Source of the DNA: Sulfolobales archaeon
Lineage (GTDB): Archaea; Thermoproteota; Thermoprotei_A; Sulfolobales; AG1
Assembly (NCBI GenBank): GCA_038867615.1
Contig: JAWBYA010000003.1
Location: forward strand, 64,001 to 128,000
DNA length: 64,000 nucleotides
Direction of reading: 5' to 3'
Both the position numbers and the translations under genes were made by a program. This document shows positions 1 to 64,000 of this stretch, piece by piece (position 1 is the first letter of the stretch; every line of letters starts with the position of its first letter). Under the pieces are notes generated by a model, which saw nothing but the letters and a program-made list of their open reading frames with translations, did not search any database and was not told where the DNA came from.

Positions 1-484
1 ACGCCTAGAAAGCCTCATTGGCGAGGGGGTTTTTAGAAAACCCACACTCCGGGAGGCTATCGCTGAGGCTCAAGAGGATCTTGAGGGGATGGGTCTGAGA
101 ACCAGGGTTCTCCAGATCATGAGGAGCATGTCAAGCCTTTATTATAAGGATTATAGAGTCACTATCAAGATCGTTAGGTGCGATCGTAAAGAGATCCTCG
201 GGATATGTTCGGAAAAACACGCCTCAAAAAGATATACAGCTATATTGGAGATTGAAGACTCCTCCGAGGGATCGCTATTCCCATACATATATATAGTTAG
301 AATAGCAAGAGCGTATAGCGGAGACATATACGAAGGAGAGAGACTAATAGCATACTCCCATAGGGGTAGATATGCCTCGATCGAGGAGGGTTCTAGTCTA
401 GCCTGTACAGGGATCATTGAGGAGGGTCTCAATGGCGAGAAATACATTAACCTAGATCAAGGATTCTGCTCTTTCTGGGAATGA
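1..484 (+). CDS. 5'-truncated CDS, probably the C-terminus of an archaeal predicted nucleotidyltransferase (COG1665-like)
   Basis: Frame is open from the window start. The C-terminal beta-rich region with AYSHRGRY...CTGIIE resembles this family; the family call is tentative. Confidence 0.4.
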   Translation, partial: RLESLIGEGVFRKPTLREAIAEAQEDLEGMGLRTRVLQIMRSMSSLYYKDYRVTIKIVRCDRKEILGICSEKHASKRYTAILEIEDSSEGSLFPYIYIVRIARAYSGDIYEGERLIAYSHRGRYASIEEGSSLACTGIIEEGLNGEKYINLDQGFCSFWE

Positions 485-631
485 GGAGATCGCTAACCAG
501 CAGCTCGAGCTCCATATTTAGCCACCAATCGCTCTACCCTACCTATCACACATGCGAAAACCGGTGGCTAGGAAGATTATTTTAATAAGAGCTAGAACCG
601 TTATAGATAGCAGGTAGAGGAGCAGAAACGT

Positions 632-1171
632 ATGCAGCCTCATATCGAGGAGGCAAGGGGGTTTGGGAATAGCGGTAAGCATTATGTCATAAAATGGCTT
701 GGAGAGCAAAGAGAGGTGTCTGCAGACCTGGTCTGGGTCTTTGAATATGTCCTAAAATATGTTGTGCCTGAGGAGAAGACGCCCCCTATATATTATCGAT
801 GGATCCATCAGATGTTGTTAGACAGGAATATCGAGAAATATATATTTAGGGTTATGACTGGTGAAGGGGTTTTTATAGATACTAAGATACTTGGCGATAT
901 GAGTGAGATAGATCCTGGAGAGGTGTTGGTCAACCTATCTGGAGTGTATCTAGCATCCTATGAAGAGAGGATAAAAGCTCTCGACGCGTTTGAGATGGAA
1001 TCATTCGATCTAGAGACCACGTTGAAAAAGATGTACAGCGAGATCCGTAGATTAAACACATTCCCGGCAAGAGTCGTTCTCCTAGAAACCCTCAGGGATC
1101 ATGGAGACGCTAAGGAGCTAAACCAAACCGTACTTCATGTTAACTGGATATATGTTATGGTTTATAGATAA
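632..1171 (+). CDS. Hypothetical protein (179 aa)
   Basis: ATG start preceded by GAGGAG; protein-like composition; no recognisable motif. Confidence 0.6.
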   Translation: MQPHIEEARGFGNSGKHYVIKWLGEQREVSADLVWVFEYVLKYVVPEEKTPPIYYRWIHQMLLDRNIEKYIFRVMTGEGVFIDTKILGDMSEIDPGEVLVNLSGVYLASYEERIKALDAFEMESFDLETTLKKMYSEIRRLNTFPARVVLLETLRDHGDAKELNQTVLHVNWIYVMVYR

Positions 1172-1415
1172 TAGTATATAAAACCGAAAAGATCTCAAGC
1201 CAATCCGACCCAGGCAATACTATCTCGTAGCCTTTTAGTCGAGTACACCAGCACCCACAAACAGATCACCAGAACTACGTAGGATCGATGGTAATATAAT
1301 TTCACAAGGCAATAACTAATAGAGAAAACCCCGATACTTCAAACAATCCACGGATAACCCTGATTATTATCATAACTCATAATTCTTCTTTCCAACACTA
1401 CAATAGGGATCCTGC

Positions 1416-2303
1416 TTGACAAAGGATCCAGGTAAGGTCTTTGTATGGCCGCCGCCCGAGAGGGGACTAGGGTTATCTATACACATACCATCATCCCTGG
1501 TATCGGTCGAGCATGGGATAGCAAAGAGAACCATGGTGCTAGGACTTGTTGCCAGGGCTGCAGCTATATTCAGGGTTAGAAAGATACGTGTATATAGGGA
1601 TCCTGGGTCTAGCGCTAGAGACCTCATTTTTGTGAAAAAGATCTTGGAGTATATGGCATCACCACCATATCTTAGGAAGAAGCTTTTCAAAATAGACCGC
1701 GATCTTAGGGCTGTGGGTATCCTACCACCCTTGGCTACTGCCTCCCACGCTACCGAAGAAGATCTTGCCAGAGAACATATTAGACCTGCTCTTGCTCTGA
1801 GTGTTGATAGCAGGAATATATGTTTAGAAGCCGGCTTAGCAAGAATCGTGTGTCTTGATGCTAGCAAGGCAAAATGGGTTAGAAAAGGCGACCTGGTATA
1901 TGTGGTTGTTACTCCCAATGGTAGTATTAGCCGTCTAGCCACACAGAGAGAAGTTGAGAGTATATATTGGGGATATTCTGTTGAGATCTATGATAGTCTT
2001 AGGGATTCCGTTAAAGCTTCGGACGAGGATCTATATATAGTATCAACTAAAGAGGGATCCCACGAGGAAGATCTTGCTGTAAGAATAGAGGGTGTGCGGA
2101 AAGGCATATCCGTTATCTTTGGATCTCCAGATAAAGATCCTGATGAGATAGCTAAAGAAGAGGGGTGGGATATAGATATTCTTAATCATTACAAGCTTAA
2201 CAGCGCTCCCCTCCAGGGTGTGAGGAGCATAAGGACATACGAGGCTCTCTACATAACCCTAGCAATTATGAACAGCGTTATTTTCAAGGTTAAACGGTTT
2301 TAA
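1416..2303 (+). CDS. SPOUT-family RNA methyltransferase (DUF171/COG2106)
   Basis: ARAAAIFRV, YMASPPYLRK, GILPPL and a C-terminal QGVRSIRTYEA SPOUT knot motif; conserved position upstream of rpl3. Confidence 0.88.
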   Translation: MTKDPGKVFVWPPPERGLGLSIHIPSSLVSVEHGIAKRTMVLGLVARAAAIFRVRKIRVYRDPGSSARDLIFVKKILEYMASPPYLRKKLFKIDRDLRAVGILPPLATASHATEEDLAREHIRPALALSVDSRNICLEAGLARIVCLDASKAKWVRKGDLVYVVVTPNGSISRLATQREVESIYWGYSVEIYDSLRDSVKASDEDLYIVSTKEGSHEEDLAVRIEGVRKGISVIFGSPDKDPDEIAKEEGWDIDILNHYKLNSAPLQGVRSIRTYEALYITLAIMNSVIFKVKRF

Positions 2304-2345
2304 GCTCTCTATACTGAGTATCATTCAGACAGAGCGTGGTAATGG

Positions 2346-3362
2346 TTGGGGCATAGGAAGTTCTCAGCGCCAAGGAGAGGGAGCCTTGGCTTCAGACCTA
2401 GGAAGAGAGCGTCTAGACTCCTTCCTAGGATTAGGAGCTGGCCCACTATAAATCTCGACAAAGCAGTGCTACTAGGTTTTATAGGATATAAAGTTGGGAT
2501 GACCCACGCTATAATAATAGACGATAGAGAGGGGAGCCCCACACAGGGGAGAGAGATCTTCGTACCCGTCACAGTTGTGGAGACACCCCCTATTATACCT
2601 CTAGCACTCAGAGTATACGCAAGCGACCCGGTTAAGGGGCTCTACACACTAACAGAGGGGTGGATCGAGCCTCCCAGAGAGCTTGAAATCCACAGAAAGA
2701 TCGTTACCTTCAGGCCCAACGATATTGATAAGGCATTGAAACTGGCTATGGAGACATTATCAAAGATCCAGAGGGTGTCCGTGATAGTAGCAACACAACC
2801 AAAGCTAGCTGGTGGTTTGGAGAAGAAGAAACCAGATCTCCTGGAAATAGCTGTGGGAGGCCTTGATATTGCAGGGAGGCTAGAATATGTCTCTAAGATT
2901 CTCGGACACCAAGTCAAGGTTTCAGAAGTGTTTTCACCAGGGATGTTCATAGACGTGATCGGGGTTACCAAGGGTAAGGGTTTCCAGGGAGTTATAAAGA
3001 GGTTTGGCGTGAAAGAGCTGCCAAGGTGGCATAAACATAGAAAGGGTAGTAGGAAGGTTGGTGCTAGGAGCCCTGCAAGGAGCACATTCTCAGAGGTTCC
3101 ACAGCCTGGCCAGATGGGCTTTCACAGGAGGACTGAGTATAATAAGAGGATACTAAAGATAGGAGAGGATCCTAAAGAGATAAACCCCCTCGGCGGGTTC
3201 CCCCACTACGGTCTCGTTAGATCGGATTATCTATTAATACATGGAAGCCTGCAGGGACCTCCAAAAAGACCCCTGGTGCTAAGATACCCTATAAGGAATC
3301 CTCCGTATATGGTTAGCGGTGTTCCGAGAATAATGTATATATCCTTGGAGTCAAAGGTATAG
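2346..3362 (+). CDS. rpl3: 50S ribosomal protein L3
   Basis: HRKFSAPRRGSLGFRPRKRA, GYKVGMTH, TKGKGFQGVIKRFG; TTG start. Confidence 0.98.
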   Translation: MGHRKFSAPRRGSLGFRPRKRASRLLPRIRSWPTINLDKAVLLGFIGYKVGMTHAIIIDDREGSPTQGREIFVPVTVVETPPIIPLALRVYASDPVKGLYTLTEGWIEPPRELEIHRKIVTFRPNDIDKALKLAMETLSKIQRVSVIVATQPKLAGGLEKKKPDLLEIAVGGLDIAGRLEYVSKILGHQVKVSEVFSPGMFIDVIGVTKGKGFQGVIKRFGVKELPRWHKHRKGSRKVGARSPARSTFSEVPQPGQMGFHRRTEYNKRILKIGEDPKEINPLGGFPHYGLVRSDYLLIHGSLQGPPKRPLVLRYPIRNPPYMVSGVPRIMYISLESKV

Positions 3363-3373
3363 GGTGATCCTGG

Positions 3374-4192
3374 ATGGGCGCTATAGAGCTCGTCGTACCG
3401 AGGATCATGAGGCCCCCCGAGGTTAATGTATATAGTATCGAGGGTAAGCCAATCTCTAGAATTACCCTTCCAGATGTTTTCTCGATACCCGTTAGGATCG
3501 ATCTTATAAGGAGGGCTCACCACGCAGCATTATCAGCAGCTATACAACCACAGGGAAGAGACCCCCTAGCTGGTAAGAGGAGAGTTGGGGAGAGCTGGGG
3601 TATAGGCTATAGTGTTGCAAGGGTCCCAAGGCTTGATAACGGGAGAGCGGTGTTCGCACCAATGACCCGTGGTGGTAGGAGAGCCCATGCCCCCACATCA
3701 GCGAAGGTGGTGAGGGAGGAGATAAACCATAAGGAGAGGCTATACGCTATAGCAAGCGCGATATCAGCTACATCTATGAGGGAGTATGTTCTAAAGAGGG
3801 GTCATATAGTGAGCAACGATCTAACGCTCCCGGTGGTTGCCGCACGGGAGTTCGAGGATCTCGATAGTGCCCGTAAGGCTAAGGAGTTTCTTAGAAACAT
3901 TGGCTTGTGGAGCGATATAGAGAGGGTTCAGAGTAGAGTCAGGATAAGGGCTGGCAAGGGTAAGATGAGGGGTAGGAGGTATGTTGAGCCGAAGAGCGTG
4001 TTGGTGGTTGTATCTAAACAGGATTCAAAGGCTATAGCAGCCTTTAGAAACATGCCCGGCGTTGATGCAGTATATATAAACCTGCTAGGCATAGAACACC
4101 TAGCCCCTGGAGGCGTTCCTGGGAGGCTTATGATAATATCTGAAGATGCTGTAAAAATGCTTGGAGAGAAGTTCAGGGTGATCTATATATGA
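3374..4192 (+). CDS. rpl4: 50S ribosomal protein L4
   Basis: ESWGIGYSVARVPR, RIRAGKGKMRGRRY, HLAPGGVPGRL. Confidence 0.98.
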   Translation: MGAIELVVPRIMRPPEVNVYSIEGKPISRITLPDVFSIPVRIDLIRRAHHAALSAAIQPQGRDPLAGKRRVGESWGIGYSVARVPRLDNGRAVFAPMTRGGRRAHAPTSAKVVREEINHKERLYAIASAISATSMREYVLKRGHIVSNDLTLPVVAAREFEDLDSARKAKEFLRNIGLWSDIERVQSRVRIRAGKGKMRGRRYVEPKSVLVVVSKQDSKAIAAFRNMPGVDAVYINLLGIEHLAPGGVPGRLMIISEDAVKMLGEKFRVIYI

Positions 4193-4482
4193 GTGAAGAG
4201 GTAAAGACCGAGAGCCCGAGCCTAGATCTACAGAAGATCATAGTGAGGCCTGTTTCAAGCGAAAAAGCTATCCTCCTCATTGAGAGGATGAATACACTAA
4301 CATTCATAGTGGCGAGGAGCGCTAATAAGAAGCAAATAAAAGAAGCCATAGAGACCCTATATGGCGTTAAAGTCGTCAGCGTGAGGACACTCATAACCAG
4401 GTCTGGAGAGAAAAAGGCATATGTTAGACTCTCAGATGAATATAAAGCCTCCGATGTTGCTACAAAATTAGGACTATTGTGA
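4189..4482 (+). CDS. rpl23: 50S ribosomal protein L23
   Basis: PVSSEKA, NTLTFIV, KKAYVRL; ATGA overlap with rpl4. Confidence 0.97.
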   Translation: MSEEVKTESPSLDLQKIIVRPVSSEKAILLIERMNTLTFIVARSANKKQIKEAIETLYGVKVVSVRTLITRSGEKKAYVRLSDEYKASDVATKLGLL

Positions 4483-4495
4483 GGAGGATGATCCC

Positions 4496-5221
4496 ATGGG
4501 CAAGAAGCTTCTCCAACAGAGGGCTGGGAGAGGGACGGCAGTATTCAGATCACCGTCCCACATAAAAGTAGCGCCTGCTAGGTATCCGCCTCAAGAGAAG
4601 CTGGGCGAAAAGACCTTGATCGCCTATGTCGCGGAGCTGCTACACGACCCGGGTAGGTGGACACCCCTGGCAAGGATAATAACAGCAAATGGTATAGAGT
4701 TCTACACAGTAGCTGTCGAGGGTCTCGGCATTGGGCAAGAGATCCAGATAGGCTTAGAAGCTCCCCCGCTTCCGGGAAACATATTGCCTCTTAAGGCGAT
4801 CCCCGAGGGGACAAAGATCTGTAATATAGAGAGGAGACCAGGCGACGGGGGTACAATTGCTAGGAGAGCTGGTAGCTATGCTGTTCTTGTCAGCAAGACC
4901 CCAGGTAAAGCATTGATCCAGCTGCCAAGCGGGAAAATGGCAGAGCTTATGGAAAACTGCAGAGCAACAATAGGTGTCCCGGCAGGGGCGGGAAGGCTAG
5001 AAAAGCCTCTCCTAAAGGCTGGTGCATCTTATCATAAATATAAGGCTACTGCTAGGAAATGGCCGAAAGTCAGAGGAGTTGCTATGAATCCTGTGTCGCA
5101 TAAATTCGGAGGAGGATCTCATCAGAGCGAGTCTCACCCAACAACTGTATCTAGAAGAGCTCCCCCGGGTAGGAAGGTAGGACACATAGCTGCTAGGAGG
5201 ACAGGGCTTAAGAAGAGATAG
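4496..5221 (+). CDS. rpl2: 50S ribosomal protein L2
   Basis: MGKKLLQQRAGRG, WPKVRGVAMNP, APPGRKVGHIAARRTG. Confidence 0.98.
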   Translation: MGKKLLQQRAGRGTAVFRSPSHIKVAPARYPPQEKLGEKTLIAYVAELLHDPGRWTPLARIITANGIEFYTVAVEGLGIGQEIQIGLEAPPLPGNILPLKAIPEGTKICNIERRPGDGGTIARRAGSYAVLVSKTPGKALIQLPSGKMAELMENCRATIGVPAGAGRLEKPLLKAGASYHKYKATARKWPKVRGVAMNPVSHKFGGGSHQSESHPTTVSRRAPPGRKVGHIAARRTGLKKR

Positions 5222-5541
5222 CCCAGCCTGTAACCCTTCATAGATTATCCCTTTGTTCTAAGAAGACTCCTTTATCCTTTCTCTTTCCCTCTCTATCTAA
5301 CCTGATTTAGATCCTTAATCATTGCCCAAACCATTAGTGATATTATTAGACATGCATCTCTAAAAAGCCACGGGAATCTGGCAGGAGAACAGATCATCAT
5401 TTAAGCTCGTAAAACACCATGCCCTAGCCTAGGTATTCAAGGCATCCAGCAATACGGGGCTTATACACATGAGGCCAAAGAATAGAGAGCTAGTGCTTAA
5501 TGATATTATTCTATCGCTATGAAGCCCAACACTACAGATTA

Positions 5542-6114
5542 TTAGAAGAGTCTTTTACCTCCATATACCCTGCATTCTTCCCCTATATGGAGATAGAGTT
5601 TAACATTATGATACCTTTTCCAAATCTCCTTCAGGATCTCTACATCATCTTCATGGATCTCTACTATCTCATAGATCTTAGAGATCTCGTTCAGGATCTT
5701 TAGCTTGAATGTCTTGGAATCCATCCTCTCCGGAACCCTTGGGATATGTATAGAGGGTGGTTTGAATATATTTTTAGAACTGCTTGACGGTCTCATTATT
5801 AGATATATATTCTCCCCCAGCCTGATCCCTATCCTCTCAAGCTGTTCTTTGGTTTTATCTATAAGCCTTTCCGGTCTGCCTGTTAGGAATAAAACATGGT
5901 AGCCTTTATCTATGCATCTCTGTATAGCCTCTATACCTGCCTTTCTAGGCTTATCCAGATCCATGAGATCTTCTCTTAAAAAGATGTTCCAGAACAGTTC
6001 CTTATCATCCCTAGCCCCGCTCTCAGCTATCGCGAGTCTCTGTGACACGTCAAAAACCACTCCGTCGAGATCAAATATGCATATCCTTTTCCTCGGCTTC
6101 TCCAAGCTCTCCAT
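5542..6114 (-). CDS. HAD-superfamily phosphatase (capless, polynucleotide 3'-phosphatase/acid phosphatase-like)
   Basis: Motif I IFDLDG, motif II LTGRP, motif IV HEDD. Confidence 0.75.
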   Translation of the reverse strand: MESLEKPRKRICIFDLDGVVFDVSQRLAIAESGARDDKELFWNIFLREDLMDLDKPRKAGIEAIQRCIDKGYHVLFLTGRPERLIDKTKEQLERIGIRLGENIYLIMRPSSSSKNIFKPPSIHIPRVPERMDSKTFKLKILNEISKIYEIVEIHEDDVEILKEIWKRYHNVKLYLHIGEECRVYGGKRLF

Positions 6115-6448
6115 CCTTGGTACTCTTGCTAGCTATTTTTCTGAAATAATACCCAGGTGTTCTTCTCTCTCCAAAGCCCTCCAAGCCTTTCTGGCGGAGC
6201 TTGTTCCTCAACTCCTCAGCTTTCTCCCTAGAGATTCTACCTGTTCTCTCGAGATACTCTATAACCTCTTCAGCTTCCTCCGGAGTACTAGCCCTGGCTA
6301 TAAAATCCTCGGGCGATGGTTCGTACCCCCTCCAGGGGTCTTCGTCTCTTCTATGGTTAATACTAATACTAATTCTAGCATCGCTTTCACTGATCTCTCT
6401 ATAGAGGTTTGGAAACATCTTCCTAAATCTCTCCTTATCCCACTGCAT
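6071..6448 (-). CDS. DUF2095 family protein
   Basis: FRKMFPNLYREI, DPWRGYEP..DFIARA, GFGERRTPGYY are typical of this archaeal family. Confidence 0.8.
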   Translation of the reverse strand: MQWDKERFRKMFPNLYREISESDARISISINHRRDEDPWRGYEPSPEDFIARASTPEEAEEVIEYLERTGRISREKAEELRNKLRQKGLEGFGERRTPGYYFRKIASKSTKDGELGEAEEKDMHI

Positions 6449-6507
6449 TTAGAGGGCTCCTCAGATAGGAACATGTTAGCGAGTGAATATAAACATAGAA
6501 TAGATCT

Positions 6508-7671
6508 TTAGACTATTATTTCTCCTGGATTCAATATAGATCCGGCTTTCACTCTAGAGCCCTTCGCTATCGTGCACCCTATCCTTGCATACTCTTTCCC
6601 CTTGGCTAGAGATCTTCTTTCAGGTCGATATGCTATGTTCCATGTAGCAACATTGGGTTCTATGACTGCTCTCTCACCAACTACTGAGTAGCCTATATAG
6701 CTACCCCTACCTATGGTTGCTTCCCTCATAATAACAGATCTGTTGATCTCTGAGTAAGAACCAACCACAGCTCTATCCTCAATGGATGTTGCGTTTCTTA
6801 TAAATGTGTTAACGCCTATGAAGGCTTCTCTACCTATATATAGAGGCCCCTTAAGAATCGCGTGGTGATCTATAACTGCCTCATCCTCTATGATTACGGG
6901 GCCCTCTATGATTGCCGACTTCGATATAGATGCTCGAGCACTTATATAGCTCCTATCCAGCTCGCTCAGCATGTAATAACTAGCTGTGAGAAGATCCCAT
7001 GGAGTGCCTATATTTACCCAGTGATGCCCCCAGAAGATAGCCTTGATCCTTTTCTCCCTACATATAGCGTCATAGGCCCTCACTATATCGCCCAGCTTCT
7101 CGACAAGATCGAAGATCGTTGAGCTAAAAACATAGATCCCTCCCGATATATATCTAGCCTCATCGCCCCGATAGGAAGCCTCACTAGCCTGTCTGACTGA
7201 CACGACCTCGCCCCACTCGTTAACTTCAATCACACCGTGGCTCTGAAGAGGGGTCTCCGGGACAGCTAGTATTGCTCCTTCAAAACCGCTCTCGAATGCT
7301 GCTCTCTGTACTGAGATATATGCTGAGGGGTTGACCAGTATATCTCCATATACTAATAGGAACTTCTCCCCTTCCTCTAGATCCATTTTATTGCGGGCTG
7401 ATAAGAGGGCTGCCTCTACACCTACTCCTCTCTGCTCCACCACGCTTATCGTTGAGACTCTTTTGTACTCGCTAATCTCCTTCTCCATAAGCTCGGGCTT
7501 ATCACTCACTATATATATGTTTTTATAACCAATTGCTACTAATCTTGACACAACATGGGAGACTACGCTCTTACCAAGGATCCTTAGAAAGGCTTTTGGC
7601 TCGCCCTTTGTTAGAGGCTCTATCTCCTTACCAGACCCGCCGGCTAGTATTAGAACTTTCAGCGTATCCAT
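6508..7671 (-). CDS. Sugar-phosphate nucleotidyltransferase family protein with C-terminal hexapeptide repeats
   Basis: LILAGGSG..PLT...PK, LVYGDIL, W.NIGTPWDLL and left-handed beta-helix repeats. Confidence 0.85.
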   Translation of the reverse strand: MDTLKVLILAGGSGKEIEPLTKGEPKAFLRILGKSVVSHVVSRLVAIGYKNIYIVSDKPELMEKEISEYKRVSTISVVEQRGVGVEAALLSARNKMDLEEGEKFLLVYGDILVNPSAYISVQRAAFESGFEGAILAVPETPLQSHGVIEVNEWGEVVSVRQASEASYRGDEARYISGGIYVFSSTIFDLVEKLGDIVRAYDAICREKRIKAIFWGHHWVNIGTPWDLLTASYYMLSELDRSYISARASISKSAIIEGPVIIEDEAVIDHHAILKGPLYIGREAFIGVNTFIRNATSIEDRAVVGSYSEINRSVIMREATIGRGSYIGYSVVGERAVIEPNVATWNIAYRPERRSLAKGKEYARIGCTIAKGSRVKAGSILNPGEIIV

Positions 7672-7685
7672 ATATTATACCCAGG

Positions 7686-9611
7686 TTATTTTAGATGCTC
7701 CTCAAACCAGCCTGATATGTGCTTAAGATTCTCCACCCTATGCTTAGGCTTACCGCTTCTGCTAAGCTCGTGGTTCTCCTTGGGGAATAGTACGAGCCTT
7801 GTTTTAACGCCGTTTAGCTTGAGCGCTCTGAAGAAAGCTATAGCCTGGTCCACCCAGCATCTATAATCCTCAAGACTATGTATTATCAATGTGGGTGTTT
7901 TAACCCTGTTGGCAAACCTTAGAGGACTTTTATCCAGGCACTTCTCAGGGTTCTCCCACGGGATGCATCCTATCTGGTCTGGGACAAAGTAGTGACCTAT
8001 ATCGGTGGTACCGAACATAGAGATCCAGTCGCTAATAGATCTCTGGGTTACAGCGGCTTTAAAACGATCCGTGTTGGTTATTATCCAGTTAGTCATGAAG
8101 CCACCATAACTACCCCCAGTAACGCCTAGTCTCTCACTATCTATGAAGCTATATATTTTTACAGTCTCATCAACAACCTCCATGAGATCCATATAGTCCC
8201 TCTCACCATACTGCTCCCTAATATCTGCAAACTCCTCTGAATAGCCATCACTCCCCCTCGGGTTTGAGTATATTAGTGCGAAACCCCTGGAGACGAGGTA
8301 TTGGAACTCATATATAAAGCTCCACCCATACATGGTCTTTGGCCCGCCATGTATATATAGGATCGCTGGGATCTTGCCTTCCACCTTATCCGGAGCCATG
8401 ATCCAGCAATCGATCGATGCGCCATCGCTTGCCCTTATCCTGTAGTGCTGGGGTTTATAAAGACTATATGTCTCTACGAAGAACTTGTTAAAGCGTGTTA
8501 CCACTCTAATATCATCTCCTTTCTTTATATATATCTCTTTAGGCATCGTTGGATTCATTATTGTTGCCAGGATTAGATCCCCTCTCACAACGCTGAACTC
8601 ATCAACAGAGCTCTGAGGAACCCTCAGGGCTGTCTCGAACAACTCCTTCGAAGGATTGTAAGACCCAACGTATGTTTCGCCCGAATCAGAGACCATGAAG
8701 TATATATTGTTATCCTCGCCCCAGACTATGTTATGTGCACATGACGGCCCCCTAACGTCAGAGTTTATAGTATTAAGGAAGTTCCTATCGATCTTACCTT
8801 TAGTGTCTACCAATTCGTTGCCAGAGATATCATAGATCATGAGCCTATTATGGGTTGCAAACCCTCTCTCCCTCTTATGACCGATCATAGCTATCATATT
8901 TGACGATGGCGACCACGCGATATCATTTATCGTTATACCATCCACAAGCTTTATATGTTCTTCTCTCTTCACATCATATAGGTATAGCTGGTGTATATAT
9001 GGTGTTGCAGGATCTCTGCTAGATACATATGCTATATACCTCCCATCAGGGCTCCATGATGCTGTGTTGATCCTAAGACCCTCTGGCGAGATCCTCTTTC
9101 TAGAACCGCTCTCAGTATCAACTATATATAAGGTCTTCTGGAGAGAATATGTATAGCCCTCGTTGTTAAACCACAGATCTATTCTATCAACAACCTTGAC
9201 ATCCTCTTCAACCTTACCGTCTACCGCTACTACTGCGAGGTATTTAGAGTCTGGGGACCATGAGAGGGCATTAACGCCTAGATCGAAAACCGTAACCAGC
9301 CTTGGAGATCCATCGATCCTCGAGACCCAGATCTCTGTACCCCTCGAATCCTCCTTAAGAGTCCTTCTAGAGAGAAACGCATAGTGCTTCCCATCCGGAG
9401 CTGGTGTTGGGCACCTATCACTAACGCTATTTCCTATCGCTTCATACTCAAGCGTGGAGAGATCTAAGAGCCAGATGCTAGACTCATACCTATCCTTATC
9501 CACAGAGATCCTGGTTACCGTAAAGAGAGCTCTCAAAGAGTCTTTAAACATAGCCGGATTTGATACTAACACCACATTAGCAAGATCTTCCGGTCCCAGT
9601 TGACGAGGCAA
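7686..9611 (-). CDS. S9 family acylaminoacyl peptidase (beta-propeller plus alpha/beta hydrolase)
   Basis: WSPD repeats, IHGGP, catalytic GGSYGG, DYRC and ENHELSRSG. Confidence 0.95.
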   Translation of the reverse strand: MPRQLGPEDLANVVLVSNPAMFKDSLRALFTVTRISVDKDRYESSIWLLDLSTLEYEAIGNSVSDRCPTPAPDGKHYAFLSRRTLKEDSRGTEIWVSRIDGSPRLVTVFDLGVNALSWSPDSKYLAVVAVDGKVEEDVKVVDRIDLWFNNEGYTYSLQKTLYIVDTESGSRKRISPEGLRINTASWSPDGRYIAYVSSRDPATPYIHQLYLYDVKREEHIKLVDGITINDIAWSPSSNMIAMIGHKRERGFATHNRLMIYDISGNELVDTKGKIDRNFLNTINSDVRGPSCAHNIVWGEDNNIYFMVSDSGETYVGSYNPSKELFETALRVPQSSVDEFSVVRGDLILATIMNPTMPKEIYIKKGDDIRVVTRFNKFFVETYSLYKPQHYRIRASDGASIDCWIMAPDKVEGKIPAILYIHGGPKTMYGWSFIYEFQYLVSRGFALIYSNPRGSDGYSEEFADIREQYGERDYMDLMEVVDETVKIYSFIDSERLGVTGGSYGGFMTNWIITNTDRFKAAVTQRSISDWISMFGTTDIGHYFVPDQIGCIPWENPEKCLDKSPLRFANRVKTPTLIIHSLEDYRCWVDQAIAFFRALKLNGVKTRLVLFPKENHELSRSGKPKHRVENLKHISGWFEEHLK

Positions 9612-9691
9612 AAGACCACCATCATTAAGAAGGGGTCGGGACGGTAATATCCTTTAACCACCTTACCACGCACTATAGTGCTGTTAACAAG

Positions 9692-10036
9692 CTATAGGTT
9701 AAAACTATACTCCTTAACCTTTATAATAGTTAGGTTCGGCCTCCCTATAATAGGCCTTTGAGAGCATGATATAGCGCCTGAATCGTCAATGTAGTAGTAT
9801 CTACACTCCCTACCCTTAGGAGCTGGCGACTCTATTATAACAAAGACCCTCTCCGAAAGCGGTGATAGTGTGAGACATTCGCTCTCCCTACAAGTGATGG
9901 TCACCAGTGGAAATCCTGGGGAAACCCGGCTAAGCATAAAAAGAACCATATCCTCAAAACTCTCAAGCTTGATTCTTATGTGAGGATGCGGAGCCTCAGC
10001 CATATCTCTATAATCACCACTAGGATAACACTTCAA
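9692..10036 (-). CDS. Hypothetical protein (start possibly ATG 10003)
   Basis: Compact ORF with Cys pairs, downstream of the SRP RNA on the same strand. Confidence 0.55.
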   Translation of the reverse strand: MKCYPSGDYRDMAEAPHPHIRIKLESFEDMVLFMLSRVSPGFPLVTITCRESECLTLSPLSERVFVIIESPAPKGRECRYYYIDDSGAISCSQRPIIGRPNLTIIKVKEYSFNL

Positions 10037-10065
10037 GAATATTAATAATTAGGTCTATATGGATG

Positions 10066-10376
10066 CCCAGGCGGCCCCGCTCCAAACCATATATAGAGCT
10101 GCGGGATCAACCCTCCCTCCCCGCTCCCCCCGGTGACCCGTGAACGCTTGTGTCGAGGGTTAGGTTGCTCCCTTCCGGGCCTGGCCGCTTTCCCCTCGTA
10201 AAGGTGGTTAGACCCTCTCCTCCGAGAGGGCCCCCACCACCACAAGCCCCACGGGGCGGGTTTCATTGCTGGAGTGAGGATCCCGTAGCTCTATATATGG
10301 CCTGGAGCGGTTACTGGCCCCCGCGTTACGCCCATCTCGGGTATGGGGGTGGGCGAACCCCCCGGCCCTACCCGCC
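10066..10376 (-). ncRNA. ffs: Signal recognition particle (7S) RNA
   Basis: GC-rich stretch of about 310 nt. The minus strand carries the helix 8 motif CCAGGCCCGGAAGGGAGCAACC, a long helix 5 (GCTCCAGGCCATATATAGAGCT pairing with AGCTCTATATATGGTTTGGAGC) and an Alu-like 5' domain. TATA-like TTTTAA lies about 25 nt upstream. Ends are approximate. Confidence 0.93.
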
Positions 10377-10457
10377 GATTAGTACTGTTTATCAAGGGTT
10401 AAAAACCGTTAGGCTACTTATTACCTTATATGCGATTCGGTACATGAGAGAAGTGTT

Positions 10458-11384
10458 ATGGATCTATCTCTCGGCATCGATCTAGAAGTTCTGAGGCAAT
10501 ATGTCGAGAGCAGAAAATCAATGATAGAGAGCGCTCTAGAGAGCGTTGTTAAGAACTATGAGGGAGAGGTTCTCGAGATTGTTAACTATATGTCAAGAGG
10601 GGGGAAGAGGTTCAGAGGCGTTTTAACCATACTTGTATGTGAGAGCCTAGGAGGGAGGGTTGAAGATGCCATAGATGCTGCCGTCGCTGTAGAGCTTGTC
10701 CATGCAGCATCCCTCGCGCTGGACGATATAATTGATCTCGACTATATTAGGAGGGGCTCTCTATCATCGTGGATCAAGTACGGCGTCTCTAAAACCGTAT
10801 TAATAGCAAACATGCTCATACCAAAGGCACAGCTAATGATAGAGAGGTACGGCTTTGAAGCATTGGTAAAGGTGATAGAAGCATGGCTACATGCCACTAG
10901 CGGTGAGGTTATCGACGTGTTCGGCCCTGGCCCTGGGATTGCTAGCTATGAGGCTCTGGCAAGGCTCAAGACGGGCGCTGTGTTTAGGGCAGCTACTTTT
11001 CTCGGTGCTAAGGCTGCTAAGGCTGGCAAGTCTTACGAGGAACTAGCGGCTGCTTTTGGAGAAAACCTAGGTGTGCTATACCAAGTAGCAGACGATCTTG
11101 TTGATGTTATAACAAACAAAATAGAGGGAGGATCGAAGGGTCTTGAGATGTTCATAGAATGGGCTGGGGGAGGAAATGTTGAGGAGATAGTATCGAGGGT
11201 TTCTTCCAAAATCGCCGGTATGTTGGAGAAACTCGAGACCATCGTGACAAAGTTTCCAAATAACCAGTACAGAGATTACCTAGCCACAGTACCAGGCTAC
11301 ATGTTATACGGAATGCTGAGAGAGGCTGGCGATATAGGGGAGGAGGTTTTCAAAAGGATCATGGAACTCTATTTGAAAACCTAA
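10458..11384 (+). CDS. Polyprenyl diphosphate synthase (medium-chain, hexaprenyl-PP synthase-like)
   Basis: GGKRFR, first Asp-rich motif LDDIID..RRG, KT, and second motif YQVADDLVD. Confidence 0.85.
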   Translation: MDLSLGIDLEVLRQYVESRKSMIESALESVVKNYEGEVLEIVNYMSRGGKRFRGVLTILVCESLGGRVEDAIDAAVAVELVHAASLALDDIIDLDYIRRGSLSSWIKYGVSKTVLIANMLIPKAQLMIERYGFEALVKVIEAWLHATSGEVIDVFGPGPGIASYEALARLKTGAVFRAATFLGAKAAKAGKSYEELAAAFGENLGVLYQVADDLVDVITNKIEGGSKGLEMFIEWAGGGNVEEIVSRVSSKIAGMLEKLETIVTKFPNNQYRDYLATVPGYMLYGMLREAGDIGEEVFKRIMELYLKT

Positions 11385-11433
11385 AAACAAGACACTCTAA
11401 TTAACACTATGCGCTATATTGTCGTGTGGGAAG

Positions 11434-12159
11434 ATGGTCACACGAATATCTACAGGAGTGCATAGCCTAGACTCAATGCTTGAGGGAGGAGTGCCTGAGG
11501 GGTTCTTCATAGCAATAGTCGGAGAGCCCGGTACTGGTAAGACCGTGCTTAGCCTCCACTTCATCCACCAAGGCATAGTTGATGGTGATAAGTGTATCTA
11601 TGTAACGACAGAGGAGGATCGAGAATCCCTTCTAGACCAGGTAGAGAGATTCGGCTGGGACTGGGAACCTTTTATTGGTAAGAGGTTAATAATAATTGAT
11701 GCTCTAAAGGGCCAGGAGGATCCATGGTCTATCCAGGATATGGATATAGAGCTGCTAATAAACAAGGTGATCGAGGCTAAGAAAGCCCTTGGATATGGGA
11801 GGTCAAGGCTAGTCATAGACTCTATCTCAGCCTTCTGGCTCGAAAAACCAGCAATGGCTAGGAAATACAGCTATCTGGTCAAAAGAGTTCTGGGTAAATG
11901 GGGTTTCACAACATACCTAGTGTCACAATACGCTGTTACAACAATGTTCGCTTTTGGATGGGGTGTAGAGCATATAGCCGATGGTGTTATCAGGTTTAGG
12001 AGGAAGATCTCTGGAGGGGTGTTAAAGAGATACCTAATGATAGAGAAAATGAGGAACACAAGACATGATAAGAGAATATATGAAATAGACATAACTGATA
12101 GGGGGTTGGTGATACTAAACCCAGCTGACCTTGATATAGAGCATGTGACATCTATATAG
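11434..12159 (+). CDS. KaiC-domain RecA-superfamily ATPase (aRadC-like)
   Basis: ISTGVHSLDSML.GG, Walker A GEPGTGKT, LVIDS, EHIADGVI, IEKMR. Confidence 0.9.
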   Translation: MVTRISTGVHSLDSMLEGGVPEGFFIAIVGEPGTGKTVLSLHFIHQGIVDGDKCIYVTTEEDRESLLDQVERFGWDWEPFIGKRLIIIDALKGQEDPWSIQDMDIELLINKVIEAKKALGYGRSRLVIDSISAFWLEKPAMARKYSYLVKRVLGKWGFTTYLVSQYAVTTMFAFGWGVEHIADGVIRFRRKISGGVLKRYLMIEKMRNTRHDKRIYEIDITDRGLVILNPADLDIEHVTSI

Positions 12160-12481
12160 ATAAGAAAGGATTCGTGTATCAAGAATCACAACCAAAGATC
12201 TTGTAAAAACAGCTCAAGCCGACCCCATATTAGATGAGAGATCCGTGTCGCCAAGCCCTGACAACAATCCACGGACCATGGGGATAAAGATCTCTGCGAG
12301 CTGGGTAGAAGATCTAGCTATGGAAAAACAACACAACAAATATCCAGAGACATATAGGTGAAGCAAGCGAAGATATGATCGCTGTGAAAACCCCTGAAGA
12401 GAACCAATCCACCCAACTACTCCTGCGTTCTTAAGCAGATAAAGCGTAATGCTAAATATACCTCTCCACAATATCTCAATA

Positions 12482-13231
12482 ATGATGAGCCTCTTGGCAA
12501 AAATCATTGTTGACGAGCGTGAGAGATCCTCAGGGATACCGCAATTACTGGCTAGGTTAGGTGACCATATAGTATACAAGATCCTTGATGTTGGTGACTA
12601 TATAGTTGGTGAGAGCATCGCGATCGAGAGGAAAAGAGTACCGGATTTTATAAGGAGTATTTTTGATGGAAGAATATTTGACCAGGTTGGAAGACTCCTT
12701 GATGTATATGATAAGGTAGTATTGCTTGTCCAAGGATCGCCAGGCGAGGTGAAAATGACCACAGATAGGTGGAGTTCTTTTTATGGAACAATAGCCAGAA
12801 TGATCCTTGAGGATGGTGTGAGCATCGTCTATACACATGACATCGAAGACACAGCCTACCTAATCCACTCCCTAGCCCAGAAATCCCAAAGCCCTGGAAT
12901 TGGGGGTGGACGCCCATTGATCCATAAGAAGCCGAAGCTGGGAACCGTGGATGAGTGGCAAGTATACATAGTCCAGAGCTTACCCTATATAGGGCCGAAG
13001 CTGGCTAGAAAGTTGCTAGAGAGATTCGGAAGCGTACTCTCTGTCTTCAACGCAAGCGCCCTAGAACTCAGCAGGGTCGAAGGGATCTCAGAGTGGAAGG
13101 CACAGGAGATAGTAAGGATCCTGAGATCGCCATATAATAAGGGTTTGTTTAGGAGTAAAGAGAGGGATCTTGGTTCAGAGCCTCATGGATCAGACAACAT
13201 ATCGCCAGATCATGGTAACGCTAACCACTAG
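12482..13231 (+). CDS. xpf: Crenarchaeal XPF (ERCC4) structure-specific endonuclease
   Basis: IIVDERE, GDY...IERK..DF..S..DGR..DQ nuclease motif and tandem HhH (LPYIGPKLA, VEGIS). Confidence 0.93.
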   Translation: MMSLLAKIIVDERERSSGIPQLLARLGDHIVYKILDVGDYIVGESIAIERKRVPDFIRSIFDGRIFDQVGRLLDVYDKVVLLVQGSPGEVKMTTDRWSSFYGTIARMILEDGVSIVYTHDIEDTAYLIHSLAQKSQSPGIGGGRPLIHKKPKLGTVDEWQVYIVQSLPYIGPKLARKLLERFGSVLSVFNASALELSRVEGISEWKAQEIVRILRSPYNKGLFRSKERDLGSEPHGSDNISPDHGNANH

Positions 13232-13530
13232 GGTATGCACTACTATGGGAGCTTCATTCAGCTAATTCATGCTCCACTTCTAGATCCTTTTTACGTATTG
13301 TTAGAGAGCCTTCAATGCGAAATGGTAAAGGCTTTGTATTTATTTTGTACGTCATAGAACAAGTAATTAGGAGTCTCACACCGTATCTTTATGCTACACA
13401 GAAGTGGTTTCACAATTTTATCTACCTATTATAGTAATGGAGCGCCTTATGCCGGAATAGAACGGCTTAGAGGCTGCATGGACGCTTAGCCTATTAAGTG
13501 CATAGCTGTGGGAAAAACTAGAAGCCTGGT

Positions 13531-14733
13531 TTATCTAGCAACTATAGCTAACACCCATATTAATGCTATTCTTACAAAGGCTATCCACTGTATAGGGCTT
13601 TCTCTGAACCATGGCCCCCTGCTCTCAACACCGATCATACTTGTTATAACTCCTTCATGGAACCAGAGAACCATTATCATGACATTAAGTATATCCTGGA
13701 TAAGCAACAGATATTTCAACCTATTGTTAAGCAATAGATAGAGAGGTGCCAGAAATATATTCATCTGTGGTGAGTAGATATATGAGAAACTTATAGAGAG
13801 TGCAACCGACATTAGTGGTGTGCGCATAGACATCGCTCCGGGTTCTTGGATATACCTGTTATAAGACACGATCGTATATATAAATGGTGCAGAGAGAGTG
13901 AGAACGATAGAGAGGGTCCTGAGACTCTGATTATATATATCATCTGTTAAGAGATTATAGAAGCAGTTTTCACAATACCACCTCGAGTGATAGCTAAGGA
14001 AGTGGAAGAAACCGGGGGGATATACGAGTAGTAATGCTAAGAACGGGAGTGCTGCTACTGAGAAGCCGAGAAGAGCGAAGAGCATGGCTCTCCCGATCCT
14101 GCTGGCTAGGATCGTGATGAATATAGAGAACAACGCATATATGGGTATAACCTTAACAGACGCTCCCAAACCCAACGCGATGGATGAGCCATAAATCTTG
14201 TTTTTAGTGTAGAGAAAAATACCCAAGATCATTAGAAAGGCCGCGATTATATCCCAGTTATAAAATAAATAGTAAACAATAGAGGGCGATGCTATAGAGA
14301 GTATAGAAAGAATCCTTGGCGTCCTCTTCTCTTTCGAGATCCTATATATGATATAGACATATGCTATATAGAAAAAAATATTTATAGCAAAAAGACTTCT
14401 CACCATGGATAAGAAAGGATCATAACCATGTGTTGAGAGATAAAGAGCGATCTTAGAGGCAGCTAGCCAGAGAACAGCTATTATTGGCGTGTATTCAAAC
14501 TCATAGTCAACATATGGATAGCCTGATAAGACGCTGTCAGGGGATCTATGATACAGCGCTAGGTAGTCAGTATATTCTCCAAGGAATAAGGGATCGTGGA
14601 TCACAATACCAATGAGTATAACTATTATCGCTATCATCGCGTACTGGTAGTGTTCACCACGAACTCTGCGCAAGATACCCCCACACAACATAGTCACAGA
14701 AAATATCTCTATGAGGCAAAAAACATATATCAT
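13531..14733 (-). CDS. Multi-pass membrane GT-C glycosyltransferase (GT87-like)
   Basis: About 10-11 hydrophobic segments; PYVDYEFEYTP, NWDII, GASVKVIP and YSPQ motifs. Confidence 0.7.
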   Translation of the reverse strand: MIYVFCLIEIFSVTMLCGGILRRVRGEHYQYAMIAIIVILIGIVIHDPLFLGEYTDYLALYHRSPDSVLSGYPYVDYEFEYTPIIAVLWLAASKIALYLSTHGYDPFLSMVRSLFAINIFFYIAYVYIIYRISKEKRTPRILSILSIASPSIVYYLFYNWDIIAAFLMILGIFLYTKNKIYGSSIALGLGASVKVIPIYALFSIFITILASRIGRAMLFALLGFSVAALPFLALLLVYPPGFFHFLSYHSRWYCENCFYNLLTDDIYNQSLRTLSIVLTLSAPFIYTIVSYNRYIQEPGAMSMRTPLMSVALSISFSYIYSPQMNIFLAPLYLLLNNRLKYLLLIQDILNVMIMVLWFHEGVITSMIGVESRGPWFRESPIQWIAFVRIALIWVLAIVAR

Positions 14734-14906
14734 GCATTGTTGTTTTCATAGTACACATAGCATACGGCTAGCAGGCGGGTGAATAGACATATACCCATGC
14801 AGATCTAACCTGGTATCGACCTCCTTAGAATTGCTCACCACCTTTCCGCACTGAACAACTGAGTAAGCTCTCCTCAAGTGGGTGTGTTCAGATCCATGGT
14901 TTGAAT

Positions 14907-14937
14907 ATTTTCGCCCAACCCAGTGGGCTTTTATATA
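14907..14937 (+). promoter_or_regulatory. Promoter of the pilin operon: TATA box (TTTATATA 14930-14937) with upstream ATTTTC (ANTTTC-like) element at 14907-14912
   Basis: The TATA box ends 23 nt before the pilin ATG at 14961; the hexamer lies 17 nt upstream of the TATA box. Confidence 0.55.
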
Positions 14938-14960
14938 CACCACATGAACTCTGGGGAGAT

Positions 14961-15407
14961 ATGTTGAGGAAAAGAGTATTGAAAGGTTTGAGCGAGCTGG
15001 TGGTTATAATGATAGCGGTCGCCATAGCCGTACCAGTCATGTTCATACTACAATCATGGCTGGTAGGACAGATGGGGAGGATGCCAGAGCTAGATCCCGT
15101 GACAGCTACCTATGTCTCTAGAAGCGTTACCACAGACTCGCTCCTAGTAACACTAACCGTGAGCAATAATGGGAACGAGCCTGTGAGCGTTTCTAGCATT
15201 ACAGTGGTATACACCACTACCGAGAGTGGTGTAAGTACTACTTCAGGCAATCTGCTGGGTATAAGTCTTCCTCAGACTATTAATCCCAGATCATCGATAA
15301 CTATCCCTCTAACAATAAACAACGCGGCTAAGGTTAACGAGGTTATAGTCACAGTTACAATACCGAGCTCTAACATTGTGAAGACTATAAGAGCAGCAGG
15401 GATCTAG
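14961..15407 (+). CDS. Archaeal type IV pilin with class III signal peptide
   Basis: MLRKRVLKG|LSELVVIMIAVAIAVPVMF: basic leader, KG cleavage site and hydrophobic N-helix, followed by a Ser/Thr-rich beta domain. Confidence 0.88.
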   Translation: MLRKRVLKGLSELVVIMIAVAIAVPVMFILQSWLVGQMGRMPELDPVTATYVSRSVTTDSLLVTLTVSNNGNEPVSVSSITVVYTTTESGVSTTSGNLLGISLPQTINPRSSITIPLTINNAAKVNEVIVTVTIPSSNIVKTIRAAGI

Positions 15408-15410
15408 CGG

Positions 15411-16889
15411 GTGTTCCTCGTGCATTTACTGAAACTAGATAAGCTTTTTTCTAGAAAAATAATATTTGGCAGAGTTAATACGGGTTCTGTGTATTTTCCT
15501 AGCTATGGGGATTTTGATCTTAAGGAGTATGTGTTGCACGGAGATTCTAATGATTATGATCCATTGCTGAGCAACGCTGTGGTCAAAGAGGTGGAGGATG
15601 TTATTATAGAATATAGTGTTGGGCCGTACAGGATTCTGATTGTATCCTCTGATGGGGAGTATCTATATCTAGCGGATCTGGTTCCAAGGCCTTCCAGGGA
15701 TCTTGTGGGCATTATAGATAACCTATCAAGAGATCTTTTCAGATTCGCTCCTGAGGATAGGGATCTTGATGACTACTACATAGCCGAGGTTCTGAGGAAT
15801 GTGTACAGAATCCCTGAGGATTATGTTAATATGGCTACATATCTAGTGAAGGAGAGGCTTAAGTACGGCAGGATCCAGGTTCTCCTCGACGATCCATATA
15901 TAGAGGATATAAGCATCAGCGGCCCGGGTGCTGTTTGGGTTAGGCACAGGATAGTTGTTGAGAAGGATCCCTTGGTGGATATGATCAGAACAAACATCGT
16001 CCTAGATGCTAGGGAAGTGCTATCGCTTCAAAAATACATAGCCACAAGATCTAGAACATATATATCTAGGTCAAACCCTGTAGTCGATGTACAGCTCCCA
16101 AGAGAGGACGGTGGGCACAGGGTACATCTAGTAGATCCAACAATAGCTGGTAACAGACCAGAGATAACTATTAGAAAGAGGTTGGAGGAGAAGATAAGCA
16201 TAGAGTGGCTCATTGAGAAAGGATCTATTAGGAGCGAGGTTGCCGAGTATCTAAGACAGATAGTACTAAGCAGGGGCTCTATAGTTATAGCCGGCCCCCC
16301 GTCTAGTGGAAAGACAACCCTCCTAAGAGCTCTTCTCAACAGCTACGTACCCCCCAGCTGGAAAGTAGTTATAATAGAAGATACCCCCGAGATCGAGATC
16401 CCCGAGAACAGCTCGTGGGTTAGATATACAACATACGAACTGGGAGCGCTCCACATAGACCAGTTCTTCCTAGCCAAAGCAGCCCTCAGATCTTCTGCTA
16501 ACAGGCTCATAGTGATCGGAGAAACCAGGGGAGCAGAAGCCCAGGTTCTGGCACAAGCCCTAAACATGGGTATGGGGGCTCTCACAACATTCCACGGCGG
16601 GTCTTCAGAGGAGGTTATAACAAGGCTTATGTCGCCTCCTATAAACATGTCTAAACACCAGATCGGCAGCATATGGACTATAGTTATCATGGGTATTGGG
16701 TGTGTGAACAGTAAGGGGGTGGGTAGGTGTGTGGAGAGGGTGGATGAGATCCTTATGGATGACGATATAGATATACATACAGTCTATTCTGTGGAGGAGA
16801 ACAGCCCAGGGATTATGGAGAGAAGCATTAGATTGAGGAGAGCCAGCAGGACAAGGAATTCTGGGAACATCTTGGTCAAAACCGGCTAG
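15411..16889 (+). CDS. Type IV pilus / type II-IV secretion assembly ATPase (CpaF/FlaI/UpsE-like)
   Basis: LLDDPYIEDISI, ITIRK, Walker A GPPSSGKTT, IEDTPEI, ALR...IGETRG.EA, TTFHG. Confidence 0.93.
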   Translation: MFLVHLLKLDKLFSRKIIFGRVNTGSVYFPSYGDFDLKEYVLHGDSNDYDPLLSNAVVKEVEDVIIEYSVGPYRILIVSSDGEYLYLADLVPRPSRDLVGIIDNLSRDLFRFAPEDRDLDDYYIAEVLRNVYRIPEDYVNMATYLVKERLKYGRIQVLLDDPYIEDISISGPGAVWVRHRIVVEKDPLVDMIRTNIVLDAREVLSLQKYIATRSRTYISRSNPVVDVQLPREDGGHRVHLVDPTIAGNRPEITIRKRLEEKISIEWLIEKGSIRSEVAEYLRQIVLSRGSIVIAGPPSSGKTTLLRALLNSYVPPSWKVVIIEDTPEIEIPENSSWVRYTTYELGALHIDQFFLAKAALRSSANRLIVIGETRGAEAQVLAQALNMGMGALTTFHGGSSEEVITRLMSPPINMSKHQIGSIWTIVIMGIGCVNSKGVGRCVERVDEILMDDDIDIHTVYSVEENSPGIMERSIRLRRASRTRNSGNILVKTG

Positions 16890-16903
16890 GGTTCGGTACC
16901 ACC

Positions 16904-18358
16904 ATGGATATCCTCTCACGAGCTGTAAGGAAATACTCAGAACTATTAGCGATCTCGGTATCGAGCTACAGGGATTATCTATCTCTACAGAGAGAGCTGA
17001 TAACAGCCATTATAGGTGTAATGCTCTCCCTATCACTCGCAACGATCACCAACCTCTGGTTAGGAGCCATACCGCATAACATGGAATTATCGATAGCACT
17101 CGCAATTTCGGGGTCTATTTTATCACTCCACAAGATCCTAGCCAGGGTCTCGAGATCCTTGGAGAAGGCAAAAGGATTATCAGAGGAGCTACCATATTTG
17201 GTTTTCATGGCCTCAGCAATAGCTAGGACAGGGCTCGAGCTTGTAGAAGCGCTTCATTTTATCTCAACCAGCGAGGCTGGTGTGTTTAGATATTTTAAAA
17301 GCCTCTCAAAAAGGCTTATCAATGCATCCAAATACATAGGCTTTGAGGAGGCCTTAGACAGGCTCGCAGGGATTCCTAGGGGTGTTAAGAAGACTCTGAT
17401 AACATATCTCTCAAGCATAAGTTTAGGAACAGGTATAGAGACACTGAACGCGCTTGGGTTAGAGATGATCAGAGAGGCTTCTAGACGGGCATCGAGATCT
17501 ATAGACCTAGCAGCCCAGGCTGGCCTGGTGATAACGATGGTACTCACAACAATACCGATCCTCGTCCTAGGGATCTCATCGATCCTCGGCGATCATGTAG
17601 CGCTAAGCGTAGGCATCATGGTTAGTTTAGGCACACCAGTAGCTGTTCTATTACTGCCCCAAACACCCCTACCACTCAGGCTCATAATAAGTAGGGGTAA
17701 GACGCTGTATGTTTCTTTACTAAGCCTGCTCTCCATAGGCCTTATAGTATTGGCATATGTATCAATACACCTGCTAGCCTTATCAATCATCCAGATAAAT
17801 ATAATGAAGAACATTATTATCATATTATCGATCATCATGATCCTCGTGGGTATCCCCTGGGCGGTGATCTTTGCAAACTACCTAGCCGGTTTCGGGAGGG
17901 CTAGGGATATCTTGTTTTCTATAAGCAGTTATGCCAAGGCATATAGAACACTAGATGGTCTCGACCTAGATAAGGAGGCACAGAGAGTAGGTTCATACGC
18001 ACCATGGATATTACATTATATCATATTCTCTCTGGTCTTTTTCAGAGAAAAGGGTGGGGTCGAGCCCATAGTCATCACAAGGTTTTCAGAAGAGATCATG
18101 GATGTAATGGCAAAGAACACCAACAGGATCGCGGGATCTTTGCTATCGCTTGCAGCAACCCTAGCACAGCCAGTAATGCTTGCACAGATAATCCCAATGA
18201 TGGGCTCAACCGCACATAGCCTTGGCACGATCGTCATGCTCCTATCATCAGCAACGGTATCATCGCTAATAGCATCAAAGATCTTCTTCGGAAGTGCGAG
18301 GAACACGATTATAATGGGTATGTGTTTCTTGCTACTCTATACACTTCTCCTAAGGTGA
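16904..18358 (+). CDS. TadC/FlaJ/UpsF-like pilus membrane platform protein
   Basis: Follows the assembly ATPase; about 9-10 TM segments; T2SSF-like segment EELPYLVFMASAIARTGLELVEAL...GFEEAL. Confidence 0.72.
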   Translation: MDILSRAVRKYSELLAISVSSYRDYLSLQRELITAIIGVMLSLSLATITNLWLGAIPHNMELSIALAISGSILSLHKILARVSRSLEKAKGLSEELPYLVFMASAIARTGLELVEALHFISTSEAGVFRYFKSLSKRLINASKYIGFEEALDRLAGIPRGVKKTLITYLSSISLGTGIETLNALGLEMIREASRRASRSIDLAAQAGLVITMVLTTIPILVLGISSILGDHVALSVGIMVSLGTPVAVLLLPQTPLPLRLIISRGKTLYVSLLSLLSIGLIVLAYVSIHLLALSIIQINIMKNIIIILSIIMILVGIPWAVIFANYLAGFGRARDILFSISSYAKAYRTLDGLDLDKEAQRVGSYAPWILHYIIFSLVFFREKGGVEPIVITRFSEEIMDVMAKNTNRIAGSLLSLAATLAQPVMLAQIIPMMGSTAHSLGTIVMLLSSATVSSLIASKIFFGSARNTIIMGMCFLLLYTLLLR

Positions 18359-18363
18359 TCCTC

Positions 18364-20754
18364 ATGAGCCTTTCAATAAAGATCCCATACAAGGTTGAGG
18401 ATCTATTCACGGTAGAATTGCCAGAGCATCTGCTAAGTCTGAAACCGCGTCTCATTCAATCAAGGATCAGCCCTGACACTGTCTATGTTGAAACAGAGAT
18501 CGGGGACGTGCTTGTGAGACCATTGATAGGTTTGAAAAACAATATCAACAGACCCTGGGTGTATCACGATGCCTCGAGGGTTTGTTTTAATAATGCGTGT
18601 AAAGATCTTGGCAAGATCTTTAAAGCAGCTCCACTAAGCGATAACACTGCTATAGTAATTAACGAGGGGAAAAGCTACTTAGCAGAGTTATCTGAAGACG
18701 GTATAAGAACCAGACATGTTGATGTAAAAGAGATCTTAGGATCAGTACGATACATAGATAGATCTGTTATTCTGATTCGAGAGAAAGGGTTTAGGAAGAG
18801 AGTGTTAGCAATAGACCACGGGTTTCTATATGCCGTGACAAGCTTCTGCATGGAGCGAAGAGAAGGATATGCTGTAGTAGCCTTCGAGACGGGTGGTTAT
18901 ACAAGAATATACTTTGGCGCCGAGCACGGCGGGTATATGATATACGACACAAACAGCCCGCCAGTAGCATGTACCATGGGGTATAGGGTAGCTACTATAG
19001 CGCTAAGGAACCGGGGTTCTGTATATATCGGTAAGGGACTATACCTAGAAACACCCCTAAGATCCGTAGGAACAGCGTGGATCCCTGAGGATAGGGTTCT
19101 TATTCTATACGATCAGAAGGGTGGGTGGCTATTAGAGAGCGATCTTAGAAGCCTCAAACCCATAGCCAGGCTGCCTGGCAGACCAACATATTTGGGCAGG
19201 CTTGGGGATTCAGATTCACATGTATTGACGGTTAACGGAGAGTTGGTGGTTATCAAAGGCTCCCTCATTACAAAGCCGGAGATCCGTTTAGACAGTTATA
19301 AATATGTGTCCATCAATAACAATGGGTTAGTGATAGATTCAGGAGAAACCCTCGCAATAAGATCCATAGAGGGGAGGGAGATCTGGAGTGTTAAGAAAGA
19401 TCCAGATACTCTATGCAGTGGATATGGAGACAAAATTGTATGTATTAAGGGGAACATGATCAGCGTAATAGAACCCGGTGAGGGAGAAGTGGTGATAGAG
19501 AGAAGAGCCGGTGAAATACCGGGGGTTATCATAAGCGGGGGTGGAAAAATACCAGGTATATCGGTCAGCGGGGATATAGATGTAATCAACATAACAAGAG
19601 TAGATGGAGACATAGAGATAACCATGGCGCCCAGGGTGCTTGGAAAAACATCGAGACCGTATATAGAGTTGGAGGACCTCATAACAAAGCACAGGGCTGA
19701 ATTGGAGGTCGTGGCGGAACCCCCGAAAGTAACTATAGAGCATGCTGGGATAGTGGTTTCGAGAACAGGTTTGCATATCGAGTGCGGCTCTCCCGGATAT
19801 GCCGAGGTTGTGTTAAGACTTAGCGGGAATAGATTCCACGATTTATATAGATATGTTGTGAGGATAACATCGATGGGAAGAGTTATAGGGCTAACAACAT
19901 TCCATCTAGGCTCTAACAATAGAGCTGAGGAGAAGATAGAACTGAGGATATGCCTAGAAGAGGCACCGATCGATGGAGATGCATGGCTAGAGATAACAGC
20001 TATAAAGAGAGATCTTGAGGGTCTCGAGGGCGAAGCTTTCTACAGAGCACCCTTGGTAGTTGAAACCAAGGAGCCTGTTGTCACCATATCTCTAGAGCAC
20101 TATAGCGATAAAAGCGAGATAACAGTAAAGGTAGAGAGATCCCGCGGGGTTGATGGAAACATATATGTTGATATTAAATGCACCAACACGTCATTCGAAA
20201 AAACAGAGAGAGGCAGTGGGGTTGTTAGGATCACCATAGGGGGGTGTGAGGTTCCAGCAAGAATCGTTACAGCTATCGAGGATCAAGGTTTCAAATGGAT
20301 CACTTCTAGAGAGATCCATATACCAGAACTAGTGCAATGCGCGGAGGAATATAACGATATAGCCGGTATAGCCGACGTGATGTGTACCAAGGGTGGGTTT
20401 TACAAACATATACCCCCGATCTCCCATAAAGATCTCTCACCCATAAAGGAGATAAAGGTTATAAATCTCCCAGGCAGAGGGAGCCAGGTCTTAATTATTG
20501 CTGATAGGAATGCATCATATATGGTAACAACCCTGAGAACCGGCTATGTGATTGGACAAGGCCGGCTATTCACCGGGATTAACATAGTGAACCTGGGGGT
20601 TGCAGCCCTGCTAGAGCCCTTAAGACTGTCGATCTTCAGTGGGGCGGCTTATAGAGAATATTTGATAGAGCCGGAAAACATAGCTGAGATGATCTCAACA
20701 GCCCTGAGAACATCTTATAAGCTACTAGAAATTATGGGCGGGCTAGGATTATAG
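18364..20754 (+). CDS. Large beta-rich hypothetical protein (796 aa) within the pilus operon
   Basis: ATG 18364 follows GGTGA. No signal peptide or TM segment is visible, and the sequence has a repeated short-strand pattern. Confidence 0.8.
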   Translation: MSLSIKIPYKVEDLFTVELPEHLLSLKPRLIQSRISPDTVYVETEIGDVLVRPLIGLKNNINRPWVYHDASRVCFNNACKDLGKIFKAAPLSDNTAIVINEGKSYLAELSEDGIRTRHVDVKEILGSVRYIDRSVILIREKGFRKRVLAIDHGFLYAVTSFCMERREGYAVVAFETGGYTRIYFGAEHGGYMIYDTNSPPVACTMGYRVATIALRNRGSVYIGKGLYLETPLRSVGTAWIPEDRVLILYDQKGGWLLESDLRSLKPIARLPGRPTYLGRLGDSDSHVLTVNGELVVIKGSLITKPEIRLDSYKYVSINNNGLVIDSGETLAIRSIEGREIWSVKKDPDTLCSGYGDKIVCIKGNMISVIEPGEGEVVIERRAGEIPGVIISGGGKIPGISVSGDIDVINITRVDGDIEITMAPRVLGKTSRPYIELEDLITKHRAELEVVAEPPKVTIEHAGIVVSRTGLHIECGSPGYAEVVLRLSGNRFHDLYRYVVRITSMGRVIGLTTFHLGSNNRAEEKIELRICLEEAPIDGDAWLEITAIKRDLEGLEGEAFYRAPLVVETKEPVVTISLEHYSDKSEITVKVERSRGVDGNIYVDIKCTNTSFEKTERGSGVVRITIGGCEVPARIVTAIEDQGFKWITSREIHIPELVQCAEEYNDIAGIADVMCTKGGFYKHIPPISHKDLSPIKEIKVINLPGRGSQVLIIADRNASYMVTTLRTGYVIGQGRLFTGINIVNLGVAALLEPLRLSIFSGAAYREYLIEPENIAEMISTALRTSYKLLEIMGGLGL

Positions 20755-21341
20755 ATATAAAGAGGCTTCTCAGGATACGGGAACATGTTGCCAAAATACT
20801 GTTTGGATCAGATGATCTCAGGCTAGTCGATGGAAGAATTGTTAGCTGTGATAGTAAGGGTTGCATTGCAAGAGGGTTCCTCATAGTTAGGGATTTTACA
20901 GAAACACTGGACGATCTAGAGGGTAAGGATGTACAGAGAATACTTAACTCATACGTTAAAACCCTATCTCACAACGCACCAATAGATCTGAGGATTATTA
21001 TCTCACCGATCAAGCCAGAGGAGGTGATGAGCAAAATAGACAAGGCTATACAGGTTAAACAAATCATGCTCGAAGCAGACCCAACCAACGAGAAGCTGAG
21101 AACCGAGGTTGAGAGACTGAAGAGAATTAAGAAAAAGATACTCAGCGGAGAGACCCCCTTCTCGATAAACATGGTCTTCAGCGTTATCTCACAAGGATCT
21201 ACGGAGAATGAAGCCATAGAAAGGCTCTCACATAAGATCTCGATATTAAGGGAGGAGTTGAGAAGTATAGGAATATATACCGAGGATCTTAGAGGACTTG
21301 GGGCAATAGCCGCTCTTAATAGGTTTTTTCGTGGGGAGTAA
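20751..21341 (+). CDS. Hypothetical protein resembling the N-terminal domain of VirB4-like ATPases; probable non-canonical start
   Basis: The frame is open from 20721 (after TAA 20718-20720) but has no ATG/GTG/TTG until 21024. The upstream part reads as protein (IDIKRLLRIREHVAKILFG...GFLIVRD...DLRIIISPIKPEE). The start is uncertain. Confidence 0.6.
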   Translation: MDIKRLLRIREHVAKILFGSDDLRLVDGRIVSCDSKGCIARGFLIVRDFTETLDDLEGKDVQRILNSYVKTLSHNAPIDLRIIISPIKPEEVMSKIDKAIQVKQIMLEADPTNEKLRTEVERLKRIKKKILSGETPFSINMVFSVISQGSTENEAIERLSHKISILREELRSIGIYTEDLRGLGAIAALNRFFRGE

Positions 21342-22506
21342 TAGCCCCATACTGAGGATCCTCGATAGGATTCTTTGGAACAAACTCACAATAACCTCAT
21401 CGCAGGCCATATATCTCTCTCCATTTATAAAAACCAGTCTGCATTCTAGGGGTAGAAGTGCTAGCGGGATACCGCTTGGAAGAGTCATAAACAGTGGTAG
21501 GAATATCTTCTGGAACCCGAACATCTCAATGAGCCCCCACGTGGTTGTGGTTGGACCAACAGGGTCTGGGAAAACAGAGACGCTCCTGAGCATAGCTACC
21601 AAGATGAACTCGCTCTACTCACTCACCGTGCTGATGATCGATGTTAAGGGAGATATTAGAAGTAGGCTGGAGAGGAGGGGCTATTTCTTCAATCTCATAG
21701 ATGTACCTAGAGATCCTCTGGGATCTTTATATCCATACTATATAGACACTGTTGGCAGGGCTGGACAGGTATTTGAATCCATAGTCTCCTCCTACGAGGT
21801 ACATGACGTCAGGATTCAAGCCTCTCTCTATAAGGCTATAAAGAAAGCATATGAAACAACACCACTCCCAACATGGCAGCATATTATGGCAGGGCTTGCT
21901 GACGAAGAAAACCCCGAGAGCATAATGATCTCAAGGATGTTGGATGAGATAGCGTTTCTCGACGGTGGACCGCATAATATAGGGCACTACTCACTCAGAG
22001 AAGGTATTATTAATGTGATCTCCCTAGCCGGGATCTCGAAGGAGAGGGAAGAGATGCTAAGCTACGCGATGAACATGGTGTTCCACGATATGTTGAACTA
22101 CATGTCTTCAAGAAGCATAGACCCAAAGACCATAAGGGGGGTTCTCGTAATAGATGAGGCATGGGTGCTGAGCAAACATGGGAAGAGCTCTAACAGAGTG
22201 CTAAACTTGATAAAGCTCAGCAGAGGCTATGGTCTCTCAGTCCTTCTAGCCACCCAGAGTTTCAGGGATTTTGGTGATAGCTGGGATAGGATTCTAGAAA
22301 ACACTGGAGTCCTCATAGTGCTTAATACTCCGAGCAAGAGATTCTGGATCGATGCATCCAATTTCCTGAAAATAAGCAGAGAAGCCATAGAAGATCTCAT
22401 GGTCGTACTTGGTAAAGGAGACGCGCTCATAAGAGTCCTCCCGGATCCAAGGCCTATCCCAGTATCCCTCGAAAACGATGTTGAGGAAGCAAGAGAAGGG
22501 TTCTAA
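21331..22506 (+). CDS. HerA/VirB4/FtsK-superfamily P-loop ATPase
   Basis: IPLGR...W, PHVVVVGPTGSGKT (Walker A), IDVKGD, LVIDEAW (Walker B), SRGYGLSVLLATQS (Arg finger and ATQ), LGKGDAL. Confidence 0.9.
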   Translation: MGSNSPILRILDRILWNKLTITSSQAIYLSPFIKTSLHSRGRSASGIPLGRVINSGRNIFWNPNISMSPHVVVVGPTGSGKTETLLSIATKMNSLYSLTVLMIDVKGDIRSRLERRGYFFNLIDVPRDPLGSLYPYYIDTVGRAGQVFESIVSSYEVHDVRIQASLYKAIKKAYETTPLPTWQHIMAGLADEENPESIMISRMLDEIAFLDGGPHNIGHYSLREGIINVISLAGISKEREEMLSYAMNMVFHDMLNYMSSRSIDPKTIRGVLVIDEAWVLSKHGKSSNRVLNLIKLSRGYGLSVLLATQSFRDFGDSWDRILENTGVLIVLNTPSKRFWIDASNFLKISREAIEDLMVVLGKGDALIRVLPDPRPIPVSLENDVEEAREGF

Positions 22507-22728
22507 CCACGCGTCCTCCGAAGGCTATGCTGTTCTAGCTTCTATCTCAACATCTCAGTAGCTCCTCTCTATGCTCTATGTAAGCCTCTACTTATTATAC
22601 TGTGGAGCAAAAACACTACCAAGCACCCCGGCTACTGTGCTAACTACCCATAGACATATATTAAACCTGTAGATCGCCGATTAGCTATTGGAGAAAAAAA
22701 ACTATTGGTGGGACGTAACACATATTAC

Positions 22729-23208
22729 TTATAGCTCTTTGAAGAAGACGTATAGCAGGGGTTTAAAGCCCAGGCTTGTATAGAACTCAACAGCTATTTT
22801 GTTCATAGGGGGAAACTCGGCCGATATGAGTGTCACTCCCCTGGACTTAAGGATCTTTGTTAGTGATGATATTAACGCTTCACCCACGCCCTTTCTCCTA
22901 TAGCTTGGAAGCACATATAGATCTGTTATCACGCCTGCTATGAGGGGTTCGTAGAAGATTCTAGATCTGATCTCAGTCCTTATGACGCCCACCACCCTTC
23001 CCGAAGACTCAGCTACAAGGGTTATCACATCCTCCCTGCCTAGTGAATCGCTTATATATTTCCTCACAACCTCCGGCGCCTCTTGCCTCACAGTATATAG
23101 TGGGTCGAACTCCTCGTTGAGCTTTTTAAGTCTTAGAACCAGGTCTGATATTTGTTCCACATCCTCTTTCCTAGCAATCCTTATTATATATTCACTCTCT
23201 CCAGCCAT
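22729..23208 (-). CDS. GNAT family N-acetyltransferase
   Basis: LYVLPSYRRKGVGEAL acetyl-CoA motif; N..A..FY.SLGF. Confidence 0.9.
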   Translation of the reverse strand: MAGESEYIIRIARKEDVEQISDLVLRLKKLNEEFDPLYTVRQEAPEVVRKYISDSLGREDVITLVAESSGRVVGVIRTEIRSRIFYEPLIAGVITDLYVLPSYRRKGVGEALISSLTKILKSRGVTLISAEFPPMNKIAVEFYTSLGFKPLLYVFFKEL

Positions 23209-23214
23209 GATATA

Positions 23215-24567
23215 TCACCATAACTCTTTTATCAAACCAGACCTCATAAGCGTCTCGTGCTTCGATCTGGAGGATATTATCTGGGTCTTAATATCCTCCA
23301 AAAGCTCTTCCCTAGAAGGCGACAACCTACTGATCCCAAGCTCTATAGCCTTAAGCCCCACTGCAAGGGCTGTCTCAACATATGCCTCCCACTCCTCCAT
23401 CGTCGGGATTATATAGTCCTCCCTAAGCCCCTTCTTCTCGGCATATCTAGCAAGGGTCTCTGCAAACACTATGGCCATCTCGTCTGTTATAGCTTTAGCC
23501 CTCACGCTGAGAACTCCTCTAAACATTGCTGGGAATACCAGGCTGTTGTTTATCTGGTTCGGGAAGTCGCTCCTACCTGTAGCTACTACCTTCGCCCCGG
23601 CCTCGCTTGCTTCCCAAGGCCATATTTCTGGGACAGGGTTGGCTAGGGCGAACACTATAGGGTCTTTATTCATATCTTTAACCCACTCTTTCTGTATCAC
23701 ATTAGGCCCTGGCCTTGATGCTGCTATAACGACATCCACACCCTTTAGGGCTTCCCTAATCCCTCCTTTCCTCCCATCCGCGTTGGTCTTTATCGCTAGC
23801 TCGTATTTCCATGGGTTCTCGAATGCAAGCTTATCTATATCATCCCTCTCGCTATGGAGTATGCCTTTTGAGTCAACCATAACGAGGTTTCCGGGCTTTG
23901 CTCCATATTTTATCAATAGATTCGCTGTTGCTATGTTCGACGCCCCCGCCCCTATCATAGCTATTGTAACATCTGAGATCTTCTTCCCAACAATCTTGAG
24001 AGCGTTTATCAGCCCAGCCAGTGTTGCTGTCGCCGTACCCTGCTGATCATCGTGCCAGACAGGAATACTGAGCTCTTTCCTCAGCCTCTCAAGCACATAG
24101 AAGCATTTAGGGCTCTCGATATCCTCTAGGTTGATGCCTCCAAACGCTGGCTCAACGCTTTTAACGATCTTTATAAACTCATCCGTGCTACTAGCCCTTA
24201 TGGGTAGTGGTACTGCATCGACACCGCCGAGGTATTTGAATAAGAGCGCCTTACCCTCCATGACTGGATAGCTTGCCTCAGGGCCTATGTTTCCGAGACC
24301 AAGTACTCTTGTTCCATCAGTCACTACTGCTATCATATTCCACCTGGATGTTAGTGTGAACGATAGATCGGGATCTCTGCTTATAGCCCTTGAGGGTTCA
24401 GCGACGCCCGGCGTGTACCATATGGCGAAATCTTCAAGCCTCTTTACAGGGACTTTGAGCGTTATCTCTATCTTTCCTCTATATACATTATGCAACTTAA
24501 GGGATAACGCATACCATTTATCGGTTAAGCCTGAGCCTTGTTTTCCTAAACCCTCACCATCAACCAT
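23215..24567 (-). CDS. NAD(P)-dependent malic enzyme
   Basis: [57 protein letters not shown]. Confidence 0.96.
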
Positions 24568-24658
24568 AACACGACCTCCCGTAAAAAGTACTGTAAGTAA
24601 GAACATAAGAACAAAAGTATTATTTAAAAACGATCTAGACGATTATGATCTATGACTA

Positions 24659-24841
24659 CTAGCACTCGTAATCCTCAGGAAGCTTTGCTCTGAAATACTT
24701 GCCCGTCTCAGGGCTCTTAAAGAGACCTATCTTAACCCCCTTTCTACCCTTAGGAGCTAGAGGCCATACCTTTTCAGGAGCTATTTCAATCTCTTTTCCC
24801 GTAGTTGTGTCTTTTACCTTAACCTTATTCTTGCATACCAT
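24659..24841 (-). CDS. creN7: Chromatin protein Cren7
   Basis: [30 protein letters not shown] signature; ATG at 24841. Confidence 0.96.
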
Positions 24842-24932
24842 GATATGTCCCATAAAAATGTATACCATGAGCAATATAAAAATTACGTCAAACCCTCAAT
24901 ATGGAACGATCCATCTATATGGTGCATAGTCA

Positions 24933-24994
24933 AGGATCAGATCGGAGTCACACATCACTTGGTCAGAAGCGCCTCGGCTTCTTCATCAAGATCT
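24933..24994 (-). ncRNA. C/D box methylation guide sRNA
   Basis: The minus strand reads GATC-TTGATGA(C)-AGAAGCCGAGGCGCTT-CTGA(D')-CCAA-GTGATGT(C')-GTGACTCCGAT-CTGA(D)-TCC, about 60 nt and intergenic. Confidence 0.75.
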
Positions 24995-25100
24995 CTTCTC
25001 CATGGGGGCTAATTAATAATAATGCTTGATTGAATTCTCCCACCCATATATCATCGATCGGTCTAAACGAGAGATATAAGCATTTTAGGTATTCCAACAT

Positions 25101-25349
25101 ATGGTGAGCCCCATAAGCGAGGCCCGCGTACTAGATCTTGAGAAGGAGGCTAAGAGGTGCGGGGGCGTTGTTGCTGCTATCCTCTCTAGCCTTAGAAAAA
25201 TAAAGAAAGGAGAGAGGCTAAGGATAAGTGCCGTAGAAGCCCAGGTGAGAGAGCTCAGCGAAGCCCTGGATCTGTTCACCAGATATGGATTGATCCAGGT
25301 GGTTGACAGAATATCTGATAGAGAGATAGTTATTGAGAAGGTGAAATAA
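25101..25349 (+). CDS. TusA/SirA-like small protein
   Basis: 82 aa; VLDL....CGG..., IKKGERLRI and a C-terminal IVIEK match the TusA fold layout. Confidence 0.55.
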   Translation: MVSPISEARVLDLEKEAKRCGGVVAAILSSLRKIKKGERLRISAVEAQVRELSEALDLFTRYGLIQVVDRISDREIVIEKVK

Positions 25350-25444
25350 TGCACCAACACCTAAATACAGCGGGGCCCTTGACACCCACACATGATCGGT
25401 TGTTGTGCTATTTTACACTACCCTATAACTAGGTAGGGGTTGAA

Positions 25445-26359
25445 ATGAACAAACTAGGTATAGTGGGAGCGGGTAAGTGGGGCTCAACAATAGCCACAAG
25501 AATCCATGAAACAGGTATAGCTAGTATATCTATAGTATATGATAAGGATATCGAGAGAGCACGTCTTCTCGCAGAGAAAGTAGGTGCAGCTGTAGCCAGA
25601 GATCTAGGTGACTTTGATAAACACAGAGACCTCCTAGGAATAATAGTTGCCACCTCTATAGACAGCCTAGCCCATGTATCAGCAGAGCTGATCAAGATGG
25701 GGTTCAATGTGTTAATAGAAAAGCCCGTAGCCGAAAGTCTAGATAAAGTAAGGATGCTGAGAAACCTGGCCGAAAGTAGACGTGTAGTTGCTATGCCCGG
25801 CTTTATAGTGAGATTCGATCCGATAAGCGTGTGGATCAAGAATCGTTTATCAAGAGACAAGGAATCCCCAGAAGATCTATACATACTCAGGCTAAGTAGA
25901 AGACCCCCATGGGCTAAAGCGAACAGCATCATACTAGATCTTGCAATCCACGACATAGATCTAGCTAGATATCTAATAGACAGCGACATAGATCCCGTAA
26001 GTTGGTCTATACATAACCTCGAGATAGACCAGGCATTCACAATGTATGCCAAACATAGAGGTGGTAGCGTGTTTATCAACGTAGACGGTGTTTCGAAGAA
26101 TAAGGTGAGGAAGGTTATTATCTCACTCACTAAGAGCTATCTCGAGGGCGACTATGTTAATCAATACATAATTAGCAAAAGCGAGGGTAGCGAATACGAG
26201 CACCTAAAGATCAAAGGTACAGAGGCGCTTGTGAAGGAGATAACGGCTTTTATCGATAAATGCAGAGGAGCAGATGTTGCTGAGGCACCAACACTACTCG
26301 ATGCAGAGAAAGCCCACGAAATCATCAACCGCGTGTTCTCTAGAAAAAACCATTACTAG
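25445..26359 (+). CDS. Gfo/Idh/MocA family oxidoreductase
   Basis: GIVGAGKWG, VLIEKP, GFIVRFDP, DLAIHDID. Confidence 0.92.
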   Translation: MNKLGIVGAGKWGSTIATRIHETGIASISIVYDKDIERARLLAEKVGAAVARDLGDFDKHRDLLGIIVATSIDSLAHVSAELIKMGFNVLIEKPVAESLDKVRMLRNLAESRRVVAMPGFIVRFDPISVWIKNRLSRDKESPEDLYILRLSRRPPWAKANSIILDLAIHDIDLARYLIDSDIDPVSWSIHNLEIDQAFTMYAKHRGGSVFINVDGVSKNKVRKVIISLTKSYLEGDYVNQYIISKSEGSEYEHLKIKGTEALVKEITAFIDKCRGADVAEAPTLLDAEKAHEIINRVFSRKNHY

Positions 26360-28317
26360 ATCCTCTCCAGAGGCTTTATACCCAGAGCCATCAATCCTTT
26401 CGCAAGAACCTGCCTTACTCCCCTCACTAGATGGAGTTTATATGCTCTAGCACCTGGATCCGGATCCCTTATAACCTGATCCTCTTGGTACCATGAGTTA
26501 AAGAGATCCGATATCCTGTTAAGCATCGAAGCTATATCCTCGGTTTTAAGCTCATCTATAGCCTTAGTAAGCTCCGTCGGTGCTCTTGAAATCTCGATCA
26601 AGAGCTGTCTTCTCCGACCCTCAGCCCCTGCTTTGAAATCAACCTCACTTAGAGGGGGTATGCTTTCAGCTTTGTTTAGAATGCTTGAAGCCCTCGCGTA
26701 GGTATACATAATATATGGTGCTGAGTTTCTCTCAAGGTTAAGTACCTCCTCAACCCTGAATACTATCTGCTTCGATGGCGAGACCGAGGCTAGAGCGTAT
26801 TTTATTGCAGAGACAGCTATTACCTTCGCTATATCCTCAGAGGTCTTTACCCCCCTCCCGCTTAGGATCTCGCTGCTCTTATTGATCGTCATCTCGATTA
26901 CCTCGTCAAGCGTTACATATCTACCTCTCCTTCCACTCATTCTCTGCCCAGGTAGCATGACCATCTCATAGCTATAGTGGATCAGGTTTGAGGCCTCCCT
27001 CTTAAATCCCAATGCATATAGCGCTAGCCTTAGCTGGGCTTGTGGGAGCATCTGTTCAGAGGCTATTATGTTTATAACATGATCCGCACCGCTTTCGGAG
27101 AACTTCTTCACGCTATACCCTATATCTCTCACTGTGTATAATGTTGTCTCATCGCTTCTCATAAGTATCAGTGGCGGGATCTCTAGGGTTCTGGGTAGTC
27201 TCAACTCCTCCCTTATATCCCTCTCCTTCAAGATCTCATCGAATACAAGGGCGGGGGCTCCTTTATAGTAGCTAAAGTACCTCGAGGATCTAGCTGCTTG
27301 TATAACCTGCTCAACAACCCCCTCCCATGCTAAGTCGCTCTCATAGTCCCAGTAATCGAAGTGGGCTCCAAGTGTTTCTAGGGTCTTTTTGAACCCAGCT
27401 ATGCATAGATCTACGGCTTTTCTAAAAGCCTTAACCACCTGAGGATCTGAGGCCTTCTCATACGAGATCATTAGCTTTGATATCTCAGCCTCGGGATCCT
27501 CGATTTTTGATAGTTTCTGAACAAGCGTGTCGAATATGGATGGATACTTGCTACTCAGTCTAGAAGCGTCTGCCATCAACTCATCAAGGATCTTTAGCTT
27601 CTCCCTATACCCCTCGGGATCCTCTTCCTTCAGCCTCTCCAGCTTTTTCTTCAGCTGGATGATCTCTATGATTGTGTTTGTCGACGCATATATATATCCG
27701 ATCCAGTGATCCTCTTTAACACCCTCAGGAGGATCAGGCATCCCGAGGAGCATAAAGCCTAGAACCATGATCGCAACCTGCCTACCCATATCGTTAATAT
27801 AGAACCTTGTGATCACCTCATGCCCCCTAAGCCTGAGCATCGATGATATAGCGATCCCGAGAGCGGCGTTTCTTCCAGAACCTATGTGGAGCGGATGCAC
27901 AGGATTTGCTGAGACATATTCCACAACATATCTCTTCGGATTATTGGTTCTCACAACACCATATAGATCCTTGAACTCCTCTATAGCGTGGAAAGTTATT
28001 TTAGAGAGTTCCTGGGTATTGATCCATATGTCGAGATACCCGGAAGAGAGCGATACCGACTCGATATACTTGTTCTTAAGGAGCTTGTCTTTAATAGTAT
28101 CGTAAATATGCTCCGGGCTAGAACCAAGCTTCTTAGAAACAGCATGGAGAGGTATAGCTATGTCTCCTAACTCGTATCTAGGCGGGATCTCGATCCTCAG
28201 ATCGTTCTCCGGGATAGATAGCTCTTTAGAGAGATCTCTCCTCACACTCTCAGCAATATATCTAAAAGGCTCGCTCACAAGCTCCACAATAACCACTTTC
28301 CATAAGATGCTAAGCAC
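26356..28317 (-). CDS. argS: Arginine--tRNA ligase
   Basis: EYVSANPVHPLHIGSGRN (HIGH), YINDMGRQ, MSGRRG, YIMYTYARASSIL. The true start may be slightly downstream. Confidence 0.97.
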   Translation of the reverse strand: MLSILWKVVIVELVSEPFRYIAESVRRDLSKELSIPENDLRIEIPPRYELGDIAIPLHAVSKKLGSSPEHIYDTIKDKLLKNKYIESVSLSSGYLDIWINTQELSKITFHAIEEFKDLYGVVRTNNPKRYVVEYVSANPVHPLHIGSGRNAALGIAISSMLRLRGHEVITRFYINDMGRQVAIMVLGFMLLGMPDPPEGVKEDHWIGYIYASTNTIIEIIQLKKKLERLKEEDPEGYREKLKILDELMADASRLSSKYPSIFDTLVQKLSKIEDPEAEISKLMISYEKASDPQVVKAFRKAVDLCIAGFKKTLETLGAHFDYWDYESDLAWEGVVEQVIQAARSSRYFSYYKGAPALVFDEILKERDIREELRLPRTLEIPPLILMRSDETTLYTVRDIGYSVKKFSESGADHVINIIASEQMLPQAQLRLALYALGFKREASNLIHYSYEMVMLPGQRMSGRRGRYVTLDEVIEMTINKSSEILSGRGVKTSEDIAKVIAVSAIKYALASVSPSKQIVFRVEEVLNLERNSAPYIMYTYARASSILNKAESIPPLSEVDFKAGAEGRRRQLLIEISRAPTELTKAIDELKTEDIASMLNRISDLFNSWYQEDQVIRDPDPGARAYKLHLVRGVRQVLAKGLMALGIKPLERI

Positions 28318-28359
28318 TAAACCTAATAAGGAGGTAGGGGTTAGGAGCCCTGTGCATTG

Positions 28360-28462
<103 letters not shown>

Positions 28463-28576
28463 TTGCCAAGATATCTTTCGCCCCGAACCCTTATATTTGT
28501 TACAAACCTCGTTTAGCATTGTAATAAGACCCCCGGTGCGAATTAATAAAAACCCTGCTTATTTAATATATTATTG

Positions 28577-28652
28577 GCGGCGGTCGTCTAGCCTGGTCTA
28601 GGACGCCGGCCTCCCGAGCCGGCGATCCCGGGTTCAAATCCCGGCCGCCGCA
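28577..28652 (+). tRNA. tRNA-Gly(CCC)
   Basis: GCGGCGG acceptor stem, CCGGC-CT CCC GA-GCCGG anticodon arm, GGTTCAAATCC T-arm; CCA not encoded. Confidence 0.95.
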
Positions 28653-28817
28653 CTGAGATACTAGCCATGCTGGATACGTCTCGCCTAATTGTTTTAAGCC
28701 GGCGGTAAATAGTCCACAAGGCCCGCGTAATGGATTCCGAGAGATTGATCAACAACTTCCTAACAACGATCATTGGTTTTCCATAGAATAACGACTATAA
28801 CGGGTGGGAAAGTGTAA

Positions 28818-29237
28818 TTATTTCTTGACTGTTGTTAGATCTTGCAAGATTTCTCCCCTAAAGAGTGTGGTGAGCATTTCTGTAAGCCTTTTTCTCGTAG
28901 CTTCGCCTGTTGGTGAGAGCATGACTATCTCTGTATCTCCCTTCGGCGAGAATTCCGAGATCACTTGGAGGCAAGCGCCGCATGGAGGGATTGGTTTGCT
29001 GTGATCCGAGATCACATATACCCTTGATATTGCTCTACAACCTTCTGAGACGGCTTTAAAAACAGCCACTCTCTCAGCACATACTGAGAGACCGTATGAG
29101 GAGTTCTCCACATTAACCCCTGTATATATTCTTCCATCTTCACACATGACCGCAGATGCTACCCTGAACCTTGAATATGGGGAGTATGAGTTTTTTATCA
29201 CCTCTAAGAGGATCTTCAAGACCTCCTTCTCGTCCAC
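28818..29237 (-). CDS. cdd: Cytidine deaminase
   Basis: SYSPYSRFRV, GVNVENSSY, CAERVA and PCGAC zinc motifs. Confidence 0.95.
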   Translation of the reverse strand: MDEKEVLKILLEVIKNSYSPYSRFRVASAVMCEDGRIYTGVNVENSSYGLSVCAERVAVFKAVSEGCRAISRVYVISDHSKPIPPCGACLQVISEFSPKGDTEIVMLSPTGEATRKRLTEMLTTLFRGEILQDLTTVKK

Positions 29238-29330
29238 ACGATCACCGTACTATTTAGATAAATCGCTAGTAATAACAATATCATCGTAGATCAAGCTATT
29301 TATTATCGCCTTGTAATATTAAATAGTGGT

Positions 29331-29417
29331 GCCGCCGTAGCTCAGCTGGGAGAGCGACCGGCTGAAGAATGCTCGGCAGAGACCGGTAGGTCCGGGGTTC
29401 AAATCCCCGCGGCGGCA
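29331..29417 (+). tRNA. tRNA-Phe(GAA) with a 14-nt intron at 37/38 (29368-29381)
   Basis: GCCGCCG acceptor, ACCGG-CT GAA G-[AATGCTCGGCAGAG]-A-CCGGT, GGTTCAAATCC. Confidence 0.94.
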
Positions 29418-29625
29418 TCTATTGTGAATAGTAATCAGCAACCCCGTAATAAGCAGAAAAACAAGCCATAATCGGTTGCTCCTGGTATTATGAGGGTTTA
29501 TGAGAACCGATACTAGATCCGCAGATATGCGAAAACCTAAGCTGAAGAAATATAATCAGAACGATGTACCCTGCTCACGATAAGGGCTACAACTACATAG
29601 AGTCCTGTTTATCGATACCCATGGA

Positions 29626-30189
29626 TTATAATTGAAAGCCTGCTTTTCTGAGCCTATGTATTATTGTTTTCATATCTTCAAATAATTGCGCAAACCTCTT
29701 GATCTCCTGGATGTTGGCCTTAAGCTCTCCGTTCTCCACTAGATCCGCATATCTAGCGAGATCTTCTACAGATTCTTCGGAACCAGCCCTTGCCTTTAAA
29801 ACTATATGTTGCTCGGGTGTTAGGATTCTCACGTTAATACTATCTAGGCTAATGATCCTTGACGCTTCTATGATCTCCGTTGGGACATAGAAGTCATAGA
29901 GAGCCTCGTAGAGATCAACTACTATCTCCTCACCCCTATTTCTAATGATCAGAGAGGGGGTTCCAAGTTCTGTAGATCCCACATCCCATCCCATTTCATC
30001 AGCAATGCTTCTCAGGCTGCTTTCAACAGATACCAGGGATCCCTCGTATATATATAGATCTACATCATCTTCAAAAACCCTCTGCCCCATAGCATAATAA
30101 ATACAGGTATTACCTATTATCACGAACCTAAGTCCTAAATCCTCTAGCTGTTTAAAGAGAAACACTAGATCTTCAAGCCTATACCCCGT
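29626..30189 (-). CDS. Pol-beta-superfamily nucleotidyltransferase-like protein (start GTG 30165 or ACG 30189)
   Basis: FVIIG, DDVDLY, VDL and PEQHIVLKARAG...D motifs; the frame is open up to 30189. Confidence 0.7.
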   Translation of the reverse strand, partial: TGYRLEDLVFLFKQLEDLGLRFVIIGNTCIYYAMGQRVFEDDVDLYIYEGSLVSVESSLRSIADEMGWDVGSTELGTPSLIIRNRGEEIVVDLYEALYDFYVPTEIIEASRIISLDSINVRILTPEQHIVLKARAGSEESVEDLARYADLVENGELKANIQEIKRFAQLFEDMKTIIHRLRKAGFQL

Positions 30190-30532
30190 TTATACCCCCA
30201 CGATTCATGCTCCCAAAGAGCTAATTAAGCACATCGGGCGACGCCACATGGCACATATAAATCTCCTATAATCATAGAAGGGCTTCTCTTCTGTTTATTA
30301 ACTTCTCTAAGCCTCTGCGGAGATCCTGGAGAACAATGTCTGCGGACTTGCTCTAGAAATTTAGAATGCCGTAGCCAGCTGCTTCGAGTTTCATGATGGT
30401 TTATAAGGATTGATATTAAACCCGTAGTTCTGCAGTAATGGAACATTATATAAGCCCTGTTATTCTATGGGGATGCCCGCCCAACAATGAGGGTAAAAAA
30501 TAAAGACCGAGTGGGTGGGTTAAAAGAGATCC

Positions 30533-30634
30533 AGGATGTGGGGGTTTCCCCACAGCATTGAGCTGAGGCCGAGAAAGCCATGGGAAGAGCGGTTGATATC
30601 AAGCAATATCAACCGCTATGAAGCCCGAACCCCT
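30533..30634 (+). mobile_element. Probable IS200/IS605 (tnpB) 3'-end remnant with a 12-bp hairpin
   Basis: GATGTGGGGGTTTCCCC...GAAAGCC...AGCGGTTGATAT-caagca-ATATCAACCGCT-ATGAAGCCCGAACCCC; homologous copy at 49144-49190. The family assignment is inferred. Confidence 0.4.
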
Positions 30635-30694
30635 AGAAAGAAATACTCCTAATAGTAAATTCTCATAGACCGGTAATGCTTTTATACACAACAC

Positions 30695-31909
30695 ATGGCT
30701 CATAGCATAGACACTGGATTTGGCTTGAGGCTCTATCTAACCTACGTGTTCTTCATGGTATCTATAGGGCTTCTCGATGCTGTTACGATCTATAAGGCTT
30801 CTTCACAGCTAGGCGCAGATCCCATGTACCTAGGGATCCTAAGCTTCCTATGGAGTCTCTTTTATATAATATCTACAGCGGTTTTCGGCCCTCTTGGCGA
30901 TAACTATAAGATCAGAGTCCTTACAGCAATATCCTCTAGTCTCATGATCTCTTCAATGCTATCCATACTTTTTTCAGACAGCCTAAGTATAATAGCGGTT
31001 GGATATATACTCCACGCGATCGCTTCTTCAGCGGGGCATATAGCTATTTCGATCGATGTTATGGAGAACAAGGATCCCGAGGAGTGGGGGTATATAAATC
31101 ATATTTTAAAGGGCCTCTACTGGATCTTCAGGGGCGTCTTTATATACTTCTCACTAACAGCGGGTTACCAAGACCTGTTGGTGATGGCGTTAATCATTAT
31201 AGCATCTATACACCTGCTGGTTATTCCACAGGTGTTCTTTAGGAGGGCTATCTATAGGGCGGAGTTGACGTTAGAAAAGATCTATGGATCCATAGTGCTG
31301 AGAGGGCTTACAATAACATCTATACTCGAGAGAAAACCGGGTAATTTACATACCATAGAAGCGTTGTGGGGGTGGTTCAAAAGCAATGGAAACCCGCTCT
31401 TCACAGCAATATCGGCATCGATGCTTGCAATGGCATTTGAGCTAATAATAACACCATCACCACCGATACTGATTAGAGGGATGGGTTCTCAAGGGCTCGC
31501 TATGTATCTCTACACATCACCAATACTTGTGGGGCTCTCGATGCTGATTATTACTCCCTTGTTGAGAGATCCTATCCAAGTGTTTGTGAGAAGAACATCG
31601 CTAGCTATATCGATCCTATCGGGGTTCGCACTAGCGATCAGCTATAGAGATAGTAGCCATGGTATCCCTCTAGCATTTCCCCTCATAACCTTTGCACTTT
31701 CATACCAATTATCAGAGCTCGATGCTTATTATAAATACTCATCCATCACAGCTGGCTATGATATGGGGAGATACCTAGCAATCAGGGAGATCGGAGGCTT
31801 GGTTGGCGGAATTCTCTCCGGCTACATAGCTACAGTATATGGGTATATGGCTTCGATCATAGTTGGCATGATCCTAATAGTTATATCCCAGATCGTGAGA
31901 ATGCTGTGA
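30695..31909 (+). CDS. MFS-like membrane transporter
   Basis: About 11-12 TM segments; FGPLGDNYK motif-A-like loop; C-terminal GGLVGGILSG. Confidence 0.7.
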   Translation: MAHSIDTGFGLRLYLTYVFFMVSIGLLDAVTIYKASSQLGADPMYLGILSFLWSLFYIISTAVFGPLGDNYKIRVLTAISSSLMISSMLSILFSDSLSIIAVGYILHAIASSAGHIAISIDVMENKDPEEWGYINHILKGLYWIFRGVFIYFSLTAGYQDLLVMALIIIASIHLLVIPQVFFRRAIYRAELTLEKIYGSIVLRGLTITSILERKPGNLHTIEALWGWFKSNGNPLFTAISASMLAMAFELIITPSPPILIRGMGSQGLAMYLYTSPILVGLSMLIITPLLRDPIQVFVRRTSLAISILSGFALAISYRDSSHGIPLAFPLITFALSYQLSELDAYYKYSSITAGYDMGRYLAIREIGGLVGGILSGYIATVYGYMASIIVGMILIVISQIVRML

Positions 31910-32014
31910 GAGCATCAATGCTAGTTCGTTAGGGCATTTAGACTATCGAGTAGGATCGGCTGGCCATAACTGTCTATTCCATATAATTCCCTTTAGATAT
32001 ATAGTATCTGGGTC

Positions 32015-33457
32015 TTGTTGGAAGATATCCTTAACCTTGCGGTCGATTATGCGAGATCCCTTGGAGCAGCATATGCAGAAGCTAGGTATCACAGGATAGA
32101 GGGTGGCAATATAAACATAAGGGCTGATAGAGTGATCGGGATCACTTATAGAGCTTCCGAGGGTATAGGTGTTAGGGTTATATATAATGGTGCTCTCGCC
32201 TTTGCCTCCACCACCAGACTTGATGCTGAAGGTATAAAGAAAGCTGTTGAGAGGGCTGTGGCTACTGCAAGGGTCTTCTCGGGATCTATTAAGAGAAAGG
32301 CTGAGCTCTCAAGCGAGAGGCTTGGCAGATCCTCGTATGAGGTTAAGCCTAAAAAGAGCTTCGACAGTATGCCACAGGATCTCAAGATCTCGTTTCTAAA
32401 AGATCTATATACAATAGCCCTAGAAAGCTTGAAAGAGGCTAGATTATCATCACTCCTGACAAGCTATAGCGAGTCTATCGAAGAGAAGATGATTATTAAT
32501 AGTGATGGCGCATATATAAGGAGCAGGCTTCCGAGAATAGAGAGCTTTATAAACATAGTCCTATCCTCGCCGGAGAAGGGTACTATTAACAAGTGGTTCG
32601 AGATCGGGGCTGTTAGGGGTCTAGAGCATTTCGAAGAGATAAAGCTCGTGGACAGCCTGAAAGAAACAATATCGAGGATGGAGGAGAACCTACTCAGAGG
32701 TATAGAGCCTCCTAAGGAGAAAGTAGACGTGATCCTAGGATCCGAGGTTGTAGGTCTTATAGTACATGAAGGGGTGGGACACCCGCTTGAGGCTGATAGG
32801 GTGCTTGGTAGGGAGGCTGCTCAGGCTGGGGAGAGCTATGTGAAGCCCGAGATGGTGGGTAAGGCTAGGATAGGTAATAGATATGCAACGATAATAGATG
32901 ATCCAACAATACCTGGATCCAGCGGCTACTACCTCTACGACGATGAAGGCGTACCAGCGAGACCAAAGATCCTGTATAGAGAGGGCGTTATAGAGAACCT
33001 ACTCCACAATAGAGAGACTGCACGCCTCATGGGTGTTGCGAGCAACGCGTCAGCCAGAGCCACCAACCACGCCTCGGAACCCATAGTTAGGATGAGCAAC
33101 ACCTACCTAGCCCCAGGGGATATGGAGTTTGAGGAGCTCATAGAGGATATAGATCTTGGTGTATATATAAAGAGCAACATGGAGTGGAACATAGATGATA
33201 CCAGGTGGCGGCATAGATACATAGGCTTAGAGGCTTTCCTAATAGAGAAGGGAGAGCTAACAAAACCGGTCAGAAACCCCGTGATCGAGATAACAACAGG
33301 CGATCTCTTGAGCAACATCGTAGCAGCTGACAAGAACCTGGAGTTCTTCCCAGGCATGTGTGGCAAAGGAGAACCAATGCAGGGGATCCCGGTATGGATG
33401 GGCGGACCAAATATCAGGCTCCCAAAAATATCCATCGGGGTGGCTCCTATTGAGTGA
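32015..33457 (+). CDS. tldD: TldD metalloprotease
   Basis: HEGVGHPLEAD zinc motif, YDDEGV, RMSNT, CGKGEP.Q. Confidence 0.94.
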   Translation: MLEDILNLAVDYARSLGAAYAEARYHRIEGGNINIRADRVIGITYRASEGIGVRVIYNGALAFASTTRLDAEGIKKAVERAVATARVFSGSIKRKAELSSERLGRSSYEVKPKKSFDSMPQDLKISFLKDLYTIALESLKEARLSSLLTSYSESIEEKMIINSDGAYIRSRLPRIESFINIVLSSPEKGTINKWFEIGAVRGLEHFEEIKLVDSLKETISRMEENLLRGIEPPKEKVDVILGSEVVGLIVHEGVGHPLEADRVLGREAAQAGESYVKPEMVGKARIGNRYATIIDDPTIPGSSGYYLYDDEGVPARPKILYREGVIENLLHNRETARLMGVASNASARATNHASEPIVRMSNTYLAPGDMEFEELIEDIDLGVYIKSNMEWNIDDTRWRHRYIGLEAFLIEKGELTKPVRNPVIEITTGDLLSNIVAADKNLEFFPGMCGKGEPMQGIPVWMGGPNIRLPKISIGVAPIE

Positions 33458-34778
33458 ACCCATGGCTTTTGGAGAAATGATTGTTAAGAAGGCTCTAGAG
33501 GCTGGTTTTGATGAATGCGCGGTGCTCTTGAACAACGTTGAGAGATCCATGGTGAGAATAGCTAATAACCAAGTAGTCGTTACCCAGAACTGGGTGTCTG
33601 GAAGAGCCTCCCTATACCTATCTGCTAAGGAGAGGGTATTCCAGCTGTCTTTCGACACGATCAATATAGATCATATCGAGAGAAGCATTAAAGAACTAGC
33701 ACTAGGGGTAGACCGGGCAGAGAGATCTTTTCTATACGCGCCCCTACCAGACCCAGATCCCAATGCAAGACCCCTAGAGGGTGGTTTCGATCAGAAGGTA
33801 TATGACATGTTGGAAAAACCCAGCGAGGTGTCGGAGATATTGATAAACACGGCCCTTAGCGAAGGTGCAGAGAGAGTCGCAGGAGTCATAGATCTAGGTG
33901 TTGAAGAGAGATGCCTCATAACCTCTAAAGGGTTTAGCAGGTGTGAGAGAAAGACTTTCTTCACATCGCATCTCAGATCTTTCGTTGGCGAGGGCTCGGG
34001 TCACTGGGGCTATGGTTCCAGGTTTTACGATGCCAGAGAAGTTGAGAATGTCGCAAGAAGATCTGCTGAGTATGCGAAGCTATCGAGAACCCAGAGATCC
34101 GTGGAGCCGGGATTATATGACATGGTGCTATCGCCCATGGTGCTTGGAGAGCTCCTAGGATCTGTGGCAAGAGGTTTCAGTGCCTTCTCATACATCCTAG
34201 GCTTATCCTTCCTCAGGGGTAAAAAGCCAGGCGATAAGGTGGCTAGCGATGCTCTTACCCTTAAGGATGACCCCCTTAAGAACGACCTCCTAGGCTCCTC
34301 AGGCTTTGACGATGAGGGCATAGCAACCAGGGTTAATACCCTCATAGAACACGGTGTTTTCAAAACACTCCTTCACAATACCAAGACAGCCAGCTATATG
34401 GGTGTGGGGAGCACTGGTAATGCTGGGTGGATATATCCTAGACCATGGTCTCTCACAATAGAGCCAGGAGATATGGGTGATGATGAGCTTGTAAAAGAAC
34501 TCAAGAGAGGGCTTATCATTACCAATAACTGGTATACTAGGTTCCACAACTATGTAGAGGGTATTTTCTCCACAGTATCCAGGGACGCGCTCCTCATAGT
34601 AGAGAATGGCGATATAGTGGGTGCTGCTAAAAAGGTGAGGATAACAGACACATTACCCAACCTCCTATCAAGGATAAACGCTGTAGGCCGCACTCTATAT
34701 AAAGTTAAATGGTGGGAGATAGGGGTTCCAGTAGAGATCCCGTTCGTATTAGTGAGGGGTTTGAGAATATCTAGTTAG
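33450..34778 (+). CDS. pmbA: TldE/PmbA protein
   Basis: FDDEG and STGNAG without HExxxH; overlaps the end of tldD. Start is TTG 33450 or ATG 33462. Confidence 0.9.
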   Translation: MSEPMAFGEMIVKKALEAGFDECAVLLNNVERSMVRIANNQVVVTQNWVSGRASLYLSAKERVFQLSFDTINIDHIERSIKELALGVDRAERSFLYAPLPDPDPNARPLEGGFDQKVYDMLEKPSEVSEILINTALSEGAERVAGVIDLGVEERCLITSKGFSRCERKTFFTSHLRSFVGEGSGHWGYGSRFYDAREVENVARRSAEYAKLSRTQRSVEPGLYDMVLSPMVLGELLGSVARGFSAFSYILGLSFLRGKKPGDKVASDALTLKDDPLKNDLLGSSGFDDEGIATRVNTLIEHGVFKTLLHNTKTASYMGVGSTGNAGWIYPRPWSLTIEPGDMGDDELVKELKRGLIITNNWYTRFHNYVEGIFSTVSRDALLIVENGDIVGAAKKVRITDTLPNLLSRINAVGRTLYKVKWWEIGVPVEIPFVLVRGLRISS

Positions 34779-34801
34779 ATCGCTAACAAGGAGGCTCTAA
34801 T

Positions 34802-35548
34802 ATGGTAAGATCCCCTCTATATGATGCCCACTGCCATCTCCACGAGTTCAGCGATCTGGAGATAGAGAGGTTTATAACCAGTGGCTATGTTATTATAGCT
34901 GTTAGCGATGATCTCGGCTCATCCCTCAGGACGCTGGATATATATAGAAAGTACACGAACAATGTGATCCCGTGTATCGGGCTGCACCCATGGAATATAG
35001 AGAAAGAATCTAGGGAGAACATAGAGCACCTAGTAAGCCTTATAGACAGGGAGAAACCGCCATGTATAGGTGAGGTTGGCCTTGACAAGAGATTCCTCCC
35101 AGAATCGAGTTTTGAAAAACAAGCAGAGATCTTCAGATCCTTTTTAGAGGCAGCGTCAAGCATAGATGCTGTTGTAAATATACATGCTGTTGACGCGTGG
35201 AGAGATGCTTTGAAGATGGTGATAAGCTCAGGTGTGAGGAGAGCTATATTCCACTGGTTCAACGGGCCTGAGGACGTGCTTAGAGAGATCATTGATGCTG
35301 GGTATATGGTGTCGATAAACGCCGCGATAAAGGTGCAGGATAAGCATAAGAGGATAGCTAGATTAGCTGATCTCAACGGTATTCTTGTAGAGAGCGACGG
35401 GCCCTATAACTATAGGGGTATAAGACTATCCCCAGATATGCTGGGTGAGGCGTTATCGATAATAGCCGAGGTTAAGGGTATATCGAGAGAGGATATAGAG
35501 AAAGCTATTGAGAGAAACTTCAGGAGATATATCTATCGACAGGGCTAG
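34802..35548 (+). CDS. tatD: TatD family hydrolase
   Basis: DAHCHL, GLHPW, IGEVGLD, NIH, FHWF, ESDGPY. Confidence 0.93.
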   Translation: MVRSPLYDAHCHLHEFSDLEIERFITSGYVIIAVSDDLGSSLRTLDIYRKYTNNVIPCIGLHPWNIEKESRENIEHLVSLIDREKPPCIGEVGLDKRFLPESSFEKQAEIFRSFLEAASSIDAVVNIHAVDAWRDALKMVISSGVRRAIFHWFNGPEDVLREIIDAGYMVSINAAIKVQDKHKRIARLADLNGILVESDGPYNYRGIRLSPDMLGEALSIIAEVKGISREDIEKAIERNFRRYIYRQG

Positions 35549-36009
35549 CGGTATAGGAGCTTCACTTTATGGGATTTGACTAGTATATGTATGGTTCTAT
35601 ATATGAAGCCTTTCACACCACTACAGGGAAGGATCTCGGAGCATGTGGTGGGCATAGGATCTTTGAAATCATTCCCACCGCCTTTGACAAGCCCTATAAG
35701 GATCTCCTTTACTATCGGCATTATCGAGGATCTGCCGCCGTATATAATATCCCTACCAGGTAATACAAACCATGATACCGATGAGAATGTCTTCAGATCC
35801 ATTAATGATCTCAGCCAGCCTGCCTCTTTGGAGTACATCCCAACAACAGCTATTCTACCCCTACTAAGCTTCCATATGGCTTTAGCAAACCTATAGCATA
35901 ATCTGCAGTAATTATCATAGAATAGCGTAGGGCTATCTATGCTTCTCAGAGTCTCAATAACAGCCGGATCCTTTACCTCAACCTCGAGCACCGACCTCAT
36001 CTCCTCCAT
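35545..36009 (-). CDS. DCC1/DUF393 thiol-disulfide oxidoreductase-like protein
   Basis: FYDNYCRLC (DxxCxxC) motif; start probably ATG 36009. Confidence 0.7.
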   Translation of the reverse strand: MEEMRSVLEVEVKDPAVIETLRSIDSPTLFYDNYCRLCYRFAKAIWKLSRGRIAVVGMYSKEAGWLRSLMDLKTFSSVSWFVLPGRDIIYGGRSSIMPIVKEILIGLVKGGGNDFKDPMPTTCSEILPCSGVKGFIYRTIHILVKSHKVKLLYR

Positions 36010-36131
36010 AGATTCCTCTATGGAGAAAAAATGGCTAAAGATCTTCTGACCCCTATGAGCATAGAACATATAGACCTGAGACCCGGTGCACTCATTATTC
36101 CTGGTGATAGAAAGAATCTGAGGCAGACAGT

Positions 36132-37262
36132 GTGGAGAGAAAGCACACTGTGGATATCAGCATAGTGATCCCTACATACAATGAGGCTGAGAATATAGAG
36201 GAGCTTCTCACAGAGATCAAACGCAGCCTGGAGAACGCAGGTATTGCTAGCTATGAAGTAATAGTTGTGGATGACTCATCCCTAGATGGCACGGCTGAAA
36301 TAGCTAGAAATGCTATGGAGAGATTAAAAATACCTGGAAGGATCATCGTTAGAAGCGGGAACCGGGGCCTTACCAGCGCCATTATGAGGGGCTTCACAGA
36401 ATCTAGAGGTAAGTATATCGTTGTAATGGACGCCGATCTTCAACACCCACCAGAAACGATCCCAGGACTTTTTAAAAAAGCTTCTAACGAAGATCTAGAT
36501 GTAGTTATAGCTTCTAGATACATCAAAGGCGGAGGGATCGAAGGAGCCCCTATCCATAGGAGGTTTATATCAAGAGCTGCTGCACTCATAGCCAGGATCC
36601 TTATCCCCCAGGCTAGGGGTATAAGGGATCCGCTCTCAGGTTTCTTCTTAGTGAGAAGGAGCGTTATAGAGGAGGTTGGTATAGAAGCTATTGAAAAGCA
36701 TGGGAGAAGTTTCAAGATCCTCTTGGAAATACTTGTTAAAGGCAGGTATAGAAGCGTCGCTGAGCATCCATATGTGTTTAGGCCGAGGAGAAGGGGGAAG
36801 AGTAAGCTGGGTGTAAGAGAAAGTTTAGAGTTTGTAAAACAGGTTATGGAGTTAAGCGAATACAGACTCCCAAAGTTCATGACGGTAGGGCTCTCAGGGG
36901 TTGTTGTCAACATGTCCGTTCTCTACATATTGGTCAGCATGCTCGGTGTTCCTGTAATTATATCATCCCCTGCAGCGATAGAGCTGGCTACTATAAATAA
37001 CTTTATCCTAAATGATAGATGGACTTTTAAGAGGTTCAGGCTATTGGGCAGATGGTATGAAAGGCTTCTCAAGTACCATGCAGCTGTGGGGTTGGGTAAT
37101 CTTGTCAACTATGCTGTAGTTCTTGCACTCCATGGCATAGTTGGTGTTATGATCTCTAATATCGTTGGAATAGCCTTGGGTTTTGTTACCAACTATCTTG
37201 TCAGCTCTGAGTTTGTGTGGGAGGTTGCCAGGCATAGGGGGAGGGGTATTGATAAACGATAA
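36132..37262 (+). CDS. Dolichol-phosphate glycosyltransferase (GT2, DPM1-like) with C-terminal GtrA domain
   Basis: SIVIPTYNE, VVDD, MDADLQHPPE, ASRY..GG, DPLSGFF; GtrA segment KFMTVGLSGVVVN...NFILNDRWTF. Confidence 0.93.
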   Translation: MERKHTVDISIVIPTYNEAENIEELLTEIKRSLENAGIASYEVIVVDDSSLDGTAEIARNAMERLKIPGRIIVRSGNRGLTSAIMRGFTESRGKYIVVMDADLQHPPETIPGLFKKASNEDLDVVIASRYIKGGGIEGAPIHRRFISRAAALIARILIPQARGIRDPLSGFFLVRRSVIEEVGIEAIEKHGRSFKILLEILVKGRYRSVAEHPYVFRPRRRGKSKLGVRESLEFVKQVMELSEYRLPKFMTVGLSGVVVNMSVLYILVSMLGVPVIISSPAAIELATINNFILNDRWTFKRFRLLGRWYERLLKYHAAVGLGNLVNYAVVLALHGIVGVMISNIVGIALGFVTNYLVSSEFVWEVARHRGRGIDKR

Positions 37263-37315
37263 TATCTCGTGAATAATGGTACAGTATTCCTATTAGGATC
37301 CCGGTCTCTTTGGGA

Positions 37316-38227
37316 TCAGATCTCCTTTATCTCTCTCAATAGACTGACATAGCTTTTCTCAGGCTCACGGGGCTTAACTATATCGAGGATCAGGTATCTT
37401 ATCTCGGGTAGGTTTTTCTTTATAGACGTTATTATATCCTCCTTTATCTCTTCAACCTCTTTTACGGTCATGTCCTCCCTAACCTCGATCTGTATTATTG
37501 CTAGATATCTATCCGGATCTATGATCATGGTTTTTGCGTCGTTTACATCAACAACGCCTGGTGTTGAGAGTGCTATCTTTATGATCCTTGCAACAACCTC
37601 TTTTGGCGCTGAATGGCCTATAAGGGCTTCTATGCTTCTATAACCTATGTGGATCGAGCCTGCGAGTATTATGAAAGCTATAATGCTTGAGATATATATA
37701 TCCAAGATCCTGTTGGAAAGTACTAGAGATGCAGCAGCCATTAAATTCCCCGATAACCCCATGAGATCCTCGAGTATAAGTGGTCCGAGAACTATCGGAC
37801 GCCCCTGCTTGGATCTTACCATCATTATAGCTACAGACATTGTTGCTATATCAAATAATATAGGTACTGACATATAGATCCAGAACCCGCTGGAATTCAT
37901 ATCAAGCTGTTCAGGGACGCTGTAGATCCGTATATTCTCGGCTATTATCATATAGAAAATAGATCCTGCCAGTATTATTGATGAAAACAGGCTCGATATA
38001 TAAAGCACCTTACCAACCCCAAATGGATAGCGGGGAGAAGGCTTGGTTCTATATACCTGTGTCCCTATAAATAGTGTGAGGCTATTGGATGTATCTCCTA
38101 TTGAGTGAAAGATCTCTGAGTAAACAGCCCTGGAAAAGGTGTGGCTAAAGATCATGTATTTTATCACTATAGCTATCAAATTAAATAGCATCGAGAGCGC
38201 TACAGGATATCTCTCATCAAGCCTCAA
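37316..38227 (-). CDS. Cation diffusion facilitator family transporter
   Basis: SEIFHSIGD, YPFG.GK, EDLMG; six TM segments plus a C-terminal dimerisation domain. Confidence 0.9.
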   Translation of the reverse strand: MRLDERYPVALSMLFNLIAIVIKYMIFSHTFSRAVYSEIFHSIGDTSNSLTLFIGTQVYRTKPSPRYPFGVGKVLYISSLFSSIILAGSIFYMIIAENIRIYSVPEQLDMNSSGFWIYMSVPILFDIATMSVAIMMVRSKQGRPIVLGPLILEDLMGLSGNLMAAASLVLSNRILDIYISSIIAFIILAGSIHIGYRSIEALIGHSAPKEVVARIIKIALSTPGVVDVNDAKTMIIDPDRYLAIIQIEVREDMTVKEVEEIKEDIITSIKKNLPEIRYLILDIVKPREPEKSYVSLLREIKEI

Positions 38228-38263
38228 TATGGTTCAATATGTACTTAATCTAGCAGAATTTAA

Positions 38264-38278
38264 GCGTTACCAAAAACG
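38264..38278. repeat. Partial copy (left arm plus spacer) of the GCGTTACC-A(n)-CGGTAAC motif
   Basis: GCGTTACCAAAAACG, adjacent to the putative TATA box of the CDF gene. Confidence 0.45.
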
Positions 38279-38337
38279 TTTTCGCATCGTTAAAGCGATA
38301 GAATGAAAAGAAAAAAGCGTGACGCGATTCGAGTAAT

Positions 38338-38640
38338 CTAACCCTCTTCCCTACCCGATTCTTGAACCTGTTCCGAAAGCACTACTAGCTTTGCCTCTAA
38401 CAGAGCCTCTATTATGGCTTCCACCGGCGACTCTACCTCTGAGGCGTCTAGCTTGAGATCATCAGCAGTCTTGTTTATAATATCACTCACAGTCCTATTA
38501 CCGTCACAAAGGGTCCATATATAATAAGCAGCTGGGTTTAGTGCAAACGCTTCCTCCTCGCTGAGCGCTACGATATAGTTCTCTCCCTCCATACCTACAT
38601 GTTCTCCCTGCTTCAGGGGTTTCATATCGCGGCTAATCAT
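38338..38640 (-). CDS. PqqD/RRE-fold small protein
   Basis: FALNPAAYYIWTLCDGNRTVSDII...L...L matches the PqqD pattern; ATGA overlap with ssb. Confidence 0.8.
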   Translation of the reverse strand: MISRDMKPLKQGEHVGMEGENYIVALSEEEAFALNPAAYYIWTLCDGNRTVSDIINKTADDLKLDASEVESPVEAIIEALLEAKLVVLSEQVQESGREEG

Positions 38641-39077
38641 CTCTCCTCACCTCTCCTAAAACCGCCTCTCCTAAAGCCTCTGCCTCCTCTGAAGCCTCCT
38701 CTCTGAGGTCTATAATCCTCTGGCGCCTTGACAAACTCCTCAGGTACTGCTTCTGCTTGCGGGATGCTCTCATCATCAACCACCTTAAGCTCTGTTTTAG
38801 AGCTAACATTGATCTGAACCTCTCCCTTATATGCTGATGTCCAGGCGTTGGTTATCTCAACAACTTCTCCCTCTTTCAAAGTACCAGCGTGTTTACCCCA
38901 TAGTGTTACTTTAACCCTTCCCGTCTCGTCGCCTATTACAGCCTCACTTATTGTTCTCAACCCGCTCTTTGTCTGTATTGTTCTTGAGGGGGTTACTGAG
39001 AGAACCCTTCCCCTTACATTCACATTCTCGATTCCGGGTTTCAATTCACCTATTTTTAGACTCGGTTTCGATTCCAA
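38637..39077 (-). CDS. ssb: Crenarchaeal single-stranded DNA-binding protein (single OB fold, RGG-rich tail)
   Basis: IGDETGRVKVTLWG, NAWTSAYKGEVQIN. Confidence 0.93.
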   Translation of the reverse strand: MESKPSLKIGELKPGIENVNVRGRVLSVTPSRTIQTKSGLRTISEAVIGDETGRVKVTLWGKHAGTLKEGEVVEITNAWTSAYKGEVQINVSSKTELKVVDDESIPQAEAVPEEFVKAPEDYRPQRGGFRGGRGFRRGGFRRGEER

Positions 39078-39425
39078 CCCTTTCCAACTCCTACTACGTG
39101 TATGTATAGTGCCGCTAGAGAGCTTATAAATGCATGGGATTAATATATTGATATTACGTCCTAGCGTTTAGCTTTTCCAACGCCTAGAACCTCATCTTAT
39201 CCACAGGCTTCTCTTCTCCTTTCAGGTTCATAGGCGATGGTTGGTTGATAGAATGGGGTTTCTATCCAGCGTCTCACCACCTAAGAGTTTTCATGGTGCT
39301 TCTCTTATAGCTGTCCCAGGCTAGATTATTAGAAATGAGTTTCTCGTCGATAATATGTTTACACTTTTTCCGAGGCCTTGTCCGATGGTTTTAGATTAAA
39401 CACGTCACATACGGATCGGTGATCG

Positions 39426-40340
39426 CTATGGGGTTGGAGAGATCTTTGCGATCATTGATAGCAATCTGAAGTATATCGGAGAAATCACCGGATCTGTCCT
39501 TAGAACCAGTTTCGTTGATATACCAGTGGTTATGCTTGGTGGCAAGATATCTCTCTCCGCATCAACATATGCTACAACCATGCTGTGTTCCCCCAATCCT
39601 GGAGGTTCTTGAAACTCCTGAGCATCGTGGATCGTGAACCTACCATGCCCGTCTAGAATGAGGCCTTCGAAAAAAGATCTTGAGACACATGTTGCTACCA
39701 AGGTTACACCGTCCCGGATCTTTGTCCTGATCTCTTTAACCACCCCTCCATACTCCCTAATCATGCTGGGTAAGACGGGGCTGAGATCTCTCAGCTCATC
39801 CGAGATCCTTGCTACCCTCGGGGATAAGGCTCTCTCGCTCGACACTTCAAGTATCGCTCTTAGCGAGAGTATGTGGTGGGCTAGCAGAATATCCATATAA
39901 CCAGGGATCTCGATCACATCGAAATGACTTCCCGTATCGCTTCCCTCTCCCTTATCTGTAGACGCTCTCTCGGACTTTATAAAGACCCCTCTTAAACCGA
40001 GGAGGGATAGGCTTTTGATATGCCTAGCTATATAGCCTCTCCAAGGTTCTACTGGATTATCATATACTATTAATCCTAGATCGTTCTCCCCTCGGGCCTC
40101 ATAGTAGGGGGCTATATATCGTGTAAAGAAACCTATGTCTGCGTGGTAGGCATCCACTCTTCGCAAGAGGGAAAAAGCAATTGTAGATGAACAACCCGGG
40201 CTTCTGAGCCATCCGGATGTGAGGAACACTATATTGCTTTTCTCCCTGATCTCTCTAGCAATGGTTTTATAAGCCTTCTCGGCATGTCTTAAAACACTGT
40301 CTATATGCTGGGCAAGCTCCTCAGCTGTACTGAAGAACAT
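39426..40340 (-). CDS. Hypothetical protein, possibly a degenerate SIS-domain protein
   Basis: Alpha/beta pattern (NIVFLTSG, LGLIVYD) twice over 304 aa; no intact catalytic motif recognised. Confidence 0.55.
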   Translation of the reverse strand: MFFSTAEELAQHIDSVLRHAEKAYKTIAREIREKSNIVFLTSGWLRSPGCSSTIAFSLLRRVDAYHADIGFFTRYIAPYYEARGENDLGLIVYDNPVEPWRGYIARHIKSLSLLGLRGVFIKSERASTDKGEGSDTGSHFDVIEIPGYMDILLAHHILSLRAILEVSSERALSPRVARISDELRDLSPVLPSMIREYGGVVKEIRTKIRDGVTLVATCVSRSFFEGLILDGHGRFTIHDAQEFQEPPGLGEHSMVVAYVDAERDILPPSITTGISTKLVLRTDPVISPIYFRLLSMIAKISPTP

Positions 40341-40364
40341 GTTCTTATTACCCTTTACAAATAG

Positions 40365-41177
40365 CTAGACTAGAGCTGTTTTTAGAGCCTCGCAACAACT
40401 ACAATCGTCTTTCTGGGGCTCGGGGGGTAGTTGTGGTATCAACTCCGCCAGGATCTTTTTAGCCTTATCAATATTGCTTGCCATAACCCTCGATACTTCT
40501 TCAGCTGTTACAGGTCTTTCTGCCCATACATCGTAGTCCGTGACCATTGCTAGTGTTGAGTAGCAGATCTGCGCCTCGCAAGCAAGATTAACCTCAGGAA
40601 CAAGGGTCATCCCAATTATATCGGCCTTGAAAACCTCTCTCCACACTCTCGACTCGGCCTTGGTGCTAAACCTGGGACCCTCTATACATATATAGACACC
40701 CCTATCATGGATCCTATAGCCCAGCTTTCTCCCCACATCAACTATTCTGCGGCGTAGAAATTCGCAGAAAGGCTCAGCCATAGATATGTGGGCAACCTGA
40801 GGCCCGTCGAAGAAGGTATAGCGCCTCGACTTCGTCATATCTATGAACTGGTTAGGGACAACAAGGTCTCCTGGCATATAGTCCTCCCTGAGACTCCCCA
40901 CAGCACTTACTGCTACTATATATCTAACCCCGAGACTCTTTAAAGCCCATATATTGGCTCTATAGTTTATCCTGTGAGGAGGTATTCTATGACCCCTACC
41001 ATGCCTTGGTAGGAAGGCAACCGCTTTCCCCCCATAGTTCCCAACTACAATGAGGTCGCTGGGCTCCCCATATGGCGTGTGGATCTTTATCTCCTTCGCA
41101 TCCTTAAGAAGACCTGGATCGTAGAGACCAGATCCCCCTATGATCCCTATATCCGCTCTATACCCTGGGTTTAGCAT
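40365..41177 (-). CDS. mtnP: S-methyl-5'-thioadenosine phosphorylase
   Basis: [47 protein letters not shown]-terminal CSC. Confidence 0.96.
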
Positions 41178-41208
41178 ATTAACACCAAGATATATTGCGG
41201 GCTGGTAA

Positions 41209-41988
41209 TTAAAACACCAACCCTTCTTCAGAAGGATATCCAACGGGCATTATTAGAACAGGGATCTCTGATACACAATCCACTCCAAGCAGTTCACATA
41301 GCTCTTCCTCAAAGAAAGCGCCCACAGCACATGTCCCGAGACCAAGGATCCTTGACGCTATATAGAGGTTCTCACCAGCGAAACCAGCATCCAGTAGAGA
41401 ATACTTATAACCCCTAGAGCCGTATTTCCAAGCGGATCTAGCCCAGAATATAGTGATTATAATATCGATCGGTGCTTCTGCAACATGTTCCTGGTCGAGA
41501 GCTATTTCCGAGAGGGTCTTGCTATAATCACCTAGCTTTAAAGGATCGAGGGAGTGGTTGATAAAAATATACCTATAGATCCCCTGTGACAGGCCTTCCA
41601 CCTTGTTAGCCGATACATAGATCTCTACTGGCTGTAGGGCGCCAGCGCTTGGAAAAGCCCTCAGGGGATAGAGATCATGACCATATACGCCTTCCTCCCA
41701 TTTAGTTACGCCAAAGGCTATGTGGAGTAGTGAGGAGAGAACTCCAAGCTCTACTGGCTTGTTCTTAAAAGATCTGATAGATCTTCTGGTTAAAAGGATC
41801 TCTGAAGCGTCAACCTCTCTTGGTATTACAGGCTTTGGGAGAGCGATCTCCTTCCCACTGCCCTTGCGAAAACCAGGCATTGGTTCGATCCTATATACCA
41901 CTCCCCTCTCTATATAATTCCTTCTCAACCATGTGATCCTATCTAGCTTTATAATGCTACTATAATGCTTAGCTAACCATGAAACCAT
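41209..41988 (-). CDS. SagB/ThcOx-family FMN nitroreductase-like dehydrogenase
   Basis: [27 protein letters not shown]...[19 protein letters not shown]. Confidence 0.92.
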
Positions 41989-42063
41989 ATATCCCCCGAA
42001 CTAAGCTTGGTGAGGGAGTAAAAAACAAAAAGGCACGTTGGGGTTATATTTAGCGGTTTATCT

Positions 42064-43725
42064 CTACTTCTCCTCTTCCTCTTTCTTCTCTTCCTTCTTA
42101 CCCTTCTCCTCGACTCCCTTGGATCTAGCAGCAGCTATAAGATCATCTATCCTCAGGATCAGGGAAGCCGCCTCTGTACCCGCCTTTATGGCATTAACTT
42201 TCACGCTTAGGGGCTCTATAACGCCGAGGCTCTTCATATCAGCTATATCTCCTCTGAACACATCGATCCCGTACCACCCGCTGGCATCCTTGTTCTTAGC
42301 CCTCAGCTTCATTATATAGTCAAGGGGATCTAGGCCAGCGTTCTCTATAAGGGTTATCACCAGCCCCTCTATAGCTGATGCGAACGCCTCTATAGCTAGT
42401 GACTCCTTACCACCAACCTTTGTTGCATAGTCCCTCAGATACATCGCGAGCTTTATCTCAGTAGCTCCACCGCCGTAGAGAACCCTGCCATCCCTTATCG
42501 CGTCTGCAACAGCGCTCATAGAATCTCTAAGGCTTCTTTCAGCCTCGTCGACAAGTCTTTCAAGACCTGCTCTTAGCAATATGCTAACGCTCCTCGGGTT
42601 CTTGGTTCCCTCAACAAAGACCATCTTATCCTCGCCGATCTTTCTCTCCTCAACAAGCTCTGCATAGCCTAGATCCTTCTCTGTTAGATCCTCTATATTG
42701 CTAACAATTCTTCCTCCTGTTGCTCTCTCGAGCTTCTCCATATCGCTCCTCTTAACCCTCCTAACAGCAAGTATACCCTTCTTAGCCAGGAAGTGCTGGG
42801 CAACATCATCAATACCCTTCTGGCAGATAACAACATTAGCACCAACAGCAGCGATCTTATCAACATAGTTCTTCAATATATTCTCCTCTTCTTCGAGGAA
42901 TTTCTTCATTTGGAGAGGATCGTTGATCCTTATCTCGGCATCTATCTCGGGCTTCTCGATCTCGAGGGGAGCGTCTAGAAGCACTATCCTAGCATTTGTA
43001 ACCCTCTTAGGCATCCCTGGATGGACAACCTCTTTATCGAGGATAACGCCATATACTAGCTTGGAGTCTGCTAAACCAGCGCCGTGCTTCTTAACCACCT
43101 GCACGTTATCGAGATCTATATACCACCTTCCATCTCTATTCTCAGCTACGGTTCTAACCGCTTTGACAGAGATATCGGCTAGATACTCCCTAGCTCCATG
43201 CACGGCCTTGCTTGTTAGGGATGTTATAGCTACTCTCCTCAGTATATTCTCATCATTTATATCGATCGGCTCTGAGATCTTGCGGAGATACTCAGCTGCA
43301 GCCTCCATAGCTCTCTTATAACCTGAAACAATTAATGTTGGATGGATCTCTTTTAACAGGAGCTCCTCAGCCTGCTTGAGAAGCTCCCCGGCAAATATAA
43401 CAGCTGTTTTTGTCCCATCACCTACCTCTTCATCCTGTCCCTTAGCTATCTGGACAAGCATCTTAGCAGCAGGGTGCTGTAGATCCATCTTATCAAGTAT
43501 TGTTGCACCGTCGTTAGTTATAGTTATATCGCCTAGAGAGTCTACAAGCATCTTATCCATACCGCGAGGACCGTAGGCCGTCCTCAGCATGTCAGCAACA
43601 GCTATTGCTGCCATCATGTTCGTTCTCAGCGCGTCTCTTCCAACTGTCCTGGTACTACCCTCTTTCAGTATTATTACTGGTATTCCAGCAGGCTCCATAT
43701 ACTGTGCAACCATTTCAAGCACCAC
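42064..43725 (-). CDS. thsB: Thermosome (group II chaperonin) subunit, beta-type
   Basis: [56 protein letters not shown]. Confidence 0.95.
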
Positions 43726-43822
43726 AAGTAGAATTGCAGGGGTTCTATATAAGCTTTTACATGTGGATTGATCTATGCCAGATATATATCTCCGAACTCA
43801 ACCACAGTTAGGAGGATATAAC

Positions 43823-44062
43823 ATGGGGAAGGTTAGGACAGGGCCTGTGAAAAGGATCTCTAGAGAGCTTTTGGAGAAATACCCAGATCTATTTACCACG
43901 GATTTTCAGAAAAATAAAGAGGCTTTGAAGAGCATCCTAAACATAGAGAGTAAGAAGCTGAGGAACCAGATCGCAGGATACATAACACACCTAATAAAAG
44001 TGAGGCAGAAAGCCGAAGCCCAAGGAGAAAGAAGTGTGGAGAGAGAAGAACTGATCGAGTAG
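43823..44062 (+). CDS. rps17e: 30S ribosomal protein S17e
   Basis: MGKVRT..VKR, FTTDFQKNK, SKKLRNQIAGYITH; SD GGAGGA. Confidence 0.96.
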   Translation: MGKVRTGPVKRISRELLEKYPDLFTTDFQKNKEALKSILNIESKKLRNQIAGYITHLIKVRQKAEAQGERSVEREELIE

Positions 44063-44076
44063 AGAGGGCGGGAGAC

Positions 44077-44364
44077 CTGAGAATAAGGCTCTTTGGATCC
44101 TTAAAAGTATATTCTGGGAAAGACGAGCTTGTAATAAAGATAGATGGAAAAGTAAAGCTAAGAGATCTTCTAGCAAACCTAGTTAAACTCGAGCCCTCTC
44201 TATCAAGGGCTATAGAGGTTGATGGGAGGGTGAAGCCTGGATACCTGGTCTTTATAAACGATGCCGATTATATGGTTTACCAAGGGTTAGATACAGAGGT
44301 GAGTGATGACGATATTATAACGTTAATGCCCATAAGCCATGGGGGATCCCCACGCCACGTATAG
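44077..44364 (+). CDS. Urm1/SAMP-type ubiquitin-like beta-grasp protein; CTG start; GG followed by an SPRHV extension (not in the ORF track)
   Basis: (M)RIRLFGSLK...RVKPGYLVFINDAD...LDTEVSDDDIITLMPISHGG-SPRHV*. SD-like GAGGGCGGGA upstream; rps17e-Ubl-cgi121 context. Confidence 0.9.
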   Translation: MRIRLFGSLKVYSGKDELVIKIDGKVKLRDLLANLVKLEPSLSRAIEVDGRVKPGYLVFINDADYMVYQGLDTEVSDDDIITLMPISHGGSPRHV

Positions 44365-44921
44365 AGGAAGAGGTAAGGATATATAGGGAGAATTTAGAGG
44401 AGCTGGAGAGGAGGTGTAGGGTCGAATATTATAGAGCATATGGGGGAAAGGAGTTAGTAGCATCTATAGAGAGGATCCTTGGTGAGGAGTGTGGTAGAGA
44501 TTCCTATTTCATAGTGTTTAGAGAGGGATTACTAATAAGCCCCCGTGTAGCTATAGCCGCTGTTGCAAGAACAGAGAGGGTGAAGAGAAGATCTAGACTG
44601 ATAGCCAGGAAACCTTCTATAGAGCTCCTTCTAAGGATCCTTGGGGAAAGGAATATATCAGAGGTTCTCAAGAAGATCGGATCCATCGATGTTGGGGAAA
44701 AAAACATAGTGGTTATAAACTGTACCGAGTGTGCTACAAACAGGCTAAAGAGCATGTTGGAAAGCATAAGCCCTGGTGAAGAGGCAATGAAAAACGGGTT
44801 GAGAGGTATAGCAAGGCTGTGCCTGGAGAAAGAGGATGTGTATAGTGATAATGGTGAAACCTTAGAGGATCTGGAGAAGCTTGTCATAAGCTGTGGGATC
44901 TCTCTGGAGTTTGAAGAATAG
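44361..44921 (+). CDS. cgi121: KEOPS complex subunit Cgi121-like protein; start uncertain
   Basis: IARKPSIELLLRILGERNISEVLKKIG matches the Cgi121 motif. The frame is open from 44310, but the first canonical start is GTG 44514. Confidence 0.72.
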   Translation: MEEEVRIYRENLEELERRCRVEYYRAYGGKELVASIERILGEECGRDSYFIVFREGLLISPRVAIAAVARTERVKRRSRLIARKPSIELLLRILGERNISEVLKKIGSIDVGEKNIVVINCTECATNRLKSMLESISPGEEAMKNGLRGIARLCLEKEDVYSDNGETLEDLEKLVISCGISLEFEE

Positions 44922-45006
44922 ATCCTGGTAATAATAACTAACAAACCAGGCTAAGGTTGTAGGTTAAATATATATCACCCATCACTATAACTATTTAGGG
45001 CTTACT

Positions 45007-45186
45007 ATGAGCGTAAAGAAGAAGAAGAGGGAGGGTCCAGGACCGGCTACAGCTGCTGGTCTCGTCTCTTTCTACAAGGATGTCGAGCCAACGGTTCAGA
45101 TCAAACCCCTCCTAGTTATTCTGATCTCAGCCGCGTTCGCCATAGGGATCTTCATCCTAAGGCTCTTCATAAACCCCTTTGGATAG
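45007..45186 (+). CDS. secG: Preprotein translocase subunit Sec61beta (not in the ORF track)
   Basis: MSVKKKKREGPGPATAAGLVSFYKD...IKPLLVIL followed by a single TM helix; 59 aa. Confidence 0.92.
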   Translation: MSVKKKKREGPGPATAAGLVSFYKDVEPTVQIKPLLVILISAAFAIGIFILRLFINPFG

Positions 45187-45187
45187 A

Positions 45188-45610
45188 ATGGATAGGGTAG
45201 CTCTTTTGTCATCGCCGCACGAGATAATAAGTGAGGCTTTAAGGATAGCTAGGGGCGGTGATATAAGGAGAGCATTACAGATAATCCTCCCCCTCATACC
45301 CCCGGGAGAGGACTATGGTGTGGAGCTCGCATCAACACCGAATCTATCCTACTACATAGATAGGGGAGGGCTTATCTCTATAAGTAAGAGGCTTGAGGAG
45401 GGCATACCTTATATGATGTCTGTTTCGAGAAGAATAGCGTGGGATCTTCTGCCTAGCTGGGTGCTTGAGGAGTTGGATTTTTGCAGAATCTTGAAGGATC
45501 TAGCCAGGATCAATGCTGAGTGGCTTGCAAGGGAGGGAAGAGCCCATCCCCACACAAAGGTTGCTCGCGAAATCACTTCTATCAATATTGATGAGGTATG
45601 TAATGAATAG
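45188..45610 (+). CDS. Hypothetical protein
   Basis: ATG lies 1 nt after the Sec61beta stop; tightly packed in the operon. Confidence 0.65.
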   Translation: MDRVALLSSPHEIISEALRIARGGDIRRALQIILPLIPPGEDYGVELASTPNLSYYIDRGGLISISKRLEEGIPYMMSVSRRIAWDLLPSWVLEELDFCRILKDLARINAEWLAREGRAHPHTKVAREITSINIDEVCNE

Positions 45611-45619
45611 GGAGTAATC

Positions 45620-46234
45620 TTGGCATGTAGAGTGATAGCTATATCTGGAACACCCGGGGTTGGGAAAAGTACCATAGCAAATATTGTCTCTAGAATCCTT
45701 AACGCCGAGGTTATAGATCTATCAGAGCTTGTTATAAAGAAACGTCTATACTCTGACTATGATGAGAAGAGAAAGAGCTATATAGTGGATGAAGCTCTCG
45801 TTAAAAAAGAGCTGGGAACCATGATCTCTCGGTGTGGTGATGGGGGGGAATACCTGATCGTTGAGGGGCATTATGCCGAGATCGTTGATGACAAGGATCT
45901 GGAGATCCTCGTGGTGCTCAGAATAGATCCCCGAGAGCTTGTGAAGAGACTATGCATGAGGGGGTGGAGTTTAGAGAAAAGCCTTGAGAATGGAGAGGCT
46001 GAGTATCTAGGAATATGCCTCAGCAATGCGTTTGAAGAGCATCCGAGGGAAAAGGTGTGTGAGATAGACGTAACCAGAGAGGATCCCGAGCTTGTTGCTA
46101 GAAGGATCGTGGATCTCGTCAGAAGCAGGATTAAATGTGAGCCCTATATAGATTGGACAGCATCCATAGATCCTGGAGAACTGTGGGAAACAGCTACAAG
46201 ATATTGTGCTAGAGATATGGGGGAAAGGCAGTGA
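45620..46234 (+). CDS. AK6/Fap7-type adenylate kinase
   Basis: ISGTPGVGKST, IVEGH, VLR.DP..L.KRL..RGW...K..EN.EAE. Confidence 0.92.
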   Translation: MACRVIAISGTPGVGKSTIANIVSRILNAEVIDLSELVIKKRLYSDYDEKRKSYIVDEALVKKELGTMISRCGDGGEYLIVEGHYAEIVDDKDLEILVVLRIDPRELVKRLCMRGWSLEKSLENGEAEYLGICLSNAFEEHPREKVCEIDVTREDPELVARRIVDLVRSRIKCEPYIDWTASIDPGELWETATRYCARDMGERQ

Positions 46235-46581
46235 AAACAACGAGGAAGCATAGAAGGGATAGATTTGGAAGAGATGTTAGGAAGGAGATCCTATACACAC
46301 TTTTAATGCTGATCCCCCCAGGCTTGGTAACCACATACGGCTCTTTGGCCAGGCTTGTGGGTCTAAACCCACGAGTTGTTGGAAGGCTCCTTTCAGAGAA
46401 TAAGAATATCATCATCGTACCATGCCACCGGGTTGTCAGAAGCGATGGTAGCCTTGGAGGATATTCATCGGGGGGTGTGAATGTGAAGAAAAGACTTCTA
46501 GAGATTGAGGGTGTTAGGTTTAATGGGGAAAGAGTTGATCGTGGGTGTATAATAGATCTGGCAGCCGTGTTGATACAGTGA
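46231..46581 (+). CDS. ogt: Methylated-DNA--protein-cysteine methyltransferase
   Basis: IPPGLVTTYG.LA, PRVVG, PCHRVV active site, LGGY, LLEIEG. Confidence 0.93.
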   Translation: MKTTRKHRRDRFGRDVRKEILYTLLMLIPPGLVTTYGSLARLVGLNPRVVGRLLSENKNIIIVPCHRVVRSDGSLGGYSSGGVNVKKRLLEIEGVRFNGERVDRGCIIDLAAVLIQ

Positions 46582-46592
46582 TTTAGAGGATT

Positions 46593-46619
46593 TGCGTTAC
46601 CAAAAAACGGTAACGATCA
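46593..46619 (+). repeat. Left copy of a perfect 27-bp inverted repeat (internally palindromic, 7-7-7)
   Basis: TGCGTTACCAAAAAACGGTAACGATCA is the exact reverse complement of 48037-48063. Confidence 0.95.
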
Positions 46620-46763
46620 TAAGATCCGTGTTACTCTGCTAGGACATATATGGCCTATCTCTAATAACCCTCATCCACACTGTTCACTAATACTTGATGC
46701 CTTCATATCCGTAAAGGTGTTTCCACACCATCCGGGCCGGGTATAGAACCACGTAATAACCAA

Positions 46764-47213
46764 TCATCTCGAGCCTGTAATTCCGAAAAACATGAGGATC
46801 ACACCGAGAACAATTCCGAGCACGTTTACACCGAGATCTTCGGATCTCCCTATTACTAATGGGGATCTGTAGTAATTACTCTTAAATGGGTATAGGAGAG
46901 CCACACCCCTATACGTCATCATATCACCCAAAAGGTGTGAAAGATATCCGAGAAAAAAGCTGGTGGGTATTATCATTGGGATCTTTAGATATAGGCTTGC
47001 TATAAAGAATAGCGATGAGAAGAAAACCAAGAAGAAGATGTTGTGGAGAATCTTCCTATGCCCCCTCCTCCTATCAAGATCGGGAAATACCGACCCTATA
47101 CCTCCTCCTAACACTATGAGTGGGATCTGGATTGCCTGCAATGTGGGGAATAGCCTAGATATTATGAAGATAGAAACACCAACACCTAGTATTATATGGG
47201 CCGCGCGGTTCAA
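46764..47213 (-). CDS. YdjM/LexA-binding-like inner-membrane metal-dependent hydrolase
   Basis: N-terminal H, GS.FPDLD...HR..LHN, GYLSHLLGD..T..GV.LLYPF. Confidence 0.88.
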   Translation of the reverse strand: MNRAAHIILGVGVSIFIISRLFPTLQAIQIPLIVLGGGIGSVFPDLDRRRGHRKILHNIFFLVFFSSLFFIASLYLKIPMIIPTSFFLGYLSHLLGDMMTYRGVALLYPFKSNYYRSPLVIGRSEDLGVNVLGIVLGVILMFFGITGSR

Positions 47214-47702
47214 ACTCTCACCGCAAGACTATATATAACACGGGTTAGATTAACCATTGTTTTCGCCGTTCTTAATAACAATCTATATCTGTGGATCTCC
47301 GCCCGCGATCCCTTACACATATATTAAATATTACGTTTCGTTGAACATGAATCTGTAAGATCCATTAGTTGGTCATGGGCGATATATTGCTGAGCTTAGC
47401 AACACGCCATAAATACTAGAAAAAGAGATAAAGAGATCCTGAGAACCAGATAGGAGTCCCAGATGCCAAGTGCTTTTATTGTAGGATCACACTCTAGCAA
47501 CCCTGCGGGTCGATGGGGTTAAACACTAACAACAAACCCTTTGGTTTCCTATGCAGCCCACCATAATCCCACAGAGATCTGTTAGAAACACATGATGATC
47601 CATAAAAATGCGGAGAACAACCCGTACCCCACACCCCTCTACTTCGCATGGAGCCTGGGCAAGACTAGGAAGTGTTTAAAGCATATCTGATGAAGCCTAT
47701 GA

Positions 47703-48035
47703 GTGGTAAAAATGGTGTCCCAGAGAGGAGTAATAAGTGTTCACGATGAAATGCTGGAGACTGTAAAAAAGATCTATAGGTTTGCAAGGGTTCTAAAGGT
47801 TCTCGAAAAAGGACCTCTGTACACAAGAGAACTTCTCAATATTATGAATAGCTGGGGAGAGACCTTTGAACTTTTAAAGGAAATGAGCAGGCTCGAACTT
47901 ATAGAAAGATATAGGAGCAGATGTGGAGAAACAATTAACAGGATATGTGTATATAATAGGATAACAGGTAAAGGAAAAGAGTTTCTCTTTCTCATTGATA
48001 GGTTGTTAGAGATTATCCATACAGATGACAGATGA
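47703..48035 (+). CDS. Small winged helix-turn-helix protein
   Basis: VLKVLEKGPLYTREL...L.EM..LELIER...VYNRITGKGKEFL. Confidence 0.75.
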   Translation: MVKMVSQRGVISVHDEMLETVKKIYRFARVLKVLEKGPLYTRELLNIMNSWGETFELLKEMSRLELIERYRSRCGETINRICVYNRITGKGKEFLFLIDRLLEIIHTDDR

Positions 48036-48036
48036 T

Positions 48037-48063
48037 TGATCGTTACCGTTTTTTGGTAACGCA
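48037..48063 (-). repeat. Right copy of the perfect 27-bp inverted repeat
   Basis: TGATCGTTACCGTTTTTTGGTAACGCA. Confidence 0.95.
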
Positions 48064-48189
48064 CCCGCTTGTACTATGAAACCAAATCTCTCCATGCGAA
48101 ACAAAGGGGTGGGTGTATATCATAACACATCTTTAACTCTCTTAATTGGCGCGATATTCACTCCTATGGAACACTAGCTCAACACCTGG

Positions 48190-48939
48190 TTATGGATAAT
48201 GATCCACCCCTTGGTTTCCTATGGAGACCACCTCAATCCCACCCCTTGGTTTGAACACCTTCACAGAACCGCCCAGCATCCCCACAACAACCTCATACCC
48301 GTTGTAGGGGAATATCCCCGTTGACACTACACCCTCTATGCTTCTCAAGATCCTATCAACCTCTTCGGGATTTCTCAGGGGCCCGGTTTTTACATCCACC
48401 ACGATGTTACCGTTATCTGTTATCACAGGGCCTAGCTTTGACTGAGACTCTCTATAGCTTGCCTCATAGCCCAGTTTCCTCAACTCTCGCATAACATAAT
48501 ATAGTGAATATACCTCTACCTCCAGGGGTACGGGTTTTGTGCTACCCAGCATTTCTACAAGCTTTGTCTCATCAGCAATAATGATTCTCCTTCGAGAGCT
48601 CAGCATAGCTATTTTCTCCCTGAAGAGGGCTGCTCCTCCTCCCTTTAAGAGGTTTAGCCTAGTATCTATTTCATCTGCACTATCCACATATATATCGATA
48701 TCCTCGGGGCATATTGCTGTCTCTATATTCTTTGCACCAGCTTTCCTCAGAACTATACTAGTGTCAAGACTTGTTGATATATATCTATACATATTGATAA
48801 TACCTCTTCTAGATAGCTCTTCTATGAATAGCTTCACAGTAGATCCACTTCCCATAGCTATGCTACAGCTAGTACAGCCTTCAATAAGGTCTACTGCATA
48901 GATCGAGGCTCTCCTCCTAGCCTCCAGTTTGGAATCCAT
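48190..48939 (-). CDS. rpiA: Ribose-5-phosphate isomerase A
   Basis: GSGSTV, DSADEID, KGGGAALFREK, IADETK, TDNGN. Confidence 0.95.
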   Translation of the reverse strand: MDSKLEARRRASIYAVDLIEGCTSCSIAMGSGSTVKLFIEELSRRGIINMYRYISTSLDTSIVLRKAGAKNIETAICPEDIDIYVDSADEIDTRLNLLKGGGAALFREKIAMLSSRRRIIIADETKLVEMLGSTKPVPLEVEVYSLYYVMRELRKLGYEASYRESQSKLGPVITDNGNIVVDVKTGPLRNPEEVDRILRSIEGVVSTGIFPYNGYEVVVGMLGGSVKVFKPRGGIEVVSIGNQGVDHYP

Positions 48940-49143
48940 TATCCCCCCTGCTTATAATTCCCATCTGTCCTGGATATTCCTTTGCTTTAGTGCTCTTTAT
49001 ATCCATGGGCCCAACCCTGCTCATAGGGATCTTGAGATCCCTTGGGTTCAAGACTATTGATCCAGCATGATAATGTCACCAACTAGGATAAGCCCTAGAC
49101 AGCTTGAAGCCCACTCATAAAAACGATCACTAATCAATAACTA

Positions 49144-49190
49144 CCCCTGGGTCGGGCTTCATAGTTGTTGGTATAAAACACCAACCGTTT
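49144..49190 (-). mobile_element. Second copy of the hairpin-CTATGAAGCCCGA element (possible IS200/IS605 end remnant)
   Basis: The minus strand reads CGGTTGGTGTTTTATACCAACAA-CTATGAAGCCCGA-CCC and shares an exact 13-mer and the GGTTG..CAAC hairpin with 30588-30634. Confidence 0.4.
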
Positions 49191-49309
49191 TCCTCGACTC
49201 CCCAGGCCTCCACACGTTCGAAGCGATCCCATACTGGGTTTTCCTTCATCACCTTGCCTTGGTTCATTGTTGTAGGAATGTGTATCGGTGTTATATAACT
49301 CTTCGTCTA

Positions 49310-49331
49310 TGCGTTACTAGAAAACAGTAAC
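49310..49331 (+). repeat. Diverged third copy of the GTTAC...GTAAC palindrome
   Basis: TGCGTTACTAGAAAACAGTAAC is 19/22 identical to 46593-46614, with a compensatory C:G to T:A change. Confidence 0.75.
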
Positions 49332-49400
49332 TCAAACGGATCTATGATTGGCATTATTGCTAAAAAGCTTCCAAGATATGGTATATTAGGACACTTATAG

Positions 49401-50657
49401 GTGGTGATGATGAAGTATGTGATCAAAGCTAGGATAGAGATCGAGGGTAATGTTGATAAGCCTGACATTATTGGGGCTATATTTGGTCAAACAGAGGGTC
49501 TCTTCGGACAGGAGCTGGATCTAAGGGTTCTGCAGGAGAGGGGAAGGATTGGAAGGATCTATGTGGAGACAAAGACCCATGGGAACAAAGTCGTGGGAGA
49601 GATCCTTGTCCCATCAAACCTTGACAGGGTTGAGACAGCCCTTGTAGCTGCAATGATCGAGAGTATCGATAAGGTTGGTCCCTATAACGCGAAGGTTCAG
49701 ATCACAGATATAGTTGATATGAGGGTTGAGAGGATAAAAAAGATCGTTGAGAGGGCTAAGGAAATACTTAACAGATGGGCTAAGGAGAGAACACCGGATC
49801 TTAAACAGATAATAGACGAGATCGAGTCCAGCGTAAAGATCCCAGAACCAATCCTCTACGGGCCTGAGAAGCTCACAGCAGGCCCGGATGTTGATAGTAG
49901 CGACACACTCATTGTTGTAGAGGGAAGGGCCGACGTGATAAACATGCTGAGGTATGGTTATAAAAACGTAATATCGATAGAAGGAGCCCAGGGAAGGGTT
50001 CCTGAAAGCGTGGCTAAGCTATCCCAGAAAAAGACAGTCATAGCCTTTGTTGACGGTGATAGAGGGGGCGACATGATCCTAAAGACACTTCTCAGATCAA
50101 TTAAGGTTGACTATATAGCGAGAGCCCCCCAGGGTAAGGAGGTTGAACAGCTAACTGGTAAAGAGATAGAGAAGGCCCTTAAGAACATGATCCCGGCATC
50201 TGAGTATTTGAAGCAATTACAGGAGAAGAAGGAACAGGTTGAAGAGGTGCAGAAACCTGCTGAGGAGAGGCTCGAAGCTCAGGAACCTATCGAGACAGGG
50301 GAGAAGATCCAGAGGGTGAGTCAGGCTGAGCAGGCCTCGCTCGAGGTTATGACAGAGATCCCTGGCAAAATAGTTGAGGATGCTAAGAACCTCGTAGGAA
50401 CCCTCACAGGGATCTTCTACGACGCGTCCTGGAATCCGTTGGAAAAGGTGACTGTTAGAGAGCTCTTTGACAAGCTATTAGCTAAAGAGCCTGGGAGTGT
50501 ATATGCTGTGGTGTTTGATGGTATAATAACACAGAGGATCGTGGATCTGGCGAGGGAGAAAAAGATACGCCTCCTTGTGGGCGTAAGGGTAGGATCTCTT
50601 TCAGGAAAACCAGGCGACGTAGGTCTACTCACGTTTAGCGATATAGGGATCATGTGA
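49401..50657 (+). CDS. dnaG: Archaeal DnaG (TOPRIM protein, exosome-associated)
   Basis: VDKPDIIGAIFGQTEGL, IVVEGRADV, FVDGDRGG, FDGIITQR. Confidence 0.97.
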   Translation: MVMMKYVIKARIEIEGNVDKPDIIGAIFGQTEGLFGQELDLRVLQERGRIGRIYVETKTHGNKVVGEILVPSNLDRVETALVAAMIESIDKVGPYNAKVQITDIVDMRVERIKKIVERAKEILNRWAKERTPDLKQIIDEIESSVKIPEPILYGPEKLTAGPDVDSSDTLIVVEGRADVINMLRYGYKNVISIEGAQGRVPESVAKLSQKKTVIAFVDGDRGGDMILKTLLRSIKVDYIARAPQGKEVEQLTGKEIEKALKNMIPASEYLKQLQEKKEQVEEVQKPAEERLEAQEPIETGEKIQRVSQAEQASLEVMTEIPGKIVEDAKNLVGTLTGIFYDASWNPLEKVTVRELFDKLLAKEPGSVYAVVFDGIITQRIVDLAREKKIRLLVGVRVGSLSGKPGDVGLLTFSDIGIM

Positions 50658-50728
50658 AGCTACACACGGTCACCTCGCTTTCTTCTTTCAACATTGATCT
50701 AGAGATATTAAGTAAATATCATAACAAA

Positions 50729-51202
50729 TCACCACAGGAATCTTCCTGGAAGTGAAAGACCTAAGCTTATCAACACCGCCTCTACAAGACCGTAAAGAGC
50801 TACCCCGATGGATTGGTATTTAAACGAGGTTCTCTTATCAATGCCAAGGATCTTTGTTGCAAACGATACCGCATAAACACCGGCTATTGGTGTTACGATT
50901 ATTATAGCGACTCTTATCCCGCCTATACCCAGTCTCCTGACCAGACCCTCCCCTCTCCTTGCGAAATATCTAGAGATGGATGGGTATCTCTCCTCAAAAA
51001 GATCTAGTATCGATAGGATCACAGCAGCAGGGATCATGTTAGATGGAAAGGCTATAATGTAGGAGACGAAGGGGTCTATTCCCATGGCAACACCTATCGG
51101 TATAGCGATCAATATCTCCCCTATCGGCGAAGCAGAGATCAAGGCTATAATGAGGATCTTCTCTAGATCCAGGCTCTCTAAAATCACCCACTCTCTCAAC
51201 AC
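50729..51202 (-). CDS. Putative small multidrug export family membrane protein (COG2426-like)
   Basis: SASPIGE...AIP.G, NMIP; about four TM segments. Confidence 0.7.
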   Translation of the reverse strand: MLREWVILESLDLEKILIIALISASPIGEILIAIPIGVAMGIDPFVSYIIAFPSNMIPAAVILSILDLFEERYPSISRYFARRGEGLVRRLGIGGIRVAIIIVTPIAGVYAVSFATKILGIDKRTSFKYQSIGVALYGLVEAVLISLGLSLPGRFLW

Positions 51203-51458
51203 CCTTAATACTCACATCCAAAATATCTAAAACGAGATAATATCATTAGATCCTTACCTAGCCCGCGGGAGGAGAGATCTTGAAATAATAGCTATCAAGA
51301 ACGTTTAACAGGTCTTGGGATCTAGTATTTACTAACCTGATCCTGAGGCCTACATATAGTTGGAGATCCTTAGGCATAGACCATCATAGTTGGGGTATTG
51401 AGAAGAGCTTTTGCAATGTAGCAATAAGCACAATATTAGGTGTTTTTGTTTAATTTGT

Positions 51459-52856
51459 TTAAAAGCCCTTTGTCGAGACAGACTTCTTCCTCGGATATAT
51501 ATAGTCTTTCGGGGCTTTTGCGAATGGTTCTAAATATTTCCTCAAGATCTTCGGAATCTCAACAACACCCTCGGGATCCTGGTTATTCTCTAGAATAGCG
51601 GTTATGGCTCTCGTACTCGCTATTCCGGTTGAGTTGAGCGTATGGACATAACCCTTAACCCTTCCCTTTCTTCTCACAAACCTTATTTTCAGTCTATAGC
51701 TCTGCCAATCCAGATCATTGCTGGCGCTCACCATCTCTCTAAACCTACCCTGGGCGGGCATCCATACTTCTAGATCGTATTTCTTTGCTGCAGGGGCACC
51801 AAGATCCCCTGAGGCTATGTTTACAACCCTGAAGGGCAGGCCAAGTCCTTTGAAAAGCTCCTCTGAATTTCTTATAAGCTCCTCATGGATCTCCCAGCTC
51901 TGCTCTGGTAAGGAGAACACGAACTGCTCTACTTTGTGGAATTGATGCACCCTGAATATACCCTTAAGATCCCTGTTACCCGCGCCTGCTTCTTTTCTAA
52001 AGCTGGGGCTTATCCCAACATATTTAAGGGGCAGGCGATCCTCATCTATCTCCTCACCCATATGGAGGGCTGCTAGTGAGTGTTCAGCTGTTCCTATGAG
52101 GTAGAGATCCTCCCCCTCGATCTTATAGATAGCATCCTTCAACCCCTCATAATCAATCACACTAGTGATTACAAAACCCCTCAGCATGTAGGGCGGTATA
52201 ACCAAAGTATATCCCTTCTGGGTTAGGAAATCCACTGCATACCATAGCAGGGCCATGTCTAGCCATACTATGTCGTCGAAGAGATAGTAGAACCTAGATC
52301 CAGCGACCTCCGAAGCCTTCTCCGTATCGCCGAGGCCAAGTATGTTTTCTAACATATCAGCATGCCCGATCGGTTTCCACTCGATCACCTCGTAATCCAT
52401 CTCAACACCCTTCTTCACAGTCTCCTCAAGGAACTGGTCTATGTGTTCTTTATAAACCCTGGCCTTCCCCCAAACCCTGATCGGTTTTGAAGCACTCTCG
52501 TCGCCCACGGGGACGCTTTCATGAACTATATTTGGTAGTGAGCGTATTGTTTTCTCCCACAGCTCGTCCAGCTCTTTCATACGCTTCTCCATATCCTGTA
52601 GCTGTCCCAAGAGCCTCTTAGCCTCTTCGACAAGCCTTTGCCTCTCCTCCGGAGAAGCCTTAGCGATCTTCTCGCTAATCACATTATGCCTATGCCTAAC
52701 CTCATTGATCTCCGACTGGAATTTTCTCCAAGCGGTATCTATCTCTCTCGCCTTATCAACGATGCTCACATCCATGAGCCTCTTTCTCACATGCTCCTTA
52801 AGAGCCTCAGGATCTTTTCTAAGCAGCTCGAGAACAGACCAGCTCATGCCCAGCAC
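51459..52856 (-). CDS. serS: Serine--tRNA ligase
   Basis: N-terminal coiled coil, LIGTAEH, FRKEAGA...[20 protein letters not shown]. Confidence 0.97.
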
Positions 52857-52982
52857 CAGCTATCTATATATATGTATCACAATTATATGAGGCTCAATGA
52901 GATATAAGTATAGAGAGCACGAAATTCCCGGGAAAAAAGCAATAGGGTTTAAAAAAAACAGTTATTCTGTTTTGTTTTACGG

Positions 52983-53666
52983 CTAGCTGGTGGTGACGTT
53001 AACCGCACCATACCACGGTGTCCAGGCTCTCCAGCCCGCTACATGCCCGAATGCAGCGTTTGCTCCTATATAGATCGCTATAAAGGCTGCTACTACTAGC
53101 AGTGCTATTGCTACCCAACCAATAACCCTGCTATGTCCAGATCTACTGAGTATCGCTGGGGCTAGGGCTACTGAGAGCCCTATGAGGAAGTACATGAGGC
53201 CAGAAATCTCGGGCGTTCTTGTCATTCTGAACGTCCATATTACAAAGCTATAGACTATAACAGGTATTCCTAGAGGTGCCAGGGGTATAGCTATATATCT
53301 CGGATGGATGCCGCTCCAAAGGGCTAGCCCTATTATTAGTGATGCAACACCAAACACAGCCCATGGCTGTATGAGCACAATGTTATTGGATCCAGGCAGG
53401 GGCCATGTAAAGCCTCCCCACAGTCCTGAAACCAAGGCATATATACCCACGAATGTGAAGTAAAGCCCGATACCCTTGTTAGTCTGAACGATCTCTGGTG
53501 CCACAGCCTCTTTCACAGCCTCGCTAACGCCCTGTGGGTTATGCAGTGCTCTATATTTTATAGCATTGACATATACGCCGTAAGCAGCTACTATGAGGGA
53601 TGCTCCTAGTATCATTAACCATAGGTCGAGCGGATCTACAAACAGTATGGGCATTTTTCTCACCAT
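52983..53666 (-). CDS. DUF981-like membrane protein
   Basis: FVDPL, TWPLPGS.NI, MTR.P motifs; six TM segments. Confidence 0.7.
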   Translation of the reverse strand: MVRKMPILFVDPLDLWLMILGASLIVAAYGVYVNAIKYRALHNPQGVSEAVKEAVAPEIVQTNKGIGLYFTFVGIYALVSGLWGGFTWPLPGSNNIVLIQPWAVFGVASLIIGLALWSGIHPRYIAIPLAPLGIPVIVYSFVIWTFRMTRTPEISGLMYFLIGLSVALAPAILSRSGHSRVIGWVAIALLVVAAFIAIYIGANAAFGHVAGWRAWTPWYGAVNVTTS

Positions 53667-53837
53667 GTGATGATCTACGCGAGTATTTATAAGGCTTTCT
53701 ATTGATCCTTATATGGATATATAGAAAAAGTTATGATATATTGTTGGTTTATTGAAAAACACACGGATACTTAAGATTTTATACCTTTATATACATGTAT
53801 TTTATGTACTATGCTCTTCTAGAGGATTTAATGATCG

Positions 53838-55376
53838 CTATAGATACTCCCAGACACCCTTCCCCTTATAATTATACACGATAGTCTTATATGCTGTTGT
53901 ATATTCTATTGCATAGCCTATCCCTTCCCTCCCTATCCCGGAGTCTTTTCTACCGCCGAATGGATAGTACCCTATCCCGTGTCTTGGATAGTCATTAATA
54001 TATATAGCTCCCACCTCTAGATGTCTTATGAGGTATCTTATCTTGTTAATATCCTTTCCAAAGATAGCAGCATCTAGCCCATAGCTTCTTTTATTACTTA
54101 TCTCCACAGCCTCCTCAACAGTCCTAAAGCTCGTTATAAGAGCTACTGGTGCGAAGACCTCTTTCTTAAAGAGGACGAGCTCGTAGATCCCATCCTTCTG
54201 AGCCTCTATAAGTGTTGGCTCAACATATGTCTGCCCAAGTCTTTTTCCACCAACCAGGATCTTGCAGCTCTTCGACACAGCATCTTCGATAGCCTTCATC
54301 ATCTCGTCAACCGCTTTCTCCTCTATAAGGGGGCCCATGCTAACACTCGGATCTCTGGGGTCTCCTACTTTCACCTTCCTAAGCTCCTCGACTAGGAGGG
54401 ATTTGAGCTTATCATACACAGGCTCTTCGACGAGGATGAGCTTTATGGCATCACATCTCTGCCCGCTATAACTATATATACCTCTGGCTATTCTCTGCGC
54501 GCTCCACTCGAGATCAGCGTCGCTAAGCACTATAGCCGGATCCCCACCTCCTAGCTCCATGATGAACTGCTTTATCCCAGCACTTCTGAGAACCTTGATC
54601 CCGGTTTCTGTGCTTCCTGTGAGGCTTATAGCACCGATCCTTGGGTCTGGGAGTATCTTCTCCATATCTCTCCCACTCAGGGTTATGAGGGCCAGGGCTC
54701 TTTTCGGAAAACCAGCGAGTTCTAGAAGCCTTATGAACAGGATCACAGGGATCGGATCTAGAAGGGAGGGTTTTATCATAAACGCGTTCCCAACTATTGC
54801 TGAGTATGATAGCTTGTTTACAGTATCAAAGAGGGGGTAGTTGAAGGGCGTTATGGCAAGCACTATCCCCACAGGCTCTCTCCTAACTATAGCTTCTGTC
54901 TCTGTTGTCTCATCGCTCCAATCTCCTGGTATGTAGTCTCCATGTACCTTCTTCAGATCTAGCTTTGCTTCTCTAAGCCTATCTATAGATGCCTTAACCT
55001 CGCCCTTAGCAGCCTGGATAGGCTTCCCAGCATTTATGATCAGGGCGTTAACCACATCATCACCACCGCTCTCAAGAAGATCCGCGGCTTTGTTGAGTAT
55101 CGAGAGTCTCTTATACCCCGGCATATTTCTAATGTCCCATCTACCATATCTATGCATTATGTCAAGGGCTCTCTCAACATCCCTCTGGGAGGGGATCGAG
55201 ACACGGGCTATTACAGAGAGGTCGATTGGGGATCTTATGTCCTGATAAGCCTCGCCCTCAACCCACTCACCGGCTATGTAGCTCTTGAAAACTGGGATGC
55301 CATCGCTGTCAAGCCTATAGATCTCTTTGAACAATGGCGATGTTATATCTAGTCTTGCTCCCAAACACCACACCAC
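53838..55376 (-). CDS. gapN: Non-phosphorylating glyceraldehyde-3-phosphate dehydrogenase
   Basis: ALDH motifs [45 protein letters not shown]; C-terminal KGVWEY. Confidence 0.93.
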
Positions 55377-55530
55377 AACGATTATACCTAGGTAATATAT
55401 ATTTTTACTCGATAATAAGATTCCTTGTAACGGGTATAATCAAGAGTTATTGTATAGGTAGTGTGAAGAGACCCCTGTGTTGAGGAAAATGCCTAAGCAA
55501 ATATTTGTTGATTCTTTCTTTTACTAAAAA

Positions 55531-57333
55531 CTACTCATGGATCTTTAGCAACAAGATCTTTTTCTCTGACTTCTCCACAATCTTTACAAAGCCTATTCTT
55601 AATAACTGGTATACTCGATCTTCTAAAGCTATAGCACTATTCTCTATAAAACCCCTATAGATGTTGTATCTCAGCCCCACCGGCTCTCTTAGCAGTGCTT
55701 TCACAGGGTTATGGGAAACCCACTGGATTATAGGCATTCCTCTCTTTCTAGCCGTCTCAAGATCCCTCGATATATATTTAGCCATCGCTATCGGCGGATC
55801 CGATCTTATTGTGCTAGTTATCTCCACATTTGCTAACTCCACCAGCCTAGCCTGCTTTGTATTATTCATAACCGCCTCTAGATCTTTTCTCGATATATAG
55901 ACATAGGGCCCCGTCTTATCAACACCGATCCTTAGTTCCCTCTCGCCAAGGCTCTTATTATCGGGATGATAGGGTATTCTCACAGCCAATAGCTCTTCTG
56001 GGAGTCCTTCTATGTATAGCTTCACGGGATCTATGACCATCATGACCCTCCTAGTCCCGAGATCCAGTTTCTTCCTATTGAGAGAGGCTAGATTATCCCA
56101 AGATATACTTGCATCGCTCGGCTTCACACCAAGCCCTAGTATAGTCTCCCTTATGGTTTCTGCGAGAACCCCCCTGGATCTCAGCCCAGCGAGTGTTCCA
56201 AACCTAGGGTCTGCGTGTCCCTCAAATCTTCCGGGGTATTTAGCAAGGATTGTTCTTATCTTCGATTTACTTAGTATAAACCCCTCTAGCTTTAGTCTAC
56301 CAACATTCACCACATGGGGGTAGTTCCAACCCATATGTGTGTAGAGGTACATCTGCTTCGTAGTATTCTGAGCATGCTCTCTCCCCCTTATAATATGGGT
56401 CACGCCTAGGAGGTGATCGTCAACCCCTGCTGCAAAGTTATATGTTGGCCATACCACATATCTATCACCGCTCAGCGGGTGCGGGTGTTTAGAGGTATCT
56501 ATTATCCTCATGCCTATCCAGTCAACCACGCTGGGGTCTGGGTGGTTGAGGTCTGTTTTAACCCTCAGGGCTGCCTCTCCCTCGCCATAGAAGCCCGAGA
56601 TCATTTTGTCAAAGAGCTCTAGGTTCTCCTCAACACTCTGTGATCTATGCTTGCAGGCCCTTCTAGAGGCTCTATTTCTCGAGATCTCCTCCCTATTACA
56701 TAGATCTATATAGGCGCCTCCCCTCTTGATAAGTTCTCTAGCCTGCTCATAATAGATCTCCATCCGCATGCTCTGTATATACTCCTCATCCCATTTTATT
56801 CCAAGCCACTTTAGATCCTCTTTTATGGCCCAGTAAGCCTCTGGTAGGGGTGTCTTGATCCTTGGATCTGTGTCCTCGAACCTGAGGATCATCTTCCCAT
56901 TATAGATCTCCTTTGCATAAACATAGCTGAGAAGGGCAGGCCTTGCATTGCCTAGGTGGAGCACAAAATCAGGGTTTGGAGCGAATCTAGTGACAACACC
57001 CTTTTCAGCCTCAGGCAAGGGCGGTAAACCCTTCTGCTCTTCTCGAGGCTTCTTTTCCTCTGCTTCTTCTGGGAACTGTGTTCTCAGGAGGGCGAGTTGT
57101 TCCTCTGCTTTCATTCTATTAACACTATCTATTATCTCTCTCGCGATTTCTGCTACCTCTCTAGCTCGTGCTTTTAGCTCTGGCTTCTCGCCCAGGACCT
57201 TGTTGATTACTGGGGCTAGCGATGCCTTACCACCGTGCCTAACAGCATTTAGAAGAACGTGTTTAAGTATGAGTCTCCTTACCTCTTCACCGAGTCCCGA
57301 GGATCCTGGCTCTCCTAACATTCTCCCCACCAA
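55531..57333 (-). CDS. gltX: Glutamate--tRNA ligase
   Basis: TRFAPNP...HLGN, RFEDTDP, WPTYNFA..VDDH, LSKSK. Confidence 0.97.
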   Translation of the reverse strand: MVGRMLGEPGSSGLGEEVRRLILKHVLLNAVRHGGKASLAPVINKVLGEKPELKARAREVAEIAREIIDSVNRMKAEEQLALLRTQFPEEAEEKKPREEQKGLPPLPEAEKGVVTRFAPNPDFVLHLGNARPALLSYVYAKEIYNGKMILRFEDTDPRIKTPLPEAYWAIKEDLKWLGIKWDEEYIQSMRMEIYYEQARELIKRGGAYIDLCNREEISRNRASRRACKHRSQSVEENLELFDKMISGFYGEGEAALRVKTDLNHPDPSVVDWIGMRIIDTSKHPHPLSGDRYVVWPTYNFAAGVDDHLLGVTHIIRGREHAQNTTKQMYLYTHMGWNYPHVVNVGRLKLEGFILSKSKIRTILAKYPGRFEGHADPRFGTLAGLRSRGVLAETIRETILGLGVKPSDASISWDNLASLNRKKLDLGTRRVMMVIDPVKLYIEGLPEELLAVRIPYHPDNKSLGERELRIGVDKTGPYVYISRKDLEAVMNNTKQARLVELANVEITSTIRSDPPIAMAKYISRDLETARKRGMPIIQWVSHNPVKALLREPVGLRYNIYRGFIENSAIALEDRVYQLLRIGFVKIVEKSEKKILLLKIHE

Positions 57334-57808
57334 TAATTATGAGAAGGAGTTTTTCAGGCTTCGCCTCTGGTTTCTGTGCGGCGTAAGCAACCACGCCTGC
57401 GAAGCTGGATCTCACGGTTCTAACCTCTCCCTTCCCAGTGACTATATATGCTATCCTATCGCCTTTGGCTACACTCTCTCCTTCAGAAACGATCCCATAG
57501 ACCCTATATCCCTCGATCTCCATGTTATGTGCAATAACTCCTTCTCTGACTAATAGACATTGATCGGAGCCTTCCCACATGATAATAAAACCACATTTTA
57601 TAACACCACTACCCACTATTAGCTGCTCCGCCTCCTCATAAGGAACCTCGACGTAACAGTCGCTACAATTATCACCGCACCCAGCCGTTACGATGGGGCT
57701 CTCGCCAGGATCTGTTACGCAATATCTCTTTCCATACCTGCCGGGATCTTCTACACACCTTGACGATACAGCTATATAGGGGAATCCTTTTCTCAACTCT
57801 CTCTCCAT
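57287..57808 (-). CDS. DUF2118-like protein (barrel-sandwich hybrid-like)
   Basis: IEGY...VSEGESV.KGDRIAYIVTGKGEVR; lies between GGPPS and gltX. Confidence 0.75.
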   Translation of the reverse strand: MERELRKGFPYIAVSSRCVEDPGRYGKRYCVTDPGESPIVTAGCGDNCSDCYVEVPYEEAEQLIVGSGVIKCGFIIMWEGSDQCLLVREGVIAHNMEIEGYRVYGIVSEGESVAKGDRIAYIVTGKGEVRTVRSSFAGVVAYAAQKPEAKPEKLLLIIIGGENVRRARILGTR

Positions 57809-58809
57809 GCAAGCCTAAATATTAAACCCTTTATCCAGTCAACAACCTTTCTATCAATACCCATGATCCTTTCTAGGCTTTCTAGCGATATGTTTACATG
57901 CTTTCTCACTAAGTCCTCCGCATATTTAATACTCCCAGACTCGATCATGAGCTCTCTAGCCCTCTCCAGATCTTTTAGTGGTGCCTCCCTATTGCCCAGG
58001 ACTCCTAGGAGGAATCTTCTCTTCTCTTCTGGGAGGCTTCTTAGCGCATGGATCACCATTATGGTTCTCTTACCCTCCCTCACATCGCTGAGGATCGGTT
58101 TTCCAGTAACGCTTGGGTCTCCTATCAAGCCTATCAGATCATCCCTTATCTGAAAAGCTATGCCAGCGTTCTTAAAACACCTTTCTATATTCTCTAGATC
58201 CTCGTTATCAGCATCCCCAAGGATAGCCCCTATCATTGCGGATGCTACAAATAACGCCGAGGTCTTCTTATAGATCATCTCTAGATATTGATCCTCAGAG
58301 GCGTCGAGAGCTTTTGATAACATCATGTCTAGCGCCTGCCCCTCAGCAACGGTTATCGAGGCCCGGTTAAGGATCCTAGCGATCCTTAGAACATTATCAG
58401 GCTTTACCCCAACGTCGACGAGGCTCAGAATGGCTTCGTATGATTTGGCGAAAAGGAGATCTCCGGCTAGTATTGCCATCTCTTCTCCATAGACGCGGTG
58501 TGTTGTTGGGATACCTCTTCTAAACTCATCCCTATCCATTATATCGTCGTGCACCAATGTGAAGTTATGGAGGATCTCTATCGATGCCCCAGCTATAGAG
58601 GAGATCGAGGGGTCAACGCCATAACCCTTAGCAACAAGCCCTAGGACTAGGGGCCTGAGTCTCTTTCCACCAGCAGTTATTAGGTGGGATGATGCTCTGT
58701 ATAGTGTTTCAGGCTCTCCCCTCAATAGATCATATATCCTCTTGTTAACGAGCGCTATGTATTGCTCGGCAAACATTCTGAACTCACGATCTTCGGTGAC
58801 AGGGCTCAA
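57793..58809 (-). CDS. idsA: Geranylgeranyl diphosphate synthase
   Basis: GGKRLRP, HNFTLVHDDIMD...RRG (archaeal type with Phe at -5), GQALD, FQIRDD, SDVREGK. Confidence 0.93.
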   Translation of the reverse strand: MSPVTEDREFRMFAEQYIALVNKRIYDLLRGEPETLYRASSHLITAGGKRLRPLVLGLVAKGYGVDPSISSIAGASIEILHNFTLVHDDIMDRDEFRRGIPTTHRVYGEEMAILAGDLLFAKSYEAILSLVDVGVKPDNVLRIARILNRASITVAEGQALDMMLSKALDASEDQYLEMIYKKTSALFVASAMIGAILGDADNEDLENIERCFKNAGIAFQIRDDLIGLIGDPSVTGKPILSDVREGKRTIMVIHALRSLPEEKRRFLLGVLGNREAPLKDLERARELMIESGSIKYAEDLVRKHVNISLESLERIMGIDRKVVDWIKGLIFRLAWRES

Positions 58810-58902
58810 CCCTCTTACCCCGATATGTATAGTAAATCCGCATTATATTGTTACCAAGGATCTAGATGATCTATGAAGGTTTTCTCAGCACGGAAGAAGC
58901 TT

Positions 58903-59862
58903 CTATGGTTTTATAGATATTTTGAAATACCTGGGATTAAGCGCCTCTTCAAAAGCTTCTCTAGCATCATCTATATCATAGACCTTGTCAAGCCTGGTTT
59001 CCACAACATCGTTCTCGAGGAGCTTGATAGCCGTTTTAAACTCTCTGAAGGTTCCACACCTAGACCCTATTATAGTGAGCTCTTTGACCACGGCAAAGGT
59101 TGTATCGACGCTCGCTAAGGCTCCGGTGGTTGATTTTGTATGGATCACCCCGGTAGGTTTTGCCAGATCTATTGCTATATTTATAGCCCTATGATCACCG
59201 GCTGCTTCGAATACAATATCGTATGAAGATCTGGGGGCGTCTTCCAGATAGATCACGTTATCAGCTATACCAGCAAACTCGCCAGCCTTTGCACTATTCC
59301 CTCTAGCTATAACATCCACTCTAAAACCATATAGTTTTTTCAACACCTGCACAGTAAGCCAGGCGATATTCCCGGTCCCTATTACAGCAACCTCGTCTGT
59401 GGGTTTCGGGGGTCTTAGGGATAGGGATCTGAGAACAGCTGCTAGGGGTTCGACAAAGATCCCCTTCTCAGGGGATCCTTTGAACGGATGTAGAGCCTCT
59501 AGAGGTGCTATGAAGTATTCTGCCATTCCTCCGTCAAAATCTATTCCAAGCGTCTTCTTATGAGGGCAGTGTGTGTATAGACCGGATCTGCAGTAGTTAC
59601 AAGACCAGCATGGGAAGTTTATCTCAGAAACAACCCTCATCCCGGTAAGTTCTTCGGAGCCAGAGATCACTCTACCAACAACCTCGTGCCCCGGTATTAG
59701 TGGTGTTTTGAACAACCTATAGGATCCTGTGTAGAAAGCCTTATCAGTACCACATATCCCCGAAAGCTCACTCTTAACCAAGGCCCAGCCGTTGGGGGGT
59801 GTTGGTACCGGAATATCTATAACATCTACCCTTCTATCGCCATATAGTGCTACTGCTTTCAA
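58903..59862 (-). CDS. Zinc-dependent alcohol dehydrogenase (MDR family)
   Basis: GICGTD, GHE, CWSCNYC...C, VIGTG, GSRCG. Confidence 0.92.
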   Translation of the reverse strand: MKAVALYGDRRVDVIDIPVPTPPNGWALVKSELSGICGTDKAFYTGSYRLFKTPLIPGHEVVGRVISGSEELTGMRVVSEINFPCWSCNYCRSGLYTHCPHKKTLGIDFDGGMAEYFIAPLEALHPFKGSPEKGIFVEPLAAVLRSLSLRPPKPTDEVAVIGTGNIAWLTVQVLKKLYGFRVDVIARGNSAKAGEFAGIADNVIYLEDAPRSSYDIVFEAAGDHRAINIAIDLAKPTGVIHTKSTTGALASVDTTFAVVKELTIIGSRCGTFREFKTAIKLLENDVVETRLDKVYDIDDAREAFEEALNPRYFKISIKP

Positions 59863-59998
59863 AACAACACCATCTATTACTACTCTACCCAGGCTAACTT
59901 ATATCCCATTAAACGGGCCCTTGGATGTATGGCTAAAACCTATTTCTCTCAGTACAGGCTAGCCTGTGCTTTCCGCGGAGCTATTATTTCAATATACC

Positions 59999-60496
59999 TC
60001 AAGAATCTATCTTTCTCAGTATCTTTATGCAAGGTTTGCTATGCTCAAGTTCCGTATGATCCGCGGTGTTCTCCCCGGTATGGGGTATTATATATCCGTG
60101 GGGGCATTTTCTGGGATGTCCCAACATGCTACAGATCTTCTCCGCATTTTCCTCCTCAACCTCCAGATCTATTTGAGACGCTATCGAACACGCAGAATCT
60201 ATCTCGATCTTAAAGATCCTTACCAACATCTCTTCCAAAACCCCATGGATCCATATTCTCTTCATGAGGATTCTCTTCCCAGCAGGGGTCAGGCTATATA
60301 ATCCCCTGCCTGTTTTAGCAACAAGGCCTTGGTTTATCAATTCTGCTAGATATTCGTGGGCTGACGGGGCACTAACACCCAGGATCTCTGATATATCGGC
60401 AAGCCTGGCAGGTTTTCCCTCGGGCGATGCTATATATATTGCTAAGAGGTAGTCAAAGGCTCTTTTAGAGACCCTATTACCAGCTTTCCCCTCCAT
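59999..60496 (-). CDS. DtxR/MntR-family metal-dependent transcriptional regulator
   Basis: DYLLAIY, HTH with SAPSA, LT..G, H..LE, LGHPRKCPHG. Confidence 0.9.
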   Translation of the reverse strand: MEGKAGNRVSKRAFDYLLAIYIASPEGKPARLADISEILGVSAPSAHEYLAELINQGLVAKTGRGLYSLTPAGKRILMKRIWIHGVLEEMLVRIFKIEIDSACSIASQIDLEVEEENAEKICSMLGHPRKCPHGYIIPHTGENTADHTELEHSKPCIKILRKIDS

Positions 60497-60502
60497 TTCG
60501 CA

Positions 60503-61306
60503 TCACCTTTTGACGAGTAGTAAGAGATAAAGGCTGATTGATATGATCCCCAATAATGCTCCATATGGTATTCCTACCTGGTATGATATTACTATAGAGG
60601 TTATTGATGATAGGAACGAGAATATTATAGCTATATAGCTGCTTCCCTGTTCAACCCTGCTTGCTATAATCCCGGGCATCATGAGAGCTATATGAGCCGG
60701 GATCGCTCCTATAAGCCTCGTTATATATATCGCTGAGAATGCTATGAGCATATATAAGATCCATCTATATATCCTGGCACCTCCCCTCAGTATCTCGAAA
60801 GTCTCTGGATCGAAGGCAATATATATGAATATCCTCCATAGGAATAATAACACGAGCACAAGGAGAACGCCGGCTAGAAGGTATGATGCAATACTGCTGG
60901 GGGGTATGAGAAACGGGTTTCCGAACAGTACCGTGTAGACATAAGAGACTCCCCCTGGTGTTAATAGGGCTACATAGTATGAGAACAGAGACGCTATCAT
61001 TGACGCCACCGCTATTGTGAAGCCCATAGATGTGTCCTGGCTAAAGCCCTTTTCCAGCATCAAAACGGCTATGAGGATAAATAGAGCCATAGTTATTAGT
61101 GAAACAAACTCGCTTGGCAATGCTCTATAATACCATGCTACAAGGCCTCCAACAAGGCTTGCAGCTATGATCATGTGGAGTGATTCTATTGCAAGGAATT
61201 GCGTCCTTGTATAGTTTATAAGCACACCTATCAATCCTGCTACTATTGATGCTAGCGATGCTGATAATAAGCCTGAGACTAGGAGGGGGTCAACCATGCT
61301 CCTCAC
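60503..61306 (-). CDS. Zn/Mn ABC transporter permease (ABC-3)
   Basis: Multi-TM; LFGN and AFDPE motifs; operon context. Confidence 0.88.
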   Translation of the reverse strand: MRSMVDPLLVSGLLSASLASIVAGLIGVLINYTRTQFLAIESLHMIIAASLVGGLVAWYYRALPSEFVSLITMALFILIAVLMLEKGFSQDTSMGFTIAVASMIASLFSYYVALLTPGGVSYVYTVLFGNPFLIPPSSIASYLLAGVLLVLVLLFLWRIFIYIAFDPETFEILRGGARIYRWILYMLIAFSAIYITRLIGAIPAHIALMMPGIIASRVEQGSSYIAIIFSFLSSITSIVISYQVGIPYGALLGIISISLYLLLLVKR

Positions 61307-62027
61307 CCATTACTATAAAGCCTTCTCTCAGTAACACAGATCCGTAGGCTTCTGCTAGATATTCAGGTTTAGCGATCTCTGAAAACCAACCATGAGCTAC
61401 TATACGCCTGTTTAGAAGTATTAGGTATGGGTCGTATAGAGCACAAACCGAGAGATCATGACCTACTATGAGAAAACTCACTTCCCTCTCCTCATGGATC
61501 TTATAGAGGGTTGAGAAGATCTCACTCCTCCCCTTCGAATCTATATGTGATAAAGGCTCATCAAGCAGTATTAGCTTAGCATCTTTTACGAGAGCCCTTG
61601 CCAGGAGAACTCTCTGCCTAAGCCCGCCTGAGAGTTTCGAGAAGATCTCGTTCTCATACTTCTCAGCACCAACGATCTTGAGGGCTTCTCTGACTAGACT
61701 CTCATCATCCTCACCAAGGATCCTGATGGGCATTGCAACAACATCCTTAACCTTGATAGGCATATCGAGGTTTATAGCAGAGGATTGGGGCATGTAGCTC
61801 ACAATCCTCCTTATACTCTTCTTATCAAGCTCGGGGTCTATTCCAAAGACACTAACACTACCACTTTTCCTCTTAACAATACCTAGAAGGACTTTCAGCA
61901 TTGTCGACTTACCAGCACCATTAGGTCCTGCGATAACGGCAAAGAACGGATGTTTGAGAGATATTGTTATATCCTCTATAACGATTCTATCTCCATAGCC
62001 TGCACTAACATGATCCATAACGATCAT
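61290..62027 (-). CDS. Zn/Mn ABC transporter ATP-binding protein
   Basis: GPNGAGKST, LSGG, LLDEP, HDL. Confidence 0.93.
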   Translation of the reverse strand: MIVMDHVSAGYGDRIVIEDITISLKHPFFAVIAGPNGAGKSTMLKVLLGIVKRKSGSVSVFGIDPELDKKSIRRIVSYMPQSSAINLDMPIKVKDVVAMPIRILGEDDESLVREALKIVGAEKYENEIFSKLSGGLRQRVLLARALVKDAKLILLDEPLSHIDSKGRSEIFSTLYKIHEEREVSFLIVGHDLSVCALYDPYLILLNRRIVAHGWFSEIAKPEYLAEAYGSVLLREGFIVMGEEHG

Positions 62028-63106
62028 GAAGATCTACCTCTATATCTTTTCCCCAACAGAAAGCCAAAAGTAACACCTAGAATGAGACCTAAAACAGCGG
62101 AGCCTGCCAGCAATAGATAAGCCTGTTGATTCCCAGCGGCAGTGCTAGCTGTAGATGTGCTTGTACTAGTGATAGATATGGTAATTTTTGCACACTCTAT
62201 AAGCTTGCCTGATATAGATAGTGGAAAGATCGGTAGATCCAGCGGATCTAGAGGTAAGGCCTCAACGGATATAACATTGATTCCAAAGGGGCTCAGGGAT
62301 TCGCTCAGCTTATTAATATCCGCGTGCTCGAGATCACTAGCGACTAGAAGGCATCTGGGAGCCTGAGCCCTGAGTGCTTGTAGCGATGGTGGGGAAGGAT
62401 CTATTTCAGGATCTGGAGTGAGGATTATAGAGACATTGATGCTGAGAGATCTCATGAGATAGTAAAGCACAGGGCTGTAGAGCGCTACGCTATCAATCCC
62501 AAGGCTTTTTATAATCCCCTGAGCCTCGGTGAAGGATCTGAGTATCGCTTTTTTCACATCCTCGCTCTTCGCAGAGAGGTATTCAGCTATTTTGAGACCC
62601 TTATTATTAGCTGCTCTGATTAGAAGGTTGCTCATGATATCTATAGTCATTATAAGGGCTTCTTTATCAAAGATAACCTCATGAAGATTTTCTACATCTG
62701 TTCCAGGGATCTTTTCAGGTTTCCATCCGGCTTTTAGCAGTTCATCTATAAGAACAACTGATTTCTCTCTATATAACTCATAGATCCTGTCTGAAATAGG
62801 TAGGTGGTGTAGTGCATCGATAATTATAATATCAGAGGAGCCGATCTTCTTGATAACATCCGTGGGCGGCTCATATTCATGCGGATCTATACCGGGTGGG
62901 ATTGCGTTTATTACATCAACATAAACATCTCCAATAAGCTTTACTAAGGATGTTAGGAATGGATGGGTTGTTGTCACTATAATCTTTTCACCCTGACTAC
63001 TCTGGGCATGGGTGTTATATACAATATGTCCTGGGGTTAATAATGCAAAAAGAATCAACAGCAAACCGATGAGAGATATACTCCTTATCCAGGCATTTTT
63101 CTCCAC
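62024..63106 (-). CDS. Zn/Mn ABC transporter substrate-binding protein (cluster A-I) with C-terminal TM anchor
   Basis: Signal peptide, IIVTT, PPGIDPHEYEP, NLH; Ser/Thr linker followed by a C-terminal TM. Confidence 0.88.
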   Translation of the reverse strand: MEKNAWIRSISLIGLLLILFALLTPGHIVYNTHAQSSQGEKIIVTTTHPFLTSLVKLIGDVYVDVINAIPPGIDPHEYEPPTDVIKKIGSSDIIIIDALHHLPISDRIYELYREKSVVLIDELLKAGWKPEKIPGTDVENLHEVIFDKEALIMTIDIMSNLLIRAANNKGLKIAEYLSAKSEDVKKAILRSFTEAQGIIKSLGIDSVALYSPVLYYLMRSLSINVSIILTPDPEIDPSPPSLQALRAQAPRCLLVASDLEHADINKLSESLSPFGINVISVEALPLDPLDLPIFPLSISGKLIECAKITISITSTSTSTASTAAGNQQAYLLLAGSAVLGLILGVTFGFLLGKRYRGRSS

Positions 63107-63122
63107 CTACTATCACCAGTAA

Positions 63123-63165
63123 TTTTAGGCTAAACCTAAATTTAAGTTTTAGGCTTAGCCTAAAA
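63123..63165. promoter_or_regulatory. Tandem DtxR-type palindromic operators in a divergent promoter
   Basis: TTTTAGGCTAAACCTAAAT (63123-63141) and the perfect 9-1-9 palindrome TTTTAGGCT-T-AGCCTAAAA (63147-63165) lie between divergent metal ABC genes, with the DtxR gene in the operon. Confidence 0.82.
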
Positions 63166-63207
63166 TTGCTTATAAACCCCCTGTCAATATATGGATGGTG
63201 TATCCAT

Positions 63208-64000
63208 ATGGTGAATTCCATCAAGATCTTAGGGATCGGTGTAGTGGCAGCTATAGCATTATCGATAGTATCTATGGTATACGTGATCTGGGCGATAAAC
63301 GAGATCAGAGGAGATATAGGTAGAGTGAATACCAATATAAATAGCAACATAAATAGCCTATCTGAAAGGGTCTCACAACTCTCAAGGGTTGTTGAGGGGT
63401 CTGCAACCTCTATAGGGATCCTTAATAGGACAATAGGATCTATAGAGGAGAAGGTAGCAGGGATCAATAGCTCTGTAGCTTCTTTAAGCGAGTTTCTAAG
63501 GATCTCGACAGAGCCTAAGATCACTGTTAAGTATGCGAAACTATTCCAAGTAACATACGATGGTCCTGTAAAAGTGGTGAGGGATGCAGAGGGGCAGGTG
63601 ATGCTTCTTATACCAAGATCTCTCTCGCCCCAGAGGAATCTTATTGAATATTATACAAACAAATACTCACCCCAGCTAGTCATATACACACCAGTCGAGA
63701 GGGTAGTGTTAATGTCAGCAACACAGGTTGCAATGCTTCTCAGACTTGAGCAGGAGTGCAGGGTTAGTATAATAAACACCTCTCTCCTAGGCATCATGTG
63801 GGGTAAACAGTATCCATGGTATGTTCCAAGGATTGCTGATATGCTTGAGAAAGGAGTTCTAAAGGACTTCGGAGGCGCTGATAACCCCAATATAGAGGCT
63901 ATAGTTGCTTCGAAACCAGATCTTGTGGTTATATATACATACGCAGGCTCACCAGTATTTAGATCTTTAAAGAGCGCTGGATTACCCGTTGTTGTCGATA
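63208..64000 (+). CDS. 3'-truncated Fe-siderophore/cobalamin-type ABC substrate-binding protein (not in the ORF track)
   Basis: ATG 63208; N-terminal TM, coiled-coil-like stalk, then PVERVVLMSATQ and NPNIEAIVASKPDLVV; open to the window end. Confidence 0.85.
   Translation, partial: MVNSIKILGIGVVAAIALSIVSMVYVIWAINEIRGDIGRVNTNINSNINSLSERVSQLSRVVEGSATSIGILNRTIGSIEEKVAGINSSVASLSEFLRISTEPKITVKYAKLFQVTYDGPVKVVRDAEGQVMLLIPRSLSPQRNLIEYYTNKYSPQLVIYTPVERVVLMSATQVAMLLRLEQECRVSIINTSLLGIMWGKQYPWYVPRIADMLEKGVLKDFGGADNPNIEAIVASKPDLVVIYTYAGSPVFRSLKSAGLPVVVD

Follow-up and report, generated by a model that had tools for sequence, protein, structure and literature searches.

The window analyzed here is a stretch of 64,000 nucleotides (GCA_038867615.1, JAWBYA010000003.1:64001–128000), and all positions are counted from its first letter. 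The DNA comes from an archaeon of hot springs that has not been cultivated; it belongs to the GTDB order Sulfolobales but not to the Sulfolobaceae, and its closest named relative is 'Desulfurococcaceae archaeon AG1'. Six ORFs (g1–g6) were found, all co-oriented on the plus strand. The spacing is 3 nt between g1 and g2, 14 nt between g2 and g3, and 5 nt between g3 and the ATG of g4; the open frame of g5 runs over the g4 stop, and g5 and g6 share 11 nt. A previous reading of the DNA made from the sequence alone (the sequence-only reading) had described six co-oriented genes with gaps of at most 14 nt or overlaps. The layout was as described, but the number of genes was not, because g5 and g6 are two parts of one cedB homologue. 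The operon therefore has five genes, not six. Its features are:

14907–14936, + strand: putative promoter (ATTTTC element, 16-nt spacer and TATA-like box)
14961–15407, + strand: g1, type IV pilin with a predicted class III signal peptide; 148 aa from ATG, start uncertain, alternative TTG at 14901
15411–16889, + strand: g2, FlaI/CpaF/TadA-type pilus assembly ATPase, 492 aa
16904–18358, + strand: g3, TadC/T2SSF-like membrane platform, 484 aa
18364–20754, + strand: g4, all-beta accessory protein; 796 aa from ATG, 810 aa from GTG at 18322
20751–21341, + strand: 0-frame part of cedB (g5), CedB N-terminal domain; frame open from 20721, stop TAA at 21339–21341
21324–21332, + strand: proposed +1 frameshift site, TTT TTT CGT
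21331–22506, + strand: +1-frame part of cedB (g6), VirB4/HerA-type ATPase domain

An ATTTTC element is located at 14907–14912. The 16-nt spacer behind it holds the palindrome CCCAGTGGG and is followed by the TATA-like sequence TTTTATAT at 14929–14936, 24 nt before the ATG at 14961. Of 11 loci of the f1 family examined, 10 have the combination of A[CT]TTTC, 16 nt and a TATA-like box ahead of the pilin gene, and the other one has GTTTTC. This layout was absent from the three f3/f4 loci examined. The strict pattern occurs eight times in the whole genome. In Sulfolobus acidocaldarius, the hexamer A(N)TTTC serves the ups genes as UV-promoter element, and there it lies at −44 to −39 (excerpt of PMC5817253). 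The ATTTTC/TATA region is a putative promoter and presumably functions as one here.

The product of g1 has one hydrophobic helix, which is N-terminal and lies behind RKRVLKG/LSELVV. Orthologues of g1 in f1, f3 and f4 keep the pattern [KR]xG/[LVIM]S[ED]L with a hydrophobic helix behind it. The match of g1 to the NCBIfam UpsA model was weak (E 1.5e-3, 18.7 bits; cut-off 130). Two proteins encoded in the genome matched the prepilin peptidase family PF01478 above its cut-off. Thus g1 is predicted to be a class III pilin, as the sequence-only reading had it, with a prepilin peptidase encoded in the same genome. For g2, the call of a CpaF/FlaI-type ATPase agreed with a match to PF00437 (T2SSE; E 1.2e-20, 74 bits; cut-off 24.9) and with matches to the NCBIfam FlaI (177.7 bits) and BasE (109 bits) models, each under its cut-off. 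In the ATPase tree, g2 fell into its own clade apart from the UpsE clade, with 100/100 support for each. The identity between g2 and UpsE is about 30%, and other paralogues are no more distant from g2 than UpsE is.

The g3 product is a multi-pass protein with several hydrophobic segments, and the position of its gene directly after the ATPase gene is conserved in relatives. It matched no family model in Pfam or NCBIfam. Among the nearest 30 clusters with a name in the ESM Atlas, PF00482 (T2SSF) was assigned to 28 (best score 0.95), which is a lead and not an alignment; this is consistent with the TadC-like platform proposed before. The AlphaFold 2 model of g4 (pLDDT 88.0, pTM 0.63) was all-beta, in line with the beta-rich 796-aa protein expected. 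Its N-terminal half is propeller-like and is followed by beta-sandwich domains and a C-terminal helix; neither a signal peptide nor a clear membrane segment was seen. Foldseek against PDB returned generic propeller and Ig matches only (TM ≤0.23). Only 24 relatives were found at E ≤1e-3 among 1.84 billion representatives. They adjoin the same pilus genes in genomes lacking CedB as well, and f3/f4 loci contain an ORF of about 800 aa at the position of g4. No relation between g4 and UpsX was detectable, none of the g4 relatives falls into the five ups loci compared, and no UpsX relative was found. Taken together, g1–g4 appear to constitute a type IV pilus set, which would assemble a pilus.

Both g5 and g6 matched the NCBIfam CedB model NF041017, which was their best family by a wide margin with scores under the 700-bit equivalog cut-off. 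The match covered model positions 74–204 for g5 (E 5.8e-15, 54.9 bits) and 224–588 of 590 for g6 (E 3e-75, 254 bits). What had been taken for a separate alpha/beta component of 196 aa is the N-terminal part of CedB. The HerA/VirB4 motifs reported for g6 were present in its translation (GPTGSGKT, VIDEAW and SRGYG..ATQ), and it also matched Pfam AAA_10, HerA_C and DUF87, as is expected of a P-loop ATPase domain of the VirB4/HerA-FtsK type with Walker A, Walker B and arginine-finger region. Its sequence matches in PDB are HerA-type helicases and coupling proteins; more specifically, it is CedB-like. When TTTC was read as one step, a continuous product was obtained that matched CedB positions 74–417 in a single stretch. 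Compared with full-length CedB, the fused product lacks one residue and is otherwise seamless. The first ~73 model positions have no counterpart in g5 or g6. They are presumed to be the membrane anchor, and the CedB here has no membrane segment.

Neither ATG, GTG nor TTG occurs in the open frame of g5 ahead of codon 101 (before 21024). Its likely start is the ATA at 20751, which overlaps the g4 stop TAG (20752–20754) and corresponds in the alignment to an ATG in the orthologues of congeneric species. In the CedB tree, which has 38 rows and is rooted for drawing only, the f1 and G146 sequences were sister to four Sulfolobaceae sequences (support 87/79), which places the second ATPase beside the Sulfolobaceae CedB clade. 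Sulfolobaceae genomes were recognized by UpsA matches above cut-off. In Sulfolobaceae, CedB works without the g2-type pilus clade. The fifth gene of the operon is probably cedB, which encodes the VirB4-like ATPase driving the Ced DNA importer of crenarchaea, and its product would import DNA here too.

The order of the operon was the same in 10 of 12 f1 relatives, and the remaining two loci are cut by contig ends; this recurrence is far beyond chance. For a wider survey, 256 genomes of the order were searched for g2 orthologues (E ≤1e-60) and CedB (E ≤1e-20). Both were present in 41 genomes. In 37 of these, the g2 orthologue and cedB are on one contig and one strand, about 4–6 kb apart; the other four comprise three split over contigs and one unlinked. 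The linked loci belong to three non-Sulfolobaceae families (10 in f1, 1 in f4, 26 in f3), and those of f3/f4 have the five-gene architecture of f1 with cedB in a single frame. Lack of linkage in related genomes, which the sequence-only reading had named as a finding that would speak against it, was therefore not what the survey returned. Twelve f10/f11 genomes have orthologous pilus loci and no CedB match anywhere in the genome, indicating that this pilus has a CedB-independent role.

Other Ced components were searched for in the genome. A CedD-like ATPase (272 bits) is encoded about 16 kb upstream of the operon and is kept in 11 of 11 f1 genomes. No candidate for a CedA/CedA1/CedA2 channel or pilin was found in the operon or the genome by a crude heuristic, which used no family model and looked for a multi-pass protein with small ORFs of two helices next to it. 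The earlier remark that no CedA-like channel is visible nearby is in line with this. The proposal that cell contact and DNA translocation are combined in one module thus stood as far as the conserved pilus–cedB linkage goes; it did not extend to a CedA channel, and the CedD-like gene lies outside the operon.

We consider it fairly probable that this single operon encodes a type IV pilus together with a recoded cedB, so that a contact-forming pilus and a DNA-import motor are made together. Co-transcription would make the two appear at the same time, and one operon would do what Sulfolobus does with separate ups and ced loci. The absence of a CedA candidate, the sub-cut-off CedB score, the CedB-less pilus loci and the lack of UpsE or UpsX kinship were counted against this explanation.

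Some of these observations would also suit a CedB-like ATPase that the pilus machinery has taken over as an additional motor or accessory, acting, for example, in assembly, retraction or export of the beta-rich protein and not moving DNA. The ATPase gene sits inside the pilus operon in three families, its product has no membrane segment and scores under the CedB equivalog cut-off, and no CedA-type channel was found. However, the match to the CedB model is near full-length, the protein groups with Sulfolobaceae CedB, and the CedD-like partner ATPase is retained throughout f1. Because the same pilus clade occurs in f10/f11 without CedB, the CedB-like ATPase is not a core part of the pilus. We regard such recruitment as unlikely, though it is the strongest competitor of a combined pilus and import operon.

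The interruption of cedB was also compared across genomes. TTTTTTCG is in frame and invariant in 12 of 12 f1 loci and in G146. In all 24 split loci (12 of f1, G146 and 11 of f5), which represent two lineages, the two cedB halves are offset by +1 and the P site is occupied by UUU. The A-site codon of these loci is CGN in 21, the stop codon UGA in two and UGU in one. In this genome, CGN makes up 6.8% of the Arg codons, TTTTTT encodes 23 of 565 Phe-Phe dicodons, and a single tRNA-Phe with the anticodon GAA was found. The DNA of the slip site was identical in contigs of four runs from four studies. In the 12 f1 genomes, both frames are open and conserved even where protein identity falls to 44%, and the slip motif does not vary over that range. 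In the downstream frame, which is open from the slip site on, conservation also begins there, ahead of any start codon. No Shine-Dalgarno-like stimulator upstream of the site was seen by eye. The +1 offset, a slippery P site, a slow A site and conservation are the sequence features of a programmed +1 frameshift, and all of them were found.

These results suggested that the split of cedB is a candidate programmed +1 ribosomal frameshift. Normal decoding would stop three codons past TTT TTT CGT and yield only the N-terminal domain of about 195 aa. If the P-site tRNA-Phe slips by +1, from UUU to UUC (or UUU), the full-length ATPase of about 580 aa would be made, and the rare CGU codon in the A site would make the slip likely. 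With recoding and a non-canonical ATA start, the amount of CedB would be kept low and in constant proportion to the pilus proteins.

The same layout could arise from a truly split gene, in which g5 and g6 are made separately, g6 from a start codon of its own, canonical or not, or by termination–reinitiation, and form a two-chain CedB with no frameshift. Split ATPases that assemble are common. In this species, a GTG at 21331 falls exactly on the slip site, so that, judged from this species alone, g6 may be initiated independently. The window and its two closest relatives have a GTG heading the downstream frame 11–14 nt before the upstream stop. Across genomes, however, the first canonical start of the downstream frame ranges from −23 to +106 nt from the upstream stop. 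In the other f1 genomes the first ATG, GTG or TTG is 13–106 nt after that stop, and in several genomes it falls behind family-conserved residues that align to CedB; f5 shows likewise late starts. None of the 24 loci departs from the +1 offset, and in each the upstream frame passes through UUU and then a rare codon or a stop. We regard two separately made chains as unlikely, somewhat more so than recruitment by the pilus.

Restoration of the frame at the RNA level is less probable again, and we give it little weight. RNA polymerase would slip on the T6 run and drop one U, and part of the transcripts would then contain cedB without interruption. In bacteria, slippage on homopolymer runs is known, and the T6 run does not vary in f1 and G146 and persists in seven of nine f3/f4 genes. 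The f5 genes, however, shift frame where the homologous run is just four or five T long, which argues against polymerase slippage; runs of that length are too short for known slippage. In addition, the A-site codon is evidently selected (CGN, UGA or UGU), which matters to the ribosome and not to the polymerase.

The operon is chromosomal, with unremarkable base composition, and is flanked by housekeeping genes in conserved synteny. Neither a relaxase, an integrase nor an archaellum accessory gene was found among the flanking ORFs scanned, in accordance with the sequence-only reading for the first and the last. That the locus is the remnant of an integrated conjugative element or plasmid with a decaying VirB4-like gene, as the interruption and the typical occurrence of VirB4-family ATPases in such elements could suggest, is very improbable given these surroundings and the two open, conserved frames in all f1 genomes.

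Among the single-frame cedB genes of f3/f4, seven of nine also carry TTT TTT CGN, so the need to restore the frame does not explain the conservation of the motif. A bolder reading of the candidate frameshift, which we hold only tentatively and think rather doubtful, is that cedB contains an ancient two-way +1 site between its N-terminal and ATPase domains and that the pilus–cedB operon is a contact-and-import machine made from one transcript. In f3/f4, full-length CedB would come from standard reading, and a slip would leave only the N-domain. A small indel in f1, G146 and f5 would have inverted the outcome, so that a slip now gives the full-length motor. In both arrangements, the cell would set the ratio of free N-domain to motor. 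If this is true, the pilus–cedB operon may be ancestral to the separate Ups and Ced loci of Sulfolobus.

The locus can be described as a putative variant of the Ups/Ced theme in a single operon, with a candidate recoding event in addition. The Ups and Ced systems (upsXEFAB; cedA1-cedA-cedA2, cedB and cedD) likewise comprise a type IV pilus and a VirB4-like CedB, and the CedD-like ATPase in the genome and the chromosomal layout with no mobile element are further likenesses (excerpt of PMC11823120). Upstream of the putative pilus promoter is an A(N)TTTC element, as in ups, but here it is 16 nt from the TATA box and not directly before the BRE (excerpt of PMC5817253). Ups and Ced are encoded at separate loci, whereas here the pilus genes and cedB are in one operon. 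The pilus ATPase is outside the UpsE clade, and the pilin is far below the UpsA cut-off. Judged by UpsE orthology, UpsA/UpsB and UpsX, the pilus does not appear to be the Ups pilus of Sulfolobaceae; the ups genes are described in the literature as exclusive to Sulfolobales. The CedB here differs from that of the Sulfolobaceae in that it lacks the presumed membrane anchor and that a +1 shift interrupts it.

Two systems of hyperthermophilic Thermoproteota, Ced of Aeropyrum pernix and Ted of Pyrobaculum, also use a VirB4-family motor in a domesticated DNA-transfer apparatus. They consist of VirB2-like conjugative pili, a VirB6-like channel and the VirB4-like ATPase, and A. pernix is described as lacking Ups (excerpt of PMC9905601). 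Their motor pairs with VirB2-like pilins, whereas no VirB2-like or VirB6-like part was found here; the excerpted text mentions no link of the motor to a type IV pilus operon. The type IV filament subclades 4A, 4H, 4I and 4J (Makarova et al. 2016) share the core of pilin, ATPase and TadC-like platform with lineage-specific extras. The MacSyFinder models of 2026 for type IV filaments of Sulfolobales and Desulfurococcales (PMC13705601) were compared as well. In the main text of PMC4858521, 'VirB4' does not occur and 'HerA' occurs as a superfamily name only; in the excerpted main text of PMC13705601, 'CedB', 'VirB4' and 'HerA' do not occur. Compared by description only, the present locus differs from the subclades in these texts by the VirB4/CedB gene inside the pilus locus.

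The cedB site is like those of prfB and Ty1 in that the P-site tRNA can re-pair one base forward and that the A site holds CGN, or UGA in two genomes. In prfB and Ty1, programmed +1 frameshifting involves a slow A-site codon, which is the rare Arg codon CGN in Ty1 and UGA in prfB. A short 0-frame product versus a long trans-frame product, and a site conserved across species, are also common to cedB and sites of this type. According to the excerpted text of a 2021 review (PMC8211752), the only shown archaeal frameshift is the −1 event in fucA1 of Saccharolobus solfataricus, and a +1 event in archaea had only been suggested, for a haloarchaeal virus. The putative shift in cedB is +1 and not −1 as in fucA1. 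If cedB indeed carries a two-way site, the literature examined would contain no earlier example of a programmed +1 frameshift that is conserved in a cellular gene of archaea.

Six co-oriented ORFs lie at 14961-22506 (+), as the sequence-only reading had described; three of the junctions are gaps (3, 14, and 5 nt) and two are overlaps. That reading also counted six genes. The ORFs stood and the gene number did not: there are five genes, since the fifth ORF (g5) encodes the N-terminus of a CedB together with the sixth (g6). An archaeal SRP RNA in the window marks it as archaeal. Its host genome is 2.22 Mb and 94% complete; among named relatives, "Desulfurococcaceae archaeon AG1" and a MAG labelled "Sulfolobales archaeon" are the nearest. 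The operon is flanked by housekeeping genes, and the base composition is flat across the region. Nothing suggests a mobile element at the operon. The locus is arranged as follows.

Upstream neighbours: polyprenyl synthetase, KaiC-like ATPase, XPF nuclease, GT87-like membrane glycosyltransferase
14961-22506 (+): pilin (g1), FlaI/CpaF-type ATPase (g2), TadC-like platform (g3), 796-aa protein (g4), cedB (g5 and g6)
Downstream neighbours: GNAT acetyltransferase, malic enzyme, ArgRS

The genes for the KaiC-like ATPase, the XPF (ERCC4) nuclease, and the glycosyltransferase (window 11419-14733) keep their synteny within the genus only. For comparison with this trio, the Sulfolobus ups operon reportedly adjoins a helicase, an endonuclease, and a glycosyltransferase.

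The second ATPase of the operon had been read as VirB4/HerA-type, and it was placed against CedB, VirB4, and HerA. g5 and g6 matched positions 74-204 and 224-588 of the 590-position CedB model (NCBIfam), with E values of 5.8e-15 and 3e-75, respectively; both scores were below the equivalog cut-off. VirB4, TrbE, and HerA were the next-best families, with far lower scores. Relatives outside f1, the family of the window's genome, showed the same CedB match within one open frame of 570-637 aa. These matches identify the second ATPase as CedB, with g5 as the N-terminal part.

Across the taxonomic order (GTDB Sulfolobales), 256 genomes, each at least 80% complete, were searched.

Pilus ATPase (g2) orthologue and CedB in the surveyed genomes
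g2 orthologue (E<=1e-60): 67 genomes
CedB (E<=1e-20): 98 genomes
Both: 41 genomes
Both, 4-6 kb from each other on the same contig and strand: 37 genomes
Both, on separate contigs and close to their ends: 3 genomes
Both, unlinked: 1 genome

The linkage seen in the window was thus kept in 37 of the 41 genomes with both genes. The order pilin, ATPase, platform, g4, cedB recurred in 10 of 12 f1 relatives; in the remaining two, the locus is cut at a contig end. Three loci of families f3 and f4 shared this five-gene arrangement, with CedB in a single frame and an ~800-aa protein. One f3 genome encodes an eight-helix DUF1614 membrane protein 61 nt after cedB (locus L021:5244-5963 (-)); it had no counterpart in the window's genome. 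All 43 Sulfolobaceae genomes in the survey contained CedB and none contained a g2 orthologue. Twelve genomes of families f10 and f11 contained a g2 orthologue and lacked CedB. The sequence-only reading had proposed placing the pilus ATPase among the known clades. In the ATPase tree, it fell in a clade of its own (11 rows, 100/100), distinct from UpsE (100/100), and the CedB-less members formed a derived subclade.

The other genes of the operon are consistent with a type IV pilus. g1 has a single N-terminal hydrophobic helix after ...RKRVLKG|LSELVV, and the motif is kept in its orthologues. g2 is an ATPase of T2SSE/FlaI type by its family matches. g3, a polytopic membrane protein, matched no family; its nearest ESM-Atlas clusters were annotated as T2SSF in 28 of 30 cases. 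The genome also contains a prepilin peptidase family outside the operon. In genomes of one f3 genus (G170-G178, genus g62), the pilus ATPase orthologue lies in frames of 791-860 aa (for example G171:C10:81713-82699) versus 440-500 aa elsewhere, which suggests a fusion with another domain or a neighbouring gene.

The 796-aa g4 has neither a signal peptide nor a clear membrane segment. Its fold, predicted with high confidence (pLDDT 88), combines beta-sandwich domains and a terminal helix with a half that resembles a propeller, and the fold search returned only generic propeller and Ig neighbours. The family is very small: of 1.84 billion representatives searched, only 24 matched at E<=1e-3. No homology to UpsX was found by tblastn or via the g4 family. 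A complex of g4 with the CedB N-domain was modeled with a score of 0.01, which weighs neither way. Because g4 relatives also adjoin the same pilus genes in CedB-less genomes, we count g4 as a putative pilus accessory.

In other species of the genus, g5 starts with ATG (MNIKKILG...). In the window (20748-20756) and its two nearest relatives, ATA replaces ATG, and cedB (g5) has no canonical start in these genomes. The ATA overlaps the g4 stop as ATAG, and AGGA lies just upstream. It thus seems that making CedB here requires either a near-cognate start or coupling to g4 by termination-reinitiation, followed by a frameshift.

The frame change itself is conserved. In all 12 f1 loci, the upstream frame crosses an invariant TTT TTT CGN (TTT TTT CGT at 21324-21332 in the window) and meets a stop two or three codons on. 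The downstream frame is +1 in 12/12 and is already open before the upstream stop. After skipping the C that follows the second TTT, the product aligned with full-length f3/f4 CedB with one residue missing (...FF|GF... versus ...FFRGF...). Reading TTTC as a single step in the window gave a continuous protein with a single unbroken match to the CedB model, at positions 74-417. A further genome with a split cedB, G146, has the same TTT TTT CGN motif. Family f5 showed a +1 shift at the homologous site in 11 of 11 loci, where AAT TTT is followed by CGN (8), UGA (2), or UGU (1). In the window's genome, CGN makes up 6.8% of 30,077 Arg codons, and TTTTTT accounts for 23 of 565 Phe-Phe dicodons. The genome has one tRNA-Phe(GAA), the only one found by ARAGORN (window 29330-29419 (+), 90 nt), and we propose it as the tRNA that slips at the cedB site. 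A 100-nt tRNA at 28363-28462 (-) was found by Rfam and missed by ARAGORN; it probably contains an intron.

For the window alone, g6 could possibly be initiated independently instead, as a GTG is present at 21331. Across the f1 loci, the position of the first canonical start of the downstream frame ranges from 23 nt before the upstream stop to 106 nt after it, and in several genomes it falls behind conserved residues that can be aligned to full-length CedB. The T-runs at the f5 shift site, of only four or five bases, argue for slippage of the ribosome rather than of RNA polymerase. Assembly error was excluded, because contigs from four runs of four studies were identical across the slip site and the shift is also present in single-contig genomes. 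The f1 loci as a group are best explained by a programmed +1 frameshift, which we regard as quite likely. This putative frameshift adds a finding beyond the original observation.

Among single-frame f3/f4 cedB genes, 7 of 9 keep TTT TTT CGN in frame at the same site (loci L019, L020, L021, L078, L079, L081, and L083), so the site appears to predate the split. In these genes, a +1 slip would run into a stop after 7-16 codons. In both arrangements, the site may allow an N-domain-only product to be made. The shifted genes fell into two separate clades of the CedB tree, with f1 and G146 beside Sulfolobaceae and f5 apart, suggesting that the reading arrangement was either inverted twice or reverted.

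In 10 of 11 f1 loci, the pilin gene is preceded by an A[CT]TTTC element located 16 nt before a TATA-like box. It has the same sequence as the Sulfolobus UV-promoter element and a different spacing. A genome-wide search for the same promoter pattern gave 8 sites and no coherent set. The palindrome CCCAGTGGG (window 14913-14928) lies directly before the TATA-like box, and relatives have CCCTGAGGG there with the symmetry kept; it may be a regulator site.

Other Ced components were also searched for. Membrane clusters considered as CedA candidates in the genome were DMT transporters and similar proteins, and a stricter two-flank search gave spurious small ORFs only. A CedD-like ATPase is encoded just beyond the window edge, ~16 kb upstream of the operon; it scored 272 bits against NF053655, where the cut-off is 600. 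Full-length matches were found in 11/11 f1 genomes, the window's own (G000) included; matches in 165 of all 256 genomes reflect the ATPase domain shared by paralogues and are uninformative. Directly upstream of the CedD-like ATPase (both at G000:C3:61032-63230, or L037:3033-5231 in locus coordinates), a 225-aa protein matched a TFIIB zinc ribbon only (PF08271, 36.6 bits), and could possibly be a TFB3-like regulator paired with this second Ced ATPase.

A single module for cell contact and DNA translocation had been suggested for this operon. The joining of a non-Ups type IV pilus to the Ced motor held, and the channel is not in view; the suggestion is partly supported. Such an operon would couple cell contact genetically to DNA import. 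In the portions available of the literature texts searched, no VirB4, HerA, or CedB gene is mentioned for any type IV pilus locus. The linkage might already appear in neighbourhood figures of the 2016 PNAS paper on Ced, Makarova 2016, Recalde 2025 (Table S1), or the 2026 T4F paper. Annotators of these genomes should treat a pair given as "hypothetical protein plus AAA ATPase" as one gene.

As far as the available part of a 2021 review (PMC8211752) covers archaeal recoding, one -1 case and no cellular +1 case have been shown. The frameshift, if true, would add a conserved +1 event with a simple, testable recoding site. In the excerpts available, Ups is described as exclusive to Sulfolobales and Ced as present also in Desulfurococcales and Acidilobales, and some other crenarchaeal species encode Ced and not Ups. 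A conserved operon of cedB and a different pilus clade is a concrete candidate for cell contact in such lineages.

Follow-up and report, generated by a model that had tools for sequence, protein, structure and literature searches.

The window, a stretch of 64,000 nucleotides from a Sulfolobales archaeon, carries a row of three plus-strand genes which encode ribosomal protein S17e, a Urm1-type Ubl and the KEOPS subunit Cgi121. This row is flanked by a thermosome gene and a Sec61-beta gene. The features are as follows:

42064..43725, minus strand: thermosome (Cpn60/TCP-1) gene, divergent from S17e (Pfam Cpn60_TCP1, E 7e-183)
43823..44062, plus strand: ribosomal protein S17e gene, from ATG 43823, with an earlier in-frame ATG at 43775 (Pfam Ribosomal_S17e, E 5.4e-21)
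44077..44364, plus strand: Urm1-type Ubl gene, a 90-residue beta-grasp domain to HGG, then SPRHV and TAG
44341..44346, plus strand: Gly-Gly codons GGG GGA, with a G5 run at 44341-44345; the putative E1 target site once exposed
44347..44364, plus strand: tail codons TCC CCA CGC CAC GTA (SPRHV) and TAG, which mask the Gly-Gly and overlap the cgi121 start region
44361..44921, plus strand: cgi121 (KEOPS subunit), in the -1 frame relative to Ubl, stop at 44919-21
44364..44378, plus strand: purine-rich stretch GAGGAAGAGGTAAGG (codons EEEVR), with the Shine-Dalgarno-like word GAGGT 4 nt before ATA 44379
45007..45186, plus strand: Sec61-beta gene, downstream of cgi121 and given for context only (Pfam Sec61_beta, E 4e-10)

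The S17e gene is the first of a conserved S17e-Ubl-Cgi121 row. It terminates with a TAG at 44060-62, which leaves 14 nt to the CTG of Ubl, and has a dN/dS of 0.03 between this genome (G000) and G003. The Ribosomal_S17e domain begins at residue 17 of the ORF that opens at 43775. In 80 of 93 loci, a count in which several genomes are represented twice, S17e lies no more than 400 nt upstream of Ubl on the same strand. A fusion of S17e to Ubl through a second -1 shift was considered and rejected: the sequence offers no slippery site, and G002, a sister species, has the two genes in the same frame, separated by a TAG, with a TTG start. Folding of this upstream junction (44040-44110) is unremarkable (z -0.7).

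In stop-to-stop ORFs, the Ubl frame is open from 43954 to 44364 and reads ...LRIRLFGSLK...ITLMPISHGG-SPRHV*. Here, the end of the domain is encoded by CAT (44338-40), GGG (44341-43) and GGA (44344-46), which are followed by the tail (44347-44361) and the TAG (44362-64). The Gly-Gly codons are also the only conceivable -1 slip site at the locus. The protein matches the Pfam Urm1 family above its curated cut-off (E 1.2e-8, 35.7 bits; cut-off 21.8), as well as ThiS (E 4.8e-7, 30.7 bits; cut-off 22.5), and the ends of both profiles (96/96 and 76/76, respectively) coincide with residue 90, that is, with the Gly-Gly. The NCBIfam equivalog Urm1_like gives 48.4 bits, which is under its cut-off of 70, and the assignment is therefore at the family level and not at the equivalog level. 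The PDB match 4wwm (3e-6) and the eukaryotic Urm1 chains align with the Ubl to their very C-termini.

As the SPRHV codons precede the stop, a free C-terminal Gly-Gly is absent from the primary translation product of Ubl. The masked Gly-Gly of the first-pass annotation is thereby borne out, and the ISHGG-SPRHV* end is the same in independent contigs. A decayed copy with an intact gene elsewhere had been envisaged as well. This is not what was found, because a search of the genome yielded no intact Urm1 elsewhere and no Ubl with a free Gly-Gly; the gene is single-copy, and a MoaD-MoaE fusion is the one further beta-grasp Ubl encoded. Residues H88, G89 and G90 are invariant in the alignment (A3), and the sequence P-[IV]-[ST]-H-G-G is kept across the fused, tailed and free forms. 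The gene is under purifying selection, with a dN/dS of 0.09-0.15. The tail varies: members of the genus have SPRHV, SPRHM, SLCYMWRKR, M, ADV or ANV.

The first ATG, GTG or TTG in the Ubl frame is GTG 44230. This is far inside the domain, which begins 51 codons earlier, and the homologous N-terminus corresponds to CTG 44077. CTG 44077 (or ATA 44083) is the likely start. The CTG is kept in all six genomes of the genus, four of which also have a GTG or TTG three codons upstream; that additional codon is missing from G000 and G003. The word GAGGG is found 8 nt before the CTG.

The 203 codons of the cgi121 frame, open from 44310 to 44921, read ...WG-IPTPRIEEEVRIYRENLEE.... The frame offers no canonical start before GTG 44514, which is residue 52 counted from ATA 44361. 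Thus, the earlier reading of a -1 frame, open across the junction and devoid of ATG, GTG and TTG before 44514, is correct. The protein scores exactly at the cut-off of Pfam CGI-121 (25.0 bits; cut-off 25), with an alignment that starts at residue 55 and at position 28 of the 159 in the profile, and falls under the cut-off of the NCBIfam Cgi121 profile (37.3 bits; cut-off 40). An HMM made from the Cgi121 family of the fused relatives matches it at E 4e-21. When compared to solved chains, the profile of this family (A2) retrieves 1zd0 (9e-12), M. jannaschii Cgi121 (2e-8) and human TPRKB (2e-4). The gene is single-copy with a dN/dS of 0.12-0.18, and the 45 codons upstream of GTG 44514 (44379-44513) have values of 0.13-0.17. 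Because of these constrained codons and the profile alignment, the start must lie upstream of GTG 44514. Since there is purifying selection on both frames and both genes are single-copy, both Ubl and cgi121 are translated.

Two near-cognate codons are candidates for the start of cgi121. The first, ATA 44361, overlaps the TAG of Ubl as ATAG, and aligns with GTG in G002 and with GTA, which is not near-cognate, in G003. The second, ATA 44379, aligns with ATG in G001, G004 and G005. It is immediately preceded by the purine-rich stretch GAGGAAGAGGTAAGG, which in a three-genome alignment is the same in G000 and G002 and has one synonymous change in G003. The 4 nt that separate its GAGGT from ATA 44379 are a short spacing, with canonical starts usually at 6-9 nt. 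No exact SD 5-mer at the usual spacing precedes any near-cognate codon of Ubl or cgi121.

The lack of a canonical start is widespread in this genome. At least 22 other conserved genes are without one, or at least 24 when Ubl and cgi121 are counted. In a Pfam test of the 41 top candidates, 22 had a conserved domain beginning upstream of the first ATG, GTG or TTG, while 11 had no Pfam match and 8 were uninformative or negative. Examples are aIF2-alpha, rpS3, HisG, PheRS-alpha, Cdc6 and the JAMM protease itself. The aIF2-alpha gene has a CTG with GGTGA 4 or 7 nt upstream in 6/6 genomes of the genus, and HisG has an ATT behind GGTGG or GGTGA (AGGTG in G005), again in 6/6; in G001 an in-frame stop lies two codons upstream of this ATT. 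Overall, 11 of the 22 start-less genes have a CTG, ATA, ATT or ATC that follows an SD 5-mer with the usual spacing. Genome-wide, SD words are not enriched before ATA or CTG in pre-start regions (ratio 1.1-1.2), and an ATA overlapping the upstream stop (ATAG or ATAA) is not in excess (12/24 against about 39% expected). For rpS3 and a gene of the HMGL family no near-cognate candidate fits at all, which means that some further mode of initiation operates in the genus; it could apply at this locus too. The anti-SD sequence was inferred only from words enriched before canonical starts, and a pattern search did not find the 16S rRNA 3' end in the genome. Among the 34 tRNA genes identified by ARAGORN (no intron search), the initiator-type tRNA-Met(CAT) is an ordinary one and no additional initiator-like tRNA is seen. 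The literature search on near-cognate start codons in Sulfolobus returned eukaryotic papers only. The missing starts at this locus are a genome-wide habit and not a sign of frameshifting. As the Ubl gene and at least 22 others share the lack, the absence of a canonical start loses its force as an argument for recoding.

Comparison to relatives shows what the arrangement is. Both post-Gly-Gly tails and in-frame fusions are found at orthologous loci. Eighteen of the 70 classified genomes of the same order have an in-frame Ubl-GG-Cgi121 ORF, and in a survey of the phylum all six loci of family f14, which is probably the Thaumarchaea group of the 2010 fusion paper, read ...IIPVIHGG-Cgi121 as one ORF. 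In every genome of the genus the two genes are split. In G001, G004 and G005 cgi121 has a clear ATG, the tails are 1-3 residues and the frame offsets are -1 or +1; in G002 both an ATG and a GTG are available. Further afield, cgi121 of G190 has a CTG exactly where G028 has a TTG, and a TAG directly follows the Gly-Gly in the -1 frame. This TAG makes a fusion by slippage impossible in G190, whose cgi121 must then use a near-cognate start. In G012 the ATAG overlap of the window recurs, the Gly-Gly codons are GGTGGA without a G run, and cgi121 is start-less and in the -1 frame. The junction is consequently seen as fused, as interrupted by an in-frame stop, as shifted with a short tail and as cleanly separated, with the Gly-Gly exactly at the Ubl/Cgi121 boundary in every state. 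Many relatives carry a Ubl-GG-Cgi121 fusion, of which this locus is the split form. The fusion that had been suggested for this DNA thus exists in those relatives and not here, where the frames differ by -1 in G000, G003 and G002.

The genome encodes one JAMM protease, which matches PF14464 with 55 bits (cut-off 25) and has an intact HxHx7SxxD motif (HTHPGFLATPSHKD in the ORF). Its gene is on contig C5 (G000:C5:21939-22388) and not adjacent to the Ubl locus. There is also one E1-like protein (ThiF/MoeB; PF00899, E 4e-57; G000:C1:164898-165599), which is a candidate activating enzyme. In the 70 classified genomes, JAMM is present in 39 of the 43 with a masked Gly-Gly and in 5 of the 27 with a free one, an association that is overstated because the genomes were picked by hand from the search matches and are kin. 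The four masked-Gly-Gly genomes without JAMM have a completeness of 64-89%. JAMM is present in 5/5 f14 genomes carrying the fusion and in 1/47 genomes of family f13, probably the Sulfolobaceae group, for which the one locus classified (L080) has a stop directly after the Gly-Gly. With an intact JAMM in this genome and the co-occurrence of JAMM and masked Gly-Gly, the proposal of proteolytic maturation, in which JAMM would trim the Ubl tail, gains support.

The best explanation, to which we assign a probability of roughly 55%, is that Ubl and Cgi121 are the products of two separate but coupled genes with near-cognate starts, and that JAMM trims the tail of Ubl. Both proteins would be made from one S17e-Ubl-Cgi121 transcript by translational coupling, with ribosomes that have just finished the preceding gene starting at a near-cognate codon: CTG 44077 (or ATA 44083) for Ubl and ATA 44361 or ATA 44379 for Cgi121. 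The five residues after the Gly-Gly would arise as a by-product, because the end of Ubl overlaps the region in which cgi121 starts. The single JAMM metalloprotease would then have to remove them before the ThiF-type E1 activates the Ubl, which may serve in sulfur transfer or conjugation.

Sulfur-carrier or Ubl precursors with a masked Gly-Gly that are cut by JAMM proteases include SAMP1-MoaE with HvJAMM1, CysO with Mec+ and QbsE with QbsD. As in these, the Gly-Gly of a ThiS/MoaD-type domain is followed here by extra residues or, in relatives, by a fused enzyme, and the genome has a JAMM/MPN+ protein as well as a MoaD-MoaE fusion. In contrast, the partner gene here encodes a KEOPS subunit, the JAMM gene is not adjacent and cleavage is a prediction. 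In the ubiquitin-ribosomal protein fusions of eukaryotes, the N-terminal Ubl is released by cleavage after Gly-Gly. This likeness applies to the fused relatives. In the window, by contrast, nothing is fused, a Urm1-type protein takes the place of ubiquitin and S17e is a separate gene upstream.

A first alternative is that this lineage does not use Ubl as an activated modifier: the tail stays and the protein has a non-covalent role, for example as an accessory partner of Cgi121/KEOPS. It would then be analogous to what would be a permanent N-terminal domain in the fused relatives. No cleavage is on record for these proteins, and the persistence of the fusion over long times, in all six f14 loci and the 18 loci of the order, would also fit an uncleaved two-domain protein. 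The unconstrained tail sequence is consistent with this. However, an H-G-G that stays invariant whether the protein is fused, tailed or free is expected only where the Gly-Gly end is in use; in addition, the masked forms co-occur with JAMM and an E1 is encoded. This alternative is therefore unlikely.

The second alternative takes up the -1 slip of the first-pass annotation, as a programmed or tolerated event. Here, with GGA (44344-46) in the P site, tRNA-Gly(UCC) would re-pair with GGG one base back, so that some ribosomes make Ubl-GG-IPTPR...Cgi121, JAMM cuts after the Gly-Gly and mature Ubl and Cgi121 arise in a fixed low ratio. The frame arithmetic is right: ISHGG-IPTPRIEEEVR would result either from a single additional G or from a slip by -1. 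No stop interrupts the -1 frame at the junction, the re-pairing of GGA to GGG is chemically possible and tRNA-Gly(UCC) is encoded in the genome. Further, the slipped product would be a functional, cleavable form, given the in-frame fusions with the same Gly-Gly junction in relatives. A canonical cgi121 start is missing from the two genomes that have the G5 run (G000 and G003), and G002, without the run, has an ATG and a GTG; as G000 and G003 are close kin, this co-occurrence is a single event. Frameshifting of the -1 type is documented in the same order for fucA1 of Saccharolobus solfataricus, which is programmed and uses the heptamer A-AAA-AAT, rare codons and a stem-loop (PMC8211752). That case also has two overlapping ORFs, the second at -1 and without its own start, but its heptamer, rare codons and stem-loop have no counterpart at this locus.

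Several observations argue against slippage as the route to Cgi121. The zero frame reads CAT GGG GGA TCC, and its heptamer, T-GGG-GGA, is not of the slippery form X-XXY-YYZ as defined in PMC8211752, so that only single-tRNA re-pairing of GGA to GGG is conceivable. The 74 nt downstream (44347-44420) fold at -8.3 kcal/mol, whereas shuffled sequences average -11.5 (z +1.4) and 188 of 200 of them reach at least the same stability; a stimulatory structure is thus absent. GGGGGA also occurs in G001, G004 and G008, whose cgi121 either has an ATG or is in frame anyway, so that it is merely a choice of Gly-Gly codons. In G002 the arrangement is again -1 but the codons are GGAGGA, and the slip site is thus not conserved with the arrangement. 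The would-be linker is IPTPR here and ILMLH in G002, and the codons between the Gly-Gly and EEEVR are unconstrained, with a dN/dS of 0.6-0.8. The Ubl gene is also start-less and could not be rescued by a slip, and G190 and G012 have a start-less cgi121 without a usable slip site. Slippage is accordingly a quite improbable explanation. It is equally doubtful that a small share of ribosomes slips at G-GGG-GA in G000 and G003 and that Cgi121 comes wholly or partly from a JAMM-cut Ubl-GG-Cgi121 precursor. If this were true, the supply of a KEOPS subunit would be set by recoding plus Ubl-type processing, and the locus would be a second cellular -1 frameshift in archaea.

Very little credence can be given to the idea that Cgi121 is made only from GTG 44514, as a truncated 135-residue protein, or that the pair is decaying. 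GTG 44514 is the first canonical start and the one gene callers would choose, but it lies about 19-27 residues inside the fold in the Pfam and PDB alignments, the constrained codons upstream of it encode a CRVEYY motif common to relatives, and the single-copy state of cgi121 speaks against decay. A homopolymer error, with an in-frame fusion or a GG-stop plus ATG as the true gene, is extremely improbable; although the genome is metagenome-assembled in 28 contigs and G runs are error-prone on some platforms, 44334-44357 is free of inserted or deleted letters in contigs of four runs (X4, possibly the source run; X7; X8, which matches X7 in contig sizes and is perhaps the same data; and X10, with two co-existing strains), the junction of the independent genome G003 is identical to that of the window, and the frame arrangement is common to G003 and G002.

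The Ubl-Cgi121 fusion is not new, as it was described for Thaumarchaea by Makarova and Koonin in 2010 (PMC2948915). As far as the available text of that paper goes, the two systems share both domains and their order, with the join or the boundary at H-G-G and S17e upstream; they differ in that there are two frames here, the Ubl ends five residues past the Gly-Gly and canonical starts are missing. The same text states that Cgi121 is absent from Sulfolobales/Desulfurococcales, whereas the present order does have it, fused in 18/70 classified genomes. The Urm1 proteins of Sulfolobaceae, Saci_0669 and SiRe_1713 (PMC4569737, PMC12625751), and the thermosome/S17e neighbourhood of Sulfolobales Urm1 (arCOG00540; PMC2948915) are similar, in the excerpts available, in having a His-Gly-Gly beta-grasp protein that adjoins S17e and diverges from the thermosome gene. 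In contrast to that group, which is probably f13, with a GG-stop in its one classified locus and a rare JAMM, the Gly-Gly is masked here and JAMM is present. The available part of PMC4569737 makes no mention of Cgi121, JAMM, an extension or an operon, and the literature search returned no paper on tailed Urm1, JAMM processing of Urm1-Cgi121 or frameshifting at this locus.

The Ubl-Cgi121 link, known since 2010, would tie together two systems that modify the tRNA anticodon loop, namely Urm1-type sulfur transfer and t6A formation by KEOPS. As at least 24 conserved genes lack ATG, GTG and TTG starts, standard gene callers will truncate or miss them, and in this lineage a missing start codon should not be taken as evidence for recoding. 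Finally, the finding of JAMM almost only where the Gly-Gly is masked leads to a testable prediction, the JAMM-dependent maturation of archaeal Urm1, for which the five residues past the Gly-Gly of this Ubl and the complete fusion proteins of relatives would be natural substrates.

The ubiquitin-like (Ubl) gene and cgi121, which encodes the KEOPS subunit Cgi121, stand in one gene row downstream of a divergent thermosome gene:

43775–45186 (+), row of S17e, beta-grasp Ubl, Cgi121 and Sec61-beta
43954–44364 (+), open frame of the Ubl, reading LRIRLFGSLK...ITLMPISHGG-SPRHV* from CTG 44077
44310–44921 (+), open frame of Cgi121, −1 relative to the Ubl frame

The Ubl matches Pfam Urm1 (E 1.2e-8) and ThiS (4.8e-7), and both profile matches stop at the Gly-Gly, residue 90, while matches to Urm1 chains in the PDB extend to the C-termini of those chains. 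The first canonical start (ATG, GTG or TTG) of the Ubl frame is GTG 44230, within the domain, and the earliest in the Cgi121 frame is GTG 44514, approximately 19–27 residues into the fold. The 45 cgi121 codons preceding GTG 44514 have a dN/dS of 0.13–0.17. The first-pass annotation had described a masked Gly-Gly (one followed by further residues), a −1 Cgi121 frame open over the junction and no canonical start until 44514, and it was correct in every element. We propose, with a probability of approximately 0.55, that the two genes are coupled and initiate at near-cognate codons and that the Ubl tail is trimmed by a JAMM protease. Here, Ubl and cgi121 would be translated separately, and JAMM would remove the tail to expose the Gly-Gly.

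In almost every locus of the order, cgi121 comes immediately after the Ubl, and S17e lies upstream in 80/93. An order-wide search matched 286/325 genomes, 70 of which were hand-picked and classified by the Ubl C-terminus: in 27 the Gly-Gly is followed by a stop (free), in 15 by a short tail of 1–14 residues, in 18 (genera g2, g17, g70 and g71) by Cgi121 in an in-frame ORF and in 10 (family f8) by a phosphoribosyltransferase domain. In all 10 f8 loci of this type (L062–L069, L100, L101) the fusion point is the Gly-Gly of the Urm1-like domain, with phosphoribosyltransferase in place of Cgi121; Pfam Pribosyltran was confirmed in L062 only. A gene of the same kind stands between a GG-stop Ubl and cgi121 in locus L012. 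Family f14 of the same phylum, probably Thaumarchaeota, has an ...IIPVIHGG-Cgi121 fusion in 6/6 fetched loci. The Ubl-GG-Cgi121 polyprotein envisaged in the first pass does exist among relatives. Public proteins of the fused type carry Pfam Urm1 and CGI-121, among them "KEOPS complex subunit Cgi121 [Sulfolobales archaeon]". In family f26 (L154, L155, L157, L159, L162, L164) a stop codon lies exactly between the GG and in-frame Cgi121, a layout that amounts to a fusion broken by one stop.

Genome G000, from which the window comes, has one ThiF-type E1 and, as the first pass had suggested checking, one JAMM gene (Prok-JAB, motif HTHPGFLATPSHKD). JAMM is present in 126/325 genomes of the order with a sharp family pattern: 12/13 genomes of f1, 58/67 of f8, 1/47 of f13 and 0/8 in each of f7 and f11. 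Among the 70 classified genomes it occurs in 39/43 with a masked GG versus 5/27 with a free GG (Fisher 9e-10, which is too strong, the genomes being kin and author-selected). The masked exceptions lacking JAMM are G216, G213, G048 and G190, with completeness of 64–89%; conversely, JAMM accompanies a free GG in G038, G232, G181, G184 and G081. All five f14 fusion genomes tested (5/5) have JAMM. This pattern is what JAMM-dependent Gly-Gly exposure predicts, and JAMM is likely the maturase of the Ubl, cleavage being the inferred step in the earlier claim of proteolytic maturation. Masked carriers are cut by JAMM proteases in known cases, namely SAMP1-MoaE by HvJAMM1 and CysO by Mec+. The JAMM gene itself (G000:C5:21939-22388 (−); locus L020, 1450–1899) has no canonical start ahead of its domain and overlaps the end of an uncharacterized 94-codon ORF; its start region, GAAGAGGTAGCGATA, is similar to that of cgi121, GAAGAGGTAAGGATA.

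Alternatively, a −1 slip at the G5 run (44341–44345) could make a Ubl-GG-Cgi121 fusion, as the first pass had proposed. The cgi121 frame is open across the junction, tRNA-Gly(UCC) could re-pair from GGA to GGG, and every canonical cgi121 start is missing only in the two genomes with the G run, but these are close kin and the co-occurrence therefore counts as one event. Sites of −1 frameshifting are defined, in a review (PMC8211752), by a heptamer X-XXY-YYZ and a structure 5–9 nt downstream. However, the junction has no such heptamer (zero-frame T-GGG-GGA) and no stimulatory structure, the 74 nt after the run folding worse than shuffles (z +1.4). In addition, the sister species G002 retains the −1 arrangement with GGAGGA, G012 shares the window's ATAG overlap with no G run, and GGGGGA also occurs in G001, G004 and G008, where cgi121 has ATG or is in frame. 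The linker from GG to EEEVR varies (IPTPR versus ILMLH; dN/dS 0.6–0.8), and in G190 the −1 frame is closed by TAG right after GG, its cgi121 having CTG at the TTG position of G028. Slippage is thus improbable, and the frameshift route to Cgi121 gained no positive support.

Assembly error at the run, feared in the first pass, is ruled out by contigs of sequencing sets X4 (possibly the source), X7, X8 (whose data may be those of X7) and X10, which span it with zero inserted or deleted letters, and by the −1 arrangement shared with the independent genomes G003 and G002. Of the two strains in X10, one matches the window exactly and the other is of the type of the window's close relative G003. Decay, likewise raised, is ruled out by low dN/dS (Ubl 0.09–0.15, Cgi121 0.12–0.18, including the comparison of the two start-less genomes) and by single copies, there being no second Urm1-family or Cgi121 match in G000 (94% complete).

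The absent starts have a more ordinary, genome-wide explanation than frameshifting, and of the first-pass interpretation it is the masked GG, the relatives' polyproteins and JAMM as likely maturase that stand. Among the window's 68 ORFs of ≥90 codons, Ubl and cgi121 alone carry a Pfam domain ahead of their first canonical start; across the genome that start lies ≥40 codons in for 107/2026 ORFs. From 225 ORFs with a first canonical start ≥25 codons in, ranked by upstream coding potential, 41 were Pfam-tested: in 22 a conserved domain begins before that start, 11 gave no hit and 8 were uninformative or negative. At least 22 conserved genes besides Ubl and cgi121 thus lack a canonical start ahead of their Pfam domain, and gene callers would truncate them. 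They encode ABC ATPase, aIF2-alpha, rpS3, PaREP1, DUF350, HisG, MoeA, HMGL-family synthase, PheRS-alpha, HflX, Rrp4, MarR, nucleotidyl transferase, Cdc6, JAMM, TauE, aldehyde/xanthine dehydrogenase, DHDPS, MoxR, metallophosphoesterase, TrmO and permease. Five of them have the following coordinates in G000:

C2:5438-6265 (+), aIF2-alpha
C5:113666-114724 (−), HisG
C7:11425-12540 (−), ABC ATPase
C5:45106-45852 (+), Rrp4
C3:7539-8252 (+), nucleotidyl transferase

In 6/6 genomes of the genus, aIF2-alpha keeps CTG behind GGTGA and HisG keeps ATT behind GGTGG/GGTGA (AGGTG in G005), with an in-frame stop two codons upstream of the ATT in G001. The JAMM gene has ATA overlapping an upstream TAG in 4/6, and GTA, then ATA two codons later, in G000 and G003. 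CTG, ATA, ATT or ATC behind a Shine-Dalgarno-like (SD) 5-mer at the usual spacing was found for 11/22 start-less genes. Weighing against near-cognate starts, genome-wide tests for SD enrichment and for ATAG overlap were negative, rpS3 and the HMGL gene have no near-cognate candidate in the genus comparison, and Ubl and cgi121 have no exact SD word at the usual distance from near-cognate codons. According to the frameshifting review, non-canonical events in Archaea are demonstrated only for elongation and termination (PMC8211752).

The rpS3 (G000:C2:227541-228248(−)) and HMGL-family synthase (G000:C8:9101-10591(−)) genes have neither a canonical nor a near-cognate codon at the expected N-terminus and share the preceding word GGTGGGCTAG in 6/6 genus genomes; the latter has an in-frame GTG GTx GGC TAG directly ahead of its conserved coding sequence. 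Elsewhere in the window, a 206-codon ORF of coding-like composition (20721–21338 (+)) has its first canonical start at codon 101, and an ATA overlaps the TAG of the upstream 844-codon ORF (18220–20751) as ATAG, the layout seen at cgi121. Pfam gave no match for either ORF.

A 2010 paper describes the Ubl-Cgi121 fusion and its S17e neighbour for Thaumarchaea and regards Cgi121 as absent from Sulfolobales/Desulfurococcales (PMC2948915). In locus L080 (G311, f13) a 133-codon ORF overlaps the end of an Urm1 gene of the GG-stop type and gives a weak match (E 1e-4) to the Cgi121 family HMM; this ORF may be arCOG07188, the "small uncharacterized protein" listed there beside Sulfolobales Urm1, i.e., a diverged or shortened Cgi121. 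The architecture at this locus is a split variant of this arrangement known since 2010, the new elements being the tailed form of the Ubl, the co-occurrence with JAMM and the context of the start codons. The sole other beta-grasp carrier in the genome is a MoaD(ThiS)-MoaE fusion (G000:C1:559968-560747 (−); locus L102, 1036–1794) with an internal ...PPASGG, and therefore the organism produces no Ubl whose Gly-Gly is free from the outset.
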